A stretch of 51,984 bases of DNA from an uncultured Candidatus Saccharibacteria bacterium (GTDB lineage Bacteria; Patescibacteriota; Minisyncoccia; 2-02-FULL-40-12; GWA2-44-9). How positions within the stretch are numbered: the first letter of the stretch is position 1; the number at the start of each line of letters is the position of its first letter. Location of the stretch: the NCBI GenBank assembly GCA_964366725.1, contig CAYIUL010000001.1, forward strand, positions 1 to 51,984. The letters run 5' to 3'. The notes under the pieces are model-generated. The model had not been told where the DNA came from. It did not search any database and saw only the letters and a program-made list of their open reading frames with translations. Shown here piece after piece: positions 1 to 51,984 of this stretch. A program made the translations under genes and the position numbers.

Positions 1-1
1 G

Positions 2-292
2 ATAAGCGATTCGAACGGCGATATTATCGCCTGGTCTTCGGCCGGCTCCCTCGGTTTCAAGGGCACCAAGAAATCCACTCCTTACGCCGCCAATCTGGTT
101 GCCAAGGATTGCGTGGAGAAGGCCAAGAAGTTCAATTTAATGAATATCAAGGTGATCGTTAAGGGTATCGGGCCGGGCAGAGAGTCGGCCATCAGAGGGC
201 TTGCCGGTTCGGGATTGAATTTAACCGGTTTACAGGATGCTACCCCCGTCGCTCACAACGGCGTCCGACGCAAAAAACCAAGACGAGTATAA
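2..292 (+). CDS. rpsK: 30S ribosomal protein S11, C-terminal part (5' end outside window)
   Basis: Frame 2 reads ...KVIVKGIGPGRESAIRGLAGSGLNLTGLQDATPVAHNGVRRKKPRRV and stops at TAA 290-292. This matches the conserved S11 C-terminus, and rpsD-rpoA-rplQ follow as in the alpha operon. Confidence 0.9.
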   Translation: MSDSNGDIIAWSSAGSLGFKGTKKSTPYAANLVAKDCVEKAKKFNLMNIKVIVKGIGPGRESAIRGLAGSGLNLTGLQDATPVAHNGVRRKKPRRV

Positions 293-298
293 ACACAT

Positions 299-937
299 AT
301 GGCAAGATATACCGGACCAAAAGAAAAGTTAGAAAGGCGCATCGGCCAAAAGCTCTACCTTAAGGGCGAGCGTTCGTATTCCCAGAAATCGGCGATGACC
401 AAGAAGCCGTATCCGCCCGGAATGCACGGCCAGAAAGGCACTCGCAAGAAGCTGTCCGAATACGGCCAACAGCTCAAGACCAAGCAGAAGGTCCGGAACA
501 CCTACCGGATGCTGGAGAAGCAGTTCAAGAAATACGTCAAAAACGCCATCCACTCCAAGAAAAACCCCTATGAATACATTATGAACCGGCTGGAGATGCG
601 TCTGGACAACGTGGTCTTCCGAATGGGCCTGGCCCAGTCCAGAGACCAGGCCAGACAGCTTGTGAACCACGGGCATATTCTGGTGAATGGCAGAAAGACC
701 GATATTCCTTCATTCGAAGTAGGCAGAGATGACGAAATCAAGATCAGGGAAGGCAGTTTGAAAAGCCCGTATTTCTCCTCATTGATGCCCCAGTGGCTCA
801 AGAAGGGCGAGGTCCCGAGTTGGATATCCTTCGATAAAGACAAGCTGGTCGCGAATATCAAAGGGACGCCGACATGGGCGGAGAGCGGAATGGATATGAC
901 GGATATTCAGACAATAATCGAGTTTTATTCACGATAA
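299..937 (+). CDS. rpsD: 30S ribosomal protein S4
   Basis: 212 aa. MARYTGPK N-terminus and S4 RNA-binding domain (RLDNVVFRMGLAQSRDQARQLVNHGHILVNG). Operon context fits. Confidence 0.95.
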   Translation: MARYTGPKEKLERRIGQKLYLKGERSYSQKSAMTKKPYPPGMHGQKGTRKKLSEYGQQLKTKQKVRNTYRMLEKQFKKYVKNAIHSKKNPYEYIMNRLEMRLDNVVFRMGLAQSRDQARQLVNHGHILVNGRKTDIPSFEVGRDDEIKIREGSLKSPYFSSLMPQWLKKGEVPSWISFDKDKLVANIKGTPTWAESGMDMTDIQTIIEFYSR

Positions 938-988
938 AAAATAATATATGTTATGCGCTGATTATTAAGGCGCATTACATAACAAAAA

Positions 989-1732
989 ATGTTACAGCTA
1001 CCGGAACAAATTAAGGTCGTATCGCGTGATGGCAACAAAGGAGTGTTTGAGATCTCTCCTCTGATGCCAGGTTATGGGGCAACTATCGCCAATCCTTTGA
1101 GGCGCGTTTTGCTGTCCTCGCTGGAAGGCGCGGCTATCACCTCGGTCAAGATAAAAGGCGTTGACCACGAATTCTCTTCAATGCCGGGAGTGCTGGAGGA
1201 CGTCATTGAGGTCATTCAGAACGTCAAAAAGATAAGATTCAAGCTTCACGGCGATGGTCCGGTCAAACTGACCGTCCAAGCCAAGGGTGAGGGGGAAGTC
1301 AAAGCCAGTGATATTAAACTCACTTCTGATGTCGAGCTGATAAACGAAGACCAGCACATCGTCACCCTTACCGACAAAAAGGCGGAGTTCAGCATGGAAC
1401 TCGACATAGAAAAAGGCGTCGGCTATGTTCCGGTTGAACAGAGGCAGAAAGAGAAGTTGGCCATCGGCGTCATTGCCGTTGATGCCATATTTTCACCGGT
1501 TAAGATAGTTAATTTTAAGGTGGAGAACACCCGTGTCGGCCAGAAGATCGACTACAACAAGATAACTTTGGAAGTTGAGACCGATGGCTCTATCCAGCCG
1601 GAAGCGGCTGTTAAGCGTGCCGCCGAAATATTGGTTGACCATTTTAAGATAGTGTCCGAAATAGCGGTTCCCGAAGACAAGCCGAAAACAAAGAAGGTTA
1701 AAGCACCCAAGGCCAAGAAGGCAGCTAAATAA
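989..1732 (+). CDS. rpoA: DNA-directed RNA polymerase subunit alpha, N-terminal domain only
   Basis: 247 aa. Alpha-NTD motifs are present (ANPLRRVLLSS, VDAIFSPV, ITLEVETDGSIQPEEA). The protein ends in a Lys-rich tail with no CTD, and rplQ starts 9 nt later. Confidence 0.9.
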   Translation: MLQLPEQIKVVSRDGNKGVFEISPLMPGYGATIANPLRRVLLSSLEGAAITSVKIKGVDHEFSSMPGVLEDVIEVIQNVKKIRFKLHGDGPVKLTVQAKGEGEVKASDIKLTSDVELINEDQHIVTLTDKKAEFSMELDIEKGVGYVPVEQRQKEKLAIGVIAVDAIFSPVKIVNFKVENTRVGQKIDYNKITLEVETDGSIQPEAAVKRAAEILVDHFKIVSEIAVPEDKPKTKKVKAPKAKKAAK

Positions 1733-1740
1733 ACAAAGTC

Positions 1741-2088
1741 ATGCGAAAGGGAAATAAAAGAAAATTCGGTAGAGAGACGGTCCAGAGAAAAGCGCTTTAC
1801 AAGTCGCTGGCCACCGCATTGGTTGAACACGGCAAAATAAAGACAACTGTCGCCAAAGCCAAGTCCCTTTCCGGCCATTTCGACAAAATGGTTACCATAG
1901 CCAAAAAGCAAACATTGGCCGCACGGAGATTGCTCCAGTCGCAGATAGGGGACAAGGCCGTCAAAAAGCTTGTAACCGAGATAGCTCCGGGCTTTGAAGG
2001 CAAGAAAGGCGGATACACAAGAATCATCCGTCTCGGCCAGAGGCAATCGGACGGCGCCGAGATGGCAATAATAGAATTAGCCAAATAA
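1741..2088 (+). CDS. rplQ: 50S ribosomal protein L17
   Basis: 115 aa. Motifs: GRETVQRKALYKSLATALVEHGKIKTT ... GGYTRIIRLG. Confidence 0.93.
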   Translation: MRKGNKRKFGRETVQRKALYKSLATALVEHGKIKTTVAKAKSLSGHFDKMVTIAKKQTLAARRLLQSQIGDKAVKKLVTEIAPGFEGKKGGYTRIIRLGQRQSDGAEMAIIELAK

Positions 2089-2089
2089 C

Positions 2090-2431
2090 ATGCAACAGGT
2101 TTCATTGGACGCGAAAAACCAGACATTAGGACGATTGGCTTCAAAAGCCGCCATTATGTTGCGCGGAAAAGACAAACCGTCATACAAGCCGGACAAGCTG
2201 GCCGATGTTCAAGTTGTAGTTAAGAATTTAGATAAAGTAAAATTCACCGGAAACAAACTTGCCGATAAGACCTATTACCATTATTCCGGATACCACAGCG
2301 GTATCAGGGCAAGGAAGTTATCCGAGCTGTGGGTCCAAAGGCCGGAATATGTTTTCCGGGAAATGGTCTACCGGATGCTTCCCAAAAATAAATCTCGTGA
2401 TAAAGTAATTAAGAATTTAAAGTTTGAATAA
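2090..2431 (+). CDS. rplM: 50S ribosomal protein L13 (short form)
   Basis: 113 aa. L13 core motifs are present (LGRLASKAAIMLRGKDKPSY, YYHYSGYHSG, RMLPKN). Both termini are shorter than the ~142-aa E. coli protein. Confidence 0.9.
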   Translation: MQQVSLDAKNQTLGRLASKAAIMLRGKDKPSYKPDKLADVQVVVKNLDKVKFTGNKLADKTYYHYSGYHSGIRARKLSELWVQRPEYVFREMVYRMLPKNKSRDKVIKNLKFE

Positions 2432-2441
2432 ATAAAGAAAG

Positions 2442-2475
2442 AACATTCCAACATTCTTGAGAATGTTGGAATGTT
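2442..2475. repeat. 34-nt palindrome (16-nt arms, 2-nt centre), copy 1 of 3, intergenic rplM-rpsI
   Basis: AACATTCCAACATTCT-TG-AGAATGTTGGAATGTT; the arms are exact reverse complements. Related copies lie at 6150-6182 and 17093-17126. Confidence 0.9.
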
Positions 2476-2482
2476 GTAAATC

Positions 2483-3037
2483 ATGGTTACCAAGAAAACC
2501 ACAACCAAAAAACCTGCTAAGAAAAAAGAGGTTAAGAAAGCCGCCCCTGTTCAGGCCGCGATAGAACTTGAAGAAACCGAAACGCCGGTAGTCGTGGAAG
2601 AGACGACAAACGGAAACGGGAAAGAAAAGTATTTCTCGGCCGTAGGCAGGAGAAAAGAATCCGTCGCCCGCGTCCGGCTTTTCACCAAAAAGTCATCCGA
2701 CACCACCGACGGCGAGAAAGCTCTCGTTCAGGTCAACGGCAAGGACTATACCCAATATTTCTCGGATGTTAACCTCCAGAATGTCGTAGAATCGCCTTTA
2801 AAGAAGCTCAAATCAATGAACCGCTTCAAGGCCACCGTGCTGGTCAAAGGCGGCGGCTCCAGAGGCCAGGCCGACGCCGTAAAGCACGGCATCGCCCGCG
2901 CGCTTGTATTGTTTGACCTTAACTTCCGCAAGAAGCTCAAGAAATCCGGCCTGCTCACCCGCGACCCGCGTGTCAAAGAACGACGCAAATACGGCCACAA
3001 GAAAGCAAGAAAATCCGGACAGTTCAGTAAACGTTAA
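2483..3037 (+). CDS. rpsI: 30S ribosomal protein S9 with Lys/Glu-rich N-terminal extension
   Basis: 184 aa. S9 core runs from YFSAVGRRKESVARVRLF to the C-terminal KKARKSGQFSKR. About 50 extra N-terminal residues. Confidence 0.92.
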   Translation: MVTKKTTTKKPAKKKEVKKAAPVQAAIELEETETPVVVEETTNGNGKEKYFSAVGRRKESVARVRLFTKKSSDTTDGEKALVQVNGKDYTQYFSDVNLQNVVESPLKKLKSMNRFKATVLVKGGGSRGQADAVKHGIARALVLFDLNFRKKLKKSGLLTRDPRVKERRKYGHKKARKSGQFSKR

Positions 3038-3046
3038 GTAAGGCAT

Positions 3047-3580
3047 ATGAAAAAAATTGCTATTATAATCCGTGGATCTGTTGGGGTGGGTAAATCTACA
3101 GCCGCTGATGGGATCCAAAAAGCTTTGGGTTCACGAGTTTCTAAAGTAACACTTGATGATGGTTGGGCGGAAGGTGAATTTCGTTATGCCGGTGACTCAA
3201 CTCGATACAGTGACTTAGTATCCGAAAGCCCAATTCTTTTAGTTGAGCTTGCATATGGCGAGCCAGCTGGTGATGTTTTTCCCGGAGCCACAAAGAATCC
3301 CGCTGAATGGGCCGATATTCTCCGTAAAGACAGGCGCGAGATTTTTCTTTTTAAGCTTTCTGCCGACTGGGAAACAACTCGAAAACATCTGGCTAGGCGT
3401 AAACAGCCAGAGTCGGACCAAAAAGCTTGGCATGCTCGATACGAAGAAGCTGATTGGAAAAGTTTACCACAAAAACTCAACCTCCAGGAAATAGAAATTG
3501 ATACTGCCATAACTCCACCAAATATGGTGATCGATATAATCCTTGCCACCCTTAACAAGGCGTCAGAAAAGGGAGCATAG
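3047..3580 (+). CDS. P-loop NTPase / kinase-like protein
   Basis: 177 aa. Walker A GSVGVGKST at residues 10-18. No other recognisable domain. Sits 9 nt after rpsI. Confidence 0.6.
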   Translation: MKKIAIIIRGSVGVGKSTAADGIQKALGSRVSKVTLDDGWAEGEFRYAGDSTRYSDLVSESPILLVELAYGEPAGDVFPGATKNPAEWADILRKDRREIFLFKLSADWETTRKHLARRKQPESDQKAWHARYEEADWKSLPQKLNLQEIEIDTAITPPNMVIDIILATLNKASEKGA

Positions 3581-3633
3581 ATGTCGGCTAGAATTTATGG
3601 GACCACTTGAGATTAGTAACGCTAATTGAAGAG

Positions 3634-3660
3634 AGAAAACCGCTTAATAGCGGTTTTCTC
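3634..3660 (+). terminator. intrinsic terminator after the P-loop gene
   Basis: AGAAAACCGC-ttaata-GCGGTTTTCT: a 10-bp stem whose 3' arm runs into a U-rich tract. Confidence 0.7.
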
Positions 3661-3726
3661 GTAGGGCATAACATTCAGGGCTTTAAGGCCGTTGATTTTT
3701 AGAAACAAAAGTGAGAATATTTAAAA

Positions 3727-4236
3727 ATGGACTGGTTAAAACAAAATTGGTACCACATAACTCAACTACTACTTCTTCTTTGGCCTCCGAAAAAAGAAAA
3801 AGGGGTGACTATCGACAAGAATAGTGACGAAGTAGATTTGGACAAGATCAAGGGTACCACCAGAATACTCTTTATAGATGACGAGAAATTTAAAGTTTCT
3901 AACATACTTGCAGAACAGTATGGTTGGGTTAGAACCAAGTGGGTAAAGGACGTTATATCTCTAGACTCTCAGGATATACAAAATGCAGATATAATTTTTA
4001 TAGATATTAATCGTGTGGGTACAAAGCTCGGCTTTTTAAATGGTTTAGGGTTGGTTGAACCACTAAAAGGTAGGTACCCCAAAAAGAAGGTCGTCGTTTA
4101 CTCAGCAAATCCCTATAGAAACATGTCTAATCCAGCAATTCAACGAGCCGATGGGAGGTTAAAAAAATATTCAACCCCCTTTGAGTTTCAAGACTTAATA
4201 GAAACATTTGCTAAAGAAATATATGGGAACAAATAA
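3727..4236 (+). CDS. stand-alone receiver (CheY-like REC) domain protein
   Basis: 169 aa. REC landmarks: acidic pair ILFIDDE, phospho-acceptor-like IIFIDIN, VVVYSA (T/S position), LKKYSTPFEF (K-P position). Short hydrophobic N-terminus and no output domain. Very AT-rich. Confidence 0.65.
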   Translation: MDWLKQNWYHITQLLLLLWPPKKEKGVTIDKNSDEVDLDKIKGTTRILFIDDEKFKVSNILAEQYGWVRTKWVKDVISLDSQDIQNADIIFIDINRVGTKLGFLNGLGLVEPLKGRYPKKKVVVYSANPYRNMSNPAIQRADGRLKKYSTPFEFQDLIETFAKEIYGNK

Positions 4237-5270
4237 TGAAATTTCACCTCGTTAATAAGCAGGGGGAAATTCTCATATCTAATTTCTCTGATAATCACTT
4301 GGAATTTGTTGGTAAGTCGGAAGTGGGGATTATAATAAAAGATGGTCAGAAATTAAGGTTTGGAAAAGCTGAAAACGAATTTGGAACCACATTTTTACTC
4401 GCCGATGAACCCGAACTGTTAAAAAGTTCTCGTTTGTTTAAGGAGAAACTCGCCCTATATGGCGAGTTTCTTGGGGAAGTTGATAAAATCAGAGAGGATA
4501 TTTTAGAAGATACCCTACACGACTTGGTCACACTACAAACAAAACAAAATTATGAACTTTTTAGCTTAATTAATGAAGAGCATTTGTTTAAAATGCATAA
4601 CTATAAAACACAAATAAAATTAATCGAAGCATTGATTAAAAGCAACTCCGAAAAAACGGCAAAATCGCTATATGAACTAATAAGGCTAAATTCGCTTAGT
4701 ACTAACCATTTAAAACAACTGGAACTAAAGCGTTCTTTGAATAAAAATTTACAAAATCTACAATTTAAACCTTGCAATATAAAAAAGGCTGTATTTAAAA
4801 ATATTTATACTTTCTTCAGCGACTTTGATAAGAAAGGGGTGGAAATAGATATTAAAGAATCAAGTAAGTTTTTAAATCTTGACTATGATACCTTCTCTTC
4901 TGCAATATTTTTCTTTATGGATAACATATCTAAATACATCCTTCCTAAGTCCACGCTTACTGTAGAATTTGAGCAACAAAAAGACGGAAAGTTTTCGCTG
5001 AGATTTAGTATGTTTAGTCTACAAATTAAGGAGCATGAGAAGGAAAAAATTTTTGAACAGGGGTATTCTGGAGAAAACGCCATCGCACTAAATAAACACG
5101 GAAAGGGGCTAGGCATGACCAGAATGAAAACTCTTCTAGCTGTAAATAATGCTGATGTAACTTTGGAGATTATTAATAATTCCGAAACTTATCATGAGGG
5201 GTTTAGCTACGAAAACAATATCTTCACTATATTATTTTATGACTCTGACTTAAGAGAAAACTCCGCCTAG
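4236..5270 (+). CDS. cytoplasmic histidine-kinase-like protein (DHp + GHKL ATPase, G1 box degenerate)
   Basis: 344 aa. H-box-like TLHDLVTLQT, N-box FFFMDNISKY, G2-like HGKGLGM. No DxGxG G1 box at the expected position (SMFSLQI). The start ATG overlaps the REC gene's stop (TAATG at 4234-4238). Confidence 0.65.
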   Translation: MKFHLVNKQGEILISNFSDNHLEFVGKSEVGIIIKDGQKLRFGKAENEFGTTFLLADEPELLKSSRLFKEKLALYGEFLGEVDKIREDILEDTLHDLVTLQTKQNYELFSLINEEHLFKMHNYKTQIKLIEALIKSNSEKTAKSLYELIRLNSLSTNHLKQLELKRSLNKNLQNLQFKPCNIKKAVFKNIYTFFSDFDKKGVEIDIKESSKFLNLDYDTFSSAIFFFMDNISKYILPKSTLTVEFEQQKDGKFSLRFSMFSLQIKEHEKEKIFEQGYSGENAIALNKHGKGLGMTRMKTLLAVNNADVTLEIINNSETYHEGFSYENNIFTILFYDSDLRENSA

Positions 5271-5446
5271 CAAGATTCAGTAAATCTCCAACAACTGAAA
5301 AGAGCTATGGTTGTCGTTGATTTTTAGCCATAAAATGCGAGAATTTGGAGGAAACGCCGAAACCGCTGAAATTCAAACACGAATTCGTGAAGGAAATTCT
5401 TGAGGGGGGGCCTGCCTGCACAGGCAGGAAGACGACTACCTGGCCC

Positions 5447-5474
5447 TTGTAAATAACCCAAAACATGGTATAAT
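5447..5474 (+). promoter_or_regulatory. sigma70-like promoter with extended -10
   Basis: TTGTAA (5447-5452), 16-nt spacer, TGgTATAAT (-10 at 5469-5474), upstream of the 5530 ORF. Confidence 0.5.
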
Positions 5475-5529
5475 TTAGAAACAGTTCTTAAACAAGGTAG
5501 CTATGCCTGAAATAGCAAGGAGACATGTG

Positions 5530-6078
5530 ATGGACAAGAAGTTGCGTATTCTGCTCGTCGTCGGGGTCTTCGTGATGGGCTTCGTGTGGGGAACCGCGTT
5601 CGAGAGACGCTACACCGTTCGACCCCTCCAGGCGAAAGTCGAGGGATACAAGTCCGAGATGGAGATCGTCAAGGCGGTGGAGCTGGCTCGCACGAACCAG
5701 CCGGGCGCCACATTCGACTACGGCGAGTACCGCGGTCTTCCCGTCCAGCTCGTCGTCGATCCTGACGGTCGCATCATCCTCCAGATCATCTACAGCGGGG
5801 GAAATCCCGACGTGGATGCCGACATTCGTGGCGACTATCTCGACTTCCTCAAGAATCAAATCGAGATGGCCGTCGCTACAGAGAAAGGGATTCGGCTCCG
5901 CAACGGGATGTTGCTGCGTATTGAGGGCTACCCGATTTGGGGGCCTCACGGAAGCTTGGGGCCACAGGGTGGCGCCAAAAGGTTGTACTTCGGCGAGAAG
6001 GCAACTTTCGACGGCCATACCATCATCGTGCACGGAGAAGCCACAAAGCCCATCGGCTACTATCCCTACGCCCTTTAG
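5530..6078 (+). CDS. hypothetical membrane-anchored protein (GC-rich)
   Basis: ORF-track frame 5503-6078. The AAGGAGA Shine-Dalgarno at 5517-5523 favours GTG 5527 or ATG 5530 as the start. N-terminal hydrophobic helix LRILLVVGVFVMGFVWG. A terminator lies directly downstream. Confidence 0.6.
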   Translation: MDKKLRILLVVGVFVMGFVWGTAFERRYTVRPLQAKVEGYKSEMEIVKAVELARTNQPGATFDYGEYRGLPVQLVVDPDGRIILQIIYSGGNPDVDADIRGDYLDFLKNQIEMAVATEKGIRLRNGMLLRIEGYPIWGPHGSLGPQGGAKRLYFGEKATFDGHTIIVHGEATKPIGYYPYAL

Positions 6079-6085
6079 CCAGTCC

Positions 6086-6146
6086 GCCGTCACACCGAAG
6101 AAGCCGCCCACATCGGGCTCGCTCCTCGGTGTGACGGCTTTTTTAT
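6086..6146 (+). terminator. intrinsic terminator
   Basis: CCGTCACACCGA ... TCGGTGTGACGG: a 12-bp stem with a large loop, followed by CTTTTTTAT. Confidence 0.7.
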
Positions 6147-6149
6147 AAG

Positions 6150-6182
6150 AATATTCCAACATTCTTGAGAATGTGAGGATGT
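6150..6182. repeat. degenerate copy of the 34-nt palindrome
   Basis: ATATTCCAACATTCTTGAGAATGTGAGGATGT. The left arm and centre are conserved; the right arm has diverged (GTGAGGAT versus GTTGGAAT). Confidence 0.7.
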
Positions 6183-6248
6183 CGCGTCGTTTGATTTTCC
6201 GGTGGAAAATGATATTTTATACGCAAGTTCGTTAAAGAAGGAGACGCT

Positions 6249-6461
6249 ATGGCAGGACCATACGATCTATCCGGCGGAGGCGGGCTGAAGGCCCTGGCTC
6301 TCTTGGAGAGAGCCCACACCAAGCGGATGTCGGCCCGGCATCTGCGGGCCACAGCCGGAATGTATAGTGACGAAGAGGACTGGGTGCGCGACGCCCGCTC
6401 CACCGCCAAGAAGCTCGAAAAAGAAGCCGAACACCTCGAACGCATGGCGAGGGAAGAATAA
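6249..6461 (+). CDS. hypothetical protein, 70 aa (GC-rich)
   Basis: AAGGAGA lies 5 nt upstream of the ATG. The protein is charged and helical-looking with no recognisable domain. Confidence 0.55.
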   Translation: MAGPYDLSGGGGLKALALLERAHTKRMSARHLRATAGMYSDEEDWVRDARSTAKKLEKEAEHLERMAREE

Positions 6462-6669
6462 CGTGTTCCCCATTTTTGCGTTCATTTCTGCATTAAGTAA
6501 TAACGCCGGTGGAGCCGCGTTTTTTATCATATTGCATTGATTCTTTCATAGTTGTTCGGAAAACTGCAGTCGCCCCCATAAATAAAGTGGGGGTTGTTTA
6601 TTGATAAATTGATTTTTGAGTATCGGAGTGGTATCATCTGCCCAAGTGTTCTTTAACGGAGTAAAGCCG

Positions 6670-6933
6670 ATGGAAGTTACGGTTACGATCGATTGGCCGA
6701 ACCACGAGCATGTGTTCCGCCAGGTTATACGGACCACCGACCACTACAACGACGTGGAGATCAATTTCTGCCCCCTGTGTGACCGGGTAGCAAGCCAGTC
6801 CGGAATACCGACAAATAGGCACTTTGAGCATCCCAAGGGGTGCAAGTGCTATTGGTGCGTTTACTGCAACTGTGACAAGCTGCGGGAACGTGAAAGGCCT
6901 GGGCCGACGACGCAAGCGAATACGGCTGGATAG
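6670..6933 (+). CDS. hypothetical Cys-rich small protein
   Basis: ATG at 6670 within ORF-track frame 6616-6933, with GGAG 9 nt upstream. Cys pattern: CPLC ... CKCYWCVYCNC. A terminator follows. Confidence 0.5.
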   Translation: MEVTVTIDWPNHEHVFRQVIRTTDHYNDVEINFCPLCDRVASQSGIPTNRHFEHPKGCKCYWCVYCNCDKLRERERPGPTTQANTAG

Positions 6934-6955
6934 GTGTCGGCGAACCTCCCGACCC

Positions 6956-6986
6956 GCTGCCTTGATCAGGCAGCTTTTATTTTTTC
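6956..6986 (+). terminator. intrinsic terminator
   Basis: GCTGCC-ttgatca-GGCAGC followed by TTTTATTTTTT. Confidence 0.75.
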
Positions 6987-7012
6987 TAAAATTTAATTAT
7001 AATCTCTCTATA

Positions 7013-7351
7013 ATGAGCAGGTATATTTTGAAATTCAGGGCAGTAAATAAGGATATTTTTCTTGACATAAAGTCCGGGAGGAAAACAGTTGAAACAAGGG
7101 CGGCATCAGAAAGATACAATGATATAAAAGCGGGGGACACGGTTGTTTTAGTTTGCGGAAAAGAGAGATTCGGGAAGAAAGTTAAAAAAGCCAGGATTTT
7201 TAAAACCATCGGAGCTTTGCTCAAAGCATATCCCCTAAAGAAAATAATGCCGGAGTTAAGCTCGGAAAAAGAGTGGCGGCAAGAATTATACAGTTATCCC
7301 GACTACAAGAATAAAATCAAGAAATACGGTATTATTGCTTTAGAGTTATGA
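7013..7351 (+). CDS. ASCH domain protein
   Basis: 112 aa starting at ATG 7013; the upstream part of ORF 6824-7351 crosses the terminator. FRAVNKDIFLDIKSGRKTVETR ... GD pattern is typical of ASCH. Confidence 0.7.
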   Translation: MSRYILKFRAVNKDIFLDIKSGRKTVETRAASERYNDIKAGDTVVLVCGKERFGKKVKKARIFKTIGALLKAYPLKKIMPELSSEKEWRQELYSYPDYKNKIKKYGIIALEL

Positions 7352-7421
7352 AGACATACACAATGAGAATCATTGAAGGAGCCCTGACTGACGAACAAAT
7401 TAATTTCTTAGATAACTAATT

Positions 7422-7967
7422 ATGGCGGTAAAAATTACATACTTTGTTCATGGAACAACTACAGATAACGAGAGGAATATATCCTCCGGATGGTCTGATG
7501 CGGGGTTATCAGAACCGGGCAGAAAACAATCTTTAGAGTTAAAAGAGCAAACCAAGAATAAGAGCTTTGACGTAGTATTCTGTTCCGACTTAAAAAGGGC
7601 GCTTGAATCCGCAAAACTGACTTGGGAGGGGATTGTGCCGATCATTACGGACCAAAGATTGCGCGAGTGTAATTACGGTAATTATAACGGTAAGCCGTCA
7701 TCGGTAGTTGAGCCGATGCAGGAGAATATGGTCTGGGATAAATTTCCCAACGGTGAAAGCTACGAAGATGTTAAAGCCCGAATCGCGGATTTCTTGGAAT
7801 TCCTTAAGCAAAATCATGATGGCAAATCGGTTGCTATCGTGGCCCACAAAGCTCCCCAGCTTGCGTTAGAAATTTTGTTAAAAGGGAAAACCTGGGAACA
7901 AGCGTTTGCCGAGGACTGGCGAAAAACCCACGCCTGGAAACCCGGCTGGGAGTATATATTAGAATAA
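7422..7967 (+). CDS. histidine phosphatase (phosphoglycerate-mutase-like) family protein
   Basis: 181 aa. YFVHGTTTDNE at the catalytic His position, SDLKRALESA, IVAHKAP. The usual Arg of the RHG motif is missing (VHG). Confidence 0.8.
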   Translation: MAVKITYFVHGTTTDNERNISSGWSDAGLSEPGRKQSLELKEQTKNKSFDVVFCSDLKRALESAKLTWEGIVPIITDQRLRECNYGNYNGKPSSVVEPMQENMVWDKFPNGESYEDVKARIADFLEFLKQNHDGKSVAIVAHKAPQLALEILLKGKTWEQAFAEDWRKTHAWKPGWEYILE

Positions 7968-8084
7968 TGTCATACTATAACCAGCTGTTTTATACATCAA
8001 GTTTATCTGAACATTTCGTGGTATGATCTTCGGATGGAAGAGTAATGCCGCATTGTTAATTTAGGGCGTGGTATAATTTTTATT

Positions 8085-8516
8085 ATGGAAAAAATACCAC
8101 CAAAAGTAGAAACACCGTCTTTTGAAAGATTGGAATTGGAACCGGAAGGGATAGGTTCTTTGGAGTTCATGGGCATGAAAGTAAGATATGTGCTTGACGA
8201 CCCCGAAGAACCCAACGGAACGGGACCTTCCAAGCCGGCCTTCTTCATGTTTACCCAAGATTACGGTTACGGAGCAACCACAGAAGATACGCTATCGGTC
8301 TGGATATGGGAAGGCGTACCCAAAAAATTCAAAGAAATACTGCTTTATCATGAACTCATGGAAGGATACTACTCACAATTAGGAGTAGAGCATCCCCGAA
8401 GCCATGAGTTGGCTAAAAAATCCCACCTGGCATACGCTAAACAATTTTTATCTGCCGAAGACCTGAACGAATTTCTGGAATGGCAATCCCAATTGCCCGA
8501 AGGGGGGACATTCTAG
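8085..8516 (+). CDS. hypothetical protein
   Basis: 143-aa ORF. TGgTATAAT ends 7 nt before the ATG. No recognisable domain. Confidence 0.6.
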   Translation: MEKIPPKVETPSFERLELEPEGIGSLEFMGMKVRYVLDDPEEPNGTGPSKPAFFMFTQDYGYGATTEDTLSVWIWEGVPKKFKEILLYHELMEGYYSQLGVEHPRSHELAKKSHLAYAKQFLSAEDLNEFLEWQSQLPEGGTF

Positions 8517-8542
8517 CGCATTTAACGTGGCTTTTTCTTTTC

Positions 8543-8567
8543 ATAATAAAACCCCGCTATGGCGGGG
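8543..8567 (-). terminator. intrinsic terminator for the minus-strand membrane protein gene
   Basis: CCCCGC-tatg-GCGGGG. On the minus strand it is followed by TTTTATTAT. Confidence 0.6.
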
Positions 8568-8571
8568 TGTG

Positions 8572-8937
8572 TTAGTCAGAATTTTTTGTTGGTGTCCGTT
8601 TTGTCTCGCTAAGCCAGAGCAGGCCCAATATCATGGAGTAAAACCACAGAAAAAAGAGCATGGTTCCGTATTCGGAGTTGATGAATTCCGGAGAATTGGG
8701 TTTGTGGTTGAGCCAACCGTTTATCGCATACACGAATCCGGGGCCGACAACCGCCAGCGAACCATTCATTTTGATAATTCTGGAAATTTTCTGTTCTGCT
8801 ATTGTCGCTTCGTTAAGAATGAACATAAGACCCATCCAAAAGAACACAAACGGGACAGACCCGAACACAACAGAGGCGACAAGAGAGCCGCAAAGGACTG
8901 CCAAAGATGACCATCTTACGATATCCAATTTCGTCAA
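8572..8937 (-). CDS. hypothetical integral membrane protein
   Basis: 121 aa with 3-4 hydrophobic helices. Preferred over the overlapping plus-strand ORFs, which have an unprotein-like composition. A terminator lies downstream. TTG start. Confidence 0.6.
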   Translation of the reverse strand: MTKLDIVRWSSLAVLCGSLVASVVFGSVPFVFFWMGLMFILNEATIAEQKISRIIKMNGSLAVVGPGFVYAINGWLNHKPNSPEFINSEYGTMLFFLWFYSMILGLLWLSETKRTPTKNSD

Positions 8938-9081
8938 AACAACTCCTTGATGGTTTAAATGAACTTTGAGAATTTAACGCCAAATCAACCCGGAGTCAAT
9001 AGCCGATTAATTTGACACTTCTGTTACATTTAGCGATATTTAGTTTTGTTCCTTTTGAGTTCTCTTTTGCGGAGGGAGGTC

Positions 9082-9210
9082 ATGACCAAGTTGTTGATGA
9101 TGTTCGGATTATTTATTTTTATTATCCTTATCCTCCTGCTGGCGGGTTTTCTGTCTTTGCATAGCGACCCGGAATCTCCCTACGACGAAAAAAATAAAGA
9201 CAAGCGATAA
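9082..9210 (+). CDS. possible small membrane protein (42 aa)
   Basis: GGAGGGAGG lies 3 nt upstream of the ATG. MTKLLMMFGLFIFIILILLLAGFLSLHS... forms a single TM helix. A CCGGC-aaaca-GCCGG-TTTTT hairpin follows. Confidence 0.4.
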   Translation: MTKLLMMFGLFIFIILILLLAGFLSLHSDPESPYDEKNKDKR

Positions 9211-9313
9211 GAGCCGGCAAACAGCCGGTTTTTAAAAACTTTTAAAGAACGGTTGTAGTTTGGGGTAATAAGGAATATATTCGAAACATATTCTTTTACA
9301 AAAGGGGTTGGCT

Positions 9314-10162
9314 ATGAAACTGCGTAAACAGACGCTTATTGCCCTGCCCCTGTTGGCCCTGCTTGGAATTGAGCCAATAGCCGCGCAAAAGGCGGGCCAG
9401 ACCTACAGCGGTCGGGCCGATGACAGTTCCGCTGTCCGCTGGGCAATACCGGAGGATTTTGACGGTTCTCTGGTGTTTTGTCGGGGATACTACCGGCAGA
9501 ATCGCACCGAAGAAGGGAGCTGGGGCTGGTTCGTTGACTACCCCGGAGCTGATTACAATCTTCTTATCCGGATAGGCGAATTGACAAAAACTCGGGTCCG
9601 GCTGAATTCCCAAGGCAAACCTATCCATGTGGTTGTGCATTTGGACAGCCCTCTTGTTTTTAAGTGCCCTATAATTTTTTTATCGGAAGTCGGGACGCTC
9701 AAATTTTCCGATAGCGAGGTCAAAAATCTCCGCAACTATTTTAAAAAGGGCGGATTTCTCTGGGCAGACGATTTTTGGGGTTCGGAGAGCTGGAATCAAT
9801 GGGAACAGCAAATCCGTCGAGTATTGCCGTCAGACACTTACCCGATGATAGACATTCCCGCAACCCACCCCATAAGGAACGAACTTTTCAGCATTAAAGA
9901 CATTCCCCAGGTGCCAAACATACTTTTCTGGTATAGACAATCCGGGCAAACTTCAGAATTTGGAAAGGATAGTCGAGAAGTCCACTTCAGGGGAATACGG
10001 GACCAGACCGGGAAGCTTATAGCCGTAATGACCCACAATACTGATATCGGAGAAACAATGGAAATGGAAGGATCTGATATAAATGGAAAGTTTTTTTATA
10101 AATTTTCCCCGGCGGGATACGGTATCGCGATAAACATTTTCTTATATGCCCTGACGCACTGA
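9314..10162 (+). CDS. secreted protein, DUF4159-like
   Basis: Signal peptide MKLRKQTLIALPLLALLG. WFVDYPGADYNLL ... KKGGFLWADDFWG resembles DUF4159 from memory; this was not verified. Confidence 0.6.
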   Translation: MKLRKQTLIALPLLALLGIEPIAAQKAGQTYSGRADDSSAVRWAIPEDFDGSLVFCRGYYRQNRTEEGSWGWFVDYPGADYNLLIRIGELTKTRVRLNSQGKPIHVVVHLDSPLVFKCPIIFLSEVGTLKFSDSEVKNLRNYFKKGGFLWADDFWGSESWNQWEQQIRRVLPSDTYPMIDIPATHPIRNELFSIKDIPQVPNILFWYRQSGQTSEFGKDSREVHFRGIRDQTGKLIAVMTHNTDIGETMEMEGSDINGKFFYKFSPAGYGIAINIFLYALTH

Positions 10163-10181
10163 AAAGTCGGGGCTTTTGATT

Positions 10182-10982
10182 TTAGAACTCCACCGTATTC
10201 ACCCCTCCGCGAGTGTCCGCTTCTATGAGTTTATAATTCCTACCGTCATCAACGACAAGCCAGTCCTCGTCTTTATACCACGTGGCTTTAACTATAGGCC
10301 TCGCTATGCGGATGATGCGTTCTTTTTCTCCCGCTTTCCTTAACGGTTGGTAGTTCGTGTCATTGAACCAGATGACCCAAAGCTCTCTTCCTGACCAGTA
10401 GGCGAGTTTATTATCGTCTTGAGAAAGCGAAAACCCTTTTACGTTTACGGCCAATTGTTCTGGTTTGTTTTCCGGGCCGTTATTTTTGTATAAAATATTA
10501 CTCTTTAAATAATACGGCTCGGGGTTCGGTGTTGCCGAAGGCGAGGGACTGGGAGTTATTTTGGGAGCCGGTTGAGGATAAAGGATCTCTTCCAACTCCG
10601 CTTCAAGCGCCTCTTTTTCCTCTCCCGCGACGGGGAACAGGATTATTTTGGAAAATTCGTTTACCAAACCTTCTTCGATAACGAACCTCTTTTCCCACGA
10701 AGAATACTGGTCGTCCCGCGCGAGACGGACGGAATATTCCCCAGGCAAAAGGCCGTTGATGGTTTTGGAGTTTCCGAGGAAAGAAGTGTTGCCCGCCAGC
10801 TTATCGTCCAAATATACTTTGGCGCCGACATTGGCTTTGACGTGAACTGAACCCGTACGGCTAAACCTCCTCTCGGAGAAGTTATATTTGTATCCCTGCG
10901 CGTAGAGAACTACGACATAGCTTACAAACAAAAAAATGGCTACCGCTGTATAGAATATCGTCCTCTTGGTGCGTTTGGTCAT
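10182..10982 (-). CDS. membrane-anchored PEGA-domain protein
   Basis: 266 aa. N-terminal TM helix and a PEGA-like beta domain (VHVKANVGAKVYLDDKLAGNT ... LPGEYSVRL). Confidence 0.7.
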   Translation of the reverse strand: MTKRTKRTIFYTAVAIFLFVSYVVVLYAQGYKYNFSERRFSRTGSVHVKANVGAKVYLDDKLAGNTSFLGNSKTINGLLPGEYSVRLARDDQYSSWEKRFVIEEGLVNEFSKIILFPVAGEEKEALEAELEEILYPQPAPKITPSPSPSATPNPEPYYLKSNILYKNNGPENKPEQLAVNVKGFSLSQDDNKLAYWSGRELWVIWFNDTNYQPLRKAGEKERIIRIARPIVKATWYKDEDWLVVDDGRNYKLIEADTRGGVNTVEF

Positions 10983-11060
10983 AAGTAGATTTACCCTGTT
11001 GATTTTAGCATAAAATAAGATTAGATTAAAGCATCATAAAGCAGGCCGGCAAGTTATAAC

Positions 11061-11110
11061 TGGCAACGAGGATGAACAAAAATTTATTTTTGATTCATCC
11101 GAGAGAACCA
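11061..11110 (+). other. conserved 50-nt hairpin motif, copy 1 (upstream of mreB)
   Basis: TGGCAACGAGGATGAACAAAAATTTATTTTTGATTCATCCGAGAGAACCA. Same length and flanks as 37223-37272, with compensatory inner-stem differences. Confidence 0.6.
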
Positions 11111-11130
11111 GTTATATGTAATCATATAAT

Positions 11131-12132
11131 ATGAAAAAGATCGGAATTGATTTAGGCACAACCAACACCGTAGTATTCCTTCCCAAGAAAGGGATTATTC
11201 TCAACGAGCCGTCTGTGGTGGCGATTTCTATTCTCGACAACAAGATACTTTCTGTCGGCAATCTGGCCAAGGAAATGATAGGCCGGACGCCCGACAGCAT
11301 TGTCGTTTCCCGCCCGATGGTGGACGGTGCGATTGCCGACTACCGCGTTACCGGAGCGATGCTTAAGTATTTCATTAAAAAGGCGGGCGGATTTTTGAGT
11401 TTCGTTAAGCCGGAGGTTTTAATATCCGTTCCAGCCGGAGTCACCTCGACAGAAAGAAGAGCCGTGATCGAGGCCGCCCTTAATGCCGGAGCCAAAGCCG
11501 TCTATTTGGTTAAAGAACCGGTTCTTGCCGCAATCGGCGCCAAGATACCCATTAACAGCCCGTCGGGAAACATGATATTGAACATCGGCGGAGGCACAAC
11601 CGAGATAGCCGTCATCTCTCTGGGGGGAATAGTGAGCTGGGAGTCGGTCCGCATCGGAGGCAACAAACTCGATCTGGCCATCGTGGAATACATCAAGAAA
11701 AAACATGGCCTGGCGATAGGTGAAAGGACAGCTGAGTTGATAAAAATATCCATCGGCACGGCCATGAAAGAGGCCAATGAAGAAAAAATAAACATCCGTG
11801 GCCGCGACCTTGCTTCTGGTTTTCCAAAAACCATCGAAGTAACCTCCAACGAAGTGACCGAGGCCATCACCGAACATTTAAGGGAGATCGTTCAGATAAT
11901 TAAGAGCGTCCTTGAAAGGACGCCGCCGGAACTCTGCTCCGATATTATGGATAAAGGAATCCACATCTCCGGCGGAGGGGCCTTGCTCAAAAATATAGAC
12001 AAGCTCATCACCAAGGTCACCGGAGTGCCGGCTCAGATAGCCGACGACCCTCTTTTCTGCGTCGCCCGCGGCACCGGCATAGTTCTTGAGAACCTCGACG
12101 TCTACAAGCGGAATGTGCTGGCCAAAAGATAG
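11131..12132 (+). CDS. mreB: rod-shape-determining actin homologue MreB
   Basis: 333 aa. Motifs: [31 protein letters not shown]. Confidence 0.95.
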   Translation: MKKIGIDLGTTNTVVFLPKKGIILNEPSVVAISILDNKILSVGNLAKEMIGRTPDSIVVSRPMVDGAIADYRVTGAMLKYFIKKAGGFLSFVKPEVLISVPAGVTSTERRAVIEAALNAGAKAVYLVKEPVLAAIGAKIPINSPSGNMILNIGGGTTEIAVISLGGIVSWESVRIGGNKLDLAIVEYIKKKHGLAIGERTAELIKISIGTAMKEANEEKINIRGRDLASGFPKTIEVTSNEVTEAITEHLREIVQIIKSVLERTPPELCSDIMDKGIHISGGGALLKNIDKLITKVTGVPAQIADDPLFCVARGTGIVLENLDVYKRNVLAKR

Positions 12133-12169
12133 TTGACACCGAATAGCAAATTGTTAACCTTAAGAAAAC

Positions 12170-12391
12170 ATGACTTTCAAACCCAAACAACTCGACCCAA
12201 AGTCGGTTAAAGTTTTCAGCGAAACCGAGGTTGGAACTTTGCTTGAAGACATTGACTCAAAGATAGACCTTATACTCGAAGGCCAAAACTTTATACAAAA
12301 TGACATCAAGACCATTAAGAACAGCCATCAGAACCTGAACAGCCGCGTAGACCGGACCGAGATCCGACTGGACGTCATCGAGGCCAAATAA
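12170..12391 (+). CDS. hypothetical coiled-coil protein
   Basis: 73-aa ORF with a terminator downstream. Confidence 0.5.
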   Translation: MTFKPKQLDPKSVKVFSETEVGTLLEDIDSKIDLILEGQNFIQNDIKTIKNSHQNLNSRVDRTEIRLDVIEAK

Positions 12392-12413
12392 ATTGCTCTG
12401 CTACTCCTCATCC

Positions 12414-12437
12414 AGCCCGAATAGGGCTTTTTGTTTT
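12414..12437 (+). terminator. intrinsic terminator
   Basis: AGCCC-gaata-GGGCT followed by TTTTGTTTT. Confidence 0.6.
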
Positions 12438-12461
12438 CTATAAAAATGCTATAAGTTCTAT

Positions 12462-13532
12462 ATGCGTATCGCACTCGTTCATGACTGGCTCAACAACCTC
12501 GGCGGGGCCGAGCGTGTGCTCATAGAACTCCATAAGACATTTCCCGACGCGCCAATATATGCCCTTTTTTACAACAAAAAATTCGTCCGCGAACATCTGC
12601 CTAACGCGAACATAATTCCCAGCGGGTTGCAAAAATTCCCGTTCATTACAAAAACATATCCCATTTTACTTCCTCTGATGCCGAGCGTCGTAGAATCATT
12701 CGACATGTCCGACTACGATGTCGTTATCTCCTCTTCGGTCATATTCTCAAAAGGACTGGTATTAAAGCCAAAAACAAAACACATCTGCTATTGCTATAGT
12801 CCGACCAGGTTCCTATGGGACAGGCACACCGAATACGAACACAGTTCATGGCCTGCAAAAATCGCCCAGCACCTCCTGCGCGTCTGGGACCGGCAGGCCT
12901 CCGACAGGGTGGACCAGTTTGTGGCCATATCGGAAAACGTGAAAGACAGGATACAAAAATACTACCGCAGGGATTCCAAAATAATCTACCCTCCGGTATC
13001 TCTAACGACACGGGGTGTCGTTAGCCCCAAAACTGTGGATAAGTCGGGATACTATTTGATAGTGAGCCGCTTATTTCCTTATAAAAATATAGACATCGCG
13101 ATAGAAGCATTCAATAAGCTTGGATACGAGCTGGTGATAGTGGGGGACGGGCCGGATATGGTTCGTTTGAAAAAGATGGCCGGAAAGAATATCAAACTTG
13201 TCGGATATAAGACCGACAAAGAGGTGGCCGAGTATTACAGGAATTGCAAAGCGTTCATAATGCCGCAGGAAGAGGACTTCGGATTGACGCCTTTGGAGGC
13301 GATGAGCTTTGGCAAGCCGGTGCTGGCCTTAAGAAAAGGCGGGGCGTTGGAAACAATAACCGAAGGCCTCCATGGGGAGTTCTTTGACGACCCGATACCG
13401 GAGGCCTTAGCCGACGGCGTCCGCCGATTGAATGAAAATTACCCCTCATACAAGCGAATGGAAATTCTCTATCAGGCCCAAAAATTCTCAAGGGACAGAT
13501 TCAAAAGAGAGATAATGGAGCTATTGGTGTAA
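12462..13532 (+). CDS. GT4-family glycosyltransferase
   Basis: 356 aa. Motifs: GGAERV, VSRLFPYKN, EEDFGLTPLEAMSFGKPV (EX7E region). Confidence 0.85.
   Translation: MRIALVHDWLNNLGGAERVLIELHKTFPDAPIYALFYNKKFVREHLPNANIIPSGLQKFPFITKTYPILLPLMPSVVESFDMSDYDVVISSSVIFSKGLVLKPKTKHICYCYSPTRFLWDRHTEYEHSSWPAKIAQHLLRVWDRQASDRVDQFVAISENVKDRIQKYYRRDSKIIYPPVSLTTRGVVSPKTVDKSGYYLIVSRLFPYKNIDIAIEAFNKLGYELVIVGDGPDMVRLKKMAGKNIKLVGYKTDKEVAEYYRNCKAFIMPQEEDFGLTPLEAMSFGKPVLALRKGGALETITEGLHGEFFDDPIPEALADGVRRLNENYPSYKRMEILYQAQKFSRDRFKREIMELLV
13002..13024. repeat. in-CDS palindrome, TAACGAC family, copy A
   Basis: CTAACGACAC-ggg-GTGTCGTTAG with 10-bp arms, translated LTTRGVVS inside the GT4 gene. Confidence 0.85.
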
Positions 13533-13560
13533 ATAAAAAGAGAGCTGGTCAGGCTCTCTT
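13533..13560. terminator. bidirectional hairpin between convergent genes
   Basis: AAGAGAGC-tggtcag-GCTCTCTT. An A-run lies on the plus side, which reads as a T-run for the minus-strand ABC gene. Confidence 0.6.
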
Positions 13561-13603
13561 GTCCGCCGGCTGGCGGATATTTAAACTTACGACCGATTTG
13601 AGT

Positions 13604-15436
13604 TTATATCATCGTCACTTGGTGATCCACCAAACGTCGGTAGGACGGGCACGTCCGATAGAGATCGGGGTGCGTCCCTTCACCAACGACTCGCCCTTCG
13701 TCCATCACGATGATGCGGTTGGCGTACCGAATGGTCGAGAAGCGATGAGCGATGATGATGGTCGTCCGGCCCCGTGACGCTTCGTTGATGGCGTCGCGGA
13801 TCTCCGCCTCGACTGCGGCATCCAGTGAACTGGTCGCTTCGTCGAAGATTAGAATAGCCGGATCCTTGATGAGCGCCCGGGCTATGCCGACGCGCTGGCG
13901 TTCTCCGCCGGACAGCTTTATCCCGCGCTCGCCGATCAGGGTATCGAACCCCTTTTCAAGCTTGTGCGAGAACCGGCTGATCTGGGCGATCTTTGCAATC
14001 CGTTCCAACTCCTCTTCGGTCACGTCTTTGGCTTTCCCGTTGAGACCGTAGAGAATGTTGTAGCGGATGCTCTGATCGAACAGAGGCACAACCTGCTCCA
14101 CCACGCCCACCTTGGAACGGTAGTCGTGAAGGTCGACAACCCTGAGATCTTGGCCGTCGATAAGGACTTGCCCCGATATCGGATCACTGGCACGCACCAG
14201 TAAGCTGGCAAGTGTGGTTTTTCCGGAACCGGATTCGCCGACAATGGCCACCGTCTCACCTGGCGCTACCTTGAATGATACGTCCTGAAGCGCTGGCTTG
14301 CTAGATTTCTCAGGTTTGTGACCATCTGCCTCATCTTCGTCCGGCGAGATCGGCATACGGTTGTTGTAGGCGAAGGAAAGATTCCTCACCTCGATGTGAC
14401 CCCGAACGGGGTTGAGCACAACCGGGTTCGGAACAACTTTCACGTCCGATTCCATAGTCAGGAATTCGCAGTACCTTTTGATAGAGGTCCACATCCTGAT
14501 GATCTGGCGCTGTAAGTGTCCAATGTTCCACAGGCCGTCCAGCGCGTTTCCAGACCAAGCCCAGAAGACCACAATGGTGCCGACGGTGTAGCGTTTGTTG
14601 TAGACGTAGTAAGCGCCGACAGCCATTATCACTACCCTCGCCAGAATAACAATCATGGAGCGAAGGTAGGCGAGAATAAGAAATCGTCGCCACACAGGTC
14701 TTGCAAACGTGACCGTCTCGGCGTATTTCGCATCAGCTTCTTCTCGCGCCTTTTTTTCTTGCGCGTTTACCAGCACGTGGCCGATGTGTTGGATGATCTC
14801 GTTCCTGAATCTCGACTCCTGATTCCACATCTTCTCGAGCTTCTTCAGGTCGTCCTTGAAGGTGTAGTTCATCCAGAGAGTCAGCGAAATGAACAGCGCC
14901 ATAGCAACCAGAACGATTGAACCCATCGCCAAACTCAACCAGCACATTGCGAACGCCATGATAATCGCTCGTGAAGCGGTGGGCACAATCTCGTAGACCA
15001 GCATATTCACCAGTGAGGTGAGCGAGTGCTGGCCTCGATTGATAATGCTCTGCTTCAGGCCCGAATTGAGCGTGTTGTGCTGACCGACCGAGAGCGCCGT
15101 CATCCTGAACATCGTCTGGTCGCTCGCAGCTTCGTCGATATCAAAATCGACCTTATTCACTTCGTAGTTTTCACGCCCAAACGAGAGCATGTGGCCCAAA
15201 AGCATGACGCCTCCGGCCAATGCAATGAGCCAGTAGGTCTGACTCATGATTTCCTTAGGATACTCGTTTTTGAGTATTGCCGGCCCAAGGTTATCAATGA
15301 TGACACCCTGAATGTAGGGACTCACCAGTGACAGCGCCTGTCCCAGTGCGATGAGCACTAAAACAAGCGCCATACGCCATTTCAGGGGGCCGAAAATAGC
15401 CCACGCCTGCTCGAAAAACGCTTTTCGAAATGACAT
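13604..15436 (-). CDS. ABC exporter, fused permease + ATPase (MsbA-like type I)
   Basis: 610 aa. Six-helix TMD, Walker A GESGSGKTT, signature LSGGERQR, Walker B ILIFDEATS. GC-rich relative to its neighbours. Confidence 0.9.
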   Translation of the reverse strand: MSFRKAFFEQAWAIFGPLKWRMALVLVLIALGQALSLVSPYIQGVIIDNLGPAILKNEYPKEIMSQTYWLIALAGGVMLLGHMLSFGRENYEVNKVDFDIDEAASDQTMFRMTALSVGQHNTLNSGLKQSIINRGQHSLTSLVNMLVYEIVPTASRAIIMAFAMCWLSLAMGSIVLVAMALFISLTLWMNYTFKDDLKKLEKMWNQESRFRNEIIQHIGHVLVNAQEKKAREEADAKYAETVTFARPVWRRFLILAYLRSMIVILARVVIMAVGAYYVYNKRYTVGTIVVFWAWSGNALDGLWNIGHLQRQIIRMWTSIKRYCEFLTMESDVKVVPNPVVLNPVRGHIEVRNLSFAYNNRMPISPDEDEADGHKPEKSSKPALQDVSFKVAPGETVAIVGESGSGKTTLASLLVRASDPISGQVLIDGQDLRVVDLHDYRSKVGVVEQVVPLFDQSIRYNILYGLNGKAKDVTEEELERIAKIAQISRFSHKLEKGFDTLIGERGIKLSGGERQRVGIARALIKDPAILIFDEATSSLDAAVEAEIRDAINEASRGRTTIIIAHRFSTIRYANRIIVMDEGRVVGEGTHPDLYRTCPSYRRLVDHQVTMI

Positions 15437-15575
15437 TGCTGCCTCCTCCTTAGCACCCCGCGGGGTGCGATGATATTTAATAGTAAAAGAACCGTTTCAC
15501 TATTATACCATAAAGTTAAATTTATTCAAGACATTCAAAATTGCGTAAAATAGCCATTTTTAGTAAAATAAACCG

Positions 15576-16442
15576 GTGAATATCAGTGTTGTTACCATCA
15601 ACTACAACAGTTCGGAGAACACGATAAAACTTTTGGAGTCCCTCAAAAACCAGACCGACAAAAATTTTAATGTTTTGGTCATTGATAATAACTCCGGTCC
15701 GGACCAGAAAGCAATATTAAAGAACTACCGGACAGAAGAAACTAATATCGTATTTATCGAAAACGAACATAACCTGGGTTTTTCCGGAGGCAACAATGTC
15801 GGGATCAAGAAAGCCCTTGCAGATGGCGCTGACTGGATTCTCCTGCTCAATAACGATACTTGGGTAGAAAGTGACTTTATCCATCGTCTAAAGACAAATT
15901 TAGAAGGCAAGGAGGGGATAATGGGGTTGGCCATAGACGAAGGGGGCAGAACCGTTTACGCCGGTAAAATTGAATGGCTAAAACCCACACTTATCCACAT
16001 AACGACACGGGGTGTCGTTAGTCCACAGGCATATGCTATCGGGGGGGCGATGGCGGTGCATAAGAACGTATTTGAAAAAATAGGGTTCTTGGACGAGAGA
16101 TATTTTCTTTATTTTGAGGATGCCGATTACAGCATAAGGGCCCAAAAGGCGAGCATTCCCGTGGAGTTTTTGCCTGAAGTTCAGGTCCGCCATTCTGTCT
16201 CGGCGTCAACCAAAAAACTCGGCTCGCCTCTCATTCTGCGCTACCACTACCGCAATGCTTTGTATTTCAATTTGAAACACGGGCCATGGTATATCAAACT
16301 GCTTGTCTTGCCCTGGAGCTGGTTTGTGGCTGTAAAACAGATACTTAAGCTGACAGCGGGAAGAAACGCCAAAGAGTCAGAAGCAATATTGGCCGGGGTC
16401 GTAGATTTTTATAAAAACAATTACGGAAAACTTCATGTATAA
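15576..16442 (+). CDS. GT2-family glycosyltransferase
   Basis: 288 aa, GTG start. Motifs: VVTINYNS, VIDNNS, LLNNDT, YFEDADYS. Confidence 0.85.
   Translation: MNISVVTINYNSSENTIKLLESLKNQTDKNFNVLVIDNNSGPDQKAILKNYRTEETNIVFIENEHNLGFSGGNNVGIKKALADGADWILLLNNDTWVESDFIHRLKTNLEGKEGIMGLAIDEGGRTVYAGKIEWLKPTLIHITTRGVVSPQAYAIGGAMAVHKNVFEKIGFLDERYFLYFEDADYSIRAQKASIPVEFLPEVQVRHSVSASTKKLGSPLILRYHYRNALYFNLKHGPWYIKLLVLPWSWFVAVKQILKLTAGRNAKESEAILAGVVDFYKNNYGKLHV
16000..16020. repeat. in-CDS palindrome, TAACGAC family, copy B
   Basis: TAACGACAC-ggg-GTGTCGTTA, translated ITTRGVVS inside the GT2 gene. Confidence 0.85.
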
Positions 16443-17574
16443 GATAGGCATAGAATGCGAGGAGCTGGAAAAAGGCGGTGGATGGGGAATTGGCCGCATT
16501 GTTTCAAAACTTCTTGAGGAAATTTCCCACCATCCAGAATTAGGAAAAGAGTTCCGGTTTATTTTATTTTTCAAAAACCGCATTCCTGCTCTGTCATACC
16601 TAAACGCGCCGATATTTAAAAAAAGAGTTGTGGCCCCGTTTTTCAAAGGCCGTTTATTTCCGGTTTATTATCTTTTTCTCTTGCCTCTACGTCTCTGGTT
16701 CGAACAGCCGGATCTCATGTTTTGGCCGGCCTATATGCTGCCGTTTTTTACCTTTACACGATCGCTTTCTCTTATGACCGAGGATGTTTATCATGAAGCA
16801 TTTAACGGCAAGCTCCCATTCAAATACAGATTTTTTTATATGATTTTCGGAACATACTCGGCAAAACATGCAACCAAGCTTATGGCAATATCAGAGACAT
16901 CGAAGAAAAATATGGCAAAACTTTATAAAATCGACCCGGATCGAATATTTGTAAACCATTTGGGAGTGGATTTAAAATACGATCGTATTGTAAATCAAAC
17001 CGGAAATTTACCGTATATTTTGTACATAGGTCAGGCATTCCCAAGGAGACATTTGAAAGAAACGATTTTAGCGTTTGAAAAACTCGTCACAGAACATTCC
17101 AACATTCTTGAGAATGTTGGAATGTCAGAATTAAAGTTGATTGCTATAGGGCCGGACAAGTATCCCGAGCTAATTATTGATTCGCTGGCATCAAAAGTAA
17201 ACGGGCGGCTAGGTCGAGAAGCAGTGATTCATAAAAATTACGTTGAAGATAGCGAGCTTGCCAAACTATACGCCGGAGCAAAAGCTTTGGTATATGTATC
17301 CGACAGAGAAGCATTTGGTCTGCCTCCAATGGAAGCACTCTCGTTTGGAGTTCCGCCTGTTATCGCCGATAATGAATTAGGCCGCGAACTTTTCGGGGAA
17401 TACGCATTTTACGTTAAAAATCCTGACCCGGACGGAATTGCCAACGGTATCAGCCAGGCATTAACCGATTCCAATAAAATTCAGAAAATAAAGAATTCCG
17501 GACCGGAATTCGTGAAGAAATATAATTGGAAAAATTTCACCGATAAATTCTTAGAAAATGTTAAAGACATCTAA
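16435..17574 (+). CDS. GT4-family glycosyltransferase
   Basis: 379 aa. Motifs: YILYIGQAFPRRH, SDREAFGLPPMEALSFGVP. Confidence 0.85.
   Translation: MYKIGIECEELEKGGGWGIGRIVSKLLEEISHHPELGKEFRFILFFKNRIPALSYLNAPIFKKRVVAPFFKGRLFPVYYLFLLPLRLWFEQPDLMFWPAYMLPFFTFTRSLSLMTEDVYHEAFNGKLPFKYRFFYMIFGTYSAKHATKLMAISETSKKNMAKLYKIDPDRIFVNHLGVDLKYDRIVNQTGNLPYILYIGQAFPRRHLKETILAFEKLVTEHSNILENVGMSELKLIAIGPDKYPELIIDSLASKVNGRLGREAVIHKNYVEDSELAKLYAGAKALVYVSDREAFGLPPMEALSFGVPPVIADNELGRELFGEYAFYVKNPDPDGIANGISQALTDSNKIQKIKNSGPEFVKKYNWKNFTDKFLENVKDI
17093..17126. repeat. 34-nt palindrome, copy 3, in frame inside the GT4 gene
   Basis: AACATTCCAACATTCT-TG-AGAATGTTGGAATGTc matches copy 1 at 33 of 34 positions. It encodes EHSNILENVGMS in the interdomain loop. 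Confidence 0.9.
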
Positions 17575-19078
17575 ACTAAATTTAGTTTTTATCGTCGAGC
17601 TTTTTTTGTTTGCCCTGATAATTACCGGGGTCATACCCAGGGAGACGGCGCTTTATCTTGCCGCGGGATTGGCGGCGTATGTTCTCCTGGCATCCTTAGA
17701 AGATGCATCTGTTTTATTTATAAGATCCATACCCTTATTTCTGGCCCTCCCTCTCACAACTAATTTTGACAACTTCAACACTTGGCGGATTATTTCGAGT
17801 ATTATTTTTTTGAAGTGGTGGCTCTCGTCCAGGTGGCTGCCCGACTTTCGCTTCAATAAATATACAACGCCTCTTTATCTGCTCTTGGCTCTGGCTTTGC
17901 TCTCCATAATTCCGGCGGCGGACAAGATACTTGCCGTCAAACGCATTATTTATTTCGCAAATCTTTCTCTTGTCGGAATTGTGCTCTTTGATCTGGCCCG
18001 TAAAAACGACGTGGCAAAGAGATTTATAAAAAATTTATCGGTGCCGGTAATAATAGTGACTATAGTTGGACTTATACAGCTTGCATCAACTTACTTCATC
18101 GACATCTACCAGTTCATGCGCATCTGGGGAGAGGGGATACAATGCCGCCAGTTCGGGAACGAATGGTGCGGTATCGCCGTAGAACTCGGGAATACCTGGT
18201 TCGCGTATTACGGGGAGCAGTTGTCTTTGAGGGTTTTCTCGCTTTTCCCGGATTCGCATTCTTTTCCGCAGTTCGTTCTGCTCGGACTGCCGGCTATATT
18301 CGCTTTGGCGCTTTCGAAATTCGGCATCAACGACTTCGAGAACCTTAAAAAGATGTATCGCACAAGAACGCGGCTCATTATAATCCTCGTGCCGATGGTT
18401 TTCCTGGTGGCCATATTGAGCGGCACGAGGGGCATCTGGGCGGCAAGTATAGGCGTTCTTCTTTTCATGTTCATAATTTTCAGGAAGTTCCAGAAGACAG
18501 TTGCGGGGCAGGAATACAGGAACCTGTTCAAATACATATCAACGTATATGGTCATATTTTTCATGCTCTTTTCCGTGGCTTACCCGATATTCGTTTCTCC
18601 CCAGTTCCTTTTATCAAAAGGTAACTTCGGACTTTTCGGCAGCAGAATAAGGTCCATCATCGACTTCGGCGAGACGTCCAACAGCCAGAGGATAGCCATC
18701 TGGAAGGACACGGTCGAGTCAATAAAAGACAGACCGTTCCTGGGTGTGGGTATAGGAAATTTCCCCGTAGTCCTCGGCCAAGACCTGTTCCTGGCCCGGG
18801 CCGGGTCTTCGGCGCACAATTTGTATCTCCAAATAGCGGCAGAAATGGGCGTCGCGGCTTTGGTTGCCGCGGTCTGGTTTTTAATAGTTCTTCTGAACAA
18901 AACCTTCCACAATTTTGTGAGAGAAAAAAACCAGGTCGTGGCCGTATATAACGGCGCATCGCTCCTGACCATTCCCTGGGTGCTGATGTATTCATTCACC
19001 GACGTGGCTCTTTTTGACGAAAGAGCTTTTCTTCTTCTGGTCGTAACAATAGCCCTGATTTTATCTAAACATGAGTGA
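17558..19078 (+). CDS. O-antigen ligase / polymerase-like (Wzy_C) membrane protein
   Basis: 506 aa, polytopic. SAHNLYLQIAAEMGV motif. Confidence 0.8.
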   Translation: MLKTSKLNLVFIVELFLFALIITGVIPRETALYLAAGLAAYVLLASLEDASVLFIRSIPLFLALPLTTNFDNFNTWRIISSIIFLKWWLSSRWLPDFRFNKYTTPLYLLLALALLSIIPAADKILAVKRIIYFANLSLVGIVLFDLARKNDVAKRFIKNLSVPVIIVTIVGLIQLASTYFIDIYQFMRIWGEGIQCRQFGNEWCGIAVELGNTWFAYYGEQLSLRVFSLFPDSHSFPQFVLLGLPAIFALALSKFGINDFENLKKMYRTRTRLIIILVPMVFLVAILSGTRGIWAASIGVLLFMFIIFRKFQKTVAGQEYRNLFKYISTYMVIFFMLFSVAYPIFVSPQFLLSKGNFGLFGSRIRSIIDFGETSNSQRIAIWKDTVESIKDRPFLGVGIGNFPVVLGQDLFLARAGSSAHNLYLQIAAEMGVAALVAAVWFLIVLLNKTFHNFVREKNQVVAVYNGASLLTIPWVLMYSFTDVALFDERAFLLLVVTIALILSKHE

Positions 19079-20105
19079 GAAAGTTTCAATAAACATAGTC
19101 GTCCGCAACGGGGAAAAATATATCCGCCATTGTCTTGACGCGATATTGGCGCAGACATATCCGCACAATTTAATTGAGTTAAATATTTTAGATAACGGTT
19201 CGACGGACACAACAAAAGAAACTATTCGGGATTTCGGATTTCGGATTTCGGATTTCGGATTTGCCAAATTTAATTTGGTTGAGTCCAAATTAAATTTGGG
19301 GATGTGGCCCGGCCAGGAAGAGCTGCTGAAACACTCAAGCGGAAAATACATCCTCGCTATGGCCGTTGACGTGTTTTTGGATAAAGATTTTCTCATCAAG
19401 GCCGTTGAGAGAATGGAGAACGACGGCAATATCGGCGCTCTTGAAGCCAAGATATACAGATACGAACTCTCTAACGGTAATATCGTGCCGTCGAATATCA
19501 TCGATACCTGCGGTTTTAAAATATTCAAATCCAGACGGATAATAAATATAGGCCACGGCGAAACGGACGGCGGACAGTTCGGCAAATTTATGGAGATATT
19601 CGGAGTGGAAGGCGCGGCGCCATTTTTCAGGCGGGAAGCGCTCGAAGATATTCGTATCAAAGGAGGGTTGGTGGACAAAGATTATTTCTGGTACGGGGAT
19701 GACCTCGATCTTGCCTGGCGGATGCGGCTTTTCGGCTGGAAAGAGGTTTTTGACCCCGAGGTGGTGGCTTGGCATGACCGCCAGACGACCAAAACTCTCA
19801 AAAAGAGCCCCGCCGACTTTATAAGAATAAGGAGAGCAATACCGATTAAAAAACGCGGCCTGGATTGGAGAAATACTCGCTGGACAATCGTCAAAAATGA
19901 TTATATAATCAATATTCTGAAAGATCTCCCGGCCATACTCAAGAGGGAAGTCCAAATGGCGGGATATATATTACTTTTCGAACCGGCAGTGCTTCTGGAA
20001 ATACCCAAATTTCTTTTGTTCCTTCCTCGTATGTTGGCGAGGAGAAAAGAGATAATGAAACGGGCAACGGCAAAACCGGCTGAGATGCGAAAATGGTTCA
20101 ATTAA
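19071..20105 (+). CDS. GT2-family glycosyltransferase
   Basis: 344 aa. Motifs: INIVVRNG, LDNGSTD, AMAVDVF, WYGDDLDLAWR. Confidence 0.85.
   Translation: MSEKVSINIVVRNGEKYIRHCLDAILAQTYPHNLIELNILDNGSTDTTKETIRDFGFRISDFGFAKFNLVESKLNLGMWPGQEELLKHSSGKYILAMAVDVFLDKDFLIKAVERMENDGNIGALEAKIYRYELSNGNIVPSNIIDTCGFKIFKSRRIINIGHGETDGGQFGKFMEIFGVEGAAPFFRREALEDIRIKGGLVDKDYFWYGDDLDLAWRMRLFGWKEVFDPEVVAWHDRQTTKTLKKSPADFIRIRRAIPIKKRGLDWRNTRWTIVKNDYIINILKDLPAILKREVQMAGYILLFEPAVLLEIPKFLLFLPRMLARRKEIMKRATAKPAEMRKWFN
19229..19263 (+). repeat. heptanucleotide tandem repeat (GGATTTC)x4 plus one 6/7 copy, inside a CDS
   Basis: GGATTTC GGATTTC GGATTTC GGATTTC GGATTTg, read directly. It encodes DFGFRISDFGF. Confidence 0.9.
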
Positions 20106-21109
20106 CGGGATATCAACAACCGGATTTCAACGACATCAAACCAAGCCGAAGGGGTTGGATGTTTTTAACTATAGGATTAGTGATGCTCATCATTGTCGGC
20201 TTCGCTGTTAACTCAAGTTCCAAAGAGATAAATGTGTCGAAGGAACCGGCTCCTTTTTGGCGGAAGATGGCTAATATCTTCACCTTCAACGAAGAAGAGG
20301 ACCCCGATTACGCGATGCCGTCCGAGGAAAAAGACCGGTTCGACGTCCTGATACTGGGCATAAGAGGCGAAGACGACCCCGATTCCAAAGAGGCGGGCGC
20401 TTTACTGACCGATACCATCATGGTCTTAAGCTTCGACAAAACGACCAAAAAAGCATCTATAATTTCCATCCCCAGGGATCTCTATGTAAAAATAGACAAA
20501 AGAAAAGCCGCCAAGATAAACAGCGCTTTCGAGAACAAGGGAATGAAGTCCACAAAAGAATTGCTCTCCAAAATTACGGGAGTATATATCGATAAGGCCG
20601 TGGTTCTGGACTTCTCTTCATTCGAAAAAGTTATCGACGCGGTTGGAGGAATAGACATTATTCTAGCCAATCCGTTCGAAGAGAAACAACAATGGGGATA
20701 TGGTTTTTATCTGCCGAAAGGAGAGAACCATTTGGACGGAAAGAACGCTTTATATTATGCCCGTTCCCGTTTCTCTTCCAGCGACTTTGACCGGTCGCGC
20801 CGGCAGCAGGAAGTCATTTTTGCCCTGAAAGACAAGCTGGCCAGGCACAATTGGTGGACCGATCCGCTTAAGACACTGGATATCGTTACCGCCATCAAAT
20901 CCAATATCCAGACCGACATCAATATTTGGAACGCAAAAGAAATTCTCGACCTGGCCAACGAAATAAATTCCGCCGGCAAGATAAACAAATTCATCATCTC
21001 GACTGAGAATTTGGTCTACGAATCGCGGGCCAATGAAGCATATATCCTCTTGCCGGTGGGAGATGATCTGACGGGGATAAAACAACTCTTCCAAGACATA
21101 ATAAAATAG
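20093..21109 (+). CDS. LytR-CpsA-Psr (LCP) family glycopolymer transferase
   Basis: 338 aa. N-terminal TM helix. Motifs: LLTDTIMVLSFD, SIPRDLYV, YARSR. Confidence 0.85.
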   Translation: MVQLTGYQQPDFNDIKPSRRGWMFLTIGLVMLIIVGFAVNSSSKEINVSKEPAPFWRKMANIFTFNEEEDPDYAMPSEEKDRFDVLILGIRGEDDPDSKEAGALLTDTIMVLSFDKTTKKASIISIPRDLYVKIDKRKAAKINSAFENKGMKSTKELLSKITGVYIDKAVVLDFSSFEKVIDAVGGIDIILANPFEEKQQWGYGFYLPKGENHLDGKNALYYARSRFSSSDFDRSRRQQEVIFALKDKLARHNWWTDPLKTLDIVTAIKSNIQTDINIWNAKEILDLANEINSAGKINKFIISTENLVYESRANEAYILLPVGDDLTGIKQLFQDIIK

Positions 21110-21114
21110 GAGCC

Positions 21115-21933
21115 ATGCTTTCCATCACCATCCTAAGTTACAAAAATCCGGCCCTTCTGCGGCTCTGCCTCAAGTCCCTGGAACAATCGCTGCCTAAAAA
21201 TTTCGACTTCGAGATCATAGTCGTGGACAACGCTTCAACGGAAAAAACCCGTTCCGTCGTTGAAGATGAGTTCATAAATAAATTTCCCAAGATAAGCATT
21301 GTCGCTCTGAAAGAAAACGCGGGCTACACCAGAGGAGTTAACGAAGGCATCAAAGCGGCCAAGGGGGATTTTATACTTTACATCAACCAGGACATCGTGA
21401 TGATCCCCGGAACCATCGAAAACCTGCTGAATTACCTTAAGAAGCATCCAGAAATAGGGCTGATGGGGCCGGGACTTTTGAATTTTAACAACAGCCACCA
21501 GAACTCCTGTTTCAGGTTTTACAGCCCGCTAACCATAATTTTCAGAAGAGCTCCTCGTTTGCCGTTCGCAAAAAAACGACTAGAACAATTCTTAATGAAA
21601 GACGTGGATCTTTCCAAGCCCGTAACGGTGGACTGGGTTTCCGGAGCCGCCTTCATGACTTCCCGCGCGGCGATAAACAAGGTCGGACTAATGGACGAGG
21701 ATCTTTTCCACTATTTCAGCGATGTTGACTGGTCAAGGCGGTTCTGGGAAAATGAATATCAAGTGGTTTATTATCCGCTATCAAAAATATACCACTACCA
21801 CGGACAGGGCTCGCGAGGAAGATTCGGCATATTTGAAGCGCTGACCAACAAGCAAACAAGGTGGCACATCGGCGACGGCATCAAATATTTTATTAAGTAT
21901 AGATTCAAAACTAGGTCAGATAAAAATGAATAA
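21115..21933 (+). CDS. GT2-family glycosyltransferase
   Basis: 272 aa. Motifs: SITILSYKN, VVDNAS, YINQDI, GAAFM. Confidence 0.85.
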   Translation: MLSITILSYKNPALLRLCLKSLEQSLPKNFDFEIIVVDNASTEKTRSVVEDEFINKFPKISIVALKENAGYTRGVNEGIKAAKGDFILYINQDIVMIPGTIENLLNYLKKHPEIGLMGPGLLNFNNSHQNSCFRFYSPLTIIFRRAPRLPFAKKRLEQFLMKDVDLSKPVTVDWVSGAAFMTSRAAINKVGLMDEDLFHYFSDVDWSRRFWENEYQVVYYPLSKIYHYHGQGSRGRFGIFEALTNKQTRWHIGDGIKYFIKYRFKTRSDKNE

Positions 21934-23155
21934 CAAAAGCAGGAAGATACTTATTTTATCCATAATTTTGTCTCTCGTCCTTGGATTTTGGGGCGGTTTT
22001 TGGTTTACTCGCGACGATAAAAGCGACCAGCTTACTTTATTAAAGAAACTGGTAAACCTGGATGTCGGAAAACCAAGTGATACGGACTTTTCTTTATTCT
22101 GGAAGGTATACAACGACCTTCAAGACAAATATGTCGACAAAGGCAAACTGGATACGGACAAAATTTTATACGGAGCGATCACCGGAATGGTCAACAGCGC
22201 CGGAGATCCGTATACGGTATTTTTTGAACCTTCCACCAGCAAAAAGTTTCAGGAAGAGATCTCCGGCAGTTTTGGGGGTGTCGGCATAGAAATAGGAAAA
22301 CGCAACGATATTCTTACGGTTATCGCGCCGATCAAAGACACGCCCGCATATAAAGCCGGGATCAAAGCGGGGGACAAGATAGTTAAAATAGACGCTAAAC
22401 CAACCGCCGACCTTTCCATTGAAGAGGCGGTCAATATGATTCGCGGCAAGAAAGGGACAAAAGTCGTTTTAACCATTCAAAACAGCGCAACCAAAGACAT
22501 TGAACTCGTCAGAGACACGATAAAAGTGCCGACGATAGAATGGAAGCTTGTGGAAAAGGACGGCAAAAACATCGCCTACATGCAAATATTTTCCTTTAAC
22601 CAGACCGTGGATTCCGAATTCAGGAAGGCATCCGAAGAGATATTGAAATCCAAAGCCGACAGCGTCGTCCTTGACTTGAGGAACAATCCCGGCGGACTGC
22701 TGGACTCCGCGATCAATTTGGCCGGATGGTTCCTGGATAAGGGCAAGGTGGTCGTCGCGGAAGAGTTCGGCGACAAGACCAGGAACGAATTCAGAAGCGA
22801 CGGCAACGGAGCGCTAAAGTCCTATCCGGTGGTCATATTGATAAACGGGGGTTCGGCTTCGGCTTCCGAGATATTGGCCGGAGCGCTTCACGATAATAGA
22901 AAAGTAAAACTTGTGGGAGTCAAAACATTCGGCAAAGGTTCGGTCCAGCAGCTCGAAAAATACAATGACGGCTCATCTCTTAAGGTCACTGTCGCCAAAT
23001 GGCTTACACCGGCCGGAATATCCATCTCGGAGACGGGAATAGAGCCGGATGTTAAAGTTGAATTGGACACCAAAGAAGTCGAAGCCGGTAACATAGAAAT
23101 AGGCACGCCCGACAAAGACCCGCAGTTGGACAAGGCCCTTGATTTACTCAAATAA
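21926..23155 (+). CDS. S41 C-terminal processing peptidase
   Basis: 409 aa. PDZ region (GGVGIEIG ... AGIKAGDKI). Motifs: LDLRNNPGG, INGGSASASEI, FGKGSVQ. Confidence 0.9.
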   Translation: MNNKSRKILILSIILSLVLGFWGGFWFTRDDKSDQLTLLKKLVNLDVGKPSDTDFSLFWKVYNDLQDKYVDKGKLDTDKILYGAITGMVNSAGDPYTVFFEPSTSKKFQEEISGSFGGVGIEIGKRNDILTVIAPIKDTPAYKAGIKAGDKIVKIDAKPTADLSIEEAVNMIRGKKGTKVVLTIQNSATKDIELVRDTIKVPTIEWKLVEKDGKNIAYMQIFSFNQTVDSEFRKASEEILKSKADSVVLDLRNNPGGLLDSAINLAGWFLDKGKVVVAEEFGDKTRNEFRSDGNGALKSYPVVILINGGSASASEILAGALHDNRKVKLVGVKTFGKGSVQQLEKYNDGSSLKVTVAKWLTPAGISISETGIEPDVKVELDTKEVEAGNIEIGTPDKDPQLDKALDLLK

Positions 23156-23177
23156 ATCAAGTAAAATCCTACTTACT

Positions 23178-23636
23178 ATGAAGGTAATTCTTCTCGAAAA
23201 CATCAAAGGGTTCGGCCAGATAGGGGACGTGAAGAACGTTTCTGATGGCTATGGCCGGAATTTTCTTTTGCCAAGAGGCAAGGCCAAGTTAGCCACGCCT
23301 AACTCGCTCAAAGAAGTCGAAAACTTAAAGAAAAAGTTATCGGCGATGCAAGAGATCGAAAAGGAAACCGCCTTGAAGGCAGCCGAACAGTTGAAAGACC
23401 TCGTTGTGGAGATAACCCGAAAAGCGACAAAGACAGGAAAGCTTTTTGCCGGCATAGACAAGGATGACCTGCTCGAGGAGATAAAAAAAGCGTCGGGTGT
23501 GTCCCTGAAAGAAGAAATGCTCGGTTACGACGAGCCCATCAAACAAATAGGGGAGCATCTTGTGGACATCGAACTTGTCCCGGAAGTAAAAACCCAGATC
23601 AAGGTCGTCATCAAACCAGAATCAAAAACTCCCTAA
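23178..23636 (+). CDS. rplI: 50S ribosomal protein L9
   Basis: 152 aa from ATG 23178. MKVILLENIKGFGQIGDVKNVSDGYGRNFLLPRGKA. Confidence 0.9.
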   Translation: MKVILLENIKGFGQIGDVKNVSDGYGRNFLLPRGKAKLATPNSLKEVENLKKKLSAMQEIEKETALKAAEQLKDLVVEITRKATKTGKLFAGIDKDDLLEEIKKASGVSLKEEMLGYDEPIKQIGEHLVDIELVPEVKTQIKVVIKPESKTP

Positions 23637-23647
23637 GGGAGTTTTTG
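23623..23647. terminator. bidirectional terminator between rplI and rpmA
   Basis: CAAAAACTCCC-taa-GGGAGTTTTTG, with U-runs on both strands. Confidence 0.75.
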
Positions 23648-23649
23648 AT

Positions 23650-23928
23650 TTATTGAACCAGTACGTTCACTATTTTTACCAGCCGCCTGGAACCGTCATA
23701 TTTCTTATGCTTCCGAGTGGTAAATTTGACCTTTCCTGTTACAACGGCATATATTGTGTCATCGGAACCGATGCGGACGCCTTTGCCTGGAACAAACTTC
23801 GTTCCTCTCTGGCGGATGATAATACTACCGGGTTTAGCCGATTCTCCATCGTAGAGTTTGACTCCCAAGTATTTCGGCTGGGAATCTCTACCGAGCTGAG
23901 TTGATCCAATTGCCTTTGTATGAGCCAT
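23650..23928 (-). CDS. rpmA: 50S ribosomal protein L27
   Basis: 92 aa. MAHTKAIGSTQLGRDSQPKYLGVK ... IIIRQRGTKF. Confidence 0.95.
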   Translation of the reverse strand: MAHTKAIGSTQLGRDSQPKYLGVKLYDGESAKPGSIIIRQRGTKFVPGKGVRIGSDDTIYAVVTGKVKFTTRKHKKYDGSRRLVKIVNVLVQ

Positions 23929-23950
23929 AAGTTATATATTATATCAAAAT

Positions 23951-24334
23951 ATGAAGTATATCCTATCAAAATTAGCCAGTTTCGTCAAATTCCGCCAAAA
24001 GGACATTTTTCTGGTATTTTGTATAGTCCTTATCTCCATTATCAGTTACAACCTTGGCAGAATAAACGCCCTCAAAAAGACGCCTGTAACGATAACCGAG
24101 GGCCGGGAGCAGAAAGCCGACGTTTACAGCGCGACCGGCATCAAAAAGGCTGGCTTGAAACCTTCAACTGCTCCTGTTCTCGACAAAAGAGTAGTTGCTT
24201 CCAAAAACTCCGACAAGTATCACTTCACCTGGTGTTCGGGGGCTAAGAGGATAAAAGAGGAGAACAAGATATGGTTCAATTCCGCCCAGGAAGCCGAGAG
24301 TAGGGGATACACACTAGCGGGTAATTGCAATTAG
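23951..24334 (+). CDS. membrane-anchored protein with C-terminal Ada-like metal-binding motif
   Basis: 127 aa. One TM helix. C-terminal KYHFTWCSGAKRIKEENKIWFNSAQEAESRGYTLAGNC. Confidence 0.55.
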   Translation: MKYILSKLASFVKFRQKDIFLVFCIVLISIISYNLGRINALKKTPVTITEGREQKADVYSATGIKKAGLKPSTAPVLDKRVVASKNSDKYHFTWCSGAKRIKEENKIWFNSAQEAESRGYTLAGNCN

Positions 24335-24410
24335 ATCGTTTAGAAGTTCAACTTCCAAACAAACTTCCAAGCATCTGGCGGAAAAGCTGGGTTTTTGTTA
24401 GATTTGTCAA

Positions 24411-26171
24411 ATGACCGAACCACAATTTAAGAAATTCACTTGGTTTGATGTGCCAAAATCAATTTGGTATTTTCTAGGACCTGATAAATCTCAGTGGAGT
24501 TTCTTTAACGTAATTTTGTTTGTAGTGTTTTTTTACGACCTTGTTCCGCCTCTAATAGTGGGTGGGATGATTGACTTCTTTACTGAATATCAGTTCGGTG
24601 ACTCGCTAAGAACCTTTTATGCGTATGCGATTTTCTTGGGAGTTGCTCACACCGTAATATCCTTAATTCGCCTAACAAGTAAGGGTAAGTTGTCTCGTAT
24701 CGGTATAAAGACAAGAGCTAGGGCAAGAATTCAAGGATTTGAAAGTCTTATCAATTTACCTCTTCATTGGCACGCCCATGAGAATACAGGAAATAAAATT
24801 GAACGAGTGTTTACGGGTAGTCAAGCTCTTAGGGAATGGTCATACTTTACCGGCAATAGCTTATTTCCTATTACCGTCGCTTTTATAGGTGTTCTGGGAG
24901 CGTTTATATTCTTAAGTCCAGTTTTCTTTGTTTTTCTGGTTATATATACAATTTTATTTTTCTCGATAGAATACTACTTTAACAGAAAGATTGCCGCATT
25001 AAACGATGCATTTAACAAATCTAACCAAGCAGCTAGCGGTTCATACATGGAAAGTACAAGTAATTTACTATCAATTAAGGCGATGGGTTCAGAAAAAAAT
25101 GTGCACTTCAGGGTTAAAAAAACAGAAGAAGCGGCACAAAAATTACAACTCAAGATTTCTGATACGGGAATATATAAATGGTATTCATTCCAAACACTCA
25201 ACGGGCTTTCCTTTACACTCTTTTTCTTTTTATTAGGATATCAAGTAGTTTCAGGACTAATAACGGTTGGCTCAATTTTGGTCTACTATACCTATTTCAA
25301 TAAACTTCGTGAGGCAGCTAGTGATGCTAACGACGCAACTACTAGATTTATTGAACTCAAATCAAATCTAGCTAATATGATGCCTATATTTTGGGAAGAG
25401 TCTAGTATAAAAACTGGACAAGAAAAATTTCCAAAACGATGGGAGGATATCAAAATTGTTAACGGAAGTTTTGCTTATCCATCAGGGCAGAAAGCTTTAG
25501 ATGGTATTAACTTTTCTGTATATAAAAATGAAAAGTTGGGAGTAGCAGGAACTTCTGGAAGTGGCAAATCAACTCTAGTTAAAATACTACTCGGTCTCTA
25601 TCAACTAGAAGGTGGTGAATTTAGGATAGGTGATAAAAAATACTACGACATTTCTCACGAAGACCTCATTAAAAATGTTGCGGTAGTTCTTCAGGAAACC
25701 GAGCTTTTTAATCTCTCGCTAAGAGCTAACGTCACTGGACTAAAAAATATAGATGCTGATTTACTGGAAATTTCATTAGAAATATCACAACTAAAGGATG
25801 TGATTAAAAAACTACCAGACGGACTAAATACTTTAGTTGGCGAGAAAGGGTACAAGCTATCTGGCGGAGAAAGACAAAGACTCGGTATAGCAAGGGCTAT
25901 TTGTAAGAATGCGCCCATTATTATTCTGGATGAAGCAACCTCCTCTTTGGATAGTAAAACTGAAAAGAAAATTTTGGACAAATTATTGTCTAAATTTGGT
26001 GACGAAAAGACTTTTATAATTATTGCCCACCGTATCTCTACTCTTAAGGATACTGACAGAGTAATAGTATTTGAGAGAGGCAATATTGTTGAAGAAGGAA
26101 AGTACGGTGATTTAATTTTTAATACCGAATCTCGTTTGGGACAACTTTATGCACTACAAAGTGGGTCTTAA
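24411..26171 (+). CDS. ABC exporter, fused permease + ATPase (AT-rich)
   Basis: 586 aa. Walker A GTSGSGKST, signature LSGGERQR, Walker B IIILDEATS. Confidence 0.9.
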   Translation: MTEPQFKKFTWFDVPKSIWYFLGPDKSQWSFFNVILFVVFFYDLVPPLIVGGMIDFFTEYQFGDSLRTFYAYAIFLGVAHTVISLIRLTSKGKLSRIGIKTRARARIQGFESLINLPLHWHAHENTGNKIERVFTGSQALREWSYFTGNSLFPITVAFIGVLGAFIFLSPVFFVFLVIYTILFFSIEYYFNRKIAALNDAFNKSNQAASGSYMESTSNLLSIKAMGSEKNVHFRVKKTEEAAQKLQLKISDTGIYKWYSFQTLNGLSFTLFFFLLGYQVVSGLITVGSILVYYTYFNKLREAASDANDATTRFIELKSNLANMMPIFWEESSIKTGQEKFPKRWEDIKIVNGSFAYPSGQKALDGINFSVYKNEKLGVAGTSGSGKSTLVKILLGLYQLEGGEFRIGDKKYYDISHEDLIKNVAVVLQETELFNLSLRANVTGLKNIDADLLEISLEISQLKDVIKKLPDGLNTLVGEKGYKLSGGERQRLGIARAICKNAPIIILDEATSSLDSKTEKKILDKLLSKFGDEKTFIIIAHRISTLKDTDRVIVFERGNIVEEGKYGDLIFNTESRLGQLYALQSGS

Positions 26172-26241
26172 AAAATAAATTATGAGTACAGAAAATCCTC
26201 AAAACACAAAAGAATTGGTCGCTAATTCTTTGGTTAAGATA

Positions 26242-26979
26242 TTATCTAATTTTCTTTAGCCAATATTCGTTCTCCCATTCCCAGAGGGCTTTGCAGGCCA
26301 GAAAGGCCTTAATATCGCTATCAAAGGTATTCAACTCTTTCAGCTCGACTTCTCCCCGCATCGGACCCCATTCGTGGAGGCATTTTCCTTTTTCTCCGCG
26401 AATTTTTTCACGGCCGCCTTTGTCGCGCAAAGTGGCAGAACATTTTAAGCAATGCTTAGATTGGTCGAGCCTCAATATCCAGCGGGTCAGGGGAGGGAGG
26501 GTCTGGTCTTCTTTCAGGGCTTCGATATAAGCCGAGGTCTGCATGCTGTAGTCCCTATAGATAGCCATCGAGGTTTTGATATCCAAGACGCCCAGAACAC
26601 CGTTCAGCTCGGCCAGAACATCCATAGTTCCGGCAAAGTGATGCTTTTTACTGACAACCCTTTCTTCTATCTTGTGGGCGATAATCTCGTTCTTATTGTA
26701 AAAATCCATGAACGCAGAGACGGCGGGCTGAACAAGGTCGGGGATAACCACCGGCTCTTTTCTTAGTATCGCCTCGATCGTCTCATGGAGCAGGGTGCCC
26801 TCTTCCGCCGACTTGGTTTTAATGGCTTCCCCGGTCTTAAAATCAGGCAATCCGGCGTAATACATATAAAGAGCTGGCTTGGCCTTGATGGAAACAATGG
26901 CCGTCACGCGGGGATACCAAATCCCGTCTATCTCATAACCATTCGCGTTTTTGAAGTTTTCTACATTCGAATACCACAT
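26242..26979 (-). CDS. PD-(D/E)XK-family nuclease with Cys-rich insertion
   Basis: 245 aa. GTLLHETIE, FAGTMDVL ... GVLDIKTS (D...D/ExK arrangement), and CLKC ... CLHEW. The start overlaps the upstream gene's stop by 1 nt. Confidence 0.6.
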   Translation of the reverse strand: MWYSNVENFKNANGYEIDGIWYPRVTAIVSIKAKPALYMYYAGLPDFKTGEAIKTKSAEEGTLLHETIEAILRKEPVVIPDLVQPAVSAFMDFYNKNEIIAHKIEERVVSKKHHFAGTMDVLAELNGVLGVLDIKTSMAIYRDYSMQTSAYIEALKEDQTLPPLTRWILRLDQSKHCLKCSATLRDKGGREKIRGEKGKCLHEWGPMRGEVELKELNTFDSDIKAFLACKALWEWENEYWLKKIR

Positions 26980-27728
26980 TATTTTATATTAATGTACTTG
27001 GCCCAATAATCGTAGAGGGTTTTTGTGGCTTTGAGATCTCCAAAACAATATTTTGCTATGTCAAACGCTTTTTGGTCCCTGAAAAGTTGAGCAACATCAT
27101 CACCGGTAACTCCTTTTGACTTGGGACTTTCGATCCCGAATGCCTGGCACCACATATGAAGATTGCCCTTCCTCCGAACAGCGCCAAAGAAGGTTAGCCG
27201 ATCCAGCAAATCAATGTGTTCATCGTAGTAACGGTTAGGCATCAGATTTTTGGTGGGCTTAATTTTGTGTATCGCCGAACGGACAAGAATGTAAGGGCAG
27301 TCAAAAGTCCTCCCGTTAAAAGTAACAAATTGGTCGTAGTGCGAAACAACATCCCAAAAATTTTTGAGAATTTCTTTCTCATCGGCGCAAGGAATGTATT
27401 GGGCGTCTTTCCCGATTTCTCCCAAATGACTCTGATTTGGTTGAGAAATCGAGGATCCTCGATTTTGTTTCTCCGAAGGAGACAAAATCGGGACTTCGTT
27501 CTCATGTTCCCCCTGCGAATTAAAATAAACCGCGCCTTTATCGGTATCGGGGTTCAATATGCCGATGGCCACCACCTCGCCCGTCAGGGGAGAGAAGCCC
27601 AGGCCTTCTTTGACGGCCTCGACCTCTTCGGGGGTCTCGGCAAAGCGCAAAAGAGTTTCTTGGGATTTTTCATCCAGCGAATCAAATTCAACGCCTACGG
27701 TTTCAATATCAAATATAAGTCGCGGCAT
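26979..27728 (-). CDS. DEDD-type 3'-5' exonuclease (RNase H-like fold, PolB-exonuclease-like)
   Basis: 249 aa. Motifs: LIFDIETVG (Exo I), FNGRTFDCPYI (Exo II), YCFGDLKAT (Exo III-like). Confidence 0.7.
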   Translation of the reverse strand: MPRLIFDIETVGVEFDSLDEKSQETLLRFAETPEEVEAVKEGLGFSPLTGEVVAIGILNPDTDKGAVYFNSQGEHENEVPILSPSEKQNRGSSISQPNQSHLGEIGKDAQYIPCADEKEILKNFWDVVSHYDQFVTFNGRTFDCPYILVRSAIHKIKPTKNLMPNRYYDEHIDLLDRLTFFGAVRRKGNLHMWCQAFGIESPKSKGVTGDDVAQLFRDQKAFDIAKYCFGDLKATKTLYDYWAKYINIK

Positions 27729-27883
27729 AGAACAGAGAAGTTAGTGCAACTATTTTAACTTAATTATGAATTTTTAAAAGAGGAGAACTAAAATGGAAGA
27801 TCGGTGGGGAAGAGGGGTCAAAAGATTAGATAGATGGTCGCACAATGTAGGTTATACGACGTTAAAGTAAGAGAAAAGGCCCT

Positions 27884-28390
27884 TTAGATATTTAAAGCAC
27901 TCCGAATACCTTGAACCATCTGCCAGACAATCTGAACCACTACTATAAATATCTGAATAGATAATATTGCAGCCCCCTTAAGGATGTTTAACAGGTCGCT
28001 ATTGGACACTCCGGCCGGGCTGAAGAATCTCGTAAGGTCAAGGTCTGTCGTATCGGTGTCCAGCCCGCTTATACCAAACCCTTTAACGTGATTTAAGGGG
28101 TTTAGGGGCAGGTTCAGGGGTAGATTGGTCCCGGTATTGAACAAGTCGGTCGGCGTTAGGTCTTTTAGGACCTCGCCGACAACCTCGTTCACGGTTTTGG
28201 TGACATCCAATAAATCCTGGCCGGAATCTGTTTTTAAAAAATTATCAGTCCCCGCTTCTGCAGAATAAGTTTTTGGAGCCGTTACAACAAATGCGGACAA
28301 CAATAATGCCATTACAGCCAAAATAATACCGGCTCTTTTTGAAGCCCCTCCCCTTCCCTGCCTTATTAATATTTCACAATATTTTAACAT
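27884..28390 (-). CDS. hypothetical secreted / membrane protein
   Basis: Start at internal ATG 28390, since the longer ORF to 28546 overlaps ndh. Has a signal-anchor and a C-terminal hydrophobic helix. Confidence 0.5.
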   Translation of the reverse strand: MLKYCEILIRQGRGGASKRAGIILAVMALLLSAFVVTAPKTYSAEAGTDNFLKTDSGQDLLDVTKTVNEVVGEVLKDLTPTDLFNTGTNLPLNLPLNPLNHVKGFGISGLDTDTTDLDLTRFFSPAGVSNSDLLNILKGAAILSIQIFIVVVQIVWQMVQGIRSALNI

Positions 28391-28401
28391 ATTGTCAATA
28401 T

Positions 28402-29634
28402 TTAGTCGTTCTTTGTAAATAATGTAACCTCTTGCCACATTAATGATACCGCTTTTCTTGGTGGAAGAATAGAAAGCATATAGCGCAGGTCGATCAGCTC
28501 CCTGACCACCCACCCCAAAAAACCGGTGATGTGAATTCCGTTCCACAAATGAGCAACGGCAAACTTGCCTCCGGCCGGGGCGACCCAGACACGGTAGAAA
28601 GGCCTGTATGGTTTCGCTTTTCCTCCGCGCACGGCGGCAACTATATTGGCGGCGGCAATTTTTCCCTGATCATTGGCAACATAGGCAAGCCCCGGAACCG
28701 GTTTTTGGGTCTTGGGATCGATGAATTCCACGTTGTCTCCGACGGCAAAAACATTTTCCGAGCCCTTAACTTTCATAAACTCGTCGGTCACCACTTTCCC
28801 GCTGGCTGACAGAGGCAGGCCTTGAACGTTTTTCAGCAGTTCGTTGGCCTTGATGCCTGCGGTCCAAACGATGATATTTCCGTCCATCTTTTGGCCGTTC
28901 TTGAGCTTTATGAAGTCGGGACCCGCCTCTTCGATGGGCGAGTTTTCCATCACGGAAATACCCAGCTTGGTCAGACGGCGAAGAAGATGCTGCCTTTTCT
29001 CGTCGGGTATCATAGGCAGTATTTTGGGACCTGCCTCAAAGAGCGTGACCATGTGGGATTTGTGTTTGATCTTGTTGGTTTTGGCTATTTTTTTGGCGCA
29101 GCAAGACAACTCCGCGGCTAATTCGACTCCAGTGAATCCCCCGCCGCATATGAATATTTTGACCGGATACGACGCCGACGATTTTTTAATGGATTCCTCT
29201 ATTTTTTTATTGACCATCAGGGCGTCGTCTATGGATTTGAACTGATAAGCGTATTCTTTAACGCCGGGAATCCCAAAATCGTTGGTCTGGCTGCCAAGAG
29301 CTATAAGCAAATAGTCATATTCAAAAACCCTCGAATCACCAAATACTTTTTTGCCGTTCAAGTCGATCTTAGTGATCTCGTCCTGTATAAAATCAATATT
29401 CTTACCCTCGAATATCGAAGAATAAGGTATACAGACGCTTTTTTTCAGCCGGACGGCAAACGGGTCTCTTTTTACGTTGTAAGCGGAAGCAATTTCATAT
29501 AATGCCGGCAAGAAAAGATGGTAGCCGTTCTTATCAATGAGAGTTATCCGAATTTCGTCCTTAAGCTTTTTCTCAAGGTCAAGAGCGGCACGAATACCAC
29601 CAAATCCCCCGCCGAGAATGAGTATCTTCGTCAT
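28402..29634 (-). CDS. ndh: type II NADH dehydrogenase (FAD-dependent pyridine nucleotide-disulfide oxidoreductase)
   Basis: 410 aa. Two dinucleotide folds: ILILGGGFGGIRAA and ICGGGFTGVELAAE. Confidence 0.85.
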   Translation of the reverse strand: MTKILILGGGFGGIRAALDLEKKLKDEIRITLIDKNGYHLFLPALYEIASAYNVKRDPFAVRLKKSVCIPYSSIFEGKNIDFIQDEITKIDLNGKKVFGDSRVFEYDYLLIALGSQTNDFGIPGVKEYAYQFKSIDDALMVNKKIEESIKKSSASYPVKIFICGGGFTGVELAAELSCCAKKIAKTNKIKHKSHMVTLFEAGPKILPMIPDEKRQHLLRRLTKLGISVMENSPIEEAGPDFIKLKNGQKMDGNIIVWTAGIKANELLKNVQGLPLSASGKVVTDEFMKVKGSENVFAVGDNVEFIDPKTQKPVPGLAYVANDQGKIAAANIVAAVRGGKAKPYRPFYRVWVAPAGGKFAVAHLWNGIHITGFLGWVVRELIDLRYMLSILPPRKAVSLMWQEVTLFTKND

Positions 29635-29717
29635 AATTTTATTTTATCACATACCGCTCCGTCCCGACACCATTTCCCAGCCCTAAACGCAGTTGGGCTC
29701 GGCTCACGTATAAGTTT

Positions 29718-30962
29718 TTATGGAAGGTAGTCGCGAGGGTCAACGGTGTTATCATAGTTGAAATATAACTGATCATTCTTTTCGTTGATATAAGTAAAGA
29801 ACTCTTTATATATGCTTAAGTGGACATGAGAACCGGTGGAAAATCCCGTCGAACCCTCGTATCCGATTATGTCCCCCGTCTTAACTTGAGTGCCGACTCT
29901 CACGAATTCGAACGCGCTTAAATGGCCATAGATGCTAACCAGGTTATAGGGAGGATGTTTAACGGCAACCCAATGCCCCCAACCGTCATTCGTGCCGTTG
30001 GCAATGACCTCTCCATCACCGATAGCTTTAATAGGCGTACCAAATCCCGAAGTCATGTCTATGCCATTATGAATTTTCCCCCCGTAAGCCCCCCTCCTGG
30101 CATACGTTGTCCTGCCATAGGTCTGGGTGATGCGGTAGTTTTCCTCCGGCCACCGGAAAAGATCTGTTCCCTTTTTCGGCAAGTTTTCCGCTTTGATACG
30201 GAGAATGTAAAGTCCGCCCTGGATAATTTTCGTCTCGAGTTCTTTTAATTCCGTAAAAAAGAGGGACTGCTTTCGTTCCACTTCGTCCAACATTTTTTGG
30301 TATGCCGCCTCCTGGCCTTTGGTTTCTTTCAGTAATCCGTCTTTTTCCGATTTCGTTCCGCTTAAAGACGTCTTCTGGCCGCTCTGCTGCCTCTTCATCG
30401 ATTCAAGATCATCCTTCTTGGCCTCGAGATCCGACTTTTGATCTTCCAGCTCGTTCTTGGTGCTTCGAAGGTCGTCGATAAGGGCAAGAAGATTTGCGTT
30501 CAGAGAATTGGCATACTGTTCCTGCCGGAGAAAGTCGGAGATACTGTTGTTCTTGAGCAGAAGCGTAAGCAGGCCCTCGCTTTCTTGGCGGTTAAGGAAC
30601 AGGATGGTTTGAGAAATGGCATTCTTTTGAGAGTCGATTTTTTCTTGTGTTGTCGCGATGTGGGTCTCCACTCCGCCGATCTCGATACCGGTTTTTGTGA
30701 TTTTGCTTCCGGTCAACGATATTTGGTTTGCCAGATATTTTATCTGACTGTTGAGTTTGGCTATCTCGTTCTGGAGCGTCTTGGCTTCGGCCTGTTCCTG
30801 GGCGATGCTTCCCCGATATTGCTCCGCCTGTTGCTCGAGGCGCTCTATTTCCGCCCGCAATTCGGCCATACGTTCATCTTCGGTTTGGGCAAATACGAAA
30901 TGGCCTAAGTTGAGTGATACCATTATTACCAGAATGTGGATTTTAAATGGATTTGACATCAA
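29718..30962 (-). CDS. M23 peptidase with long N-terminal coiled coil (EnvC-like)
   Basis: 414 aa. Signal peptide, about 230 aa of coiled coil, HNGIDM ... GSTGFSTGSHVHL. Confidence 0.85.
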   Translation of the reverse strand: MMSNPFKIHILVIMVSLNLGHFVFAQTEDERMAELRAEIERLEQQAEQYRGSIAQEQAEAKTLQNEIAKLNSQIKYLANQISLTGSKITKTGIEIGGVETHIATTQEKIDSQKNAISQTILFLNRQESEGLLTLLLKNNSISDFLRQEQYANSLNANLLALIDDLRSTKNELEDQKSDLEAKKDDLESMKRQQSGQKTSLSGTKSEKDGLLKETKGQEAAYQKMLDEVERKQSLFFTELKELETKIIQGGLYILRIKAENLPKKGTDLFRWPEENYRITQTYGRTTYARRGAYGGKIHNGIDMTSGFGTPIKAIGDGEVIANGTNDGWGHWVAVKHPPYNLVSIYGHLSAFEFVRVGTQVKTGDIIGYEGSTGFSTGSHVHLSIYKEFFTYINEKNDQLYFNYDNTVDPRDYLP

Positions 30963-31003
30963 TGTTTTACTATGCTATGATTAATACCTATTGGAGGTGA
31001 CAG

Positions 31004-31339
31004 ATGCCTGAATGGACATACGCAATCGAGTGGATCCATGTCATGTTCGCCGGAATGACACTTGTGGTCGTCGGCGCAATGACAATGGAAGCACGACCTC
31101 GATTAGGCCTGACGCTCGTGAGCATTGGCCTCATCATCATGGTTGTCCTCCCGCCATTCGCTCAAGGACGGTACTGGGATCACCGCCTGGCGGCTCACGT
31201 GAGCCGCCTTTTTTATTTTAAAAACGTTAAAGCTTTTCCTATACGTTTTACTACTTCTTTCTTTCCAAGCACAACGGCAAGTTCAACCGGGTCGGGAGAT
31301 TTTTCCTTTCCAGTCAGGGCAACCCTTAAAGGCCAATAA
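31004..31339 (+). CDS. questionable small membrane protein ORF (GC-rich)
   Basis: GGAGGTG lies 4 nt upstream of the ATG, and there are two hydrophobic helices. However, the frame runs through a strong terminator at 31189-31216 and overlaps 127 nt of gltX. Confidence 0.3.
   Translation: MPEWTYAIEWIHVMFAGMTLVVVGAMTMEARPRLGLTLVSIGLIIMVVLPPFAQGRYWDHRLAAHVSRLFYFKNVKAFPIRFTTSFFPSTTASSTGSGDFSFPVRATLKGQ
31189..31216 (+). terminator. intrinsic terminator
   Basis: GGCGGCTCAC|GTGAGCCGCC is a perfect 20-nt palindrome followed by TTTTTTAT. Confidence 0.7.
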
Positions 31340-32568
31340 ACAAGTCCCCTGTCGCCTATTTTGGCAGAAAATTCGTCTAGAACTTTCCTTAACTCCTCTT
31401 TTTCTTTGTTGAAATCAAAATTTTCAATTATTTTTTGAACTTCGGACAAAGTTTCCAGTGATTTACCCGAATCGGCTTTTTTCCATTTCAACAATTCTTT
31501 GTCGTACTCCGGCTCTTTCCAAAAATAGTCAAAACCGTGAGCATCGCTCAATTTTTCCAGTCGTTCTGTGATGAGCGGCACCGCTTTGTCGGGCACATCT
31601 ATGTTGGTCAGTTCTTTGAACTTGGCAGGATCAAGTTTTTTAATATATTGGGAATTGAACCAGTTAAGCTTGTCTATGTTAAATACCGCTCCGGACTTGT
31701 GGACTTTGGCCAATTCAAACTCTTTAACCATTTCTTCTTTAGTCAGAATCTCCTCGCCGAATGTGTAGCTCATCGCGCCCAGAAAATTCAGAAGTGCTTC
31801 GGGGAGATAATCTTTTTTGTAGTCAACAACCGCAGTCGCGCCGTGTCGTTTAGAGAGTTTGGAGCGGTCCGGGGCAAGTATAAGCGGCAAGTGAGCAAAT
31901 TGCGGGACTTGTTTGCCGAGAGCTTCGTAGAGCAATATTTGTTTCGGTGTGTTTGAAATGTGATCCTCTCCGCGGATAACGTGGCTAATTTTCATGTCGA
32001 TATCGTCAATAACAGTAGTAAAGTTATAGAGCAATCTTTCAAAACCGTTACCCAAACTTACATCGCTCATCAGTTTGGCTTCAAACTCCACGCGACCACG
32101 AATAATGTCGTCAAAAACAATCTTCCTTTCAGGGTTCCTATCAATGGCCAGACGGATCAGTCCTCCGGGGGTTTTCCCTTCTTCGGTATTCTTATGTTCA
32201 CAATCGTGAAGCGGTGGTTGTTTATTTTGGGCTTGTTGTTTTTTCTCTTCTTCTAGTTCTTCTTTTGAGTGGTGACAGTAAAACGCCTTGCCTTCGGAAA
32301 GAAGTTTTTCTAATACCGCTTTATATTTATCCATTCTATCTGATTGTCGAACCACGTCTCTATCCCATTTCAATCCCAGCCATTCAAGGGAATCATAAAT
32401 TGCCTGCTCGTATTCTTTAGTTGAGCGTTCTTTGTCGGTATCTTCGATGCGCAAATAAAAAGTTCCCTCGTGTTTGCGGGCAAATAACCAATTATATAAT
32501 GCCGACTGGGCAGTACCGACATGCAAAAAACCGGTTGGACTTGGAGCAATTCTGACTTTTACTTTCAT
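31213..32568 (-). CDS. gltX: glutamyl-tRNA synthetase
   Basis: 451 aa. RIAPSPTGFLHVGTA (HIGH) and KLSKRHG (KMSKS). Confidence 0.95.
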   Translation of the reverse strand: MKVKVRIAPSPTGFLHVGTAQSALYNWLFARKHEGTFYLRIEDTDKERSTKEYEQAIYDSLEWLGLKWDRDVVRQSDRMDKYKAVLEKLLSEGKAFYCHHSKEELEEEKKQQAQNKQPPLHDCEHKNTEEGKTPGGLIRLAIDRNPERKIVFDDIIRGRVEFEAKLMSDVSLGNGFERLLYNFTTVIDDIDMKISHVIRGEDHISNTPKQILLYEALGKQVPQFAHLPLILAPDRSKLSKRHGATAVVDYKKDYLPEALLNFLGAMSYTFGEEILTKEEMVKEFELAKVHKSGAVFNIDKLNWFNSQYIKKLDPAKFKELTNIDVPDKAVPLITERLEKLSDAHGFDYFWKEPEYDKELLKWKKADSGKSLETLSEVQKIIENFDFNKEKEELRKVLDEFSAKIGDRGLVYWPLRVALTGKEKSPDPVELAVVLGKKEVVKRIGKALTFLK

Positions 32569-32613
32569 ACCCTTTATTATAACGTAGTTATGGTATTATT
32601 CCAGCATAAATCC

Positions 32614-34593
32614 ATGTTTGTCATTGAAGTCATTCCCTTAACCATTCTGCCCCCGAACGTTCCTCAAATCTTGAGCTACTTTTTTGATAAAAAACTCGAG
32701 CGTGGAGCGGTAGTCGTGGTAATTATCGGGAGCCGGAGCGTCAAGGCGATAGTGATCGATTCAATTCCCCTGACGGAACATAAGCTCGGTTTAAAAAAAG
32801 CGGAGTTCCAACTCAAGAAGCTTTCCGAAGTCCTGATGGAGACGCCGCAGATATCCGATCGGCAGCTCCGCATCGCTCTCTGGCTTTCCAAGACCTACTA
32901 TTCGCCTTTGGGCATATGTCTTAAAACCGTCCTGCCTCCGTTCTTTTTGAAGAAAAAATTCCCAATATTGCCGGAGGTGAGTATAAAAACAGAGGAAGAA
33001 GTGAAAAGAAAACCGGATCTCATTTTGACCGACGCCAAAAATGCGTTGAAGAATGTCCTGCCCCTGGTCAAGAGCGCGGTAAGCAAGAACGGACAGGCGG
33101 TTTTGATCGTTCCCGATAACCAAACTCTCGATTATTTTTGCGACAATTTAAAAGAGTTTGATACAACAAAGATATCTTCGGAAATGGGAAATAAGAAGTT
33201 TTTTGAGGCCTGGCAGAATATCCAGAGCGGGAAGACCAAAATATTGGTAGGCACAAGACAGGCGCTTCTTTTTCCCTTCAAGAAACTGACGCTGGTAATT
33301 GTCGACGACCCTCTGCACGAGTTCTATAAATCCGACATGTCTCCAAAATACAATACGGCCGATCTCGCCGGTTATGTAGCCAAAATAAACAACTGCCGCC
33401 TTTTATACCTGTCCCCCATCACAGGGGTCGAAAATTATTTCCTCTTGAAAAACAAAACATACGAATTGATAGACAAGACCTCGGCCTCGCCGCCCATTAA
33501 GATCGTCAACATGGTCAATGAGATAAAATCGGGAAATTTCTCTCTGTTAAGCAGGGAGTTAAAAAGTCAGATACTTTCCTTGGTTAATCCAACGAGTCAA
33601 AATAAAAAAATCCTCATTTTCTCACCGCGCCGGGGACATTCGGGCGTTCTTGTCTGCCAGAATTGCGGCTGGACAGCGAAGTGCCCGAATTGCGAAACGG
33701 CATACAGAATACATCGGGCCGAAGATCTGGTCCTAATGTGCCATCACTGCGGAAACACGCAGCGGCTCCCGGATCACTGCCCTAACTGCAACAGCTCCAA
33801 ACTAAAGCCGACGGGCCCGGCCGGAAGCCAGAAAATATATGAGGAGGTCAGAAGGGTTCTATCCCAGAATGAAATAAGCGGTCGCGGAGTGGGATTCCCT
33901 GTCGCCCGGCCGGAGGCCGTCGGCGACAAAGGGAACTCTGTCGTGCCTGTGCTGGTCCTGGATACGGACGTAACGACAAACCAAACCGAGGAAGAAGAAG
34001 TAATGTCCGAGATAGCCCTGCCAAAAACGTCCGTTCTCATTGCCACCCAGATGATATTTAGCTACCGCTACGACCACATCTTCGATTTCGTAGCCATTAT
34101 GAATACAGATTCCCTTATTCAATCTCCCGATTTCCGCACGGAGGAACGGCTGTTCTATCAGCTGGAAAAACTACTCGATTTCAAGCCGCAACAACTGCTT
34201 ATCCAGACCTTCAACCCCGAGAACCAAGCTATCTTGATGGCCTCACAAAGAAATTACAAGGACTTTTACGAAAAAGAACTGGCTGTACGGCAGGCCCTCT
34301 CGTATCCCCCATTCTCCAGATTGATAAAATTAACCTTCCGGCATCCCGACCGCGAAGTGGCTTCGCGCGAAGCAAGAATACTGGCCGGCAAACTAAAAAT
34401 GGCTGTAGTTCAATTAAAGTTATCGGATAAAATAAAAATAACCGACTCCTCTCCCGGATACACCGAAAAAGAACGCGGACTTTATACATACAACATAGTA
34501 ATCAAATCCCTCAACGGCCAAACCCCGAGAGAAATATTGAAATTCGTCCCCTCAAGGTGGCTGATAGATGTCGACCCTCGTTCCCTTCTATAG
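32614..34593 (+). CDS. priA: primosomal protein N' (PriA)-like, ATPase motifs degenerate
   Basis: 659 aa from ATG 32614. Cys-rich Zn region CQNCGWTAKCPNCETAY ... CHHCGN ... CPNC, plus VLIATQM. No GxGKT Walker A. DEEH is replaced by DDPLHE. No GRAGR. Confidence 0.8.
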   Translation: MFVIEVIPLTILPPNVPQILSYFFDKKLERGAVVVVIIGSRSVKAIVIDSIPLTEHKLGLKKAEFQLKKLSEVLMETPQISDRQLRIALWLSKTYYSPLGICLKTVLPPFFLKKKFPILPEVSIKTEEEVKRKPDLILTDAKNALKNVLPLVKSAVSKNGQAVLIVPDNQTLDYFCDNLKEFDTTKISSEMGNKKFFEAWQNIQSGKTKILVGTRQALLFPFKKLTLVIVDDPLHEFYKSDMSPKYNTADLAGYVAKINNCRLLYLSPITGVENYFLLKNKTYELIDKTSASPPIKIVNMVNEIKSGNFSLLSRELKSQILSLVNPTSQNKKILIFSPRRGHSGVLVCQNCGWTAKCPNCETAYRIHRAEDLVLMCHHCGNTQRLPDHCPNCNSSKLKPTGPAGSQKIYEEVRRVLSQNEISGRGVGFPVARPEAVGDKGNSVVPVLVLDTDVTTNQTEEEEVMSEIALPKTSVLIATQMIFSYRYDHIFDFVAIMNTDSLIQSPDFRTEERLFYQLEKLLDFKPQQLLIQTFNPENQAILMASQRNYKDFYEKELAVRQALSYPPFSRLIKLTFRHPDREVASREARILAGKLKMAVVQLKLSDKIKITDSSPGYTEKERGLYTYNIVIKSLNGQTPREILKFVPSRWLIDVDPRSLL

Positions 34594-34630
34594 AGTGTAC
34601 AAATGTACAAAGGGCGCCTTTGTACACTCT
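34592..34630. repeat. REP-like hairpin, left flank of the Y1 transposase
   Basis: AGAGTGTACAAATGTACAAAGG-gcg-CCTTTGTACACTCT. Core is GTACAAAGG-gcg-CCTTTGTAC at 34605-34625. Confidence 0.8.
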
Positions 34631-34641
34631 GCTCCCCTTTT

Positions 34642-35280
34642 TCAAAAGTCACCCTTATCTAGTAATAAATCCTCCATATCTTTTTTTGATTTTATAATTT
34701 CGTAAGACGATTCGGTGAATTCTTTAAAATCTTGAATATTCTTAAATTGATTGCCAATCAAAGCTGTGTCGCAAAGATCACTTTGACTGTTTAGGTAGGC
34801 AGGATAGCTGCTCCAGATATATTCGGCCGAATTTTTTATAAGACCTGCTACTTTAGGGTTTAAATGTATATAAGCTGCAAGCCAAGTTAGATAATCATTA
34901 TCATCCACTATTATTTGCCTGAACCGATCTTGAAAAACATGGCCCACATGCTTATATTTTTTATTGGAATATTTAGAGTAGCTTGTGCAGAGTTTTAGAA
35001 TTAATTTGCTCGGCGGTATTTCATTGTTTTGTTTTATAAGCAAATGAAAATGATTCGGCATCAAACAATATGCCAAAAGAGTAAATGAGCCCGACGGAAG
35101 AGGTTGGATTCTATAATATCTGTTTTTCTCATATGTTTCGGGAAATAAATTTTGCCTTAATCGCAATAGGAAAAATTGATAGTCCTCTCTATTGATAAAG
35201 ATGTTGTTTTTGAAATTGCCCCTATTATAAATATGGTAAATCTCGCCAACTCCTGTTTGTTTATAATCTCGCGTATTCAT
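34642..35280 (-). CDS. IS200-like / REP-associated tyrosine (Y1, HUH) transposase
   Basis: 212 aa. YHIYNRGN, LAYCLMPNHFHLLIKQ (HUH), GHVFQDRF, YIHLNPKVAGL (catalytic Tyr region). Confidence 0.8.
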   Translation of the reverse strand: MNTRDYKQTGVGEIYHIYNRGNFKNNIFINREDYQFFLLRLRQNLFPETYEKNRYYRIQPLPSGSFTLLAYCLMPNHFHLLIKQNNEIPPSKLILKLCTSYSKYSNKKYKHVGHVFQDRFRQIIVDDNDYLTWLAAYIHLNPKVAGLIKNSAEYIWSSYPAYLNSQSDLCDTALIGNQFKNIQDFKEFTESSYEIIKSKKDMEDLLLDKGDF

Positions 35281-35303
35281 GATCCTACCTTACTTTAATT
35301 CTC

Positions 35304-35336
35304 CCAACTGTGCAAAGGCGCCCTTTGTACGGTTGG
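35304..35336. repeat. REP-like hairpin, right flank of the Y1 transposase
   Basis: CCAACTGTGCAAAGG-cgc-CCTTTGTACGGTTGG. The core at 35310-35330 is the reverse complement of the left core apart from 1 mismatch. Confidence 0.8.
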
Positions 35337-35351
35337 AAGTTGTGTTTTTAT

Positions 35352-35413
35352 AAAACAAAAAGACCCCGCACACAGCAGGTGCTCGCGCTATGCGCGAGGC
35401 CTTTCTGTGTCGG
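35352..35413 (-). terminator. compound intrinsic terminator
   Basis: Inner hairpin CTCGCGC-tat-GCGCGAG nested in an outer CCGCACACAG/CTGTGTCGG stem. On the minus strand it is followed by TCTTTTTGTTTT. Confidence 0.65.
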
Positions 35414-35420
35414 AGCCGAC

Positions 35421-35738
35421 TTAATGCTTACAAACACATGGCTTGAGTTCACCACTGTGTTTGCAGGGACATGCATTAGGTAGACAAGAAATAAGACATA
35501 CGGCGTCAGAGCCCACTTCATTCCCGAGTGGCCGGGTGGTGTCGGCCACACCTAACCTCGGTGTCCGTGCATGTAGTAATTCGCGCCCGAGATCACGAAT
35601 CTCCCACTGGAGAGCCACATTCTCCCTCTCCAAAGTTCCATTACGGATCAGGATCTCATCAATCTGCCCGCTCTCGTCAAAGTAAAAAACAAGGGACATC
35701 ACGATGACTGTGAGGATTACCGCGACTACTGTTTTCAT
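35421..35738 (-). CDS. hypothetical small membrane-anchored protein with Cys-rich C-terminus (GC-rich)
   Basis: 105 aa. AGGAGGA lies 5 nt upstream of the ATG. Has a TM helix and a coiled segment; CLISCLPNACPCKH ... CVCKH. Confidence 0.55.
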   Translation of the reverse strand: MKTVVAVILTVIVMSLVFYFDESGQIDEILIRNGTLERENVALQWEIRDLGRELLHARTPRLGVADTTRPLGNEVGSDAVCLISCLPNACPCKHSGELKPCVCKH

Positions 35739-35839
35739 GACTTCCTCCTGCGCCTCGCCATCTGGCTCAGCGCTAAATTGTTCGTGTACAAAGTAATCAC
35801 ATTATACCACGCTTATTATATATATGCAAGTTAAGTAGG

Positions 35840-35868
35840 TTGATTAATGTTGCTAAAAACTGTATAAT
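35840..35868 (+). promoter_or_regulatory. sigma70-like promoter, extended -10, probably leaderless def transcript
   Basis: TTGATT, 17-nt spacer, TGtTATAAT. The -10 ends 7 nt before the def GTG. Confidence 0.6.
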
Positions 35869-35875
35869 TTAGAGC

Positions 35876-36337
35876 GTGGAAATCACAAAACTACCTAACA
35901 AAATACTGGCTAAAAAGATGGCTGGGGTGGCCCTGGAAGATATAAAGAAAGGTTCCTACCGGAAGCTGGTTTCGGATATGAAAAAGGCGATGAGGGAGAA
36001 TGAGGGTGTGGGTCTCGCGGCAAATCAGATCGGCAAGGACTTGAGCCTTTTCGTGATAGATATCAAGACCGCTGACGCATACAAGGTACCCGAGGTATAT
36101 TTCAACCCCGAAATTACTGAGTATTCTCACGAAACTGACGCGATGGAAGAAGGCTGTTTATCCATTCCGGAATTTTACGTTCCCATCACGCGGGCAAAAA
36201 AAATAAAAATCAAAGCCGTGGACGAAAACGGCAACAAGATAAAATTCAGAGCCAGGGGTTTCTTGGCGAGGGTTCTCCAGCACGAAACCGACCATCTTAA
36301 CGGCAAGACAATAAAAGACAGGGCCAATGGGAAATAA
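35876..36337 (+). CDS. def: peptide deformylase
   Basis: 153 aa. Motifs: GVGLAANQIG, EGCLSIP, QHETDHLNG. Confidence 0.92.
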   Translation: MEITKLPNKILAKKMAGVALEDIKKGSYRKLVSDMKKAMRENEGVGLAANQIGKDLSLFVIDIKTADAYKVPEVYFNPEITEYSHETDAMEEGCLSIPEFYVPITRAKKIKIKAVDENGNKIKFRARGFLARVLQHETDHLNGKTIKDRANGK

Positions 36338-37211
36338 AATAAACATTGTATTTTTTGGAACCCCTGAATTTGCCGTGGCGCCAGTTTTAGGGGCTCTCAT
36401 CAAAAATGGCTACAACGTTTCCCGATTTCAGCCGCATTCTCTAAAGGACGAGCGGGTTTTCGAAGAATTTAAAGAATCAAACCCGGATCTTTGTATTGTG
36501 GCCGCTTACGGAAAAATACTTCCGGCACGGTATCTCGATATACCAAAATATGGATTCATAAATGTCCATCCGTCTCTGCTCCCCAAATACCGGGGCCCGT
36601 CCCCTATTCAAACCGTGATCTTGAACGGCGACCAAGAAACCGGGGTTACCCTCTTGATGGTGGATGCGAAAGTTGACCATGGCGCTATTCTGGCAAGTTC
36701 CAAATACCAAATTCCTGAAGATAAATATTTTACCGAGACGGCAAAAGAACTTTTCGAATTAGGAGCAAAGTTATTGATAGAAATTCTTCCGAAATATATT
36801 AACGGTGAGATCGAGCCGAAAGAGCAAGACCACAGCCAAGCCACATTCACAAAAATGTTCAAAAGAGAAGACGGAAAAATAAACTGGCATGACCCGGCAC
36901 AAGAAATTTATAACCGTATCCGCGCCTTGAACCCGGAACCGGGCACATGGACGACATGGCACCCTTCAACAAGCTCAGGGCAAGCAGACAAAGTTATCAA
37001 CATTTCCGATGTAACGACCTTCAAGGTCGTTAGTCCACAGGGTGGAGATTTAGTGCCGGGAACAGTTAAAAAAGTTGACAATAAGGTTGTCGTGGCCACC
37101 TCTTCGGGTTATCTTGAACTCATATCCATCCAGCTTGAGGGCGGGAAAAAAATGGATGCCAAAAGTTTTATCAATGGCCATCCTAACTTCCTGAACTCGC
37201 AGCTGGAATAG
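36327..37211 (+). CDS. fmt: methionyl-tRNA formyltransferase (N-terminal loop deleted)
   Basis: 294 aa. Motifs: IVFFGTPEFA, INVHPSLLPKYRGPSPIQ, DAKVDHG. About 30 aa are missing where the [10 protein letters not shown] loop is expected. Confidence 0.88.
   Translation: MGNKINIVFFGTPEFAVAPVLGALIKNGYNVSRFQPHSLKDERVFEEFKESNPDLCIVAAYGKILPARYLDIPKYGFINVHPSLLPKYRGPSPIQTVILNGDQETGVTLLMVDAKVDHGAILASSKYQIPEDKYFTETAKELFELGAKLLIEILPKYINGEIEPKEQDHSQATFTKMFKREDGKINWHDPAQEIYNRIRALNPEPGTWTTWHPSTSSGQADKVINISDVTTFKVVSPQGGDLVPGTVKKVDNKVVVATSSGYLELISIQLEGGKKMDAKSFINGHPNFLNSQLE
37012..37032. repeat. in-CDS palindrome, TAACGAC family, copy C (variant)
   Basis: TAACGACC-ttcaa-GGTCGTTA, translated VTTFKVVS in fmt. 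The 3' flank GTCGTTAGTCCACAGG is identical to copy B. Confidence 0.7.
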
Positions 37212-37222
37212 CTCTTTTACAA

Positions 37223-37272
37223 TTGGCAGCGAGGATGATTGAAAACTTGTTTTCAGTTCATCCGAGCGAACC
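37223..37272 (+). other. conserved 50-nt hairpin motif, copy 2 (after fmt, upstream of a membrane protein gene)
   Basis: TGGCAGCGAGGATGATTGAAAACTTGTTTTCAGTTCATCCGAGCGAACCA. Confidence 0.6.
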
Positions 37273-37284
37273 AAGTGTATAGGC

Positions 37285-37788
37285 GTGACGATTACAAGGA
37301 AAGGAGGAAAAGCGTTGCTAACCCACAACCACGGTCTTCTGGCCTACTGGTTCAACGGCTTTTTGAATAAAAAACTGAAAACGAACATACAGCCGATCTA
37401 TATCATGGCGGGAGCGGTCTTGCCCGACATATTCATCATATTTGACTTTCTCTTCCGCTTTGAGCCGTTGGTCGTCGTGTCCAAATGTTTTCATTCTATC
37501 CCGATCTTCGGTATTTTCTTCTTCGGATTTATCTTGGGTCAAAGTTTTCGTTACAGCCGGACGATGGCTTTCTTTGCGGGCTGGGGAATTTTCCACATCG
37601 CGGTGGACATAGTAACGCACAAAAACAAAGCTTGGCCGTATTTCTGGCCTTGGCTTGACTACCCGATACACGGAGTAGCCGATCATGGCAACCCCATACT
37701 TTTGGGGCTGGAAGTGATCCTGACTGTTTACATTTTGTACCGCGCATTGGTCTGTGTGACCAATCTGGTTACCAAAAAGACGCCTTGA
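37285..37788 (+). CDS. integral membrane protein, possibly DUF457/YdjM-like metal-dependent hydrolase
   Basis: 167 aa, GTG start (uncertain). His-rich N-terminus LLTHNHG. 4-5 TM helices. Confidence 0.5.
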   Translation: MTITRKGGKALLTHNHGLLAYWFNGFLNKKLKTNIQPIYIMAGAVLPDIFIIFDFLFRFEPLVVVSKCFHSIPIFGIFFFGFILGQSFRYSRTMAFFAGWGIFHIAVDIVTHKNKAWPYFWPWLDYPIHGVADHGNPILLGLEVILTVYILYRALVCVTNLVTKKTP

Positions 37789-37802
37789 GGCGTCCTTTTA
37801 TT
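37779..37802 (+). terminator. intrinsic terminator overlapping the stop codon
   Basis: GACGCC-ttga-GGCGTC followed by CTTTTATT. Confidence 0.65.
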
Positions 37803-37823
37803 AAGCCCCCCTAAATTAGGGGA

Positions 37824-39095
37824 CTACAACACTATCGGTTTGTCGGTTTTGTAGGTAGCCAGTTCGGTTTGATTGATGGGGGCTATCTGTTCCGGATCGA
37901 GTTTCATTCTCCGGACCGCCGACTGGGTAAGATATCTTTTTACCCTGCCATTGACCAGCTGATAGACGTCGCGATTCAAAGGGTTCTCCAGAAAGACGAA
38001 CTGGTTCTGAGGATAAAAATTGAATTCTTTCTTGCTGATGACGATTATGTCCTCTTCCCTGTCCCCGTAGGAACTGAAGACATTTTTGTCCGGTATAAGA
38101 CGGACCATTCCGCCTTCGGTGAAGTAATACGTTTTCTTCTTGTTGCCGGTTACCTGCATAAGCTTTATTCTGGGAAACTTATCCAACTGCTTCTGGGCGA
38201 TGTCCTGAACCATTTCCATTTTAAAGCCGTAGTCAAAAAATATGTCCATCGTCGGTATCAAATGCTTCTTGCCCCCAACAATCTCATAAATTTCCTCTTT
38301 GTCTTTGACCCTGACGAGATTGACCGAATCGCTTCCTTCCTGTTTTTTACCGGCAGTGTAGATGGCAGCCGTTAAATTAGAACCGCCAACCGAATTATCA
38401 GACGAGTTATCCGGGGTGTTGACCGGAGCAGTTGAACCGGAACTGAACACCGAATTGATCACGCTCCCCGATCCTGACGTCCCCGGCTGGTAGCCAGCCG
38501 GCACGCTGCCGCCGCAACCCAAACCCAGCGAGGATAAGGCGCTGCAAACAAAAGCGTTCAAGTCATTACCGACTAAAGCGACCGGGCCAAAGGACCCGCC
38601 GCCACTGAAGACGGAAGACGAGGGTGTCAAACTGTCGCTTACGGTATAAGTAATGTTGACCTGATCGACGGACGCGCTTTGAGCAAACGGGCTTTCTCTC
38701 ACGATAACCGCGCGCCATCTTAACTCATTTCCCACCGAATCAAATGTATAAGTAAAGCCGGGATTTACCTGTGTCCACCTGAAACCGTTGTTATTCGACA
38801 AATAATAAATGATATTCGCGCCGGAAGGGATAGAGACACTCACGTCTAAACGAGCGCTTACTATCAACTTCGACGGATTGGCCACAACGTCTGAGGCAAC
38901 AGCTGAGGAGACCGAATCGTCGGCGGTATAAAACCTGCCGTTTGAAAGCTTGGCCGAGGTCTGTCCTATGTCAATGTTGGACCAAAAAGAAAGGTCGTCG
39001 GAAAACAGAAAAACTTGATCGGCCTTGGCGTTCAAGCCAAAAACAAGGCCTAAAACAACCGATATGATCACTGCGTGTTTAGTAACTTTAAGCAT
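37824..39095 (-). CDS. hypothetical secreted protein
   Basis: 423 aa. Signal peptide MLKVTKHAVIISVVLGLVFGLNAKA and a Ser/Gly-rich linker. No recognised domain. Confidence 0.6.
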   Translation of the reverse strand: MLKVTKHAVIISVVLGLVFGLNAKADQVFLFSDDLSFWSNIDIGQTSAKLSNGRFYTADDSVSSAVASDVVANPSKLIVSARLDVSVSIPSGANIIYYLSNNNGFRWTQVNPGFTYTFDSVGNELRWRAVIVRESPFAQSASVDQVNITYTVSDSLTPSSSVFSGGGSFGPVALVGNDLNAFVCSALSSLGLGCGGSVPAGYQPGTSGSGSVINSVFSSGSTAPVNTPDNSSDNSVGGSNLTAAIYTAGKKQEGSDSVNLVRVKDKEEIYEIVGGKKHLIPTMDIFFDYGFKMEMVQDIAQKQLDKFPRIKLMQVTGNKKKTYYFTEGGMVRLIPDKNVFSSYGDREEDIIVISKKEFNFYPQNQFVFLENPLNRDVYQLVNGRVKRYLTQSAVRRMKLDPEQIAPINQTELATYKTDKPIVL

Positions 39096-39182
39096 AATCT
39101 CAATAGTATATCACGAATAAAACGACTTGTCAAAATAGTTTGCCGAGTCGAAAAATGATAACATATTAAAGAAGTCATTGTT

Positions 39183-39917
39183 ATGGCAAACAACGAAACC
39201 ATACTGAACGTGGAAAACCTGGGAGTGAAGTTTGACCGGAATGAGGTGCTCAAAGATATAGGGTTTTTTGTCCAAAAAGGCGACGTGCTAGCTATCATCG
39301 GCCCAAACGGCTCCGGCAAATCGGTATTGTTCCGGGCTTTGTTGGGTCTTATTCCCCACTCCGGAAAGATCGACTGGGCTACGGGATTAAAACTAAGCTA
39401 CGTTCCCCAAAAACTGAACATCGACAAAGAACTTCCCTTAAGCGTGGAGGAATTCTTCAATATAAAAAGCGGGAACCACAAGAAAATAGTAAGCGTTTTA
39501 AACTCAGTGGGTTTATCGGATGAAGGTCACGAACAAGGCCACTTGGCAAGACATCTGCTGAAGCAGAGATTGGGCTGGCTTTCGGGTGGCCAGCTTCAGA
39601 GGGTTCTTATCGCCTGGGCGGTCTTGGATGATCCGGACGTTCTCTTATTCGATGAACCGACATCGGGAATAGACATCGGCGGAGAAGAAACAATTTACAA
39701 TTTATTGCGCAAGCTTAAGGAAGAACGCAACTTGACAATGCTTCTGATATCGCACGATCTAAACATTGTTTACAAATACGCCAACAATGTCATCTGCCTC
39801 AACAAAGAAATGATCTGCTACGGAATACCCAGTGAAGTGCTGGACCCGTCGGCCCTTACTAAGCTTTACGGAGGAGAAGCAAGTTTTTATAAACATGAAC
39901 ATGGGCATCATAACTGA
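39183..39917 (+). CDS. metal (Zn/Mn-type) ABC transporter ATP-binding protein
   Basis: 244 aa. Motifs: GPNGSGKS, LSGGQLQRV, LLLFDEPTSGID. Confidence 0.88.
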   Translation: MANNETILNVENLGVKFDRNEVLKDIGFFVQKGDVLAIIGPNGSGKSVLFRALLGLIPHSGKIDWATGLKLSYVPQKLNIDKELPLSVEEFFNIKSGNHKKIVSVLNSVGLSDEGHEQGHLARHLLKQRLGWLSGGQLQRVLIAWAVLDDPDVLLFDEPTSGIDIGGEETIYNLLRKLKEERNLTMLLISHDLNIVYKYANNVICLNKEMICYGIPSEVLDPSALTKLYGGEASFYKHEHGHHN

Positions 39918-40674
39918 CACATTGTTACTTCAATTAACGGTCGGGATTCTGATCGGGTTGGGAGCGGGATATTTGGGTTCTTTTATGATACTTAAGCGAA
40001 TGTCGCTTGTTGGAGATGTCATATCTCACGTCGCCCTTCCGGGAATTGCCGTCTCGTTGCTTTTTAAGATCGATCCCTTTTTCGGAGCATTCGGAGCTTT
40101 ATTCTTGGCCGTGCTCGGCATCTGGCTGCTCGAAAGAAAAACAGAAATACCTTCCGAGACCCTCGTGGGCATATTTTTCGCCTTAAGCTTGGCGATTGGA
40201 ATTTTAATAACGCCTGAACCGGAACTGTTGGAAGCGCTTTTCGGCGATATGACAAATATCGCAATGTCCGATGTTTTAATAACCGTCGCGCTTACCGCCG
40301 TAATGTTTGCCGGAATGGCCAAAATACACCGCGGACTGACTCTAAGCGTAATATCCAAAGAACTGGCCCAGTCCACCGGTGTCAACGTCTCCAAGACCAG
40401 TTTTCTTTTCCTGATGATGGTCGCCCTTGTTGTGGCTCTGGGGCTTAAAGTAACGGGCACTTTTCTAATGGGCGCTTTAGTGATAGTTCCGGCCGCGGCG
40501 GCAAAAAATATTTCCCTTAACCTTAACCGCTATACAATGTTATCTGGAATTTTCGGAGCCGTTTCCGGGTTGGCGGGAATTCTTCTCGCAACACGGTTTG
40601 GTCTCCACCCCGGACCCATGGTAATCCTGACAAGCGGAGCCATCTTTCTCGTTACCCTTTTATTTAAAAAATAA
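39895..40674 (+). CDS. metal ABC transporter permease (ZnuB/MntB-like)
   Basis: 259 aa from ATG 39895. 7-8 TM helices. Overlaps the ATPase gene's end. Confidence 0.85.
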   Translation: MNMGIITDTLLLQLTVGILIGLGAGYLGSFMILKRMSLVGDVISHVALPGIAVSLLFKIDPFFGAFGALFLAVLGIWLLERKTEIPSETLVGIFFALSLAIGILITPEPELLEALFGDMTNIAMSDVLITVALTAVMFAGMAKIHRGLTLSVISKELAQSTGVNVSKTSFLFLMMVALVVALGLKVTGTFLMGALVIVPAAAAKNISLNLNRYTMLSGIFGAVSGLAGILLATRFGLHPGPMVILTSGAIFLVTLLFKK

Positions 40675-40710
40675 AAGTGCTCTAATTCAGGTATCTGTTC
40701 CTTAAAAGGC

Positions 40711-41325
40711 ATGACGATGCGGAAATTCAGGTTTTTCGCGCTATACACCGTCATATCGGGTCTGCTGGCAATCTCAATAGCCGTTATCTATGCCAAGTTA
40801 GAAGAACGTGAAACGGAAAAAATTATCTCTGCTGCCGCGGCTCTCGGCGCCGAAATCTTCACCCAGGACGATTTTATAAAAGAAGCGCTATACAATACCG
40901 GTCTTACTAAAGAAACCAAAGTAAAAATATTTGTCGGTCCCTATGATAAGGTCTTGGGCGGGGTGGGATTTTTTGTGGCAAACCCCCAAAGTTACTATAT
41001 CTTTTTGGATATATATTTCTATAACTCGCTCAGTAAGGAAGAAAAAGAAGCGCTGATAGCGCATGAGCTCGGCCACATTTTTTTTAGGCCCACTCCACAG
41101 GAACAAATACGCCTTGATATAGAACACAGACTTAGAAGAATGGGGTTTTCTTCCGAGTGGCGAAATAAAGTTCTTACAAAATACCAGATAAAGGCAGACG
41201 GGTTCGGCGCCAAAAAAACATCCGTTAAAAGTATCGAAAAGTTATTGGAAAAAGTGTATAAAGAACATCCGGAGTCCTTGGACTACCGGCTCAGGACGAA
41301 AAACCTCCAGAATTTGCCAAAATAA
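40711..41325 (+). CDS. membrane-anchored HExxH zinc metalloprotease-like protein
   Basis: 204 aa. N-terminal TM helix. ALIAHELGHIFF. Confidence 0.6.
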   Translation: MTMRKFRFFALYTVISGLLAISIAVIYAKLEERETEKIISAAAALGAEIFTQDDFIKEALYNTGLTKETKVKIFVGPYDKVLGGVGFFVANPQSYYIFLDIYFYNSLSKEEKEALIAHELGHIFFRPTPQEQIRLDIEHRLRRMGFSSEWRNKVLTKYQIKADGFGAKKTSVKSIEKLLEKVYKEHPESLDYRLRTKNLQNLPK

Positions 41326-41368
41326 TGAAATTTGTCTATTATTACAAAGACCTGAACGGGTCTTTTTC

Positions 41369-41944
41369 ATGTCTTTAGGTGTAAACGAATTAAAGCCGAA
41401 GGTTTTCTTTATCTACGAGGGCCAGCCCTATGTGGTTTTGGAAACCCATCATTTAAAAATGCAGCAGCGCCGACCGGTTGTGCAAACAAGAATGCGCAAT
41501 CTTATAAACGGCAAAGTTCTTGAAAGAAATTTTGCTCAGTCCGATGTTTTCGAAGAAGCCGATATCGAGAGAAAGAGAGTAAAATTCCTATACAGTCATA
41601 GGGAACAATATTGGTTTTCCGATGAAAAAGAGCCTTCAAAGAGATTTCTGCTCACCGAAGAGCTGATCGGCGAAGCAACCAAATTCTTAAAAGCAAATAC
41701 GGTTCTTGACGCGATAGAATACAACGGCGAGATAATCAATATAGAACTCCCCATAAAAATGGAGCTCAAAGTCGTGGAAGCCCCTCCGGCAATCAAAGGC
41801 GACACGGCCCAGGGCGGTGTGAAACAGGTCAAAATCGAGACCGGGGCAACCTTGAATGTCCCCCTCTTCATCAATCAGGACGACATCATCCGAATCAACA
41901 CGGAAACAGGAGAATATGTAGAGCGCGTTGAGAAAGGCAAATAA
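41369..41944 (+). CDS. efp: elongation factor P (atypical tip loop)
   Basis: 191 aa. Domain III signature GDTAQGGVKQVKIETGATLNVPLFI ... GEYVERV. The KPGKG loop is replaced by KMQQRRP. Confidence 0.9.
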   Translation: MSLGVNELKPKVFFIYEGQPYVVLETHHLKMQQRRPVVQTRMRNLINGKVLERNFAQSDVFEEADIERKRVKFLYSHREQYWFSDEKEPSKRFLLTEELIGEATKFLKANTVLDAIEYNGEIINIELPIKMELKVVEAPPAIKGDTAQGGVKQVKIETGATLNVPLFINQDDIIRINTETGEYVERVEKGK

Positions 41945-41948
41945 AAAA

Positions 41949-42902
41949 ATGACTTCTGACAAAATAAAAGTGGTATGTTTCGGAGGAGGTACGGGATTAC
42001 CGGCTTTGCTTTCGGGTTTAAAGAAAAACCCGTTTTTTGAAATATCGGCCATCGTGACAATGTTCGACACCGGCGGAAGTTCCGGAGAACTTAAGGATAA
42101 ATTCGGTATATTACCTCCTGGAGATGTTCTGAAGTGCATTTTGGCTTTGTCGAGAAATGAGAAAGTCACGCGCGAAATTTTCCTGAAAAGAATTATAGAT
42201 ACCAACCCTCCCGGCCACACCGGCGGTAACATTCTTTTGCTTGGCCTTGAAAAGGTTTACGGCAGTCTGACAACGGCCGTTAACGCTCTTGGTGAAATAC
42301 TATCGGCCTCCGGCAAAGTATGTCCGGTAACTTTGGACAAAAGCACGCTTTGCGCCGAATTTTCGGATGGGTCGGTACTAAAAGGAGAAACTCTCATAGA
42401 TATAGGATTATTTGAAGGTAAAAAGATCAATAAACTTTTTCTCAACCCGAATATTAAAGCCAACCCCGGGGCGTTAATGGCGATAAAAAAAGCCGATATA
42501 CTTGTATTCGGGCCAGGCAGTTTTTATACCAGCTTGCTCCCCAACTTTTTACCTCAGGGCGTTAAAGAAGCCGTCAGAAAATCTAAGGCCAAAGTAATTT
42601 ATGTCTGCAATCTTCTGACCGAGGGCTACGGAATGAAGGACTACCGAATGGATACTTTTGTAAAAATAGTCGAATCATATGCCGGCCGGAAAATCGACAA
42701 GGTTATAGCAAACTCCCATATTCCCCGTAAACGCCTGAATGATTACGCCTGGGAAAGAAAGTATCCCATAAAAATGCCCCGTAAATTTACAAAAGCTAAA
42801 GTTGTGGCCGCCAAGCTGTGGACAGACCCCGATTTGGCGCGACACGACCAGGAAAGATTGTCTCACCTTATAGACAGGACTGTGTTTGAACTTTTAGGAT
42901 AA
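41949..42902 (+). CDS. YvcK/CofD-family (UPF0052) protein
   Basis: 317 aa from ATG 41949. Motifs: VVCFGGGTGLPALLSGLK, GPGSFYTSLLPN. Confidence 0.85.
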   Translation: MTSDKIKVVCFGGGTGLPALLSGLKKNPFFEISAIVTMFDTGGSSGELKDKFGILPPGDVLKCILALSRNEKVTREIFLKRIIDTNPPGHTGGNILLLGLEKVYGSLTTAVNALGEILSASGKVCPVTLDKSTLCAEFSDGSVLKGETLIDIGLFEGKKINKLFLNPNIKANPGALMAIKKADILVFGPGSFYTSLLPNFLPQGVKEAVRKSKAKVIYVCNLLTEGYGMKDYRMDTFVKIVESYAGRKIDKVIANSHIPRKRLNDYAWERKYPIKMPRKFTKAKVVAAKLWTDPDLARHDQERLSHLIDRTVFELLG

Positions 42903-42904
42903 AC

Positions 42905-43441
42905 CTATTCCGCCCGAGATCTTTTCTCCCGGCGCATCATAATGAGAATTAGGACCGGGGCTGTCAGCCAAAAAAATAATGCTCTTTGTCCGGCAAAATA
43001 CCCCAATAGATATTCCGGAAATATCGTAAGCTTGTCGATGGGAATGAAGTTAAGAATTATTGATACTAAAATACCCAGTTGGAGCAAGCTGATAAGCGAG
43101 ACCCAAAATATGGAGAATTCTTTCATCGTCAGCCGATGTTTGACCAACGATCTGTTAAGAATGGCGAAAACCGTCAAATAGAAAACAAAGAAAAGGGCTA
43201 TCCGGGTCAGATACATTTCAGGAGAAATGCGAGCCGCCTCGTGTAACTCCGAAAAATAAGGAAAAAGCGCCTGCAAAACGTAAGCGATATAGATGGACAA
43301 TAAAGATACGAGTGCCTTTGTCCTGCCCAAGCTCAAGCCGTAAAGAAGGAGAAAAATAACTATCAAAAACCCGAAAAGCGTTTCCGGCCCTAAATTCAGA
43401 GAAGAAAGTTTAGAAATATAAGAGTTAACGACTTCCACCAC
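42905..43441 (-). CDS. integral membrane protein (CvpA-like?)
   Basis: 178 aa, 4 TM helices, GTG start. Confidence 0.55.
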   Translation of the reverse strand: MVEVVNSYISKLSSLNLGPETLFGFLIVIFLLLYGLSLGRTKALVSLLSIYIAYVLQALFPYFSELHEAARISPEMYLTRIALFFVFYLTVFAILNRSLVKHRLTMKEFSIFWVSLISLLQLGILVSIILNFIPIDKLTIFPEYLLGYFAGQRALFFWLTAPVLILIMMRREKRSRAE

Positions 43442-43458
43442 TTAATTATAGCACGCCT

Positions 43459-44241
43459 TTACTTAACTTTGAGGTGTATCACCAGATTGCCCGGTTCTGC
43501 CTTATGCTTTCCGGTGTTTCCGCCGCGGGGCACGACGATGTCATAGCCCCTATCCAGTTCTTCGGGAATACGAAGTTCTATTTTCTTTTTGGTTTTTGCC
43601 CGTCCGGCGCCCCGGCAATGAGAACATTCTTTCTCGGGCATCTTTCCCTTGCCGCGACAGGTATTGCAGACGGTTATCCGGGAGAAGTATCCGAATCCGC
43701 TTCTGGTGGTTTGTCGGACTTGTCCTGTTCCTACGCAAGTTTTACAGTTCGCCATTGAGTATCCTTTAGCCACCCCTGACCCCTCGCATTCAGAACAGGA
43801 ATCGAGTATCTCGTATTCAATGACCCTTGATGTGCCCAGGTCTTTCTTGCTCACAGCGACTTCCACATACAAGTCCTCTCCTTTGGAGCGCTCCTCCTGC
43901 TGGGGAGAGCGGTATCCAAAAACATCCGAGAACATGTCGAACAGATCTTCCATTCCGCCGGCCCGGCCGCGTGAGCCGAACAAGTCGGAAAAATCAAAAC
44001 CCTGGCTGTATTGGCCGTGAAAACCGCCGTCATTATAGGCAAAACCGAAGTTGTCATAATTAGACCTCTTCTTGGGATCGGACAAGATTTGATAGGCCTC
44101 GTTTATTTCTTTAAACTTGGCCTCGTTGCCCGTTTTTTTATCGGGATGATGTTCGTGAGCCAGCTTGCGAAATGCCTTTTTTATTTCATCATCGCTCGCC
44201 GTCCTTGGTACTCCCAAAATTGTGTAGTAATCTTTATTCAT
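43459..44241 (-). CDS. dnaJ: DnaJ-type co-chaperone, short form
   Basis: 260 aa. J domain (HHPDK), G/F region and four CxxCxGxG repeats. Ends after the first C-terminal beta domain. Confidence 0.88.
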
Positions 44242-44303
44242 AAAATGACTAATTAGTAATTAGACATTAGAAATTGCTGTATTTAGGCCTTATTTTACAC
44301 CAC

Positions 44304-44333
44304 TTGACATTTCATATCAAGGTATGCTATAAT
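44304..44333 (+). promoter_or_regulatory. near-consensus sigma70 promoter (antisense to the dnaK-dnaJ operon)
   Basis: TTGACA (44304-44309), 18-nt spacer, TATAAT (44328-44333). Confidence 0.7.
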
Positions 44334-44339
44334 GGTTAT

Positions 44340-44655
44340 ATCAGAGCTTGGGAAGGGAAACTTGTTGGGGAGCCGGTTGCTGTCCCTCAACCCAGCTGTT
44401 CTGGCCGACATCGTGTCGGCTAAAATTAATAAGAATCGGCTCCACGCGTTCTTTTCAAGATTCGGGACAGATAAGCGGGCGCCGCCAGAAGGCTGCGTAT
44501 CACGTAAGCTGTCCTCCCGAAACCTGGCCAGGAAGAACATAGCGGCGACGCCTACACAGGTTCGCGGCATTTATTCCTGCAATTTAAAAAAACTGCCGGA
44601 TAGCATACCAGGGTGTGACTCCGGCACGCGTCTTCCTTCGAGAAGGCGTTTTCTT
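44340..44655 (+). ncRNA. candidate structured ncRNA of unknown class (~315 nt)
   Basis: Bounded by the promoter above and the terminator at 44627-44660. No credible ORF. Several helices seen: 44369-75/44447-53, 44404-10/44414-20, 44464-70/44509-16, 44594-600/44620-26. GC is higher than the flanks. Confidence 0.5.
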
Positions 44656-44660
44656 TTTCT
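44627..44660 (+). terminator. intrinsic terminator
   Basis: CGTCTTC-cttcga-GAAGGCG (7 bp including one G.U) followed by TTTTCTTTTTCTT. Confidence 0.7.
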
Positions 44661-44786
44661 TAAATTCAAAGGTCAGAATTCATATAATACTTTCTATATT
44701 TTCCGCTTACTTATGATATTTCATAGTATCATAAGTTAAACAACTAAAACCTCTGCTTTTACATCGCGCTCTTCCACTTCAAGCAG

Positions 44787-46634
44787 TTAGTCCTTGGGTT
44801 CTTCTTTGGGTTCTTCCTGCGGAGGCGGTGTCTGTTGTTTGTATAATTCTCCGCCGACTCTTTGCGCAACTTTGGACAGTTCTTCGGTAGCTTTTTTTAT
44901 TTCCTCAACACTCTCCGATTTCAAGTTTGTTTTAACCGCTTCGGCTTTCTCGTTTAATTCTTTTTGGTCCTCTTCTTTTATTTTAGCATCGTTTTCCTTA
45001 ACCATCTTCTCCGAAGTGTAGACGAGTGTTTCGCCAAGATTCCTGGTTTCGGCCAGTTCCTTTCTTTTTGCGTCCTCGGCGGCGTGTTTTTCCGCATCAG
45101 CGGTCATCCTCTTTTTTTCGTCCTCCGAAAGGCCGGATGAACCCTCTATTTTTATGGACTGCTCTTTTCCGGTGGCCTTGTCTTTGGCTTTTACGTGTAA
45201 GATGCCGTTGGCGTCTATGTCAAAGCTCACTTCAACTTGAGGAACGCCTCGCGGAGCCGGAGGAATGCCATCAAGAATGAATCTCCCCAGTGTTTTATTG
45301 TCATGAGCCATCGCCCTCTCTCCCTGAAGAACGTGTATCTCAACCGAGGGCTGATTGTCTGCCGCCGTTGAGAATATCTGCGTTTTAGAAACCGGCACGG
45401 TGGTGTTCTTCTCTATCATCTTTGTGGATACCTGGCCAAGCGTCTCGATACCGAGAGACAAGGGCGTGACATCCAAAAGCAGAACATCTCTTATCTCGCC
45501 CTGCATAATTCCCCCCTGGACAGCCGCTCCCAAAGCAACGACTTCGTCGGGGTTGATATCCTTGTGCGGGTCTTTGCCGAAAAGTTTCTTAACTTCTTCT
45601 ACGATAAGCGGCATTCTGGTCTGTCCGCCAACCAGTATCACCTCGTTAATATCGCCGGTTTTGAATCCGGATTCGTTCAAGGTCTTTTTGGTAAGTTCTA
45701 TGGAGTGCGTGACGAGGTCTCCTACCAATTCTTCGAGTTTTGCCCGAGTAAAGGCCATGCTGAAATGCTTCGGCCCGGAAGCGTCCGCGGTCAGGAATGG
45801 GATGTTTACTTCGGTCTGAAGAGTACTTGAAAGCTCATGCTTGGCTTTTTCCGCGGCGTCTTTAAGCCGCTGGACGGCCAGCTGGTCTTTGGACACGTCA
45901 ACCCCCTGGTCTTTTTTAAACTCGCCTATCAAATAATTGATTACCCTTTGATCCAGATCGTCTCCCCCGAGATGCGTGTCGCCGCCGGTTGATTTGACCT
46001 CGATTGTGTCGTCGCCTATCTCGAGCACAGAAATGTCGAATGTGCCTCCGCCAAAGTCATAGACCACTACTTTTTCATCTTTTTTCTTATTTAATCCGTA
46101 AGCCAAAGCCGCGGCAGTCGGCTCGTTTATAACGCGCTTAACGGTCAGTCCCGCTATCTCTCCGGCGTCTTTGGTCGCTTTTCTTTGAGAGTCGTCAAAA
46201 TACGCCGGAACAGTGATAATGGCTTCGGTAATTTTTTCGCCCAAGCGGTCTTCGGCATCAGCCTTAAGCTTCTGCAGTATCATTGCCGATACTTCTTCGG
46301 GCTTATGCCATTTGTCGCCTATCTTTACTTCCACTCCGCCGTTGGAGGCCTCTCTTATCTCATAAGGAAGAAGCTTCTTGTCCCTTTGGACCTCTTCGTC
46401 CTTAAAACGGCGCCCGATGAGACGCTTAACGGAAAAGATGGTATTGGCCGGGTTGGTAACCGCCTGGCGCTTGGCAGTCACGCCCACATACCTTTCCCCG
46501 CTCTTGCCCATAGCGACTACCGAGGGGGTAGTCCTCATCCCCTCTTTGTTCTCTATTATCCTCGGCTGGCCAACCTCAACCACCGCCATTGCGCTGTTAG
46601 TTGTCCCTAAATCGATTCCTAATATTTTTGCCAT
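44787..46634 (-). CDS. dnaK: molecular chaperone DnaK (Hsp70)
   Basis: 615 aa. Motifs: [28 protein letters not shown]. Confidence 0.98.
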
Positions 46635-46653
46635 ATTATTTTTATTTAATTAG

Positions 46654-47145
46654 TTATTTTATTATTTTTACTCTTGCCGGACGGATAACCTTGCCGTGCA
46701 TCGTGTATCCCGCCCGTACTTCTTCTGTTTTATCACCGCTTTCTCCTTCCACCGCTTCCCCCGACGCTTCGGTCGGGGCCCCGACTTCTGACGTCGGGGA
46801 TGACTCTATTGCTTCATGAAGATTTGGGTCGAATGCGCCTTCTGTGCTTATCCTTTCGATGTTGTGTTTTTTCAAGAACTCTTCGAATTTCTTAACCACC
46901 TGGTCCAGCCCCGGATTTCCTATTTCTTTTGACGCTTTTTCCAAATCGTCCACTAATTCGATTACCTCCAGCACGACCCTCTCATTGGCGAACTTGGCGA
47001 ATTCCGACAACCTCTTCACTTCATCTTTCTTATAATTTATGAAATCAGCCCTCTCCCTCTTCCAGTTATCCAGGTATTCCTGGGCCTGGACTTTCGCTTT
47101 TTCCAATTCGGTTTCGATGTTCTTGTCTTCTTTTTGTTCGTCCAT
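46654..47145 (-). CDS. grpE: nucleotide exchange factor GrpE (with C-terminal insertion)
   Basis: 163 aa. Motifs: RERADFINYKKD, FDPNLHEAIE, GYTMHGKVIRPARVKI. Confidence 0.92.
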   Translation of the reverse strand: MDEQKEDKNIETELEKAKVQAQEYLDNWKRERADFINYKKDEVKRLSEFAKFANERVVLEVIELVDDLEKASKEIGNPGLDQVVKKFEEFLKKHNIERISTEGAFDPNLHEAIESSPTSEVGAPTEASGEAVEGESGDKTEEVRAGYTMHGKVIRPARVKIIK

Positions 47146-47146
47146 A

Positions 47147-47896
47147 TTAATAAAGTTTATTTAATTCCTCGGTTATGTATTTGATCAGGGAGATATTTTT
47201 CTCGTAATCCATTCTGGTCGGTCCCACAAGCGTCAGTGAACCGATACAATCCCCCGGAAGACCGTACTTGGCGCACATAATGGTTTCGTGTTGGATCTGC
47301 CTGAAAGGACTTTCTTTACCTATCATTATCTGAACCGGCACTCCCCGGGGCGCGCCCAGCGTGTTGAAGAATTCCCGCTCAATGAACTGGAACATTCCCT
47401 CAAACTCTTCGAAGAAACTGGCCAGTTGAAATACTTTACCGACTTCTCTGAACTCCGGATGTTCAAATAAGCCGGCCAGTCCTTTTTTAAAAAAGTCCTC
47501 ATCTGTGGAGATTCCCGTAATCACTAAATTGTCCGAAAGATCCGATAATACCCTGGCCACGATCTTATTGATTTCTCTCGGGTCTGAGGGCGTGCCATGT
47601 ATCGCCCGCTTAATTTTGTTTTTATACTCCGCTCCTAAATCTAAATTGGCCTCACGCTCCAACAGCGAATTTACAAAATATCTGTATGTTTTGTCCGTCG
47701 GCACCCTCCCGCCGGAGGTGTGGAGTTGTCTTAAATAACCGGCCTGCTCCAAATCGAACATTTCGTTCCTTATTGTGGCCGAACTTAAATGTAAATGACC
47801 CTTATCCGCTGCAAGAACCGACCCGACCGGTTTTGCGGTTCTAATATACTCTCTAACCACGAAATCAAGCAATTTTTCCTGTCTTTTGCTTATCAT
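47147..47896 (-). CDS. hrcA: heat-inducible transcription repressor HrcA (short)
   Basis: 249 aa. Winged-helix N-terminus PVGSVLAA ... SSATIRNEM ... LEQAGYL. Heads hrcA-grpE-dnaK and has a CIRCE element upstream. Confidence 0.88.
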   Translation of the reverse strand: MISKRQEKLLDFVVREYIRTAKPVGSVLAADKGHLHLSSATIRNEMFDLEQAGYLRQLHTSGGRVPTDKTYRYFVNSLLEREANLDLGAEYKNKIKRAIHGTPSDPREINKIVARVLSDLSDNLVITGISTDEDFFKKGLAGLFEHPEFREVGKVFQLASFFEEFEGMFQFIEREFFNTLGAPRGVPVQIMIGKESPFRQIQHETIMCAKYGLPGDCIGSLTLVGPTRMDYEKNISLIKYITEELNKLY

Positions 47897-47934
47897 GTGT
47901 TCTATAAATATCTAATATATCCAATTACACCTAT

Positions 47935-47962
47935 AGTATATTCCCCATTAGCACTCTGTCAA
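47935..47962 (-). promoter_or_regulatory. hrcA promoter overlapped by CIRCE
   Basis: On the minus strand: TTGACA (inside the CIRCE centre), 16 nt, TATACT. Confidence 0.65.
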
Positions 47963-47980
47963 GAGAGTGCTAATGGGGAA
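47941..47980. promoter_or_regulatory. CIRCE operator (HrcA binding site)
   Basis: TTCCCCATTAGCACTCT-gtcaag-AGAGTGCTAATGGGGAA. It contains TTAGCACTC-N8-GAGTGCTAA; the consensus spacer is N9. Confidence 0.85.
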
Positions 47981-48051
47981 TAAAGACGAATAAAAAAGTC
48001 CAATCTTAAGAACTTCGCATATCCATTAGGAAAAATTTTGCGTTATCCACA

Positions 48052-48079
48052 TTGACTAAATTTGTTTTGGATATAAAAT
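48052..48079 (+). promoter_or_regulatory. sigma70-like promoter for the downstream ncRNA candidate
   Basis: TTGACT (48052-48057), 16 nt, TAAAAT (48074-48079). Confidence 0.5.
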
Positions 48080-48085
48080 ATCTCT

Positions 48086-48409
48086 GTGGCTCTGATAATG
48101 GAGCCCTAAAATCTATATGTTCATTCTTATAGAAAAACTTAGGGCTCCGCTCTCTGGAGTAAGTGAGCGGTAAGAAACGTGATTACTGAAACTAAGCGTG
48201 AATTGTCGTGAATGAACCAAGACAATTAGCGGAGCCCGGCCTGCGCAAGTAGGGTCAGAGGATAGACAGTGTTGAGGGGGATGAATTAGTAACGGAGTAA
48301 TGACTCGATTACTAAAGTGTCCGGGCGTTTCAGTGCCTGGAAGAAAGTCCTCTCTGGAGTAAGTTTATCCTTGGGAAGGGACCGGATTCATTATCCGGTC
48401 TTTTCTTTT
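48086..48409 (+). ncRNA. candidate structured ncRNA or leader of unknown class (~320 nt) upstream of the RM pair
   Basis: 570-nt gene-free gap. 10-bp hairpin 48100-09/48139-48. GCAA-tetraloop hairpin 48240-53. Competing pairings among GGAGCCC, GGGCTCCGC and GCGGAGCCC. Strong terminator at the 3' end. No ORF. Confidence 0.5.
48380..48409 (+). terminator. intrinsic terminator
   Basis: GACCGGAT-tcatt-ATCCGGTC followed by TTTTCTTTT. Confidence 0.75.
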
Positions 48410-48464
48410 AAGTCCGACTGCACTTGGAATAAATATATAAAAACTATAAACTATATATGACACT

Positions 48465-49331
48465 ATGAATCTCCAGAGTATAGAAAAAATAAACCTTTTC
48501 AGCCAAAAAGATAAAATAAGAGCCGATATAATACTCGGCGACTGCTTTGAAGCGCTAAAGAAAATAGATGATAACAGCGTTGATTTAATAATTACTTCTC
48601 CCCCTTACGCCGACCAAAGAAAAAGCACTTATGGCGGTATTCACCCTGATAAATATGTGGACTGGTTTTTGCCTATAACCGGCGAACTTCTCCGAGTTCT
48701 TAAGCCCACCGGAACTTTTGTTTTAAATATTAAAGAAAAGGTCTCGGAGGGTGAGCGGCATACCTATGTAATGGAATTAATAACGGCAATGAGGAAGCAG
48801 GGCTGGCTTTGGACGGAAGAATTTATATGGCACAAAAAGAATTGCTACCCCGGTAAGTGGCCTAACCGATTTCGCGATGCGTGGGAACGTCTGCTACAAT
48901 TTAATAAGCAGAAGGATTTTAACATGTATCAAGAAGAAGTTATGGTGCCTATGGGCGACTGGGCCAAAACCCGCTTGAAAAATCTTAGTGAGACAGATAA
49001 ACGTAGAGACAATTCAAGAGTAGGCAGCGGTTTTGGGAAAAACATATCCAAATGGGTAGGCAGAGATATGGCCTATCCTTCCAATGTATTGAGTATGGCC
49101 ACCGAAACATCGAATAAACAGCACAGCGCCGTTTTCCCAAGAGAACTGCCGAGCTGGTTTATCAAACTTTTCACGAAAACGGGCGATGTGGTTCTTGACC
49201 CCTTTCTCGGTTCAGGCACCACATCAATCGCCGCGCTCGAGCTTGATCGCAACTCAATCGGTATTGAAATTAAAGAAGAATATTATCAGTTGGCAATTAA
49301 AAATATTAACGAACAAACCAAACTAATATGA
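48465..49331 (+). CDS. beta-class DNA methyltransferase (N4-cytosine or N6-adenine)
   Basis: 288 aa. Motif IV IITSPPYAD lies N-terminal and motif I VLDPFLGSGTT lies C-terminal, which is the beta-class order. SPPY favours m4C. Confidence 0.88.
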   Translation: MNLQSIEKINLFSQKDKIRADIILGDCFEALKKIDDNSVDLIITSPPYADQRKSTYGGIHPDKYVDWFLPITGELLRVLKPTGTFVLNIKEKVSEGERHTYVMELITAMRKQGWLWTEEFIWHKKNCYPGKWPNRFRDAWERLLQFNKQKDFNMYQEEVMVPMGDWAKTRLKNLSETDKRRDNSRVGSGFGKNISKWVGRDMAYPSNVLSMATETSNKQHSAVFPRELPSWFIKLFTKTGDVVLDPFLGSGTTSIAALELDRNSIGIEIKEEYYQLAIKNINEQTKLI

Positions 49332-50089
49332 ATAAATTAAATTATGAAAAACTAAATGAATTTATATCCTCGGATATTATAGGGCCTTTTTATCATATTC
49401 GTTTGGAAAGATTAGAATCCGCCAGTTTGGCCATTATAGCTAAGAGAAAAAATCCTTATTTATTTAAGGCCAAAAACATAGAAACCGCAGGCGATCTTGC
49501 GAAGGCGGTTCTTGACGCTTTTCTCTCCTCGCAAGAAGAAACAATTTTTGGCGACTTAATGGAAAATCTTGCGATTCATGTGTGTCATGAGATTTTTGAC
49601 GGCAATAAAGCAGAAGAGGGAAAATATCGTAGCGTTGATCTTATTTTTACGCGAGATAACAAACTATATATCGTAGGCATAAAGTCCGGTCCAAATTGGG
49701 GCAATAGCGACCAAATAAATATCATGAAAAAGAACTTTAAGGCCGCAAAAAAACTTATTCGGGCAGCGCAAGAAGATACTAAGACCATCGTCGCCGTGAA
49801 CGGTTGTATGTATGGCAGGGACAATAAACCTCACAAAGTAAGCAAAGACCCCGACTTAAGCTACTACAAAATATGCGGGCAAGCATTTTGGGAGTTAGTA
49901 TCTGGAGACGACCAGCTCTATAAAAAGATTATTCAACCACTCGACAAAGAGGCCAAAAAGAGAGATGAGACCTTTAAAAAGTTGTATGTGAAAAAGATTA
50001 ACGAAATGACTAAAGACATAGTTAATTTATTTTATGTCAAAGATAACCTGGACTGGGAAAAAATTATTGATTACGTCTCAAAAAGTTAA
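49328..50089 (+). CDS. putative type II restriction endonuclease partner
   Basis: 253 aa. ATGA overlap with the methyltransferase stop. KRKNPYLFKAKN and VDLIF ... IVGIKSGPNWGN (D...xK) recall Eco47II/TdeIII-type REases from memory; this was not verified. Confidence 0.55.
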   Translation: MNKLNYEKLNEFISSDIIGPFYHIRLERLESASLAIIAKRKNPYLFKAKNIETAGDLAKAVLDAFLSSQEETIFGDLMENLAIHVCHEIFDGNKAEEGKYRSVDLIFTRDNKLYIVGIKSGPNWGNSDQINIMKKNFKAAKKLIRAAQEDTKTIVAVNGCMYGRDNKPHKVSKDPDLSYYKICGQAFWELVSGDDQLYKKIIQPLDKEAKKRDETFKKLYVKKINEMTKDIVNLFYVKDNLDWEKIIDYVSKS

Positions 50090-50122
50090 ACAAAGTAAAA
50101 TAAAACGCCTTGTTTATATTTA

Positions 50123-51382
50123 ATGTCTAATAAACTAAAAAAATTCTGGAAGTCGCTCGGGCCCGGTTTGATAACCGGCGCGTCGGATAATGAGCCGTCG
50201 GCAATTGCCACCTACTCCATCGCCGGAGCCAAGTTCGGGTTGGGCATGCTTTGGGCCTCGCTTTTTTCTCTGCCGTTAATGATCGCGGTCCAGGAAATGA
50301 GCGCCCGCATCGGCCGGGTCTCGAATTTGGGTCTGGCCGGCAATATGAAAAAACACTACCCGAAATGGGTAATGGTCTTCATATCGTCTTTGATCGTTGG
50401 CATTAACACCATCAATATAGGCGCCGATATGGCCGGCATGGCCCAGGCAATGACCCTTATCGCCCCCTTCCCGGAGAAGTTAACCGCTGTCGTAATGACC
50501 TTTGTCATTTTGCTCGTTGTCGTTGCGTTGCCGTATCAAAAAATATTTATGATATTCAAGTGGCTGTCCGTTGCCCTTGCGACATATATCCTGACCGTTT
50601 TCACCATTCACCAGGATTGGCTTCAAATTTTTTACCATGCCGTAGTCCCCAATCTCCAGTTCAACAAAGAATTCTTCGTGGTGTTGGTGGCATTCTTCGG
50701 CACCACGCTTTCGCCTTATCTTTACTTCTGGCAGGCCAGTCAGGAAGTCGAAGAAAAAACGCTGGAACAGTGCAAACCGGGCAGGGTCTGCCGCCTGAAA
50801 CCCGCCACAGAACAGGAACTTGAAGACCTTAAAATAGACACCCGCGTGGGTATGGGTTTCTCTAATATCATCACCTTCTTTATCATTATCTTAACCGCGT
50901 CCACTCTTTTCCGGGCCGGTTTTAATCACATTGAGACGCTCCAAGACGCCGCCCTGGCCCTCAAGCCGTTGGCCGGTGATTACGCTTATCTTCTTTTCTC
51001 CGTCGGCATCATCGGCGCCGGGTTTTTAGCCATTCCTGTTTTGGCCGGTTCGGCCGCCTATGTCGTGGCCGAGGTCTTCGGCTGGTCGGAAGGCCTCAAC
51101 CGGAGCTTTACTAAAGCAAAAGAATTTTACGGCATCGTTATTGCTTCCACCGTCATCGGCCTTTTTATACCCCTCTTCGGTTTTCACCCTGTTAGAGCCC
51201 TGTTTTACACTTCCCTTCTCTATGGCATCATATCGCCGTTTCTGATATTAATGGTCCTTCATATGGCCAACAATAAAAAGATAATGGGCGAACACACCAA
51301 CGGGCCCTGGCTTAACTTTTTCGGCCATATCGCTTTGTGGGTCATGGCCGCTTGCGCAATTTTGATATTCTTTATTTTATAA
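50123..51382 (+). CDS. NRAMP-family divalent metal transporter
   Basis: 419 aa, about 11 TM helices. GPGLITGASDNEPSAIATYSIAGAKFG N-terminal signature. Confidence 0.85.
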   Translation: MSNKLKKFWKSLGPGLITGASDNEPSAIATYSIAGAKFGLGMLWASLFSLPLMIAVQEMSARIGRVSNLGLAGNMKKHYPKWVMVFISSLIVGINTINIGADMAGMAQAMTLIAPFPEKLTAVVMTFVILLVVVALPYQKIFMIFKWLSVALATYILTVFTIHQDWLQIFYHAVVPNLQFNKEFFVVLVAFFGTTLSPYLYFWQASQEVEEKTLEQCKPGRVCRLKPATEQELEDLKIDTRVGMGFSNIITFFIIILTASTLFRAGFNHIETLQDAALALKPLAGDYAYLLFSVGIIGAGFLAIPVLAGSAAYVVAEVFGWSEGLNRSFTKAKEFYGIVIASTVIGLFIPLFGFHPVRALFYTSLLYGIISPFLILMVLHMANNKKIMGEHTNGPWLNFFGHIALWVMAACAILIFFIL

Positions 51383-51383
51383 C

Positions 51384-51984
51384 ATGTTAAAACTGACCAA
51401 TACTCTCACCGGACAAAAAGAAGAATTTGTGCCGATGAAAAACAAAAAGGTGAATATGTTCGTCTGTGGTCCGACTGTTTATGATTATATCCATATCGGC
51501 AACGCCAGGACTTTTGTATTTTTTGACGTGGTCGCAAAGTATCTCCACCACAAGGGTTATGATGTAAATTACATCCAGAATATCACGGACATAGACAATA
51601 AAATTATAGAACGGGCGCAAAAAGAAGGCGCTGACCCGCTGGAATACGCCAAGAAATACAGCGAAATTTTCAAAGAGGACATGCTGGCGTTGGGCGTTAC
51701 CTCTCCCGAATACAAAAACGCCACCGACCACATTCCGGAAGTTATCAAACAAGTTCAAACCTTGCTGGACAAGGGCAATGCTTACGTCATCGAGAATGAT
51801 GGTATTTATTTCGATCTGTCCACTTTTCCTGAATACGGCAAACTGTCGGGCCGGACAGCCGGCATGGCTGAAGATGCGGTCTCCCGCATAGACGACAGCG
51901 ACAAGAAGCGTAACCGCGGGGACTTCGCGATTTGGAAGTTCTCACAAGCCGGCGACCCCACCTGGCCGGCGCCGTTCGGCGCCG
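51384..51984 (+). CDS. cysS: cysteinyl-tRNA synthetase, N-terminal part (3' end outside window)
   Basis: Absent from the ORF track because it runs off the end of the window. MLKLTNTLTGQKEEFVP ... MFVCGPTVYDYIHIGNARTF (HIGH) ... NITDIDNKII ... RNRGDFAIWK. Confidence 0.93.
   Translation, partial: MLKLTNTLTGQKEEFVPMKNKKVNMFVCGPTVYDYIHIGNARTFVFFDVVAKYLHHKGYDVNYIQNITDIDNKIIERAQKEGADPLEYAKKYSEIFKEDMLALGVTSPEYKNATDHIPEVIKQVQTLLDKGNAYVIENDGIYFDLSTFPEYGKLSGRTAGMAEDAVSRIDDSDKKRNRGDFAIWKFSQAGDPTWPAPFGA

Follow-up and report, generated by a model that had tools for sequence, protein, structure and literature searches.

A Y1 transposase gene of the RAYT/TnpA-REP class between inverted hairpins in the priA-def spacer of an ultra-small groundwater bacterium

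Gene order and hairpins between priA and def

The window analyzed here, a 51,984-nucleotide stretch of DNA, belongs to a 522-kb assembly (86% complete, 55 contigs) of an ultra-small groundwater bacterium. The features found between priA and def are listed in Table 1. The original prediction had placed an AT-rich HUH/Y1 open reading frame with the motifs NHFHLL and YIHLNP between these two genes, and such a frame was present there. Its 212-amino-acid product scored 41.3 to 42 bits against Pfam Y1_Tnp (PF01797), above the gathering cut-off of 23, and the gene has a GC content of 33 to 35% compared with 46.6% genome-wide. Together with the hairpins on either side it forms a 745-bp unit with a single Y1 gene. 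No tnpB-like ORF was found near the Y1 gene, and in Rfam and tRNA scans nothing in the region rose above noise. The hairpin-Y1-hairpin arrangement recurs in four further, independently assembled contigs of the same aquifer, and presence/absence polymorphism of the arrangement was not found in other samples of that aquifer.

Table 1. Features of the priA-def region (positions in the window)
Feature	Position	Strand	Basis or remark
priA	32521..34593	+	Left neighbor; Pfam PriA_3primeBD, PriA_C, Zn_ribbon_PriA
Hairpin downstream of the Y1 gene (left hairpin)	34592..34630		Sequence, inverted-repeat search, single-stranded DNA fold; left edge of the inserted DNA
Y1 (HUH) single-strand DNA nuclease/transposase gene, RAYT/TnpA-REP class (putative function), 212 aa	34642..35280	-	ORF, Pfam, motifs, AF2
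Hairpin upstream of the Y1 gene (right hairpin)	35304..35336		Inverted copy of the left hairpin; 23 nt before the Y1 ATG
Intrinsic-terminator-like hairpin and T-run ending the orphan gene	35358..35410	-	Inverted-repeat and terminator scan
Orphan ORF, 105 aa	35421..35738	-	N-terminal hydrophobic helix, GGAGGA ribosome-binding site; no Pfam hit
Solitary half-site GTGTACAAAG	35784..35793	+	Identical to the hairpin's left arm; a 10-mer match is weak evidence
Promoter-like site TTGATT-17-TATAAT	35840..35868	+	Consensus match only; ends 7 nt before the def start codon
def	35876..36337	+	Right neighbor; Pfam Pep_deformylase, E = 2e-47

The two hairpins had been predicted as inverted copies of one core with a single mismatch, and the search confirmed them. 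The left core, GTACAAAGGGCGCCTTTGTAC (that is, GTACAAAGG-GCG-CCTTTGTAC), lies at 34605-34625 without mismatch, and its inverted copy, GTGCAAAGGCGCCCTTTGTAC, lies at 35310-35330 with one mismatch. The chance expectation for the core pattern is 0.01 matches per window; two were found, and none of 100 shuffles held at least two. The inverted match between the copies (27 nt, 89%) was better than the direct match (26 nt, 81%), and the sites have 24 of 27 nt in common. Both cores are part of longer stems, as had also been proposed. The left hairpin has a 10-bp inner stem, TGTACAAAGG/CCTTTGTACA (34604-34613 with 34617-34626), with the loop GCG on the plus strand, and an extra half-site, GTGTACAAA (34595-34603), gives an alternative 12-bp outer stem pairing 34592-34603 with 34619-34630. 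The same layout of a hairpin with an extra half-site was seen in a relative (locus L100). This outer stem begins within the priA stop codon TAG (34591-34593), sharing its last two bases, and the left hairpin probably also terminates the transcription of priA and the Y1 gene. The right hairpin, CCAACTGTGCAAAGG-CGC-CCTTTGTACGGTTGG, forms 15 pairs, including G-T, on the plus strand, and two positions turn into A-C mismatches on the minus strand. Folded as single-stranded DNA, the hairpins gave z values of -3.2 to -4.7, with -9.8 to -10.5 kcal/mol (z about -4) for the left one. The stems start with GTAC or GTGC, and the conserved GT[AG]G guide tetranucleotide was absent 5' of the hairpin foot, with no GTAG or GTGG there.

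The prediction of a GC-rich orphan gene next to the unit also held. The ORF sits in DNA of 51 to 52% GC, and among 5.8 billion proteins it matched just one, a near-identical copy belonging to its own population; no relatives were found outside that population. The terminator-like hairpin sets the orphan transcript apart from the Y1 unit. By comparison with the insert in genome G003 described below, the solitary half-site may be what is left of a third hairpin that closed off the cargo. Because def is now cut off from priA, it needs its own promoter, for which the promoter-like site is a candidate.

The Y1 protein and its hairpins across the family

The HUH motif of the protein is H77-F78-H79, the catalytic tyrosine is Y137, and a tail motif is formed by W156-S157-S158. 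The HUH residues, Y137, N141-P142, and WSS were invariant across 29 homologues, and Y137 lies on helix 128-144 of the AF2 model (pLDDT 81). Searching the family profile against PDB sequences returned no Y1 hit, and a fold search was therefore needed to link the protein to solved structures. The best Foldseek match of the AF2 model was 4ER8, E. coli TnpA-REP bound to its REP hairpin (E = 5e-6, TM 0.63), and the TnpA chains of IS200, IS608, and ISDra2 matched more weakly (E = 2e-3 to 1e-2). Among the best 23 matches all but one were Y1 transposases (4ER8, 2F4F, 2XM3, 2A6M, 2EC2, and others); the exception was a Thg1 chain at rank 2. A profile alignment placed the HUH, Q-RF, and YIxxNP...W.S blocks in register with E. 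coli RayT. The sole NCBIfam hit was the REP-associated tyrosine transposase model NF047646 (REP_Tyr_transpos) at 50.5 bits, below its cut-off of 80, and no NCBIfam IS200 model was hit. No C-terminal HTH domain (Bac_DnaA_C, HTH_23, or HTH_28) was detected at Pfam E <= 10 in this protein or in the three paralogues.

TnpAY1 class 2 is marked by a Y---NP motif and class 1 (IS200 subclass 1.1) by Y---Q (PMC6006769, Table 1). The motifs, the fold ranking, and the profile alignment to E. coli RayT support placing the protein on the RAYT/TnpA-REP (class 2) side of the Y1 family and not on the IS200 side. By motif comparison only, NHFH, VFQDRF, YIHLNP, and WSS fit the subclass 2.1 signature in the same table, and the protein may belong to that subclass. 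The RAYT-like arrangement of the original prediction was thus upheld in the Y---NP motif, the fold match, the RayT alignment, and the hairpin-bracketed layout, but not in the NCBIfam score or the hairpin foot. By analogy with its solved relatives, the 212-amino-acid enzyme would cut and join single-stranded DNA.

The association of hairpins with the Y1 gene extends across the family. At a match score of at least 14, upstream and downstream flank repeats matched at 57 of 74 homologous loci, compared with 9 of 592 mismatched-pair controls. The repeats were self-complementary at 35 of these 57 loci and matched better in direct orientation at 34 of the 57. The stems vary by lineage yet remain complementary (for example, CAAAGG/CCTTTG versus CAATGG/CCATTG). 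From these sequence comparisons, the hairpins are cognate sites and not chance features. The present genome has four Y1 genes, each with its own private hairpin pair; the other three proteins are 37 to 44% identical to the 212-amino-acid protein, and no second or near-identical copy was found in this genome or its population. The family is patchily distributed: among 41 genomes searched, 22 had a match, and the best homologue from the same genus lies at a different locus, with 54% identity. The closest homologues are neighbored by an RNase J or a PaaX-like gene. Searches of plasmids and phages matched 12 plasmid records and 1 phage record, all below 36% identity, and carriage on known plasmids or phages was not found beyond these matches.

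Further copies of the hairpin had been expected in the genome, and their absence had been named as a result that would speak against the prediction. None were found in the 522-kb, 86%-complete assembly besides the two flanking copies, and therefore this genome has no REP population or dispersed repeat family of this hairpin. An identical TACAAAGG-GCG-CCTTTGTA occurs 13 times in a genome of another genus (G024), as 36-nt palindromic doublets: two doublets flank a Y1 gene (59% identity), and four doublets and one singlet lie elsewhere. Extra hairpins were also counted in genomes G027 (4 doublets, of that genome's own type) and G003 (3 copies). Within the present genome, dispersal of the flanking hairpin is true of the three paralogues but not of the priA-def gene; for the paralogue on contig C6, about 10 hairpin copies were counted, and glycosyltransferase genes contain two of these in frame. 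Hairpins of this Y1 family move, as judged from this distribution. The C6 Y1 gene is syntenic across the genus, indicating that family members can also be long-term residents.

DnaA boxes beside the hairpins were considered as a family-wide feature and rejected, as there were no exact boxes near 80 loci; relaxed boxes occurred at 0.21 per kb near Y1 genes versus 0.12 away from them. They appear to be a lineage-specific oddity, as in the composite of the C6-type hairpin and TTATCCACA.

Insertion into the priA-def spacer and its interpretation

In three genomes of the same genus, 9, 36, and 43 nt separate the priA stop codon from the def start, compared with 1,282 nt here, which indicates that the 1.28-kb block (Y1 unit and orphan gene) was inserted recently. 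On its left, the extra DNA begins within 2 nt of the hairpin. Since it also takes in the orphan gene, which lies outside the hairpin pair, the block may have come in by two successive events or along a route that did not involve the Y1 protein. One of these three congeners, G003, has an insert with the order hairpin-Y1-hairpin-HIT gene-hairpin at a site that is empty in the present genome, where the two bordering genes (contig C26) are spaced by 12 nt; the right edge of the insert coincides exactly with the foot of its third hairpin. The priA-def-fmt string is tightly spaced in the congeners and therefore probably cotranscribed there; the insertion split this string and brought in the orphan gene, which bears on annotation. 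In two other genera the priA-def spacer holds unrelated, lineage-specific ORFs. The spacer may simply tolerate insertions.

We consider it likely that the locus is a cassette of the REPtron/TIRtron type, in which a class 2 Y1 gene is enclosed by its own 21-nt recognition hairpin in two inverted copies, and that this cassette, with the orphan gene, entered the priA-def spacer after the split from the congeners. As a recent insertion relative to three congeners, it resembles a mobile cassette more than a long-resident RAYT. A mechanism can be derived from the solved E. coli TnpA-REP and IS608/ISDra2 TnpA systems. On single-stranded DNA, such as the lagging-strand template, the hairpins would extrude, and the Y1 protein would bind the stem-loop. 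H77 and H79 would hold a metal ion while Tyr137 cut beside the hairpin to form a 5'-phosphotyrosine link, and the protein would then rejoin the strands. Movement of the hairpins alone would yield dispersed REP/REPIN-like copies, as with the identical hairpin in G024, and movement of everything between two hairpins would yield a gene cassette with cargo, as here and in G003. With two bounding hairpins and no dispersed copies, the system here would be at a newly arrived stage.

An autonomous insertion sequence of the IS200/IS605 type, in which the hairpins form the subterminal structures of the left and right ends, the 745-bp unit moves as one piece by single-strand peel-and-paste transposition, and REP-type dispersal plays no part, is unlikely, although several observations agree with it. 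These are the length of the unit, its single Y1 gene and subterminal hairpins, the insertion relative to the congeners, the patchy distribution with the closest same-genus homologue at another locus, and the direct orientation of the better flank-repeat match at 34 of the 57 related loci, as for IS200 ends. However, the protein carries Y---NP rather than the Y---Q of subclass 1.1 (PMC6006769, Table 1), it has 212 residues with a conserved tail rather than about 150, and its fold is nearer to 4ER8 than to the IS200/IS608 TnpA. The lack of an NCBIfam IS200 hit, of a near-identical copy in the genome or population, and of tnpB also argues against such an element, as do the inverted rather than direct hairpins at this locus and the spread of the same hairpin without the gene in G024.

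It is more improbable still that the hairpins are transcription signals only (a terminator acting in both directions where priA and Y1 converge and, upstream of Y1, an operator or insulator) and that the Y1 gene is a domesticated host gene no longer moving DNA. In favor of this, two convergent stop codons flank the left hairpin, the terminator scan flagged the right hairpin on the plus strand, and this genome has no extra hairpin copies. The end hairpin of IS200 is known to serve as a terminator. Yet no T-run adjoins the left hairpin, which the terminator scan did not flag, and the plus-strand "terminator" at the right end follows no plus-strand gene. Nor would termination need sites sharing 24 of 27 nt. 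That the hairpins might be terminators only, which the original prediction had named as an outcome that would speak against it, is contradicted by the matching flank repeats at 57 of 74 relatives, the four private hairpin pairs of this genome, and the identical doublets dispersed in G024 around and away from its Y1 gene; in addition, sister hairpin families insert in frame into genes, and the locus is a recent insertion and not an old resident. A palindrome pair arising by chance or as an assembly artifact has a negligible probability and was ruled out by the shuffles and by the same arrangement in the four other contigs from the aquifer.

Beyond the REPtron/TIRtron-type reading of this locus, we tentatively propose a wider one, although it is doubtful. 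Ultra-small Patescibacteria genomes might keep several mutually orthogonal Y1-hairpin systems side by side at different stages of their life cycle. Some would be fresh cargo-carrying cassettes (this locus and the G003 HIT cassette), and others would be old, vertically inherited residents with spread hairpins, in-frame inserts in housekeeping genes (GT4, GT2, and fmt), and, in some lineages, perfect DnaA boxes. The family would then form a natural series from an IS-like Y1 to a REP/RAYT-type resident, and the DnaA boxes would hint at a link to replication initiation, or to strand opening driven by DnaA, as the supplier of the single-stranded substrate.

Comparison with known systems

REP-associated tyrosine transposases are an already known kind of element, of which this is one more example; the RAYT papers retrieved do not mention Patescibacteria as hosts. 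The spread of RAYT-type enzymes and hairpins and the mobility of the gene unit have been argued mostly from Proteobacteria. The present locus offers a clean, small test case: its enzyme has 212 amino acids and its hairpin 21 nt, the insertion can be dated from the empty sites of three congeners, and the identical hairpin has already spread in another genus. Although they have shed most dispensable genes, genomes of about 0.5 Mb retain four such systems.

The unit resembles IS200/IS605 elements (IS200, IS608, and ISDra2) in its size of about 0.7 kb with a Y1 HUH enzyme and in the subterminal hairpins that define its ends. It also behaves as an insertion, apparently able to carry passenger genes between hairpins. 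It differs from them in the Y---NP motif, the longer protein with a tail domain, the weaker fold match, the inverted hairpins, the lack of tnpB, and the single copy without identical copies. Proteins of IS200 subclass 1.1 have a core of about 150 amino acids only and are encoded by near-identical multicopy genes, often with tnpB, in contrast to this 212-amino-acid single-copy gene.

TIRtrons (TIRYT; Di Nocera et al. 2013, PMC3733652) correspond to TnpAY1 subclass 2.1 and Bertels group 1. With these the protein has in common the subclass 2.1 signature (NH[YF]H, FQ, Y[IV]HLNP, and SS), the flanking of the gene by terminal inverted repeats, some of which in TIRYT are self-complementary and moderately repeated or unique, and a patchy distribution, which is consistent with horizontal transfer. 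Quentin et al. 2018 (PMC6006769) found no REP-like structures for subclass 2.1, whereas the repeats here are clean hairpins that are also dispersed in relatives. In addition, no C-terminal HTH is detectable here.

In REPtrons and TIRtrons the gene lies between inverted cognate hairpins (PMC6006769, PMC3733652). Compared with REPtrons (E. coli RayT/YafM, PDB 4ER8, the Pseudomonas REPIN-RAYT systems, and TnpAY1 class 2 of Quentin et al. 2018), this genome lacks dispersed copies and the GT[AG]G foot, the NCBIfam score is below the equivalog cut-off, and the host is a Patescibacteria with a 0.5-Mb genome. The gene unit is insertion-polymorphic within the genus, whereas RAYTs of groups 2 and 3 have been described as vertically inherited (PMC5581495). 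The similarities to REPtrons include the HUH motif with a single tyrosine in Y---NP, 4ER8 as the best fold match, and one gene with a private hairpin repeated in inverted orientation on either side. As in RAYTs, the copy number is low without near-identical duplicates, and every type is represented in a genome by one divergent copy that has a hairpin family of its own. The dispersal of the hairpin without the gene in G024, as inverted doublets, is likewise similar to that of REPINs.

A Y1 gene between inverted hairpins

The assembly is a patescibacterial one of 522 kb in 55 contigs (86% complete, 46.6% GC), of which the window is contig C1. As the original prediction stated, a Y1 ORF with NHFHLL and YIHLNP motifs lies between priA and def, both confirmed by Pfam, and is bracketed by an inverted pair of hairpins (see the table). 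Two matches to the hairpin core were found, compared with 0.01 predicted by shuffles, and the copies agree better in inverted (27 nt, 89%) than in direct (26 nt, 81%) orientation. The proposed longer stems were also recovered. In the left hairpin, an additional half-site means that 34592-34603 can instead pair with 34619-34630 as a 12-bp outer stem that runs into priA, taking in the two final nucleotides of its stop codon, and the right hairpin forms a 15-pair stem (35304-35336). Folding of the hairpins as single-stranded DNA gave z values of -3.2 to -4.7. The predicted contrast between an AT-rich Y1 gene (33-35% GC) and a GC-rich orphan was likewise evident. A strong ribosome-binding site precedes the orphan ORF, which also has a terminator of its own; its sole match found anywhere came from its own population.

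Features of the Y1 locus and related repeats (unprefixed coordinates refer to the window)
Feature	Position	Strand	Remarks
priA	32521..34593		Pfam-confirmed neighbour
Left hairpin core GTACAAAGGGCGCCTTTGTAC	34605-34625		0 mismatches
Y1 gene	34642..35280	minus	212 aa
Right hairpin core GTGCAAAGGCGCCCTTTGTAC	35310-35330		1 mismatch
Orphan ORF	35421..35738	minus	105 aa, in 51-52% GC DNA
Solitary half-site GTGTACAAAG	35784-35793		
def	35876..36337		Pfam-confirmed neighbour
priA-def spacer ORF, L099 (G010)	1953-2801		210 aa
priA-def spacer ORF, L098 (G015)	1950-2510		118 aa, membrane-like
GT4 gene	12462..13532		
GT2 gene	15576..16442		
fmt	36327..37211		
fmt hairpin	~37011-37033		whole site 37011-37040
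C6-type hairpins	13003-13043, 15991-16020; C5:12422; C6:15549, 17175, 17897, 18129; C17:7031; C12:10654; C51:1217		
C5-type hairpins	C5:711-735, 951-975, 1483-1507; 24337-24361		
DnaA boxes by hairpins	13034-13042, 15991-15999; C6:15579, 17205, 17927, 18159; C12:10673; C41:2628		
Palindrome AAATCGAGGATCCTCGATTT or 16-nt core	27446-27465; C17:7135; C18:8978; C20:642; C23:3078; C42:3047		

The assignment to RAYT-type transposases was upheld by motifs, by fold rank, and by NCBIfam, where the REP-associated tyrosine transposase model was the sole match, although its 50.5 bits fall below the cut-off of 80. The protein scores above the cut-off of Pfam Y1_Tnp, and the HUH histidines, Y137, N141-P142, and the WSS motif are invariant among 29 aligned homologues. 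Its AlphaFold model (pLDDT 81) matched best 4ER8, the complex of E. coli TnpA-REP with a REP hairpin (E = 5e-6); the IS200, IS608, and ISDra2 transposase structures gave E values of 2e-3 to 1e-2. Profile alignment to E. coli RayT (NC_000913.3) placed the HUH, Q-RF, and YIxxNP...W.S blocks in register, with a weak E-value of 0.009. Judged by motifs only, the protein, with NHFH, FQ, YIHLNP, and SS, fits class 2, subclass 2.1, as tabulated by Quentin et al. 2018 (Table 1 in PMC6006769). Bertels group 1 and the TIRYTs of Di Nocera et al. are the equivalents of this subclass. The protein has no detectable C-terminal HTH domain. The family is large, with >7,900 matches among 8,000 candidates scored; named matches are mostly from Patescibacteria, and listed matches are 205-232 aa long. 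Representatives of 50%-identity clusters matched in 22,305 cases at E <= 1e-3 and in 53 at E <= 1e-30.

Hairpins as probable sites of the Y1 family and their dispersal

We surveyed 74 homologous loci from species-representative genomes with both flanks available, using a repeat score of >= 14. The upstream and downstream flanks shared a repeat in 57 loci, compared with 9 of 592 mismatched-pair controls, and the repeat was self-complementary in 35 of the 57. Arm sequences vary between lineages, with complementarity kept, and the closest relatives (65-70% identity) have a hairpin design like that of the target locus. One related locus (L100) carries GTGTGCAATGG-CGC-CCATTGCACAC on both sides of its Y1 gene, with an additional 3' half-site in the downstream hairpin exactly as at the target locus; L104 has ACAAAGG-GCG/CGC-CCTTTGT, inverted like the target pair, and L105 has a 36-nt perfect palindrome at both flanks. 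The target genome holds exactly four Y1 genes, the other three being 37-44% identical to the target protein, and each has a private hairpin on both sides. By sequence comparison, the hairpins are the probable cognate sites of this enzyme family.

The original prediction made a REP-type reading depend on additional hairpin copies, and none were found in the 522-kb, 86%-complete assembly beyond the two flanking the gene. The REP-type reading nevertheless stays alive, because the identical hairpin recurs in a relative, relatives disperse their own types, and paralogue hairpins are dispersed in the target genome. The target hairpin, TACAAAGG-GCG-CCTTTGTA, has 13 identical copies in G024, a 95% complete genome of another genus in the same family. 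They form 36-nt inverted doublets, each a perfect palindrome; a Y1 gene 59% identical to the target is flanked by two of these, and the other four doublets and a singlet are found elsewhere. Dispersal of own-type hairpins is low in G027 (4 extra doublets) and G003 (3 extra copies), and no extra copies were found in G015 and G019. In the target genome, the hairpins of the paralogues on contigs C6, C5, and C32 number ~10, 4, and 3, respectively.

The C6-type family, TAACGACAC-N3-GTGTCGTTA, is cognate to the C6 Y1 gene, and its two window copies lie in frame inside the GT4 and GT2 glycosyltransferase genes, encoding TTRGVVS. The corresponding positions in same-genus orthologues have a diverged hairpin and read TTLKVV or TTFKVV, which marks these insertions as old and shared. 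In fmt, an in-frame C6-type variant, TAACGACCTT-C-AAGGTCGTTA followed by GTCCACAGG, encodes TTFKVVSP and has one similar copy on contig C40. The C5-type hairpin, TGTTTGGAAGTT-G-AACTTCCAAACA, flanks its own Y1 gene on both sides and also sits in frame within it, where it separates the N-terminal strand from the HUH motif; the window copy has an ORF on one side and an ABC transporter gene on the other. In-gene REP copies have been described as unique to subclass 2.4 (PMC6006769). Eight of the 19 perfect DnaA boxes (TTATCCACA) of the target genome lie 0-9 nt from Y1-type hairpins, and boxes also abut GTACAAAGG-type hairpins in L104 (19, 688) and in L141 of G024, there ~4 nt left of the left doublet. 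This association does not extend across the family, and the Y1 enzymes showed no DnaA-like HTH. The palindrome AAATCGAGGATCCTCGATTT or its core occurs six times, and no Y1 gene flanked by it was found in the assembly.

Insertion history and possible mobilization

In three same-genus genomes, 9, 36, and 43 nt separate the priA stop from the def start, compared with 1282 nt here, and the left edge of the extra DNA lies <=2 nt from the left hairpin. In this sequence comparison, the cassette of Y1 unit and orphan gene is a recent insertion relative to same-genus genomes. The closest homologues of the protein lie in other gene contexts, and the distribution is patchy, with a match in 22 of 41 genomes searched and the best-scoring ones in other families, not the same genus. 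The C6-type Y1 gene, in contrast, is found in synteny in each of the three congeners (71-74% identity), as a classical RAYT passed on vertically would be.

In a reciprocal case, a homologue with 54% identity in the same-genus species G003 occupies a different locus (L090, G003:C30:10641-14231, positions 1437-2884). The insert reads hairpin-Y1-hairpin-HIT-domain gene-hairpin, and its three hairpins are all direct repeats; its right edge lies at the foot of the third hairpin. In the target genome this site is empty, with 12 nt between the two bordering genes (C26:6275-6288). The G003 insert thus carries a passenger gene in a hairpin-bounded cassette. The orphan gene of the target locus may, by analogy, be cargo, and the solitary half-site may be what is left of a third hairpin.

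Two other genera have unrelated ORFs, each lineage-specific, in the priA-def spacer, which seems to be a permissive, recurrent landing site. A Y1 gene of G001 (L142, G001:C9), 43% identical to the C32 paralogue, lies on the opposite side of the same conserved neighbour gene, which suggests that Y1 units turn over locally around a single position.

The biochemistry of TnpA-REP and of IS608/ISDra2 TnpA is established. By homology, the enzyme would bind its own hairpin on single-stranded DNA, Tyr137 would cut beside it using an HUH-bound metal, and the enzyme would rejoin the strands. Such chemistry could mobilize hairpins alone or whatever stands between two of them. The left hairpin, between convergent stop codons, may also stop transcription; it has no T-run and was not flagged in a terminator scan. 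A promoter-like site, TTGATT-17-TATAAT (35840-35876 region), ends 7 nt before the def GTG with no Shine-Dalgarno in between, and the def mRNA may be leaderless or near-leaderless after the insertion.

Comparison with described REPtrons

The REPtron/TIRtron arrangement, a gene bracketed by its own hairpins or repeats, has already been described with the same layout (PMC6006769, PMC3733652, and PMC5581495). Unlike described REPtrons, the target hairpin has no dispersed copies in its own genome and no GT[AG]G foot, the protein scores below the equivalog threshold, and the gene unit is insertion-polymorphic within one genus. The protein is subclass 2.1-like yet hairpin-flanked, whereas no REP-like structures were reported for subclass 2.1 (PMC6006769). 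Patescibacteria were not included in that study and are unmentioned in the RAYT literature found. The specific value of the target locus is that it offers a dated insertion with empty sites.

Follow-up and report, generated by a model that had tools for sequence, protein, structure and literature searches.

A previously undescribed, stand-alone structured noncoding RNA gene very probably lies in the 545-bp dnaK-dnaJ spacer of a Patescibacteria (CPR) contig from Hainich groundwater. Its conserved core folds into three helices. The window analyzed here is the whole stretch of 51,984 nt, and coordinates are counted from its first letter. We give the account as a whole (a new noncoding RNA gene, a trans-acting role in binding a partner, and coupling to dnaJ through the promoters) a probability of about 0.55. 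The mechanistic part is tentative. Read from the anatomy of the gene and its transcript, the trans-acting, partner-binding mechanism and the promoter coupling together come slightly short of even odds.

The RNA gene lies between two minus-strand chaperone genes, where the first-pass annotation of this DNA had placed it. It is flanked by dnaJ at 43459 to 44241 and by the Hsp70 gene dnaK at 44787 to 46634. Two further minus-strand genes are grpE (46654 to 47145) and hrcA (47147 to 47896). The annotation had called the RNA antisense. That description is right as to orientation, which is opposite to dnaK and dnaJ, and it can refer to orientation only, because the RNA is intergenic and overlaps neither chaperone gene. 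The GC enrichment that had been noted was confirmed, with a GC content of 0.50 to 0.525 within the RNA segment versus 0.36 to 0.38 in the flanking intergenic DNA. The proteins nearest to the DnaJ of the window carry the label Candidatus Yanofskybacteria or Paceibacterota. This clade has a short DnaJ, with 260 to 273 aa versus 353 to 377 aa in outgroup Patescibacteria. A conserved ORF of about 178 aa follows dnaJ (42905 to 43441, minus strand) and has no Pfam match. It was ruled out as a split-off DnaJ C terminus, having no similarity to it.

The RNA gene has its own transcription signals, both of which had been proposed from the sequence and both of which held up. The promoter spans 44304 to 44333 on the plus strand. 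It consists of a -35 box TTGACA (44304 to 44309), an 18-nt spacer, a TG extension (44325 to 44326), and a -10 box TATAAT (44328 to 44333), and it matches the sigma-70 consensus at 12 of 12 positions. The intrinsic terminator spans 44628 to 44659 on the same strand and reads GCGUCUUCC-UUCG-AGAAGGCGU, then UUUUCUUUUUC. Its 8-bp stem occupies 44628 to 44649 and is followed by TTTTCTTTTTC, with the T-run ending at 44659. The predicted transcript runs from 44340 to 44659 and is about 320 nt long, its start being set by the -10 box and its end by the T-run.

A second, putative promoter on the minus strand (44292 to 44320) has a -35 box TTGATA (44320 to 44315), a 17-nt spacer, and a -10 box TAAAAT (44297 to 44292). 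It matches the consensus at 10 of 12 positions and lies about 45 nt upstream of the dnaJ start codon, and we infer that it serves as the dnaJ promoter. The two promoters interlock, so that each -35 box sits between the -35 and -10 boxes of the other. The same geometry was found by promoter scan in the related loci L083 and L180. In both, the RNA promoter reads TTGACA-18-TATACT with a TG extension, and terminators are present at the 3' ends. A promoter of this type and a nearby terminator were found in all three scanned relatives (L083, L180, and L168). These signals were scanned with tools in the window and those three relatives and located by eye in the remaining members.

Relatives were sought with nhmmer and a covariance model (R1, described below) in JGI and ENA metagenome contigs and in contigs reached through closer DnaJ proteins. 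Nine further distinct homologues were retrieved (L082, L083, L084, L085, L167, L168, L169, L178, and L180). A candidate first seen in one sequence is now a family of ten distinct members, with a near-invariant core in 10 of 10. All homologues lie directly upstream of dnaJ and are transcribed divergently from it, in Yanofskybacteria-like Paceibacteria (DnaJ 64 to 85% identical). As far as sampled, the family is restricted to this lineage. Among GTDB representative genomes, the best DnaJ was 45% identical, and nhmmer found no RNA homologue. Seven related loci have no RNA at the dnaJ site. In their genomes the RNA is either dispensable or encoded elsewhere. In a rough neighbor-joining tree of DnaJ, the RNA-bearing loci fall into two sister subclades, with RNA-less loci interspersed among them and also at the base. 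This arrangement would fit a single gain, after which the RNA was lost or relocated several times.

Some weaker matches were rejected. The nhmmer and model matches in L092 and L112 are weak and lie antisense inside the dnaK coding sequence, and the weak match in L040 is missing the pseudoknot motif; all three were attributed to chance. In viral contigs, a first pattern gave 0 matches and a second gave 75, judged to be about chance level. R1 found nothing convincing among the viral-contig matches. The best of them, L210 (IMG/VR; 1 to 150 and 7400 to 7730), is an unrelated tandem repeat of about 49 nt that contains CCGAAACCTGGCCAG.

The neighbor on the other side of the RNA is not constant. Most relatives have a Pfam-less gene X there, L082 and L169 have a PemK toxin gene, and the window has dnaK. 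Gene X encodes 250 to 290 aa and lies between dnaK and dnaJ in relatives, often abutting or overlapping dnaJ. Examples are L162 (3213 to 3998), L164 (2655 to 3521), L180 (1720 to 2472), L183 (1523 to 2317), and L185 (1747 to 2499), and there are others. X and dnaJ abut in the seven RNA-less loci, and X is absent from the dnaK-dnaJ position of the window. Several loci also carry other elements around the RNA gene. Palindromic, MITE-like elements (CCCCGCCGTTGAAAAGAAA...TTTCTTTTCAACGGCGGGG and variants) occur after RNA terminators. They were located in L085 (about 2342 to 2410 and 2890 to 2960), L180 (about 2470 to 2540), L169 (about 2400 to 2450), and L167 (about 1470 to 1600), and in L085 and L167 such elements are inserted right at the promoter -35 region. 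An extra consensus promoter, TTGACATTAATATCATAT(T/C)TGCTATACT, lies past the RNA terminator on the minus strand of L169 (about 2250 to 2335) and L082 (about 1950 to 2030). Its product would be a small hairpin RNA that reaches, in antisense, the 3' end of the PemK toxin gene and may be an antitoxin-like sRNA. In L167, the RNA promoter and dnaJ are separated by an inserted gene of the 23S_rRNA_IVP family (four-helix bundle), at 1666 to 2028. About 400 nt of extra sequence is found at the same position in L082 (about 2600 to 2940) and is possibly a degenerate copy of that family.

Sequence conservation is limited to a core at 44446 to 44628 of the window, with about 116 consensus positions. Its elements follow in the order S1-H1-J12-H2-J23-H3, in which near-invariant junctions link three helices. 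All lie on the plus strand. S1 (44448 to 44462) is a conserved single-stranded block, GUUCUUUUCAAGAUU, with the consensus GUUCUUUCGAAAUU in alignments A4 and A5. H1 (44463 to 44519) has the base CGGGAC/UCCCG, in the family CGGGACGGC...GCCGUUCCG, and an apex of 28 to 110 nt across members. J12 (44520 to 44528) reads AAACCUGGC and has the family form AUACCUGGC. H2 (44529 to 44579) has the outer stem CAGGAA/UUCCUG, in the family CAGGG...CCCUG, and a variable interior. J23 (44580 to 44594) reads CAAUUUAAAAAAACU, with the consensus CGAAUAAAC in the same two alignments. H3 (44595 to 44625) reads GCCGGA-uag-CAU-[ACCAGG]-GUG-ugac-UCCGGC. It contains the outer stem GCCGGA/UCCGGC, an internal loop, the inner stem CAU/GUG, and the loop ACCAGG (44607 to 44612). 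Helix apices, the 5' domain, and optional 3' domains vary freely. Some members have 3' modules of 60 to 170 nt between H3 and the terminator. In the window and L169, the terminator directly follows H3.

The three hairpins recur in single-sequence folds of pieces of the RNA in 10 of 10 members. The plus-strand fold of the window had a z score of -2.84 against shuffled sequences, and the minus strand had -1.58. Comparative support came from three alignments. MAFFT alignments of untrimmed sequences (A1 to A3) misaligned the variable helices and were left out of the counts. Because MAFFT could not align these helices, the sequences were projected by hand onto the 116 consensus columns, with apices and bulges trimmed and N as filler (A5). 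In A5, 92.4% of 340 cells pair, and 12 of the 34 pairs are changed on both sides. Its covariation score was reached by 0 of 500 shuffles. Slid controls, in which partners were moved by 1 to 3 columns, gave 36 to 47% paired cells and 2 to 5 compensatory pairs. As A5 was fitted by hand, R1 was built from it and used by Infernal to realign the untrimmed sequences (A6). A6 gave 94.1% paired cells and 11 compensatory pairs, versus 31 to 48% and 1 to 4 pairs in its slid controls. The window matched R1 over all 116 positions with 60.7 bits (E = 1e-17), as one of the sequences from which the model was built. A5, A6, and the extended alignment A7 (see below) all lean toward structure, because A5 and A7 are hand fitted and A6 comes from a model built on A5.

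Most of the covariation is in H2, where 8 of 11 pairs are compensatory. About 89 to 92% of H1 cells pair, mainly with G-U/G-C exchanges and with 1 or 2 compensatory pairs. The outer stem of H3 has one compensatory change, from C-G to U-A in L167, and in two members G-C replaces A-U, or the reverse, in its inner stem. The sample consists of ten distinct members of one lineage, and many compensatory cells are inherited from few events, such as two H2 sequence types. Pairing was 92.4% on the plus strand versus 87.4% on the opposite strand, with 20 G-U cells. These cells, with the orientation of promoter and terminator, identify plus as the probable RNA strand. The structured RNA that had been proposed from hand pairing of one sequence now has 92 to 94% of its helix cells paired and 11 to 12 compensatory pairs, far above shuffled and slid controls.

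Two further pairings were rejected. A long-range helix between S1 (GUUCUUUCG) and J23 had 72.7% of cells paired and one compensatory cell, and shuffles equaled it in 159 of 500 cases. A second pairing, suggested by RNAalifold on a MAFFT alignment, would join CUGGC of J12 to GCCGG on the 5' side of H3. It has no compensatory change, fits the A-type domain (see below) poorly, and conflicts with H3, which has one compensatory change. It is possible as an alternative conformer.

The core probably also contains a pseudoknot. CCUGG in J12 (44523 to 44527) is complementary to CCAGG in the H3 loop (44608 to 44612) on the plus strand. Both strands are invariant in the ten cores, so that these cores are uninformative on their own. 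A paralogous domain, here called A-type, provided variation. L178 and L180 carry an A-type domain as the 5' part of the transcript, in tandem with the core and with the same order of elements. It consists of a helix, GAUACUUGGCC, a helix GGAAYCG...CGRUUCU, a junction, and a hairpin GCUGGA...UCCAGY whose loop contains GCCAAG. R1 recognized the L178 copy with 18 bits (E = 0.0014). In L164 an A-type domain is the whole transcript (3609 to 3780, minus strand), the site and the type of promoter being unchanged. A-type and core can therefore exist independently. The pseudoknot is CUUGG:CCAAG in the three A-type domains. When these were added by hand (A7), one pseudoknot position had C-G in the ten cores and U-A in the three added domains, and the remaining helices gained further compensatory pairs. 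The pseudoknot thus appears to covary, in one event at a single position among hand-aligned paralogues, which is supportive but not conclusive.

This modular build could suggest a ribozyme, such as a self-cleaving motif that processes a multidomain precursor into separate RNAs. The pseudoknotted fold is directly preceded by S1, which is conserved and single stranded. One transcript can string together the core, an A-type domain, and 3' modules, and A-type occurs alone in L164 and the core alone in L168. We consider a ribozyme very unlikely. The RNA has no likeness to a known self-cleaving class, no feature marks a cleavage site, and the core exceeds typical small self-cleavers in size. The sole match to a known class was to the Hairpin ribozyme, at 17 bits on the wrong strand, and it did not recur in the homologues.

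The 5' part of the transcript is species specific. The domain at 44340 to 44447 (plus strand) is drawn from a single-sequence fold only. Its hairpin is closed by GGAGCCGGUU (44369 to 44378) and AAUCGGCUCC (44434 to 44443) and contains two inner hairpins. It has no counterpart in the homologues, to whose 5' parts it is not alignable. Other members have different 5' hairpins or pseudoknot-like elements. The domain contains the 12-mer CTTGGGAAGGGA (44347 to 44358, plus strand), which had been reported to be shared with a second noncoding RNA candidate. The repeat itself is real. Exact copies are at 44347 and 48370, and the window has no others; with one mismatch allowed, there are 4 matches versus 0.37 expected. 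Exact sharing by chance between two short segments seems unlikely. The link to the second candidate is unsupported, because the 5' domain that holds the 12-mer is not conserved and R1 does not detect the second candidate. In this candidate (about 48052 to 48410, plus strand), TTGACT-16-TAAAAT resembles a promoter, and a terminal hairpin GACCGGAU...AUCCGGUC leads into a U-run. It had no Rfam match and was absent from all retrieved loci. Within it, the 15-nt sequence CTCTCTGGAGTAAGT is directly repeated without a mismatch, at 48150 and 48350.

The transcript does not appear to encode a protein. The first-pass annotation had found no credible ORF. Mechanically there are two, one of 135 aa on the plus strand (44332 to 44739) and one of 91 aa on the minus strand; neither is conserved, and neither has a Pfam match. 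The 135-aa ORF starts inside the -10 box and passes through the terminator. It is annotated as a gene in a public assembly. ENA has a 6-kb piece of the sequence of the window. The ORF frames are not kept in the nine homologues, where only patches of 10 to 20 aa match and the frames shift. A protein-coding gene was ruled out on these grounds.

The RNA did not match a described family. Rfam 15 gave 0 matches at gathering score across the whole window and only two chance-level matches at an E value of 10 or less. The ten homologous loci likewise matched no family, and at the same E value they gave only unrelated matches of 17 to 20 bits that differed between homologues. ARAGORN found 0 tRNA or tmRNA genes in the window. 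Nor did the RNA match any of the four universal RNAs whose signatures the first-pass annotation had been unable to recognize in it. 6S RNA had no model match, and the supported fold is three separate hairpins and a pseudoknot, not a rod of about 180 to 200 nt with a central bubble. Neither class A nor class B of bacterial RNase P RNA matched in the window or the ten homologous loci. A tmRNA, with its tRNA-like domain and tag frame, was rejected on the ARAGORN result. SRP RNA had no model match, and its helix-8 (domain IV) motif is absent from the conserved blocks of A4 and A5. A generic riboswitch acting as a 5' leader was rejected as well; there is no plausible plus-strand ORF past the terminator, and the next genes are convergent. 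As judged by these model comparisons, membership of a described family is excluded. Two outcomes that the first-pass annotation had named as refuting, a clear Rfam match and a lack of conservation or covariation in relatives, were thus both contradicted.

One of the universal RNAs (6S, RNase P, SRP, or tmRNA) could have diverged so far in CPR that the standard models miss it. Points in favor are the strong promoter of housekeeping type, the separate terminator, and the length of 300 to 500 nt seen here, and none of the four was detected in the 52-kb window. We find this highly implausible. Ten members gave no right-strand Rfam score, even a weak one, and ARAGORN was negative. The fold has no 6S rod, P4-type core, helix-8 motif, or tRNA-like end. 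The gene is also missing at the conserved dnaJ site in seven close relatives.

A more specific alternative is a riboswitch-like aptamer, sometimes in tandem, that controls its own terminator, with read-through antisense to the convergent gene (dnaK in the window). The core is aptamer-like in being compact and pseudoknotted, with helix tips that vary freely and about 30 nucleotides of the junctions and loops that are invariant, and L178 and L180 carry two homologous domains in tandem. The terminator immediately follows H3 in the window and L169, and the downstream gene is convergent in every case. No ORF follows on the RNA strand, however. About half of the members have 60 to 170 nt of extra structured modules between H3 and the terminator, so that an expression platform is not conserved. 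Nor is the convergent gene constant (dnaK, the Pfam-less X, or the PemK toxin gene), and the neighboring genes point to no candidate ligand. An aptamer of this kind is unlikely.

A CIRCE-like inverted repeat, TTAGCACTC-N8-GAGTGCTAA, is at 47948 to 47973, just upstream of hrcA on the hrcA promoter. It is a single copy in the window, with a spacer of 8 nt where 9 is usual, and shares sequence with TTGACA-16-TATACT, a promoter on the minus strand (47962 to 47935). A CIRCE operator was also sought beside dnaJ, and none is near it. Since the sole CIRCE-like operator is at the hrcA promoter, dnaJ would be uncoupled from the operon where the RNA gene is present.

Transcription itself could be what counts, with the strong promoter throttling or insulating dnaJ and the transcript as a by-product. 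The interlocked divergent promoters are conserved. The RNA gene stays beside dnaJ in all members and its other neighbor changes. The CIRCE-like element is solely upstream of hrcA, and insertion of the RNA gene separates dnaJ from the CIRCE-controlled hrcA-grpE-dnaK operon. A by-product, however, would not keep three helices by compensatory changes, nor near-invariant junctions where the helix tips are unalignable, and tandem duplication would be unexpected for it. We regard this explanation as quite unlikely.

Our preferred reading is a functional RNA. It would be made abundantly and act in trans as a folded molecule. The pseudoknotted core would be a binding surface for a conserved cellular partner. 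We read it in this way because the helix tips vary, the distance from H3 to the terminator varies, and no ORF follows. The partner would more probably be a protein than a small ligand. Synthesis of the RNA and transcription of dnaJ would be coupled through promoter competition. The promoters share about 30 bp, so that polymerase would not occupy both at once. A bolder form of the hypothesis is a new CPR-specific class of RNA, either a riboswitch-like sensor or an RNP subunit, with one or two cooperating pseudoknotted domains that tie dnaJ to a signal or partner. We consider this rather improbable.

Patescibacteria (CPR) make up a large share of bacterial diversity and are uncultivated. The RNA gives a concrete and testable entry point to them, with a strong promoter, a compensated fold, a core that is sometimes in tandem, and a fixed relation to a chaperone gene. 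It adds a family that is absent from Rfam, is open to synthesis and probing in vitro, and can be sought in MAGs with model R1. Binding of a ligand or protein by the core, if it occurs, would reveal a form of regulation peculiar to these reduced, episymbiotic cells. A full-text search of the literature found no paper on a dnaJ-divergent RNA or on noncoding RNAs of Patescibacteria or Parcubacteria.

Several known systems share single features with the RNA. 6S RNA is similar in that it is a stand-alone RNA with a housekeeping-type promoter; the new RNA is probably abundant as well and may bind protein. It differs from 6S RNA in having three hairpins and a pseudoknot instead of a long rod with a central bubble, and it is longer (300 to 520 nt). 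The E. coli sRNA candidate tpke11 is reportedly from the dnaK-dnaJ intergenic region, which is the position of the new RNA. The latter has no Rfam match of any strength, is much larger, is opposite to the chaperone genes, and belongs to another host phylum. The common location looks coincidental.

Tandem domains are known in glycine and some other riboswitches. Like those tandem-aptamer riboswitches, some members of the family have two compact homologous domains per transcript, with conserved junctions and free tips. Unlike them, they have no downstream ORF on the same strand, no conserved expression platform, and no match to a riboswitch model. Noncoding or antisense RNAs can also be controlled by riboswitches, as in EutX/Rli55 and AspocR. 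The new RNA resembles these in having a sensor-like structured domain, then a terminator, and a convergent gene beyond. It differs in having no known aptamer, and its terminator distance and downstream gene vary.

The closest comparison is with lineage-specific orphan noncoding RNAs found by comparative genomics, such as the raiA motif and the Chloroflexi-1 and Dictyoglomi-1 RNAs. Like these, the gene stands alone between a promoter and a terminator of its own, combines a conserved pseudoknotted core with variable peripheral stems, and has a narrow phylogenetic range. It does not match them in sequence or structure (Rfam 15). Its host phylum, Patescibacteria, also sets it apart from them, as do its tandem paralogous domains and its constant placement next to dnaJ in divergent orientation. 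An orphan, lineage-specific noncoding RNA is thus a familiar kind of gene. As far as Rfam 15 and the literature go, the family itself, the host phylum, the pairing with dnaJ, and the tandem paralogues are new.

Follow-up and report, generated by a model that had tools for sequence, protein, structure and literature searches.

What does the 568-nt spacer between hrcA (47147-47896, minus strand) and a DNA methyltransferase gene (48465-49331, plus strand) encode, and if it specifies a structured RNA, of what kind would that RNA be? A preliminary description of this locus, which put the gap at 570 nt, had proposed an unclassified structured RNA of ~320 nt, either free-standing or acting as a terminator-based leader for restriction-modification (RM) genes. 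The observation behind this proposal is real and statistically unusual. The spacer is part of a window of 51,984 nt (52 kb), by which we mean the whole stretch of DNA that was analyzed. At one end of the spacer, a perfect CIRCE palindrome (47939-47982) precedes hrcA. At the other end, the gene for an N6/N4 DNA methyltransferase (M; Pfam E 1e-45) overlaps by 4 nt the gene for an EcoO109I-family restriction endonuclease (R; 49328-50089, plus strand; Pfam E 2e-71), and a gene for Nramp begins only 33 nt past the R stop codon.

The candidate is delimited by a promoter-like site and a terminator on the plus strand, both of which are present as first described. The promoter-like site has the sigma-70-like form TTGACT-16-TAAAAT (48052-48079), with 10 of 12 consensus matches and a spacer of 16 nt. 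In the AT-rich 1.2 kb scanned, chance alone would produce ~2.6 sites of this kind, so the site by itself is weak evidence, and the sigma-70 consensus may not be that of CPR bacteria. The intrinsic terminator (48373-48409) consists of an 8-bp GC-rich stem with arms GACCGGAT (48380-48387) and ATCCGGTC (48393-48400), a 5-nt loop (TCATT), and the run TTTTCTTTT to 48409. As RNA, this reads GACCGGAU-UCAUU-AUCCGGUC followed by UUUUCUUUU, and the U-run ends 55 nt 5' of the methyltransferase ATG. A GC-rich hairpin directly followed by a U-run on the transcribed strand is what characterizes an intrinsic (Rho-independent) terminator. The energy of the hairpin is -13.5 kcal/mol with 8 bp and -21.1 kcal/mol when the stem is extended to 15 pairs into the T-run. 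A consensus terminator scan did not list this hairpin (48380-48409), an omission that we attribute to the possible extension of the stem to 15 pairs.

The DNA from just past the promoter-like site through the terminator has an exceptionally stable predicted fold. For 48085-48412 (plus strand, 328 nt), the minimum free energy (MFE) is -122.8 kcal/mol, as compared with -89.6 +/- 5.6 kcal/mol for dinucleotide shuffles (z -5.9). MFE was also regressed on GC content for 1260 segments of 328 nt across the 52 kb, and by this GC-adjusted measure the candidate is the most extreme of all (-4.0 SD; next best, -3.7). Strong predicted folding of these ~320 nt is thereby confirmed. The minus strand likewise gives a significant RNA fold (z -5.0), and folding with single-stranded DNA parameters is significant for both strands (z -5.2 and -4.8). 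Because the DNA-parameter folds are significant on both strands, the folding statistics by themselves are no proof of RNA. The polarity of the element comes from elsewhere. G.U pairs account for 15 of the 105 predicted pairs and cluster in the terminator, the GNRA hairpin, and domain II (see below); on the opposite strand they would become A.C mismatches. Together with the U-run, the G.U pairs indicate plus-strand polarity. The helices of domain I are Watson-Crick throughout.

The predicted plus-strand fold comprises two domains joined by a short hairpin. Domain I (48086-48237; z -5.2 alone) is a multi-branch junction closed by GUGGCUCUG/CGGAGCCC. Four stems branch from it: at 48100-48148, a hairpin of 10 bp that has an AU-rich extension; at 48149-48168, a small hairpin; at 48177-48199, a weak stem of 4 bp capped by a 15-nt loop; and at 48201-48227, a hairpin of 9 bp. 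The joining hairpin (48238-48256) has a GCAA (GNRA-type) tetraloop, as had been noticed at 48240-48253. Domain II (48258-48372) is closed by two helices stacked on each other, GAGGAUAGAC/GUUUAUCCUU and GAGGGGG/UCCUCUC, which enclose a three-way junction from which two hairpins emerge (48286-48315 and 48320-48341). Seven of the pairs in domain II are G.U, and when folded together with the GCAA hairpin this domain has a z of -4.8 alone.

Within domain I, the 10-bp hairpin reported previously (48100-09/48139-48) exists and is 100% complementary, as is a competing pairing between 48142-51 and 48228-37. These segments had been presented as three mutually exclusive partners resembling a switch or pseudoknot. 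The partners are perfect, and there is a fourth, GGCTCTG at 48088 (RNA GGCUCUG), which can pair with either GGAGCC copy. The four-segment system has two 5' conformers that differ by 3.1 kcal/mol, the less stable of which combines a 48088-48105 hairpin with the 48142-51/48228-37 helix. A switch that acts through the terminator is not supported, as the segments do not touch the terminator and no antiterminator competes with it (see below).

Two pairs of loops in the predicted fold are complementary to each other. The apical loop UUCAUU (48120-48125, plus strand) matches the apical loop AAUGAA (48211-48216), forming a candidate kissing interaction. The loop segment (A)CUGAAA(C) (48186-48193, plus strand) matches the hairpin loop GUUUCAGU (48327-48334), which provides a candidate inter-domain kissing interaction or alternative helix. 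The core of the latter (CUGAAA, 48186-91, with UUUCAG, 48328-33) extends to 8-9 pairs, and folds computed with DNA parameters or for the minus strand form a helix from the same pairing (48186-93/48327-34). The chance of finding at least two perfect 6-nt Watson-Crick loop-loop matches is low (P = 0.0003; 3000 shuffles of the unpaired bases). As for antisense pairing, complementarity between the predicted RNA and the beginnings of M, R, Nramp, and hrcA did not exceed that of shuffles.

The region also contains an exact 15-nt direct repeat, CTCTCTGGAGTAAGT, with sharp borders. Copy 1 (48150-48164, plus strand) lies in the small hairpin of domain I, and copy 2 (48350-48364, plus strand) is located 200 nt downstream. 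No further exact copies were found in the window. The 185 nt separating the copies has a modest fold alone (z -2.4), and the predicted helices cross both borders of the repeat, which accounts for the difference from the z of -5.9 of the whole region. For these same reasons, the repeat is not supported as the clean scar of a 185-nt insertion.

By the relatives of its HrcA, the organism belongs to Candidatus Yanofskybacteria (Parcubacteria, CPR). The exact methyltransferase was found only in the 0.1-um metagenomes of Hainich H43 groundwater, in which copies of the locus are identical save for one SNP; four other contigs represent this same population. In ~20 relatives (HrcA 47-88% identical; L005-L009, L012-L016, L019-L022, L024, and L077-L079), Nramp is the divergent next gene beside hrcA on this side, and the M-R pair is absent between them. 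The hrcA-Nramp spacers in these relatives are 117-260 nt in length, and are longer only where unrelated genes have been inserted. Among such inserts, L014 has a Trp-repressor-like gene and L009 an IS200-like Y1 transposase gene, to which L015, L021, and L022 contain close homologues. Palindromes flanking the Y1 genes, other small genes, and GC-rich hairpin clusters also occur in these spacers. The comparison of these loci marks the hrcA-Nramp spacer as an insertion hotspot.

Given the hrcA-Nramp adjacency in relatives, the RNA-like region, M, and R make up a recent, lineage-specific insertion of ~2.0-2.1 kb, the bounds of which are only approximate (~47983-48085 to ~50090-50105). A 7-nt repeat (TAAAATA) found at both junctions is not significant, and no significant terminal inverted repeats or target duplication of the 2-kb insert were detected. 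Homologues of the candidate were not found at 57 GTDB hrcA loci and three closer metagenome contigs, most of which have no room for it. Lack of conservation in related genomes had been named at the outset as evidence against an RNA. The region is indeed absent from them, and a conserved noncoding RNA is unsupported; as the absence stems from a recent insertion, it does not disprove transcription or an RNA.

The insertion probably rewired the transcription of Nramp. In relatives, ..GTGATAAAAT..ATATCT.. is located directly 5' of the Nramp ATG. The site at 48052-48079 may be the native Nramp promoter, displaced, or the insert's own promoter. Its alignment with the Nramp promoters of relatives yielded p ~0.04 for L008 and was not significant for the others, which makes native Nramp promoter identity suggestive only.

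The M-R pair itself has many relatives, none of which is accompanied by the candidate. The methyltransferase family is widespread (>8000 matches at E <= 1e-30), and the best 120 of these >8000 matches are 79-93% identical and, by their source labels, span CPR bacteria and, in one cluster, Nanoarchaeia. We assembled 53 homologous cassettes, 20 of them from metagenomes (L062-L081) and 33 from viral contigs (L082-L114). Searches with nhmmer and/or a covariance model (CM) built from the candidate found the region upstream of none of the 53. Homology from cassette to cassette begins at the methyltransferase start codon, and the upstream regions of all 53 differ from the candidate. Members of this RM family therefore do not have the RNA-like region as a conserved component, and we rejected a conserved leader or accessory of the EcoO109I-type M-R cassette (0/20 metagenome and 0/33 viral-contig loci).

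What the closest cassettes (M 87-93% identical, among L062-L081) have upstream of M is in several cases a protein gene. Immediately 5' of M in L062-L065, L074-L076, and L080 is a gene for a 57-amino acid HTH_17 protein, preceded by a palindrome. In L066-L073, a spacer of ~90 nt next to an Mrr-like gene lies upstream of M. In the present cassette, the RNA-like region occupies the place of the HTH (C-protein-like) gene of the closest relatives, of which no remnant was detected in the spacer of the window by tblastn.

This placement invites comparison with known RM regulators. The EcoO109I system has a C protein. As in C-protein modules of type II RM systems, EcoO109I-type cassettes included, the candidate is immediately upstream of M, but it is RNA-like, has a terminator at its end, and shows neither an ORF nor HTH similarity. 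RM regulation has been reviewed, and the RNA-based control known for RM systems uses short antisense RNAs from reverse promoters (PMC3874152), whereas the candidate is a long, upstream, sense RNA-like unit. As for the insertion as a whole, a compact M-R unit occupies this site in one lineage but not in close relatives, with no adjacent integrase or transposase. In these attributes it resembles the mobile RM systems lodged between genes that Furuta et al. (2010) reportedly described. The present insertion differs from those forms in that no significant target duplication or terminal repeats are demonstrable, and in having an extra ~380 nt of structured noncoding DNA at one end that is absent from all homologous cassettes examined.

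Searches farther afield also returned the candidate alone. No homologues in related loci were detected by nhmmer, blastn, or a single-sequence CM (~1.2 Mb, 114 loci), and across 1.0 Mb plus 0.17 Mb the CM matched nothing other than the candidate itself. Pattern scans of viral contigs (six) and metagenomes (two) gave no match among the sequences covered; these scans required 20-27 exact bases, such that diverged relatives could escape detection. Nothing was found by distant BLAST against phage and plasmid collections, nor was there a second candidate copy in the 52-kb window. With no homologue found, RNA-level function has no support from covariation or conservation.

The candidate also remains unclassified, as it had been called initially. 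Rfam 15 yielded 0 matches at gathering thresholds over the whole window, and at E <= 10, stretches of 336 and 671 nt yielded only generic hairpin or terminator look-alikes far below threshold (weak generic matches to STnc390 and sX14 were confined to the terminator hairpin). ARAGORN found no tRNA or tmRNA, permuted forms included, across the window, and such an identity was rejected. By these searches, the candidate is a singleton in a recent insertion and lies outside any described RNA family.

The explanation we put first, tentatively and at somewhat less than even confidence, is that the region is a lineage-specific, horizontally acquired, putative noncoding transcription unit (~325 nt, plus strand) that halts transcription before the RM operon. 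It builds on the anatomy of the region, its insertion, and its absence from relatives, which are shown; what we infer is that the region is transcribed and what its folded body does, whether as a stable by-product or as an RNA with its own function. Transcription would start ~7 nt past the TAAAAT box, near 48086, and the transcript would fold into the two multi-helix domains linked by the GNRA hairpin. A constitutive intrinsic terminator would end the transcript at ~48409, 55 nt 5' of the methyltransferase ATG. The unit sits at the upstream edge of the ~2 kb of foreign DNA that split the ancestral hrcA-Nramp divergent promoter region of a Candidatus Yanofskybacteria genome. Its effect would be in cis, stopping transcripts that arise in the hrcA/Nramp promoter region before they enter the M-R(-Nramp) operon. 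Expression of M and R would then rely on leak through the terminator and/or on a weak promoter in the last 55 nt. This insulator mechanism leaves the 290-nt structured body unexplained, as a plain hairpin terminator would suffice.

That surplus of structure is what a free-standing functional RNA would account for. According to this possible though rather unlikely explanation, a structured noncoding RNA of an undescribed family, trans-acting or protein-binding, arrived with the foreign DNA, and its function resides in two domains held by kissing loops and is unrelated to terminating transcription into M-R. Consistent with this are the overall z of -5.9 and the values near -5 of the domains taken separately, the two loop-loop complementarities (P = 0.0003) and the GNRA hairpin, the promoter-like site and terminator of its own, and the exact 15-nt repeat crossed by predicted helices. 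The candidate resembles sRNA genes and terminated leaders borne on genomic islands in its promoter-like site, folded body of ~320 nt, and hairpin with U-run, as well as in its recently acquired setting and lack of coding potential. Unlike island-borne sRNAs, it has no family, homologues, or identified target, and its transcription is putative; it is also larger and more branched than typical base-pairing sRNAs. Against a free-standing RNA is the candidate's status as a singleton with no homologue in any search, and hence no covariation. A housekeeping RNA would not be missing from all close relatives, as this one is. The window consists of ordinary chromosomal genes, none of them a nearby partner.

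A contrasting explanation, to which we also assign a minor share of belief, is that the region has no function and is a relic, at an insertion hotspot, of DNA that is rich in hairpins and of foreign or repeat origin. It could be a donor flank that came along with the RM genes, or what remains of a non-autonomous element in decay. In favor of this, the hrcA-Nramp spacer of relatives is such a hotspot and holds palindrome-flanked Y1 genes. Significant DNA-parameter folds on both strands and the purely Watson-Crick helices of domain I are compatible with DNA hairpins, the sharp 15-nt direct repeat looks recombinational, and no conservation was found. On the other hand, the region occurs just once in the 52 kb, it has no terminal inverted repeats and no palindromes in common with the resident Y1 element, and the G.U pairs and U-run confer a clear plus-strand RNA polarity.

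One specific form of relic was examined, namely a REP/PATE element of the resident IS200-like transposase. The Y1 transposase gene in the window is flanked by the palindrome TGTACAAAGG..CCTTTGTACA, which is absent from the candidate, and the candidate is single-copy in the window, on which grounds we rejected this identity. Like REP/PATE elements of IS200-like Y1 transposases, the candidate is hairpin-rich noncoding DNA at a site of Y1 insertions in relatives. It differs from them in sharing no sequence with the resident Y1 palindromes, in being single-copy, and in having a terminator and a polar structure that depends on G.U pairs.

A more ambitious proposal, which we regard as improbable, is that the candidate is the first member of a new class of large, compact RNAs, with two domains bound by kissing loops and a 15-nt repeat inside, that travel with RM genes in CPR and DPANN organisms, replacing the C protein in its timing or dosage role or serving another role in defense. 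If the region is transcribed and functional, it would represent a mobile RM cassette with an RNA module where relatives have a protein controller, in an ultra-small bacterium, and the phylum, in which noncoding RNAs are barely charted, would gain a large structured RNA. At present, the value of the analysis is mostly corrective, in that RNase P, riboswitch-like, and conserved RM leader readings were ruled out and the locus was recognized as a recent insertion at the hrcA-Nramp hotspot.

The preliminary description had itself raised the idea of a terminator-based leader controlling RM expression. Such a conditional leader (a riboswitch, attenuator, or thermosensor) would choose between termination and read-through into M-R, and would delay or tune expression of the restriction enzyme in place of a C protein. 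The two 5' conformers within 3.1 kcal/mol and a position equal to that of the 57-amino acid HTH gene in the closest cassettes are in keeping with this idea. We nevertheless consider it very unlikely. Forbidding the 3' arm of the terminator costs 19.2 kcal/mol, of which the freed 5' arm recovers only ~2.4 kcal/mol. The 5' segments that could switch are separated from the downstream terminator by 140-290 nt and have no overlap with it. With no antiterminator competing with the terminator, a leader of the riboswitch or attenuator type is not supported. A riboswitch or attenuator was also rejected because no Rfam riboswitch class matches and no aptamer homologue was found, and the absence of the region from the other cassettes of the family (0/53) further speaks against a leader controlling RM expression.

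Fragments reminiscent of RNase P RNA in the wrong order had likewise been remarked upon, and we considered whether the RNase P RNA of this CPR bacterium might lie here in highly divergent, rearranged, or circularly permuted form. The words themselves, GCGGTAAGA and GGAAGAAAGTCC, are present, and the RNA contains GGAAGAAAGUCC, GCGGUAAGA, a GCGCAAG hairpin that UCAG follows, and the separate word GAUGAAU, all of which recall conserved regions of RNase P. CPR bacteria have divergent RNase P RNAs that are known to score below Rfam thresholds (PMC8172020), and for this reason sub-threshold matches were also evaluated. The RNase P models RF00010 and RF00011 gave no match to the 336- and 671-nt stretches at E <= 10, even when matches could be truncated. 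Aligned locally with E. coli M1 RNA, the candidate reached a best score of 22, which 16 of 300 shuffles also reached, so the resemblance is not significant. The sole GAAAGUCC is near the 3' end, and its sole partner, GAGGGGG (48274-48280), is upstream and closes the local three-way junction. Given this order of motifs, the P4 pseudoknot cannot form. A recent insertion absent from relatives is also unexpected for an essential single-copy gene. In sum, the candidate is like bacterial RNase P RNA (RF00010/RF00011 and divergent CPR forms) in length, in CR-I- and CR-II/III-like words, and in a GNRA hairpin, and is unlike it in lacking a CM match, a P4-compatible order, significant similarity, and conservation in relatives. 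RNase P RNA, linear or permuted, was rejected; this reading is largely refuted, and we give it almost no credence.

Scarcely any credence is due either to a small protein acting as a controller, such as the product of a 47-codon GTG ORF (48317-48460) that is located where related cassettes have C-protein genes and ends 5 nt before the methyltransferase, since this ORF spans the terminator hairpin, was not called as a gene in four other contigs, has no Pfam match and no similarity to the HTH protein of relatives, and gave only three spurious repetitive matches against 1.84 billion representatives (HMMER). No genes at all were called over the candidate region in those four contigs, and Pfam, protein-database, and tblastx searches of its open frames gave no match; an 83-codon stop-free frame on the minus strand, translated so as to detect spurious ORFs annotated over homologous loci, matched nothing in the protein database. 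Among the related cassettes, L081 has a 261-nt stretch upstream of M that is without a called gene and carries TGTAAAGTACAA, a word also found before the HTH gene of L062; we read this stretch as a probable decayed HTH region.

The spacer between hrcA and the Nramp gene, which adjoins the CIRCE operator, is an insertion hotspot in Yanofskybacteria (hrcA loci L005–L024 and L077–L079). The spacer of one relative (L009) holds an IS200-like Y1 transposase gene between short palindromes, and close homologues of this gene occur in the spacers of L015, L021, and L022. A Trp-repressor-like gene is present at this position in L014, other open reading frames in L006, L016, and L019, and clusters of GC-rich hairpins in L005 and L013. 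In the window, CIRCE (TTAGCACTC-N9-GAGTGCTAA) lies within a perfect 19-nt inverted repeat (47939–47982), with hrcA-grpE-dnaK downstream of it (47896 down to 44787) and dnaJ at 43459–44241; the encoded HrcA is short (249 amino acids). The CIRCE hairpin itself might draw hairpin-recognizing transposases to the spacer.

The window has its own IS200-like Y1 transposase gene (34642–35280, minus strand), which is bordered by 27-nt inverted copies of the palindrome TGTACAAAGG-GCG-CCTTTGTACA. The element as a whole (34592–35335) looks like one of the REP/RAYT type, and its sequence is unrelated to that of the candidate RNA.

The restriction-modification genes that share the insertion with the candidate have close relatives in metagenomes. 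Among the matches listed (P0002–P0120), the methyltransferase is 79–93% identical over very many contigs. These are labelled by source as belonging to several CPR lineages, with Nanoarchaeia as the label in one cluster (P0006). Such identity across these labels suggests recent transfer of the cassette between ultra-small bacteria and archaea. In the closest cassettes (L062–L065, L074–L076, and L080), a conserved gene for a 57-amino acid HTH_17 protein lies 2–12 nt before the methyltransferase gene. In front of it stands the palindromic word TTGTAAAGTACAA, resembling an operator for a controller protein. The same word is kept upstream of the methyltransferase gene in L081, there without a called gene, and we read this stretch as a decayed copy of the HTH_17 region.

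On the other side of the insertion, the start codon of Nramp follows the stop codon of the restriction enzyme gene after an interval of only 33 nt (50090–50122) that contains no terminator. As the insertion split the native promoter region of Nramp, this gene is now probably co-transcribed with the acquired methyltransferase and restriction enzyme genes.

Within the candidate, the word TTCATT occurs both in the terminator loop (48387–48392) and in the loop that caps the first hairpin (48120–48125). Both loops are complementary to an AAUGAA loop (48211–48216), which thus has two possible partners. The sole variant in five copies of the locus is a G to T change at 48274 (position 1051 of L002, a groundwater contig), the 5' base of GAGGGGG, a closing strand of domain II, the 3' three-way junction. 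This change would break a terminal G-C pair of the predicted helix; seen in one contig, it may reflect faulty assembly. An 83-codon stop-free frame (48116–48364, minus strand) crosses the structured region in antisense orientation; it has no usable start codon and no match in Pfam or the database.

The second strongest fold in the window after adjustment for GC content (15089–15580, minus strand; -3.7 SD) overlaps the 5' part of an ABC transporter gene (13604–15436) and its upstream region.
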